DNA from: Arcobacter sp.
GTDB lineage: Bacteria > Campylobacterota > Campylobacteria > Campylobacterales > Arcobacteraceae
Length of the DNA stretch: 15,736 bases
Direction: 5' to 3'
Assembly: GCA_965662175.1 (NCBI GenBank)
Contig: CBFIGT010000052.1
Coordinates: 1-15,736, forward strand
The position numbers were made by a program, and so were the translations under genes. Positions 1 to 15,736 of the stretch are shown piece after piece (position 1 is the first letter of the stretch; each line of letters opens with the position of its first letter). The notes beneath the pieces are model-generated. The model was given only the letters and a program-made list of their open reading frames with translations. It ran no database searches and was not told where the DNA came from.

Positions 1-245
1 GGCCTATTGGTGTAGGGCGTGGATGTATTGGATGTAGTGAGCCTGATTTTTGGGATAAATATGCATATGAAAGACCAATGGCAGATGCAAATATCAAAGC
101 ACCAACAGGTGGAGTTGAAAAAACTGTAGATGAGTTTGGACTTGGATTATTAACAGCAACAACAATTGGTATTGGAGTTCATGCAGTGGCATCTGCTGTT
201 GCAGGTAAGAGATCAGAAAACAATGGTGAAAGTGAGGACGCATAA
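1..245 (+). CDS. hydA: [NiFe] hydrogenase small subunit, C-terminal part (5' truncated by the window)
   Basis: Not in the ORF track. The frame starting at base 3 reads PIGVGRGCIGCSEPDFWDKYAYERP...FGLGLLTATTIGIGVHAVASAVAGKRSENNGESEDA*. It has the Fe-S motif GCIGCSEPDFWD and a C-terminal membrane anchor with the conserved His. Stop TAA (243-245) overlaps the hydB ATG (TAATG). Confidence 0.96.
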   Translation, partial: PIGVGRGCIGCSEPDFWDKYAYERPMADANIKAPTGGVEKTVDEFGLGLLTATTIGIGVHAVASAVAGKRSENNGESEDA

Positions 246-1981
246 TGAGTAAACATATAGTAATAGATCCAATTACTAGGATTGAGGGACATTTAAGAAT
301 TGAAGCTGTAATTGATGAAAATAATGTAGTTACAGATGCCTTTTCATCATCTACAATGTTTAGGGGAATTGAAGAGATTTTAAAAGGGAGAGACCCAAGA
401 GATTGTGGACTTTTAGCTATGAGAATTTGTGGGGTTTGTACAGGTACTCACTATCAAAGATCTATTGAAGCTGTTGAACATGCCTTTAAAGTAACAATTC
501 CAAAAAATGCAAGACTTGTTAGAAATATGATGCAAGGTGCTTTATATATCCATGATCATATTGTTCACTTTTATCATTTACATGCTCTTGATTGGGTTGA
601 TATTACAAAAGCTTTAGAAGCTGACCCTAAAAAAGCAGTTGCAGAGGCTCAAAAATGGGCTAAACTTTCAGGTCAAAGACCATGGAATGCTAGTGAAGAT
701 AATTTTGCTGAAGTACAACAAAGAGTTACAAAATATGTAAAACAAGGAAGACTTGGAGTTTTTGGAAATGCATATTGGGGTTCTAAAGCCTATAAGCTTA
801 CTCCTGAGCAAAACTTAATTGGATTATCTCATTATCTTGATGCACTAGAACTTCAAAGAGAAGTTGCAAAAGCTCAAGCTATTTTTGGTGGGAAAAATCC
901 ACATCCACAATCAATAGTTGTAGGTGGAGTTACCTGTGTTCAAGATATTAAAAATCCAGCACGTGTTGCTGAGTTTAAAGATATTATCCAAAAAGCTTTA
1001 AAATTTACAAAACAAGCATATTTACCTGATGTTTATATGGCTGGGACTATGTATGCTGATGAAGCTTTAAATGGTACAGGTGGAGGTTTAGGAAACTTCA
1101 TGTCTTATGGTGATTTTAATTTAGATGATACTGAGTTTTATTCAGCTGCTAAACTATTTCCAAGTGGAATTGTTATGAATAAAGATTTATCAAAAGTTTA
1201 TGATTTAGACCAAACAAAAATTACAGAAGATGTAACTCATGCTTGGTATGAGGGAGAAACAAACTTACATCCTTATGAGGGTGAGACAAAACCTAAATAT
1301 ACAGGATTTAAAGAGAAAAAAGATGGTATTGCGTATTTAGATATAAAAAATAAATACTCTTGGATTAAATCACCACTTTATGATGATGAGAGAATGGAGG
1401 TTGGACCATTAGCTAGAATGATTGTAGGGGTTGCACGTGGTGATGAAAGAATCTCAAAATATGTTACAACTTTTCTAAAAAATGGTAATTTACCAACAAA
1501 AGTACTATTTTCTACAGTTGGAAGAACAGCAGCTCGTGCAATAGAGACAGAAATGATGTGTGATGTTGTTATTCAATGGTCAGATGAATTAGCAAAAAAT
1601 GCAGCGGCTGGTGATTTATCAACATGGACTGAATTTGATTTTGATAAAGTAGCTAAAGATGCTCAAGGTTTTGGAATGGCTGAGGCTCCAAGAGGAGGTT
1701 TAGGTCATTGGATTAAAATCAAAGATGGTAAAGTTGTAAACTATCAAGCGGTTGTTCCCTCAACTTGGAATGCAGCACCAAAAGATTATAAAAATAGAAT
1801 GGGAGCATACGAAGCCTCACTTGTTGGTACAAAAGTAGTTGATCCTGATATGCCTTTAGAGATTTTAAGAACAATCCATAGTTTTGACCCTTGTATTGCT
1901 TGTGCTGTTCATATTGTGGATACCAAAGGTAAAGAGCTTGGAGTTTATAAAATAGACCCAACAGGTGTATGCCGTGCCTAA
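245..1981 (+). CDS. hydB: Group 1 [NiFe] hydrogenase large subunit
   Basis: N-terminal DPITRIEGH, L1 motif RICGVCTGTH, APRG, and L2 motif SFDPCIACAVH followed by a cleavable C-terminal extension. GAGG Shine-Dalgarno upstream. Confidence 0.98.
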   Translation: MSKHIVIDPITRIEGHLRIEAVIDENNVVTDAFSSSTMFRGIEEILKGRDPRDCGLLAMRICGVCTGTHYQRSIEAVEHAFKVTIPKNARLVRNMMQGALYIHDHIVHFYHLHALDWVDITKALEADPKKAVAEAQKWAKLSGQRPWNASEDNFAEVQQRVTKYVKQGRLGVFGNAYWGSKAYKLTPEQNLIGLSHYLDALELQREVAKAQAIFGGKNPHPQSIVVGGVTCVQDIKNPARVAEFKDIIQKALKFTKQAYLPDVYMAGTMYADEALNGTGGGLGNFMSYGDFNLDDTEFYSAAKLFPSGIVMNKDLSKVYDLDQTKITEDVTHAWYEGETNLHPYEGETKPKYTGFKEKKDGIAYLDIKNKYSWIKSPLYDDERMEVGPLARMIVGVARGDERISKYVTTFLKNGNLPTKVLFSTVGRTAARAIETEMMCDVVIQWSDELAKNAAAGDLSTWTEFDFDKVAKDAQGFGMAEAPRGGLGHWIKIKDGKVVNYQAVVPSTWNAAPKDYKNRMGAYEASLVGTKVVDPDMPLEILRTIHSFDPCIACAVHIVDTKGKELGVYKIDPTGVCRA

Positions 1982-2687
1982 GTTTAATAGGGTTGAGAGA
2001 ATGACTCCAATCATGCGAACAATTCACTGGGTGAATGCTGTTTGTATGATTGTTGCAGTTGCAACCGGGCTTTATATTGGACATCCATATTATCAATCAT
2101 TTATAGCTGATCCTGCTGTTGATAAATATGTTATGGCATGGAATAGATGGGGACACTTTATTGTAGCAATCATCTTTGATGTAACAGCTATTTTAATTGG
2201 TTATTTATATCTATTCTCACGATTTGAAAAACCATATAAAAAGATTTTGCCAACAAAGAAAAACTTTATTGAGTTTTGTGAAGTATTCTTTAATCTTATA
2301 ACTTTTAATAGAAGAAAAAAGTTTGATTCAACACATAGTGATTCTTATAACATTATGTTTTTTACACTTTTTCATATATTATTAGTGTTTATGCTTTTAA
2401 CAGGGCTTCAATTATATGTGCATGGATTAGCATCAGGACATAGCTCAATTGGTGCTTGGTGGCCATGGCTTTTACACTTTGCTACTGATTGGACACTTGA
2501 TGTATTTGGTGGAAATATGGGAGTTAGAATTGCCCATCATACAGCAATGTATTTGATTATCATGTGGGTTATGTCACATATTTATTATCAAATATGGAGA
2601 ACAATTTTCTGGAGAGAGGGTGATATCAATATAGTATTTGGTGGAACTAAATTTGTGAATAAAAAAGCAAATAAAGAGAATAAATAG
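1974..2687 (+). CDS. hydC: Ni/Fe hydrogenase b-type cytochrome subunit
   Basis: Four hydrophobic helices with candidate heme-ligand His residues (RTIHWVNA, WGHF, IAHH, MSHIY). The ORF track starts at GTG 1965, but GTG 1974 is preferred because AGGTG (1963-1967) lies 6 nt upstream. The start is uncertain. Confidence 0.95.
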   Translation: MPKFNRVERMTPIMRTIHWVNAVCMIVAVATGLYIGHPYYQSFIADPAVDKYVMAWNRWGHFIVAIIFDVTAILIGYLYLFSRFEKPYKKILPTKKNFIEFCEVFFNLITFNRRKKFDSTHSDSYNIMFFTLFHILLVFMLLTGLQLYVHGLASGHSSIGAWWPWLLHFATDWTLDVFGGNMGVRIAHHTAMYLIIMWVMSHIYYQIWRTIFWREGDINIVFGGTKFVNKKANKENK

Positions 2688-2724
2688 ATAAAAAAGGGCT
2701 TATAAACTATAGGCCCTTTTTTAT
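2688..2724. terminator. Rho-independent terminator, potentially bidirectional, after hydABC
   Basis: ATAAAAAAGGGCTTATA-AAC-TATAGGCCCTTTTTTAT is a 17-bp inverted repeat with one G-U pair, a GC core and flanking A6/T6 tracts, immediately after the hydC stop. Confidence 0.88.
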
Positions 2725-2729
2725 AAAAC

Positions 2730-2774
2730 TAGTAGATTCATAAGCAAAATAGATTTTTGTTTTTGAATCTATTA
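2730..2774. repeat. Second, imperfect inverted repeat upstream of hydD
   Basis: TAGATTCA (2733-2740) pairs with TGAATCTA (2764-2771). The pairing extends inward (AAGCAAAA/TTTTGTTT) and outward, around a TAGAT loop. Confidence 0.6.
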
Positions 2775-2794
2775 ATAAAATATGAAGGTATGGT

Positions 2795-3373
2795 ATGAAA
2801 AATATTGTTATTGGGGTTGGGAACTTACTTTTTAAAGATGAGGGAGTAGGAATTTTAGCTTCAAAATATTTAGAAGATAATTATGATTTTGAGGGTGATT
2901 TAGAAATAATTGATGGTGGAACATTAGGATTTAAACTAATGACTTACTTTCAAGATTATGATAATGTTATTATCTTAGATACTGTATCTATTGAAGATAA
3001 GCCTGGAGATATTTTTAGATTACCTTCTGATGTACTTTTAGGACTTGGACAATATAGAAAAACAGCCCATGAAGTTGAAATAGTAGAGATGCTAGAGATT
3101 TGCTCAGTTTTAGAAAAACATGCTTGGGTTACTATTATTGGTATTGTTCCTGAGGATATTATTAGTGTAGAAATTGGGCTTACAAAAACTATTGAAAATA
3201 AATTTATGGGATTAATAAATCAAGCAATTATAGATATAGAAAAATTAGATGTAAAAGTTACAAAAAAACTTGAACAAAAAACTATTGCTCAAGTTTGTAA
3301 GGGATTATTAGGTTCATATAATGATGAGTTTGATGAGAGAATTCCAAATGAAGAGGATATAACAAGAAGATGA
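2795..3373 (+). CDS. hydD: Hydrogenase maturation endopeptidase (HyaD/HybD family)
   Basis: Motifs IGVGNLLFKDEGVG, IIDGGTLG, VIILD and TAHE. Lies directly after hydABC, with SD GAAGG upstream. Confidence 0.96.
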   Translation: MKNIVIGVGNLLFKDEGVGILASKYLEDNYDFEGDLEIIDGGTLGFKLMTYFQDYDNVIILDTVSIEDKPGDIFRLPSDVLLGLGQYRKTAHEVEIVEMLEICSVLEKHAWVTIIGIVPEDIISVEIGLTKTIENKFMGLINQAIIDIEKLDVKVTKKLEQKTIAQVCKGLLGSYNDEFDERIPNEEDITRR

Positions 3374-4908
3374 AATTATATTACAAAATAGAGTTTAATA
3401 GTACAAATTTATATTATAAACATATAATTGAAAATCTAGTAAAACAAAATGGAATTAATGCATATGTTAGACAATATAAAGCTTTTATTTTATTAATTTG
3501 TGATGATAGTGAAGAGAAAATTACTAGTTTTTTTGAATTTTTAGGTGAAAATTTACCCTTATCCATATTTGTTGGAAAATCATATACTCTTGATTTTTTT
3601 GATGAGTCACAAGAGCAACTAGAGGATAAAAATATTTTACAAAATATCTCTATATTTACAAATAAAGAGATTGCAAATATTTTAAAAGAGAATGCATCAA
3701 TTGATTTTTCAAATGATATAAATATTTTGAAAAAAGGAAAAGTCTCTAAAATTGAGACTCATAATGGATTAAAAGATCTATTTTTACCATCACGTGAGTT
3801 AAGAGAAAAGTTTGAAAATGAGGGTAATGAAGTTAAGCTTTTTGTTTGTAATATAAATAAACTGTCAAATCTTGTAGAGCTTAGTCCAAAAGATTTACAA
3901 CTATTATGCTCAATTGAGAGACCTTTAGTAAAACTAAAGTTTAAAATTCTAAAAAATCAAAACAAAGAGTTTTCAAAAACAGATTTTATATATGTAAAAA
4001 TTCCTGATGATAAAGAGTCAATACTATTTGCAAATGCTTTACAAAAAGAGGGTATTGATTATTTATTATATGTAAAAGAAGAGAGTTTACAAGATGGATT
4101 AAAAGTTACATATTTTAAAGATGATAATATTATTGTAAAGGGTGAAAAATCTCTTTTTCCAAAATATGATTATAATTTAGATAAAAAATATAATAGTTCA
4201 AAAGAGTATTTTGAAGAGAATGGTGGAGTAGCTAAAGGAATACTAGCAGCACTTAATAAAAGAATAAAACCAACTATTGGAGTCTATTTTTCACAAAAAA
4301 GAGATAATAGTGCTATTTTTGTAAATATTCCAGGAAAAGGCTTAAAAGAGATTATCTCTATTCCTAATATTATTTGTGATGTTAATAATGCTATGGAAGA
4401 GATTTCTTCTATTGATGAAAACTGCTTAAGATTAGTGCAAAATTATAATAAAAAGTTTCCAAGCTATTTTGAAAAAGAGTTAAAAAACATAGAGGCTGAT
4501 GGTTTTGAAGCTATTATGAATTTGTGTGCATATGTTTTAGGAATGGAAGATTATTTAGAGTTTGAAAATGCTGCTTTTGCATATAATTCTAAAAGTGGGC
4601 TACAAATAGATATGAGACTTATAAAAATTGATGGAGTTAATTATTTAGATTATAGAAAAGTTGTTCAAAGTATAATGAGTTATAAGATGGCTGATGTAGA
4701 TAATAGAATGTTAGCTTTTTCATTTTATGAGAGTTTGAGTGATTTAATAAAAGATAATGTTACAAAAATTGCTCAAGATATAGATTGTAAGGATTTGATT
4801 TTATGTGGAGATATGTTTGCAAACTCAATTCTTTTATCAAAAGTAAGTGATAGTTTAGGAAAAAGTTTTGAAATAAATATTTCTAAAGAGATACCATTAG
4901 ATTATTAG
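3370..4908 (+). CDS. hydE: HydE-type hydrogenase accessory protein (degenerate HypF-like)
   Basis: ATGA overlap with hydD, ~510 aa, and the hydABCDE synteny known from Wolinella/Helicobacter. Segments align by eye with HypF of this window (LLCSIERPLVKL vs IILSKEKPIVIV; LILCGDMFANSILL vs IILTGGVFQNKSLL). Confidence 0.82.
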   Translation: MKLYYKIEFNSTNLYYKHIIENLVKQNGINAYVRQYKAFILLICDDSEEKITSFFEFLGENLPLSIFVGKSYTLDFFDESQEQLEDKNILQNISIFTNKEIANILKENASIDFSNDINILKKGKVSKIETHNGLKDLFLPSRELREKFENEGNEVKLFVCNINKLSNLVELSPKDLQLLCSIERPLVKLKFKILKNQNKEFSKTDFIYVKIPDDKESILFANALQKEGIDYLLYVKEESLQDGLKVTYFKDDNIIVKGEKSLFPKYDYNLDKKYNSSKEYFEENGGVAKGILAALNKRIKPTIGVYFSQKRDNSAIFVNIPGKGLKEIISIPNIICDVNNAMEEISSIDENCLRLVQNYNKKFPSYFEKELKNIEADGFEAIMNLCAYVLGMEDYLEFENAAFAYNSKSGLQIDMRLIKIDGVNYLDYRKVVQSIMSYKMADVDNRMLAFSFYESLSDLIKDNVTKIAQDIDCKDLILCGDMFANSILLSKVSDSLGKSFEINISKEIPLDY

Positions 4909-4919
4909 ATAATTAAGAC

Positions 4920-4925
4920 TATAAT
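4920..4925 (+). promoter_or_regulatory. Putative sigma70 -10 box for the DUF389 gene/hypF
   Basis: Perfect TATAAT 28 nt before ATG 4954, followed by a GAGG SD. The AT-rich background lowers its significance. Confidence 0.45.
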
Positions 4926-4953
4926 ATTTTATACACCAAAATAGAGGTTTTTT

Positions 4954-6855
4954 ATGTATAAAGAGTTATTTCTTATAGTTGAAGATGAAAGTGATTTAAG
5001 CAAATATGAAAATATTATCAAATATACAAGTGAAAAGTATGAGCTTAATCTAAAAATAAGATTATTTGATAAAAGTTATGAAAATATAGAAAATAGTCTA
5101 TATATTTTATTTTTAAGTGATGAAAAAATAAAGATTTTTTTAAAAAATCATATATTTAAAAATATAAATATAGCAATATTGCCAAATGAAATGTGCAAAA
5201 ATACAGTTAATAGTTATGGTATTTCAGAAAATATTTATGATGCTATAGATGATGCTTTAAATATAGATTTACTAAGTAAAGTTGATATATTAAACTGTAA
5301 TGAGGAGATTGTATTAAACCGAATAGAAATAGGTGATATGCATGGAATAGATTACTCAAATAATGATGGTTTTTTTATAAAAACAAAAAACTTTTTTGAT
5401 AACTTAAAAAACTTAAAGTATATTCCTTTTACTTTTACTACCTCCAAAGAACAGACTTTTAAAACTGTTGCTTCGGGAGTTACTATTTTAGAACACTCAA
5501 TCAAAAATAGTAATTTTGCATTAAAAGATCATTTTTCAGGGCATGATGGAAAGCTAAATGCTTTTGTTTTATCTCCTGTTTCCCTAATCTCCTATATTTG
5601 GTATTTGATTTCAATCTTCTTTTATGAAAAAATATCTCTTATTTCTTTGCCAAAAAGTTTGGGTTTTATAAAGACTACAAAATTAACAATTAATTTAGAT
5701 GAAGAGATTAATTATGTAATTGATAGTAAAAATTTATATAAAACAAATGAGATAAGACTTGAGGTTTTACAAGATTGTTTAAATATTCACTTAGGTAGAG
5801 ATTTAGCCCAGAGTATAAGAAATGAGCCTATTAGCTTGGAGGAAAAAGATACCATAAAAGTAAATATGCTTCCAAGGGGTGAGATAAATGATATTTTAGT
5901 TCAGGGTAAAATTCCACTATTTAAAAAAGCTAGTGATGATGATATAAAAGATTTATTTATAAACCTAAAAGATGGTGCTAAGCTTTCATATGTATTTTTA
6001 ACTCTTATGATATTAAGTACACTATTAGCAACAACTGGATTATTTGCATCTTCAGCACCTGTAATTATAGGTGCGATGATTTTAGCACCACTTATGACAC
6101 CAATTATATCTTTGTCTATGGGTGTTATTAGAGCTAATGAGATACTTATTAAACATAGTATAAAGACACTATTTATTGGTATTTTTGTAGCTTTATTAGT
6201 ATCTTCTTTATTTACTTTATCTATTCCTTTACAGCAAATTACAGCTGAAATGGAGAGTAGACTAAATCCAAATATATTAGATTTGTTAGTAGCTGTTTTT
6301 TCAGGTATAGCTGGGGCTTATGCAACTTCTAAAGAGGAGGTTGCAAAATCTTTGGCAGGAGTTGCCATAGCTGTTGCATTAGTTCCACCTTTAAGTGTAA
6401 CAGGAATTGGAGTAGGGCTTGGAAATATTGAGGTTATTTATGGTTCATTTTTATTATTTATTACAAACCTTGTTGGTATAACACTAAGTGCTGCGCTAAC
6501 TTTTTTGATTTTGGGATTTGCACCAATTAAAAGAGCAAAAAAAGGGCTTTTTTTAACACTAATTATTATGAGTATTATTACTATTCCTTTAGTATTTTCA
6601 TTTTTACATATGGTTGAAAAAAATAATTATTTAAGTCAATTAAAAGATTTTAAAACATTGGTGATTAATAATAAAGATTTAGAAATAAATATAGAAAATA
6701 TTATAAAAAATGAAGAAACTCTTTTAATAGATATTCAAGTAACAAGTGATAGTTTGATTTTAAAAGATGATTTTATTATATTAAAAAATAGAATTGAAAA
6801 AGCATTGGGTGAAAGAGTTTTATTAAAAGTCTCTTCAAAAATAGTTGTAAAATAA
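4954..6855 (+). CDS. TIGR00341/DUF389 family membrane protein with an N-terminal diacylglycerol-kinase-like region
   Basis: The C-terminal half has DUF389 hallmarks (SAPVIIGAMILAPLMTPI, RLNPNILDLLVAVFSGIAGAYA, LAGVAIAVALVPPLSVTGIG, LLFITNLVGI). The N-terminal half has DAGK-like elements (IAILP..., VDILNCN, HDGKLNAFVL). Confidence 0.85.
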   Translation: MYKELFLIVEDESDLSKYENIIKYTSEKYELNLKIRLFDKSYENIENSLYILFLSDEKIKIFLKNHIFKNINIAILPNEMCKNTVNSYGISENIYDAIDDALNIDLLSKVDILNCNEEIVLNRIEIGDMHGIDYSNNDGFFIKTKNFFDNLKNLKYIPFTFTTSKEQTFKTVASGVTILEHSIKNSNFALKDHFSGHDGKLNAFVLSPVSLISYIWYLISIFFYEKISLISLPKSLGFIKTTKLTINLDEEINYVIDSKNLYKTNEIRLEVLQDCLNIHLGRDLAQSIRNEPISLEEKDTIKVNMLPRGEINDILVQGKIPLFKKASDDDIKDLFINLKDGAKLSYVFLTLMILSTLLATTGLFASSAPVIIGAMILAPLMTPIISLSMGVIRANEILIKHSIKTLFIGIFVALLVSSLFTLSIPLQQITAEMESRLNPNILDLLVAVFSGIAGAYATSKEEVAKSLAGVAIAVALVPPLSVTGIGVGLGNIEVIYGSFLLFITNLVGITLSAALTFLILGFAPIKRAKKGLFLTLIIMSIITIPLVFSFLHMVEKNNYLSQLKDFKTLVINNKDLEINIENIIKNEETLLIDIQVTSDSLILKDDFIILKNRIEKALGERVLLKVSSKIVVK

Positions 6856-6879
6856 ATGAAATAGAGATGAAAGCAGTTT

Positions 6880-9117
6880 ATGTCAAATATTTGTATAGAA
6901 CTTAAAGTAAAAGGAATTGTGCAGGGTGTTGGTTTTAGACCTTTTGTGTATAACTTAGCTTTAGAGTATGGAATTAATGGTTGGGTTAATAATGATGATA
7001 AAGGGGTAAATATTCTTCTTTATACAAATAAAAAAACTTGTGATAAGTTTCTAGAAAAGCTAAAAACTCAAGCTCCAAAATTAGCACGAATTGACTCAAT
7101 TGATATAAAACTACTTGGTAATAATAAAACTTATAAGAGCTTTGAAATAATTAAAAGTGAAAACTCAAATAATAAATCAACAATAATATCTCCTGATGTT
7201 AGTGTTTGTGATGATTGCATAAATGATATAAATGATGAAAAAAATTTTAGATTTAATTATGCCCTTACAAACTGTACAAATTGTGGACCAAGATACTCTA
7301 TAATCAAAACAGTACCTTATGATAGATGTAATACCTCTATGGCAGATTTTGAGCTTTGTGAGGATTGTAAAAAAGAGTATGAAGACCCCAAAAATAGAAG
7401 ATATCACGCACAACCAGTCGCTTGTCAAAAATGTGGACCCCAAATAAAACTTTATGATAATCAAAAAAATGAACTAGCCTTAAATATAGAAGCAATCAAA
7501 AAAATTGCAAATAAAATAAATGATGGAAAAATTGTAGCCATAAAAGGAATGGGTGGTTTTCATTTAGTGTGTGATGCAACAAATGAAGATAGTATAAAAA
7601 GATTAAGAGATAAAAAAAATCGTCCTAGCAAACCCTTTGCTCTTATGTTTAAAAATCTAAAAGAGATTAAAAAGCACACTTTACTTTCTAAAAAAGAGGA
7701 AGAGATTATTCTTTCAAAAGAAAAACCAATAGTAATAGTAAATAAAAATAATAAAAGATATATAAGTGAAAATGTAGCACCTAATATAAATAGATTAGGT
7801 GTTATGATAGCTTATACTCCACTTCATATTCTTCTTTTTAGATATTTAAACAATCCAATAATAGCAACAAGTGCAAATCTAAAAGATGAGGCTATTATAA
7901 AAACTTGTGAAGATATATATTTAAAACTATCAAATGTAGTTGAGTTTGTACTTGATTTTAATAGAGAAATTATAAATGCTTGTGATGACTCTATTGTACA
8001 AATTGTAAATAATGATATTCAAGTTTTAAGAAGTGCTAGAGCTTATGCTCCTTTATCCCTTAAGGTAGAAAATAAGTTTAATAAAAAAGTTTTAGCCTTA
8101 GGGGCTAATCAAAAAAACTCAATATCAATTGCTTTTGAGAATAATATAATCTCTTCCCCTTATATAGGTGATTTAAACTCTATTGTTTCTATGGAGTATT
8201 TTCAAAGAACAATTAATACTTTTAAAGGATTTTATGATTTTGAACCTGATTTAATAGTTTGTGATAAACATCCAAATTATGAAACAACAAAATGGGCTAA
8301 AGCCCAAAATAAAGAGCTAATTCAGATACAACATCATTATGCCCATGTTTTATCTTGTATGGCTGAGTATAATTTAGATGAAGATGTTTTAGCCTTTGCC
8401 TTTGATGGAACAGGTTATGGAGATGATGGAAATATTTGGGGTGGTGAGGTTTTTATAGCAAATAGACAAACATATAAAAGAGTATATCATTTGGAATATT
8501 TTAGACTTTTAGGTGGTGAAAAAGCTGTAAAAGAGCCAAAAAGAGTCGCTTTATCTTTGTTATTTGATAATTTTACTATAGATGAGGTTTTACTTATGAA
8601 TAACCCTTGTGTAAACTCATTTACAAAAGATGAAATAGTGATATATTATAAAATGTGGCAAAAAGGATTAAATGCACCATTAACTAGCTCTATTGGGAGA
8701 TTATTTGATGCAATATCATCTTTTGCTGATATTTTACAAACTCAAAGTTACGAGGGCGAAACAGGCCTTCAAATTGAAAAATATTATGATGAAACGATAA
8801 TTAATGCATATGAATACAGTTTATTTAAAGATAAAATAGACATAAGTAAAACTATTAAACAGATAGTTTTAGACAAAGAGAAGAGTTTAATTTGTACAAA
8901 GTTTTTAAATATGTTAGTTAATTTATTATTTGAAATCTCTATGAAATTTGAGCATTTAAATATTATATTAACAGGTGGCGTTTTTCAAAATAAGAGTTTA
9001 TTAGAGTTATTAGTAAAAAGGTTTGAAATAATAAAACAAAATTATTATTTTAGTAAAAAAATCCCTTTAAATGATGAGGGTATAAGTATCGGACAAATTT
9101 ATTTTATTAAAAAATAG
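6880..9117 (+). CDS. hypF: Carbamoyltransferase HypF
   Basis: Acylphosphatase motif GIVQGVGFRPFVY, zinc fingers (CDDC...CTNCGPRY; CEDC...RRYHAQPVACQKCGP), YrdC-like KGMGGFHL/TSAN, and Kae1-like QHHYAH, FDGTGYG, GGVFQN. Confidence 0.98.
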   Translation: MSNICIELKVKGIVQGVGFRPFVYNLALEYGINGWVNNDDKGVNILLYTNKKTCDKFLEKLKTQAPKLARIDSIDIKLLGNNKTYKSFEIIKSENSNNKSTIISPDVSVCDDCINDINDEKNFRFNYALTNCTNCGPRYSIIKTVPYDRCNTSMADFELCEDCKKEYEDPKNRRYHAQPVACQKCGPQIKLYDNQKNELALNIEAIKKIANKINDGKIVAIKGMGGFHLVCDATNEDSIKRLRDKKNRPSKPFALMFKNLKEIKKHTLLSKKEEEIILSKEKPIVIVNKNNKRYISENVAPNINRLGVMIAYTPLHILLFRYLNNPIIATSANLKDEAIIKTCEDIYLKLSNVVEFVLDFNREIINACDDSIVQIVNNDIQVLRSARAYAPLSLKVENKFNKKVLALGANQKNSISIAFENNIISSPYIGDLNSIVSMEYFQRTINTFKGFYDFEPDLIVCDKHPNYETTKWAKAQNKELIQIQHHYAHVLSCMAEYNLDEDVLAFAFDGTGYGDDGNIWGGEVFIANRQTYKRVYHLEYFRLLGGEKAVKEPKRVALSLLFDNFTIDEVLLMNNPCVNSFTKDEIVIYYKMWQKGLNAPLTSSIGRLFDAISSFADILQTQSYEGETGLQIEKYYDETIINAYEYSLFKDKIDISKTIKQIVLDKEKSLICTKFLNMLVNLLFEISMKFEHLNIILTGGVFQNKSLLELLVKRFEIIKQNYYFSKKIPLNDEGISIGQIYFIKK

Positions 9118-9140
9118 TTATATATTATAATTATTTAGTT

Positions 9141-9434
9141 TTATTTAACAAGTTTCTTAACTGATTTTTCGATAAAAAATGCACCAAATGGAATCAGTGA
9201 AAGTACAAAAAGTTGAAACATATAACCCTTATCCCAATCTTCTTTATATTTAGCCTCAAAAAGAGAAATTGTAAAAATTATAAAAAGCACTCCATGTGCC
9301 ATACCAACTATTCTAACAGGGTCTGGATTATCTCCAAAATATTTTAGAGGCATTGCAATTAAAACTAAAATTAAAAATGAAATACCCTCCAGTGCTGATA
9401 TTGTTCTAAATCTATTTATTGCATTTTTAAACAT
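9141..9434 (-). CDS. DUF3817 family small membrane protein
   Basis: FRTISALEGISFLIL..AMPLKY, GMAHGVLFIIF and SLIPFGAF match the DUF3817 pattern. AAGGAA SD on the minus strand (9439-9444). Confidence 0.85.
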   Translation of the reverse strand: MFKNAINRFRTISALEGISFLILVLIAMPLKYFGDNPDPVRIVGMAHGVLFIIFTISLFEAKYKEDWDKGYMFQLFVLSLIPFGAFFIEKSVKKLVK

Positions 9435-9534
9435 ATTTTTCCTTTTTTAAAAGTGAAATATTATCATTTAAAATTTAATAGTTTATTAACTGAATTTAGT
9501 ATAATGATAGTTTAGTTTAATTTTAGGAATTATT

Positions 9535-10068
9535 ATGAGCGATAGATTACATGAGATTATAGCCCAGTGTGCTGTAATACACGAAACAAATATAAATGAG
9601 AGTATTATTGATGATTTAGAAAAAATTGAAGATAAAATTGAAGATATTGATGATGATGTAAAAGAGCATTATTTAATGCTTTTAATGCAATATTATTTTC
9701 AAGAAAATAATTTAGAGCAGTTAAAAAAACTTCTTCTTCAAGGTTTTAAATTTGATATGAGATTTACTGATGTTGCTGAGGCATTTTGTCATCTAAAAGA
9801 TGATGAGGATAATGTTATAGAGTTTTTTGAAGATAGTATAGTTATGCTTAAAGACTCAATCACAGATAAAGATTTAAAAAAAATATATGAGTATTACAAT
9901 GCAAATCAAGAGTTTAAAAACTTTATTGAAGAGTCATTAAATTTAATCAAAAAAAATAGATATGTTTGTGCCCATGCATATAAAAGCAAAGAAAAATTTG
10001 CAAAATTTTTTATAAATGAAGATTTATTAGAATCCCTTCAACGGGATATGCCCTTTTTATTAAAATAG
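9535..10068 (+). CDS. Acidic hypothetical protein
   Basis: 177-aa ORF with an AGGA SD and TATAAT at 9500-9505. No family recognised. Its 3' end overlaps the convergent gene by 31 nt. Confidence 0.75.
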   Translation: MSDRLHEIIAQCAVIHETNINESIIDDLEKIEDKIEDIDDDVKEHYLMLLMQYYFQENNLEQLKKLLLQGFKFDMRFTDVAEAFCHLKDDEDNVIEFFEDSIVMLKDSITDKDLKKIYEYYNANQEFKNFIEESLNLIKKNRYVCAHAYKSKEKFAKFFINEDLLESLQRDMPFLLK

Positions 10069-10709
10069 AGATTTTTTAAAATCTCTATTTGCATATTATG
10101 CAAATAATTAAACTTAAACTCACACTCTTTTAAATAGTAAAAAAAGTTCTTTTCATCAACTCCTTTATATTTTTTTAGATTTTCTTCTAGATATTTCCAA
10201 AAAATAGAAAGTGGTGTTTTATAAGAGTTTTTAGAATATAACTTATGCCATTTTAAATAATATTCATAATCTTTAGTATTTGTTTGTGAACTATATTTTG
10301 GAAGTTTTGGCATAAGAAGAGTATAGATTTTTTTATTTGAATAAAATCCAATTATATTGGTTGCATCAAAAAGTGAACGTTTTTTCTTATTTTGAATAGT
10401 TGTTGGGAAATAGTAATACTCTTCATAAGAGCTATTATCTTTTATACTATTATTATACTCTTCATCTAAAAATGAGGCTATAAGTTTTCTAAAAAGTGTA
10501 TATCTATTTTGTACAGTTCTATAGTTTAAATCTAATATTTGAGAGGTTTTATTTGCATTTATATTATTTGAAAAATACTCTATACAAAATATGTCTGTTT
10601 GAACTTTATTTGTGGAAAACTTTGTTTTACAAGATGCACATTTTTTATAGTTGTTCTTTAAATCATAAAGTTTTGTATAGTCGCAATATGGGCATTTGTA
10701 TATATTCAT
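10038..10709 (-). CDS. IS1595/IS1016-like transposase-derived protein (Zn ribbon + HTH + degenerate DDE domain)
   Basis: CPYC...CASC zinc ribbon, HTH-like NANKTSQILDLNYRTVQNRYTLFRKLI, and C-terminal FWKYLEENLKKYKGVDEKNFFYYLKECEFKFN matching the IS1016-type FW...LRKFNG....F..YLKECEWRFN signature. No terminal inverted repeats seen. Confidence 0.8.
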   Translation of the reverse strand: MNIYKCPYCDYTKLYDLKNNYKKCASCKTKFSTNKVQTDIFCIEYFSNNINANKTSQILDLNYRTVQNRYTLFRKLIASFLDEEYNNSIKDNSSYEEYYYFPTTIQNKKKRSLFDATNIIGFYSNKKIYTLLMPKLPKYSSQTNTKDYEYYLKWHKLYSKNSYKTPLSIFWKYLEENLKKYKGVDEKNFFYYLKECEFKFNYLHNMQIEILKNLYFNKKGISR

Positions 10710-10714
10710 AAAAA

Positions 10715-10720
10715 ATTATA
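10715..10720 (-). promoter_or_regulatory. Putative -10 box of a leaderless transcript for the transposase-like gene
   Basis: The minus strand reads TATAAT-TTTTT-ATG: only 5 nt between the hexamer and the start codon, and no SD. Confidence 0.55.
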
Positions 10721-10760
10721 TCTAAGTTTCCATTTATATAAATTAATAAGTTAAAAAACA

Positions 10761-10784
10761 TATAATTAGAAAATTTTTTAATTA
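10761..10784 (+). promoter_or_regulatory. Putative -10 box of the DsrE-family gene overlapped by a 22-bp near-perfect palindrome
   Basis: TATAAT at 10761-10766. TAATTAGAAAA|TTTTTTAATTA at 10763-10784 (10 of 11 pairs). AAGGA SD at 10786-10790. Confidence 0.45.
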
Positions 10785-10796
10785 AAAGGATTTAAA

Positions 10797-11135
10797 TTGA
10801 GTACTTGTGCAAAAATTTTATGGACAACTGATAATAAAGAAACAGCCTTAAATATGGTTTGTCTTTATGCCCATAATGCAAAACTAAAGGCTTGGGTTGA
10901 TGATGTTCAGATTTTAGTTTGGGGTGCTTCTCAAAAACTAATTAGTGAAGATAAAGAACTACAAGAAAAAGTAAAAGCTATGATAGCTGATGGTGTAGAG
11001 GTAATAGCATGTCAAAAATGTGCCGAAAATCTAGGTGTAAAAGATGAGTTACAAGCTTGTGATATGAATATATACTACACAGGTGAACTTTTGAGTTCAT
11101 GGATAAAAGAGGGAAGTTCTATAATTAGTGTATAG
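10797..11135 (+). CDS. DsrE-family protein
   Basis: TTG start with AAGGA SD. VQILVWGAS and GVEVIACQKCAENLGV fit the DsrE/DsrF-like fold with a CxxC motif. Confidence 0.82.
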   Translation: MSTCAKILWTTDNKETALNMVCLYAHNAKLKAWVDDVQILVWGASQKLISEDKELQEKVKAMIADGVEVIACQKCAENLGVKDELQACDMNIYYTGELLSSWIKEGSSIISV

Positions 11136-11235
11136 ATTAAATAATAATATTAAAAAAATATTTTAAATGGATTAATTATTGCATATATAATAAAATTTAG
11201 TGTAATTTAAAAAATTAATAAAATAAGGTGAAAAA

Positions 11236-11628
11236 ATGAAAATAGCTATTCCGGTAAAAGATGAGAATTTACAGTTTTTTAGTAATGCTGGACATACTCC
11301 AAAGTTTGCTGTATATGATGTGAGTGGTTCAGGAATGTTTAGGTCATTTAATCTAGCTTCTGTTATAAATAATCCTAGAACAGACATCGACCATGACCAT
11401 GCGGAAGAGGAGCATGAATGTAATCATTCCCATGATGATGAAGAGCATATTGCACAACATAATAAAATGGGTGTGGCTTTAAGTGAGTGTAATTATATAG
11501 TTGTACAAAAAGCTTGTAAAAATACAGCTAAATCTTTTGTTTCTCAAGGTATTAAAATAGTTAAATATAATGGAGAATCTTTAGATGTTAGTGATATTTT
11601 AAAAGAGACATCGGGTAGTTTTTCTTAA
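11236..11628 (+). CDS. NifB/NifX (dinitrogenase FeMo-cofactor-binding domain) family protein with a His-rich insert
   Basis: MKIAIPV...GHTPKFAVYDV...INNP...L.ECNYIV...GIKIV is the NifX-like pattern. Insert HDHAEEEHECNHSHDDEEHIAQH. AAGGTG SD and TATAAT at 11186-11191. Confidence 0.8.
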   Translation: MKIAIPVKDENLQFFSNAGHTPKFAVYDVSGSGMFRSFNLASVINNPRTDIDHDHAEEEHECNHSHDDEEHIAQHNKMGVALSECNYIVVQKACKNTAKSFVSQGIKIVKYNGESLDVSDILKETSGSFS

Positions 11629-11671
11629 GAATAGTTCTAAAAATACATAAGTAATATATTTTTTAGTTTTG

Positions 11672-11717
11672 TTTTAACTAGTTTTCATTAAACTAGTTAA
11701 AATGAATAAATATTCAT
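11672..11717. repeat. Two adjacent perfect inverted repeats upstream of hypB
   Basis: TTTTAACTAGTTT-TCATT-AAACTAGTTAAAA (11672-11702, 13-bp arms) and ATGAATA-AA-TATTCAT (11702-11717, 7-bp arms). Confidence 0.75.
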
Positions 11718-11750
11718 AAATAAAATTAGATATTTTAAAAGGATAAACTT

Positions 11751-12548
11751 ATGTGCAAAGATTGCGGTTGTAGTATTACAGACCATCACCATTCAAATGA
11801 CCATGAACACTCACATGAATATAGTCATACTCATTCTCATAATAGTGCAAGCCACCAAGCAGCACACGAAACACTTCATCATAATCCACAATTAAATGAT
11901 AAAAAAACAATTTCAGTAATCAAAAAAATACTTGATAAAAATGACCATGAAGCAGAACATAATAGAGCTCATTTTGATAATCATAAGGTTTTAGGAATAA
12001 ATCTTATGTCAAGTCCAGGAAGCGGTAAAACAACACTTTTAGAAAAGATTTCAGATATGGTTGATTTCAAATTTGGAGTAGTTGAGGGTGATTTGGAAAC
12101 ATCAAAAGATGCTGATAGATTAAAAGCAAAAAATATCCCAGCTGTACAAATACAAACAGGATCTGCTTGTCATTTGGATGCTTTTATGGTGCATAAGGGT
12201 TTACATGATATGCCTTTAGATGATTTAGATGTGTGTTTTGTAGAAAATGTTGGAAACTTAGTTTGTCCGGCTTCTTATGATGTGGGAACACATTTAAATA
12301 TTGTACTTGTAAGCGTGCCTGAGGGTGAAGATAAGATTATCAAATATCCTGTTATGTTTAGATGTGCTGATTTAATACTTATTACAAAAACAGATTTGCT
12401 TCCATATTTTGATTATGATGTACAAAAAGAGAAAAATGACGCTAGAAAATTAAATCCTGGTGTGGATATTTTGGAGGTTTCTACAAAAGATCAACAAAGT
12501 TTACAAAATGTAATTGATTGGATTAATTTTAAAAGGAGAATGAGATAA
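11751..12548 (+). CDS. hypB: Hydrogenase nickel incorporation GTPase HypB
   Basis: N-terminal CKDCGC, His-rich linker, P-loop SSPGSGKTT, EGD, CHLDA, ENVGNLVCPA and TKTDL. Confidence 0.98.
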   Translation: MCKDCGCSITDHHHSNDHEHSHEYSHTHSHNSASHQAAHETLHHNPQLNDKKTISVIKKILDKNDHEAEHNRAHFDNHKVLGINLMSSPGSGKTTLLEKISDMVDFKFGVVEGDLETSKDADRLKAKNIPAVQIQTGSACHLDAFMVHKGLHDMPLDDLDVCFVENVGNLVCPASYDVGTHLNIVLVSVPEGEDKIIKYPVMFRCADLILITKTDLLPYFDYDVQKEKNDARKLNPGVDILEVSTKDQQSLQNVIDWINFKRRMR

Positions 12549-12829
12549 TGTGCTTATCAATTCCTTCAAAAATAAAAAGTATAGACACTGAAATGAATAC
12601 TTGCGTAGTTGATACTATGGGTGTTGAGAGAAGTGCGAGTTTGGATTTAATAGATAGGGATGTAGTTGTTGGTGATTATGTACTTATTCATATAGGTTTT
12701 GCTATGAATAAAATAGATGAAGAAGATGCCTTAGAGTCTTTGAAAGTCTATAAAGAGATAATAGATAAAATGGATGAGATGGATAAAAAAGCAGCTATTG
12801 AAGAAGCCCAAAATTGTCCAAATAAGTAA
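12548..12829 (+). CDS. hypC: Hydrogenase assembly chaperone HypC
   Basis: MCLSIP N-terminus and VGDYVLIHIGFAM. TAATG coupling with hypB. Confidence 0.97.
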   Translation: MCLSIPSKIKSIDTEMNTCVVDTMGVERSASLDLIDRDVVVGDYVLIHIGFAMNKIDEEDALESLKVYKEIIDKMDEMDKKAAIEEAQNCPNK

Positions 12830-12833
12830 AACT

Positions 12834-13964
12834 ATGAGTGAACTACAACTAAAAGATTTGTATGATGGATTTAGAGATCCAAGTGCAATAAAAGCAATAG
12901 CAAAACTAATAGAAAATGAGTCAAAAAAGCTAGATAAAAAACTAAGAGTAATGGAAGTGTGTGGTGGACATACACATACAATCATGAAATATGGACTAAA
13001 TCAACTAATGCCTGAAAATATTGAGTTTATACATGGACCTGGTTGTCCTGTTTGTGTTATGCCAAAAGAGAGAATTGATCATGCTTATATATTAGCAATG
13101 CTTGATGATGTAATTCTAGTAACCCTAGGTGATATGATAAAAGTTCCAGGAAGTAAAGGAAGCCTACAAGATGCTAGGGCAAAGGGTGCTGATGTAAGAT
13201 TTGTATACTCACCACTTGATACAATAAAAATAGCAAATGAAAATAAAGAGAAAAAAGTAATCTTTTTTGCAATAGGTTTTGAAACAACAACACCTATGAC
13301 AGCAGCACTTATAAATCATGTTGTAAATAGTGATATAAAAAATATACTTTTTCATATAAATCATATAACAGTACCTGAAGCTATGAGAGGATTAGTTGCA
13401 AGTGGTGATTCTAAAATAGATGCCTTTATAGGACCTGCTCATGTATCTGTAATCTCTGGAGCCAAAATATATGAAGAGTTTCCAAGAGATTTTGATATTC
13501 CAGTTGTAGTATCAGGATTTGAACCCCTTGATGTGATGGAATCACTTTTGATGATTACAAAACAAGCAACACAAAAAAGAGCCCAATTAGAAGTTCAATA
13601 TACAAGAAGTGTATCTTATGAGGGCAATACACAAGCACAAAAACTAATAAATAAATTTTTTACAAAAAGAGATAAGTTTAAATGGAGAGGTTTGGGATAT
13701 ATTGATGATTCTGCATTAGAGCTAAAAGATGAGTATAAATCTATAAATGCTGAAATAGTATATAAAGATATACTAAATACAAAAGAGTGCAATGACCATA
13801 AACTATGTATTTGTGGAAGTATTATGAAAGGCTTAGCAAAACCATATGAGTGTACAGTTTTTGGAACAGCTTGTAAACCAAGCTCTCCACTTGGTTCTTG
13901 TATGGTAAGTAGTGAGGGAGCTTGTAGCGCTTATTATAAATATGGAAATCTTTTAAAAAACTAG
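12834..13964 (+). CDS. hypD: Hydrogenase formation protein HypD
   Basis: Motifs MEVCGGHTH, HGPGCPVC, GFETT, PAHVS, C-terminal Fe-S cysteines and MVSSEGAC. Start moved from 12774 (inside hypC) to the in-frame ATG 12834, 4 nt after the hypC stop. Confidence 0.97.
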   Translation: MSELQLKDLYDGFRDPSAIKAIAKLIENESKKLDKKLRVMEVCGGHTHTIMKYGLNQLMPENIEFIHGPGCPVCVMPKERIDHAYILAMLDDVILVTLGDMIKVPGSKGSLQDARAKGADVRFVYSPLDTIKIANENKEKKVIFFAIGFETTTPMTAALINHVVNSDIKNILFHINHITVPEAMRGLVASGDSKIDAFIGPAHVSVISGAKIYEEFPRDFDIPVVVSGFEPLDVMESLLMITKQATQKRAQLEVQYTRSVSYEGNTQAQKLINKFFTKRDKFKWRGLGYIDDSALELKDEYKSINAEIVYKDILNTKECNDHKLCICGSIMKGLAKPYECTVFGTACKPSSPLGSCMVSSEGACSAYYKYGNLLKN

Positions 13965-14010
13965 ACATAAAGTATTTTATGTACTATAATTATGTATGAA
14001 ATATTATGTA
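13965..14010 (+). promoter_or_regulatory. Putative TA promoter/operator
   Basis: TATAAT at 13985-13990. Palindrome ACATAA-N6-TTATGT (13965-13982) and three TTATGTA direct repeats (13977, 13990, 14004). AGGA SD after. Confidence 0.6.
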
Positions 14011-14022
14011 AGGATTTAGCTA

Positions 14023-14268
14023 ATGAATTCAAATGATGTAAGAAAAAACTTTGTATTTAAAAAAAAGGTTGCAAAACATCTTGAAGAGATAGCAAAAAGA
14101 GAAAACAAATCTATGACAAAAGTTGTAGAAGAGTTGGTTGAAAAAAAATATAGTGAAGTTAGTAAAGAGGAAAAGTTAAAAGCCTTAAATAGCTTTTTTG
14201 AAGATACAAAAGGAATGTTTGAGTCAGGTATGAGTATTCAATCAGTTAAGGCAAATATGGATGTATAA
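14023..14268 (+). CDS. Putative ribbon-helix-helix antitoxin (VapB-like)
   Basis: VRKNFVF (strand)-KKVAKHLEEIAKRENKSMTKVVEELVEK (two helices) is RHH-like. 81 aa, overlapping the downstream PIN gene by 8 nt. Confidence 0.8.
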   Translation: MNSNDVRKNFVFKKKVAKHLEEIAKRENKSMTKVVEELVEKKYSEVSKEEKLKALNSFFEDTKGMFESGMSIQSVKANMDV

Positions 14269-14686
14269 AAAAGTTTTTTTAGATGCAAATATTTTTATAG
14301 ATAATGAAGATGAAAAAAGAGATTTAGAACAAAATAGTCTAAAGGTTTTGCAATATTTACTTAGTAATGATATTGAACTTTGTACAAGTTGTGATTTGAT
14401 AACTACAATTTATTATATTCTTTCAAAGAAAGATAAACAAAAAGCACTTGATGCGGTTGAGAGAATAAGTAAGTTTTGTAAAATAATAGATTTTGGAAAT
14501 GAAGAAGTTATACAAACTTGTAATTTAATGCGTGAAAATGAAAAATTTAAAGACCTCGAAGATACTATTCAATATATTCTAGCAAAAAAAGAGGGATGTG
14601 ATCTCATTATTTCAAATGACAAAAATTTTGTAAGTGATGATATTGAGCTTTTAACTACTAAAGAGTTTTTAGAAAAGATTGTTTGA
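14261..14686 (+). CDS. PIN-domain toxin (VapC-like)
   Basis: VFLDANIFID, DLEDTIQY and IISNDKNF carry the PIN acidic residues. 141 aa, directly downstream of a small RHH gene. Confidence 0.92.
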   Translation: MYKKVFLDANIFIDNEDEKRDLEQNSLKVLQYLLSNDIELCTSCDLITTIYYILSKKDKQKALDAVERISKFCKIIDFGNEEVIQTCNLMRENEKFKDLEDTIQYILAKKEGCDLIISNDKNFVSDDIELLTTKEFLEKIV

Positions 14687-14716
14687 TGCAAAATAAAATA
14701 AGATAGGTTTATAGTC

Positions 14717-15424
14717 ATGGATGAATCAAAACAAATATTTACACAAGTATTAAATAGTTTATCTGAAAAAGAGATGAAGAGTTTTATAAACAAGTATTGC
14801 AAAACAAATAAAGCGATGGTAAATAAATTTATTTCAATGTTTGCACATAAAATTGAAGGCAATTGTCAAAAGAAATTTAATATAATTGTTGATAATTCGA
14901 TTGAAGCTTTATTGAATAGAAGAAGCAGGTTTATAATAAATCCAAGTAAAGCAAATAATGCATTAAGACCAATATTTAAGCTCTTAAAAGAAGAACAAAA
15001 TAGTTATCATGAAAAGCCCTATGAGTCCTTTGTATTAATCAAAATACTATTTTTTTATTTTTCTGACCTTATAGAAGATTTTTATGAAGTACATAAATTT
15101 GACTTGATTGATGAATTATTTATTGAAATTATAAACTTATTGAGTTCGATTTATCATTCTAAAACTACACCTTATGAGTTTAAAGAGGAACTTTTCACTT
15201 ATATATTGGATAAAGCAAGGGAAGATTATTGTGATAAAATTTCATATTATGGTAGATATTTAGTAGATTTAAATTTAGTTAGAATACTTAGTGAAGATAT
15301 GGAAACAGAAAAAAAAGATAAAATTATTGAACTAATAGATTATAAAATTTCTTACAAAAGTGATGACAAAAAAGAGAGATTTATAAAATTAAAATCAGAA
15401 ATTTTAGAAGTATCTAGTAAATGA
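14717..15424 (+). CDS. Hypothetical, predicted all-helical protein
   Basis: 235-aa ORF with an AGGT SD-like sequence and an ATGA overlap with the next gene. No confident family. Confidence 0.75.
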   Translation: MDESKQIFTQVLNSLSEKEMKSFINKYCKTNKAMVNKFISMFAHKIEGNCQKKFNIIVDNSIEALLNRRSRFIINPSKANNALRPIFKLLKEEQNSYHEKPYESFVLIKILFFYFSDLIEDFYEVHKFDLIDELFIEIINLLSSIYHSKTTPYEFKEELFTYILDKAREDYCDKISYYGRYLVDLNLVRILSEDMETEKKDKIIELIDYKISYKSDDKKERFIKLKSEILEVSSK

Positions 15425-15736
15425 AAATAGAAAAACTATTCTCAAATCTAAGCTACCATAAGGATTTTATATTTTATCTCTTTGAGCATAAAGACAAGGT
15501 AGTGAGATATGAGGAGTGTGAGAGGTTTATATCTTATGAAAAACTTGAGGTTTTAGAAAATCTTGAACTTATAGAGTTAGTTGAGGATAAGATATTTTTA
15601 GATATGAGAGTTGCGGAGTTTTTAGAAAATTATCTAAATATTGATGAGAATATAGAAGTATCAATCATCTTTGAAAAACTAAAAGATTTAAAACATAAAA
15701 TCGCTATTTTAGTGGAGTATAAAAGTAAACAAAATA
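15421..15736 (+). CDS. 5' part of a protein, possibly a Wadjet/MksBEF kleisin (JetA/MksF-like); truncated by the window
   Basis: Not in the ORF track. The frame is open from ATG 15421 to the window end: MKIEKLFSNLSYHKDFIFYLFEHKDKVVRYEECERFISYEKLEVLENLELIELVEDKIFLDMRVAEFLENYLNIDENIEVSIIFEKLKDLKHKI... The CDS is likely real; the family call is tentative. Confidence 0.6.
   Translation, partial: MKIEKLFSNLSYHKDFIFYLFEHKDKVVRYEECERFISYEKLEVLENLELIELVEDKIFLDMRVAEFLENYLNIDENIEVSIIFEKLKDLKHKIAILVEYKSKQN

Follow-up and report, generated by a model that had tools for sequence, protein, structure and literature searches.

Within the window, by which we mean the whole 15,736-nt stretch of Arcobacter sp. 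DNA analysed here, a gene that we call X forms part of a [NiFe]-hydrogenase cluster, where it is located between hypF and hypBCD. The best explanation of its sequence, distribution and surroundings is that a transposase and its own end sequence were together turned into a transcription activator and its operator, a reading that we consider likely on the sequence evidence laid out below. X itself is almost certainly a domesticated IS1595-family transposase. Coordinates are collected in Table 1.

Table 1 Features of X, its predicted operator and its predicted target operon, in window coordinates.
Feature	Position	Strand	Remarks
X	10038..10709	-	Intact 223-aa ORF; catalytically dead IS1595-derived protein, predicted transcription activator
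Truncated RNase H-like core of X, residues 94-178	10176..10430	-	Three strands kept, none further; second and third catalytic acids lost
Three-helix HTH region of X, residues 33-88	10446..10613	-	R74 invariant; from the predicted model and fold matches
Cys4 zinc ribbon of X, residues 6-27	10629..10694	-	C6 and C9 in 64/65 rows; C24 and C27 in 65/65
TATAAT -10 hexamer of X	10715..10720	-	Lies 5 nt ahead of the ATG; Shine-Dalgarno absent, mRNA predicted to be leaderless
dsrE-like and nifX-like genes	10797..11628	+	Separate X from the hypB promoter in this lineage; not preceded by a box
18-bp box, predicted X operator	11634..11651	+	Minus strand matches the inner part of the IS terminal repeat; top genome-wide matrix match
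Candidate -10 TAAACT of the hypB promoter	11689..11694	+	37 nt after the box; outside the strict -10 filter count
Palindrome TGAA-N6-TTCA	11703..11716	.	Downstream of the -10; putative site of a second regulator
hypB-hypC-hypD, predicted target operon	11751..13964	+	hypB by TIGR00073, hypD by PF01924; hypC presumed from sequence and position

A preliminary description of this DNA had reported an intact reading frame with a zinc ribbon and a helix-turn-helix (HTH), a 31-nt overlap with a convergent gene and a host-type -10 box on the 5' side, all of which were borne out. The overlap is between the 3' end of X and the ORF at 9535-10068. A -10-like hexamer lies 5-6 nt ahead of the X ATG in 33 of 66 loci, and a Shine-Dalgarno sequence is rare (12/66). 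The AlphaFold model (pLDDT 88.9, pTM 0.85) comprises the ribbon, a three-helix HTH with helices 33-47, 52-58 and 63-88 at high pLDDT, only three core strands, and C-terminal helices. HTH DNA-binding domains rank among the top fold matches (Z 5-7), and the best matches in the VIA structural comparison were modest, with the SETMAR DNA-binding domain at the top (Z 7.0, rmsd 3.1, 56 aligned) and the ISCth4 transposase at Z 6.4 (rmsd 3.5, 138 aligned). Foldseek returned nothing for the model at E <= 0.001, a PDB sequence search gave no significant match, and the top ESM Atlas matches were Campylobacterota clusters without a name.

Several neighbouring genes deserve mention in their own right. The convergent ORF encodes an acidic 177-aa protein without a family match, which is also convergent with X elsewhere in the same genus and in genus g10 and is under purifying selection (dN/dS 0.10). 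A 633-aa protein with a C-terminal DUF389 domain (4954-6855) is inserted between hydE and hypF, and an RHH antitoxin and PIN toxin pair (14023-14686) follows hypD in the usual place of hypE, with similar insertions in relatives. The NifX-like protein (11236-11628) carries a His/Glu-rich insert, may be a nickel-binding chaperone, and adjoins hypB in few loci.

The ancestry of X is evident from profile comparisons. When a profile built from 65 orthologues was searched against 1.84 billion proteins, the X family itself came first and Zn-ribbon IS1595 transposases next, the best intact transposase being P0151 (E 1.4e-39). HHalign aligned X with 12 intact IS1595 transposases over its full length (223 columns, probability 99.94%, E 2.7e-37). 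In this alignment the first catalytic Asp falls on E96, in a column of 33 E, 28 D and 4 N among the 65 rows, so that an acid is mostly kept at the first catalytic position; the segment aligned with the second Asp is shortened (K 32, E 14, D 6 of 65 in that column), and the third acid, a Glu, corresponds to S168 in a variable column. The erosion of catalytic positions proposed earlier thus holds for the second and third acids. Neither the DE[ST]YF nor the NxIExFW motif occurs in any of the 65 orthologue rows, and family models score X far below their thresholds: NF033547 gives 18.3 bits against a cut-off of 75 (P0151 reaches 152.6), the ribbon matches PF12760 weakly (E 0.051, 14 bits, cut-off 25.4), and a domain search found no match to PF12762.

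The IS1016-like identity originally assigned to X does not stand. According to the consulted part of one source, a Zn finger is present in all IS1595 groups but IS1016 (PMC8101967), and since X carries a Cys4 Zn ribbon it is not of the IS1016 group; X derives instead from a Zn-ribbon IS1595 element. The earlier conclusion that X is not a mobile element was upheld. An IS1595 element is defined, in the same partial source, by paired terminal inverted repeats and an 8-bp target duplication (PMC8101967). Intact relatives carry clear terminal repeat pairs; at the borders of X no convincing inverted-repeat pair or duplication was found, the full end pattern of these relatives has no match in the whole assembly, and the assembly contains no intact relative. 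An active insertion sequence is ruled out by the broken triad, the absent ends and the copy number. Many other Zn-ribbon IS1595 proteins with eroded triads lie outside the X clade (P0160, P0161, P0165-P0168, P0170, P0172, P0187, P0196, P0197, P0204, P0211, P0212, P0246, P0260, P0268), which suggests that domestication may have occurred repeatedly in other phyla.

X is widespread in the phylum. Named relatives belong to Arcobacteraceae (Arcobacter, Halarcobacter, Malaciobacter, Marinarcus), and we therefore treat family f1 as Arcobacteraceae; f2 and f3 are presumably Helicobacter- and Campylobacter-like families. Single-copy in this assembly, X was matched in 109 of 151 Arcobacteraceae genomes, or 107 once two weak C-terminal matches (G029, G047) were set aside, with one or two matches per genome. 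Among 301 genomes of the phylum, strong matches occur in f1, f4, f5, f7, f8, f11, f12 and f13, and X is intact in these eight families. In 70 chosen genomes that had shown no strong match, a profile search yielded no full orthologue and nine weak or partial matches in eight genomes. Families f2 and f3 show weak matches only, up to nine per genome; the eight weak-match loci that were fetched are insertion-sequence copies or fragments with terminal repeats, and a true insertion sequence accounts for nine matches in one genome (G363). The accessible part of the A. butzleri RM4018 genome paper lists 0 insertion-sequence elements (PMC2147049).

Orthologues of X are under purifying selection and seldom broken. 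Median pairwise dN/dS was 0.065 within this genus (20 of 21 pairs), 0.137 in a second set (68 of 190 pairs, the others falling outside the dS filter) and 0.155 in a third (6 of 10), compared with 0.080 for hypB and 0.17 for a neighbour; with dS near 1.2, these ratios are approximate. Two broken copies were seen, one with an in-frame stop (G091) and one in two pieces (G181). X is also dispensable, because 17 hypD-positive genomes are without it. A quick tree of 121 proteins groups all 71 Campylobacterota rows into a single clade (SH-aLRT 100), and X clusters by genus and family, with 19 label changes compared with 45.5 after shuffling and a minimum of 14. Congruence with taxonomy is thus incomplete, the conflicts implying some transfers or paralogy, and X appears to have a single origin and mainly vertical descent.

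Two kinds of additional copies were noted. A more eroded paralogue without the Zn ribbon lies inside the X clade, beside TonB-dependent receptors or Feo genes (L053, L055, L057, L058, L269, L272); it has a different upstream direct repeat and is possibly an iron-uptake sister regulator. In four genomes (L033, L035, L039, L062) a second full X copy, in a clade of its own with support 98, is dedicated to nikKMLQO besides the hypB-linked copy.

The genomic context of X is fixed. Of 72 loci fetched, 67 remained after four distant paralogues and one locus without a called ORF were dropped, and in 62 of these X and either hypB or a nickel importer are divergent, immediately so in 53; the five exceptions include two beside hydrogenase genes and one before a TonB receptor. 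The same layout was found in 25 of 28 loci from a second set of named Campylobacterota genomes (28 of 40 loci, the rest omitted as repeats or for short flanks). In the mapped loci X is always divergent from the target operons and never inside them. Its partners vary and include DUF4198-CbiM-CbiQ-ABC, HupE/UreJ, NicO-like and PBP-FecCD genes, the first corresponding to the NikKMLQO layout in the available part of PMC2667541, and FecCD-type nickel uptake being described as demonstrated in Helicobacter in that of PMC5140060. X co-occurs with hypD in 105 of 107 genomes.

An 18-bp box, GTNCYAAAAWTAYATAAG, links these partners. It was found de novo in 60 upstream regions at 17.2 bits, versus 8.7-8.8 in three shuffles. 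When a matrix built from 49 sites in other genomes was run over the 2.6-Mb assembly, the box ahead of hypB in the window ranked first, and second place went to a contig C4 site that precedes an unlinked nikKMLQO operon. Of the 151 family genomes, 94 contain the exact pattern and 8 a reversed control; boxes number one to four per genome. The exact pattern is present in 89 of 107 genomes with X versus 5 of 44 without, and among hypD-positive genomes in 89 of 105 versus 3 of 17, although 2x2 tables of these counts overstate significance because the genomes are related. X-negative genomes from genera g5, g8, g9, g12, g15, g19 and g20 have a hypB upstream region without the box in 12 of 13 cases, one of the regions being only 63 nt long and the exception coming from a 370-contig assembly. 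The box stays with the target when insertions part it from X. In this genus, and nowhere else among the mapped loci, dsrE adjoins X, and the best box scores ahead of the dsrE-like and nifX-like genes are -3.7 and -10.4. Regulation of the dsrE-nifX-like-hypBCD genes, as suggested in the preliminary description, is consequently retained for hypB, whose promoter carries a candidate operator (as does the unlinked nickel-importer operon), and dropped for the dsrE-like and nifX-like genes, which have no box.

The position of the box relative to the promoter is informative. Contact-dependent activators bind near -50 to -67 and show sharp spacing well upstream of the -10. Here a -10-like hexamer follows the box by 37-38 nt at 54 of 88 sites, with no other gap occurring more than seven times, and this spacing would place the box near -50 to -67 from the transcription starts, an activator position. 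On the other side, the box lies at most 32 nt from the X ATG in 48 of 51 loci with a site, a proximity to the ATG and leaderless promoter that makes self-repression by X likely in the ancestral divergent layout; in this genome X's own promoter has no good box (score -3.7), that site having decayed. X very probably binds the box, and we judge it probable that X activates the promoters behind it.

The match between box and target is imperfect. Inspection of 31 matches away from X placed 20 ahead of metal importers or hyp genes and 4 at hydrogenase genes, leaving 7 at neither, several of them inside ORFs. The exact pattern is missing from 18 of the 107 genomes with X, and in 7 of 28 second-set loci no box reaches a score of 16. 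The pattern also matches 40 of 124 genomes of the X-negative family f3; of 14 pattern loci inspected in f2, f3 and f9, 11 are inside ORFs, 1 is intergenic without the -10 spacing and 2 fall below threshold, and the matches in X-negative f2 and f3 genomes are mostly inherited coding matches. In family f11 the box starts with TTCC, not GTNC. Of 20 hydA loci, 3 have a forward box, 3 a reversed one and 14 none, a pattern that no simple model explains, and the three forward boxes at [NiFe] hydA have spacings other than 37-38 nt. At the hupL-hydA junction (L115-L117, L277, L280, L294, and near 21030 of contig C28 in this genome, G000) the box is directed away from hydA and is antisense to hupL. Two other accounts of the box were discarded: a sigma-54 promoter, judged against the consensus, as no -12 element follows and the ATG sits there; and a passive scar of X insertion, as the box follows target promoters and occurs at unlinked operons.

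The origin of the box points back to the element from which X descends. P0151, the closest intact transposase by both E-value and tree path, and its relatives have terminal repeats with the consensus GGTGATTAGTACATTTCCGCACCAAAT (24 distinct ends), and it is this group that supplied the ends for comparison. When the box matrix is reverse-complemented, its best alignment to the IS end is at offset 0 and in the same orientation (P 0.0014, column shuffles), with agreement at T6, T7, R8, T15, T16, G19, A21, C22 and A24 and differences at the tip (positions 1-5). With 22 sites away from X only, P was 0.001, these sites having been picked with the box pattern. Seventeen ends of other IS1595 elements score within the null, and Campylobacter-type IS1595 ends, considered as a source, bear no resemblance to the box; only those of the closest Zn-ribbon relatives did. 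The left IS end points into the transposase gene as the box does into X, at a distance of about 14 nt (L172-L175), the median for the box being near 17. Scored one by one on the box matrix, IS ends do poorly (median -3.95, best 14.2, against a background of -17.2); 19 of 30 exceed the 95th percentile. The similarity is therefore ancestral and not close, as expected after long divergence. The predicted target sites of X thus appear to derive from the element's own end, and this comparative likeness is the main link between the protein and its site. The statement that no terminal repeats or duplication are visible accordingly needs qualifying: it is correct at the X borders and misses the apparently IS-end-derived sequence before hypB.

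Taken together, these results are consistent with the following history. An IS1595 element with a Zn-ribbon transposase would have been captured once, early in Campylobacterota, with its left end beside a hyp or nickel promoter. The transposase would then have lost half of its catalytic core and kept the end-recognising ribbon and HTH, and the IS end would have lost its cleavage tip (positions 1-5) and retained the inner recognition bases. X would now bind the box some 50-67 nt upstream of transcription starts and activate its targets, also at unlinked loci; these would include nikKMLQO, HupE/UreJ, NicO-like, FecCD- and SBP5-type ABC and TonB receptor genes and the hypBCD(EA) operon. The same site would overlap the leaderless promoter of X in the ancestral divergent layout, probably causing self-repression, and would have been lost from that position in this genome.

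X might alternatively bind the box as a repressor or a signal-blind architectural factor, with regulation coming from a second regulator at the TGAA-N6-TTCA palindrome. At hyp-operon promoters this palindrome is found close to the predicted start (hypB 15/27, nicO 8/10, hupE 7/7), X has no invariant metal-ligand set beyond the ancestral Cys4 and acids, and MBH transcription in S. multivorans is reported as constitutive in the part of PMC5357620 available to us. We nonetheless regard such a role as unlikely, given that the sharp 37-38 nt spacing is the pattern of a contact-dependent activator and that pure importer promoters mostly lack the palindrome (nikK 1/19, PBP 0/9), leaving the box as their only visible site. 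It is likewise improbable that the box is read by another, unlinked regulator while X is a hydrogenase-cluster accessory protein, such as a metal chaperone, travelling with the cluster. The co-occurrence with hypD and the Cys4 site would fit an accessory protein, and co-loss of box and X could mean loss of the whole module; yet X is never within the target operons, X-negative genomes keep the hyp genes and lose the box, and the box resembles, in register and orientation, the end of X's closest intact ancestors.

Two further readings would keep X nearer to its transposase past. X could still act on DNA ends, alone or with an intact transposase, in synapsis, inversion or mobilisation of box-flanked nickel cassettes; the one to four boxes per genome stand ahead of often rearranged cassettes, and the gene tree partly conflicts with taxonomy. 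This is very unlikely, however, with two of the three catalytic acids and part of the fold gone, boxes that lack a conserved terminal tip and are not paired as inverted ends, and no intact relative in the assembly. That X is a decaying relic without function, as the two broken copies might suggest, has a negligible probability: the dN/dS medians refute it, and the intact gene in eight families, the single fully supported clade and the confident fold argue against it. The signs of mobility or decay named in advance as counter-evidence, namely multicopy, repeat-bounded homologues in variable contexts, an intact triad, or frequent frameshifts with dN/dS near 1, were in no case what we found.

If X is indeed an activator, its input has to be considered separately. 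The NikR_C domain was found in none of the 151 family genomes, and in 4 of 26 X-positive genomes of other families versus 5 of 8 X-negative genomes of f2 and f3, so that the distributions of X and NikR are largely complementary, with four genomes having both. In family f11, nikR lies directly downstream of and convergent with X (L072, L078, L079, L081). A domain search of X gave no RHH or NikR_C match, and its 65 orthologue rows show no newly gained invariant His or Cys ligands. A strong box with 37-nt spacing stands ahead of an [FeFe]-hydrogenase gene with hydF in one genome (G431, L161:3573-4913), a possible nickel-sparing target. Importer promoters at which this box is the sole visible site would also fit a nickel signal, and the forward and reversed boxes at [NiFe] hydA promoters a hydrogen or redox one. 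Nickel limitation may tentatively be proposed as the input signal, with a redox or H2 input or a constitutive role sharing the remaining probability. More speculatively, X could serve Campylobacterota that lack NikR as their nickel sensor: a DDE transposase and its IS end would have been co-opted together as an activator-operator pair that, under nickel shortage, induces the import of nickel, its insertion and, in one lineage, an [FeFe]-hydrogenase free of nickel. If true, a bacterial regulon would here have been built on the end of an insertion sequence. The TGAA-N6-TTCA palindrome, which may resemble ArsR/SmtB-type operators, may be the site of a second regulator of hydrogen and sulfur respiration; many hydA promoters have it too, and in this genome it also precedes a Tat-signal oxidoreductase (G000:C1:39320).

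X is a widespread gene, kept by many environmental Campylobacterota and labelled 'transposase' or 'hypothetical' in databases, and is a candidate for nickel-supply control in free-living, hydrogen-oxidising members of the phylum without NikR. In a literature search with little coverage of subscription journals, no paper on the X family was found. The partially available S. multivorans hydrogenase study names NikR as the only regulator there (PMC5357620). The NikR regulon comprises the same kinds of targets as those predicted for X, nickel importers and hydrogenase genes, in the part of PMC2667541 at hand; unlike NikR, X has no RHH or NikR_C domain. With the Zn-ribbon IS1595 DDE transposases of the P0151 group (PF12760, PF12762, NF033547), X shares full-length homology, the ribbon, the HTH and a C-terminal LKExEFxFN, and their inner terminal repeat is matched by its box. 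It differs from them in its broken triad, scores below the family cut-offs, absence of flanking repeats, single fixed copy and purifying selection, and would work like a transposase-derived transcription factor rather than as a member of the mobile family.

Transposase-derived regulators with transposon-end sites are known in eukaryotes, and FHY3/FAR1 is a similar plant case of a transposase-derived regulator. As described in the consulted part of PMC8704517, SETMAR/Hsmar1 is, like X, an inactive transposase keeping its DNA-binding part for end-derived sites; X differs in being bacterial, derived from IS1595 and without a fused host domain, and its binding, a prediction, would be to one to four sites at a fixed promoter distance. 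Because protein, operator and ancestral end are all at hand for X, the exaptation is directly testable by gel shift. The bacterial cases found in the literature are either RNA-guided TnpB derivatives or a still-active Y1 transposase. TldR and dCas12f-sigmaE, in the available parts of their reports (10.1101/2023.11.30.569447; PMC13472631), are like X bacterial transcription factors exapted from nuclease-dead transposon-encoded proteins, but they come from TnpB/Cas12f and use guide RNAs, whereas the source of X is the DDE transposase itself, and X would recognise DNA through protein contact. TnpA(REP)/RAYT with REP sequences likewise pairs a domesticated bacterial transposase with dispersed end-like sequences; in contrast to X, as far as the accessible part of PMC3333891 describes it, this is a still catalytically active Y1/HUH enzyme with hundreds of repeats and not a promoter-specific regulator.
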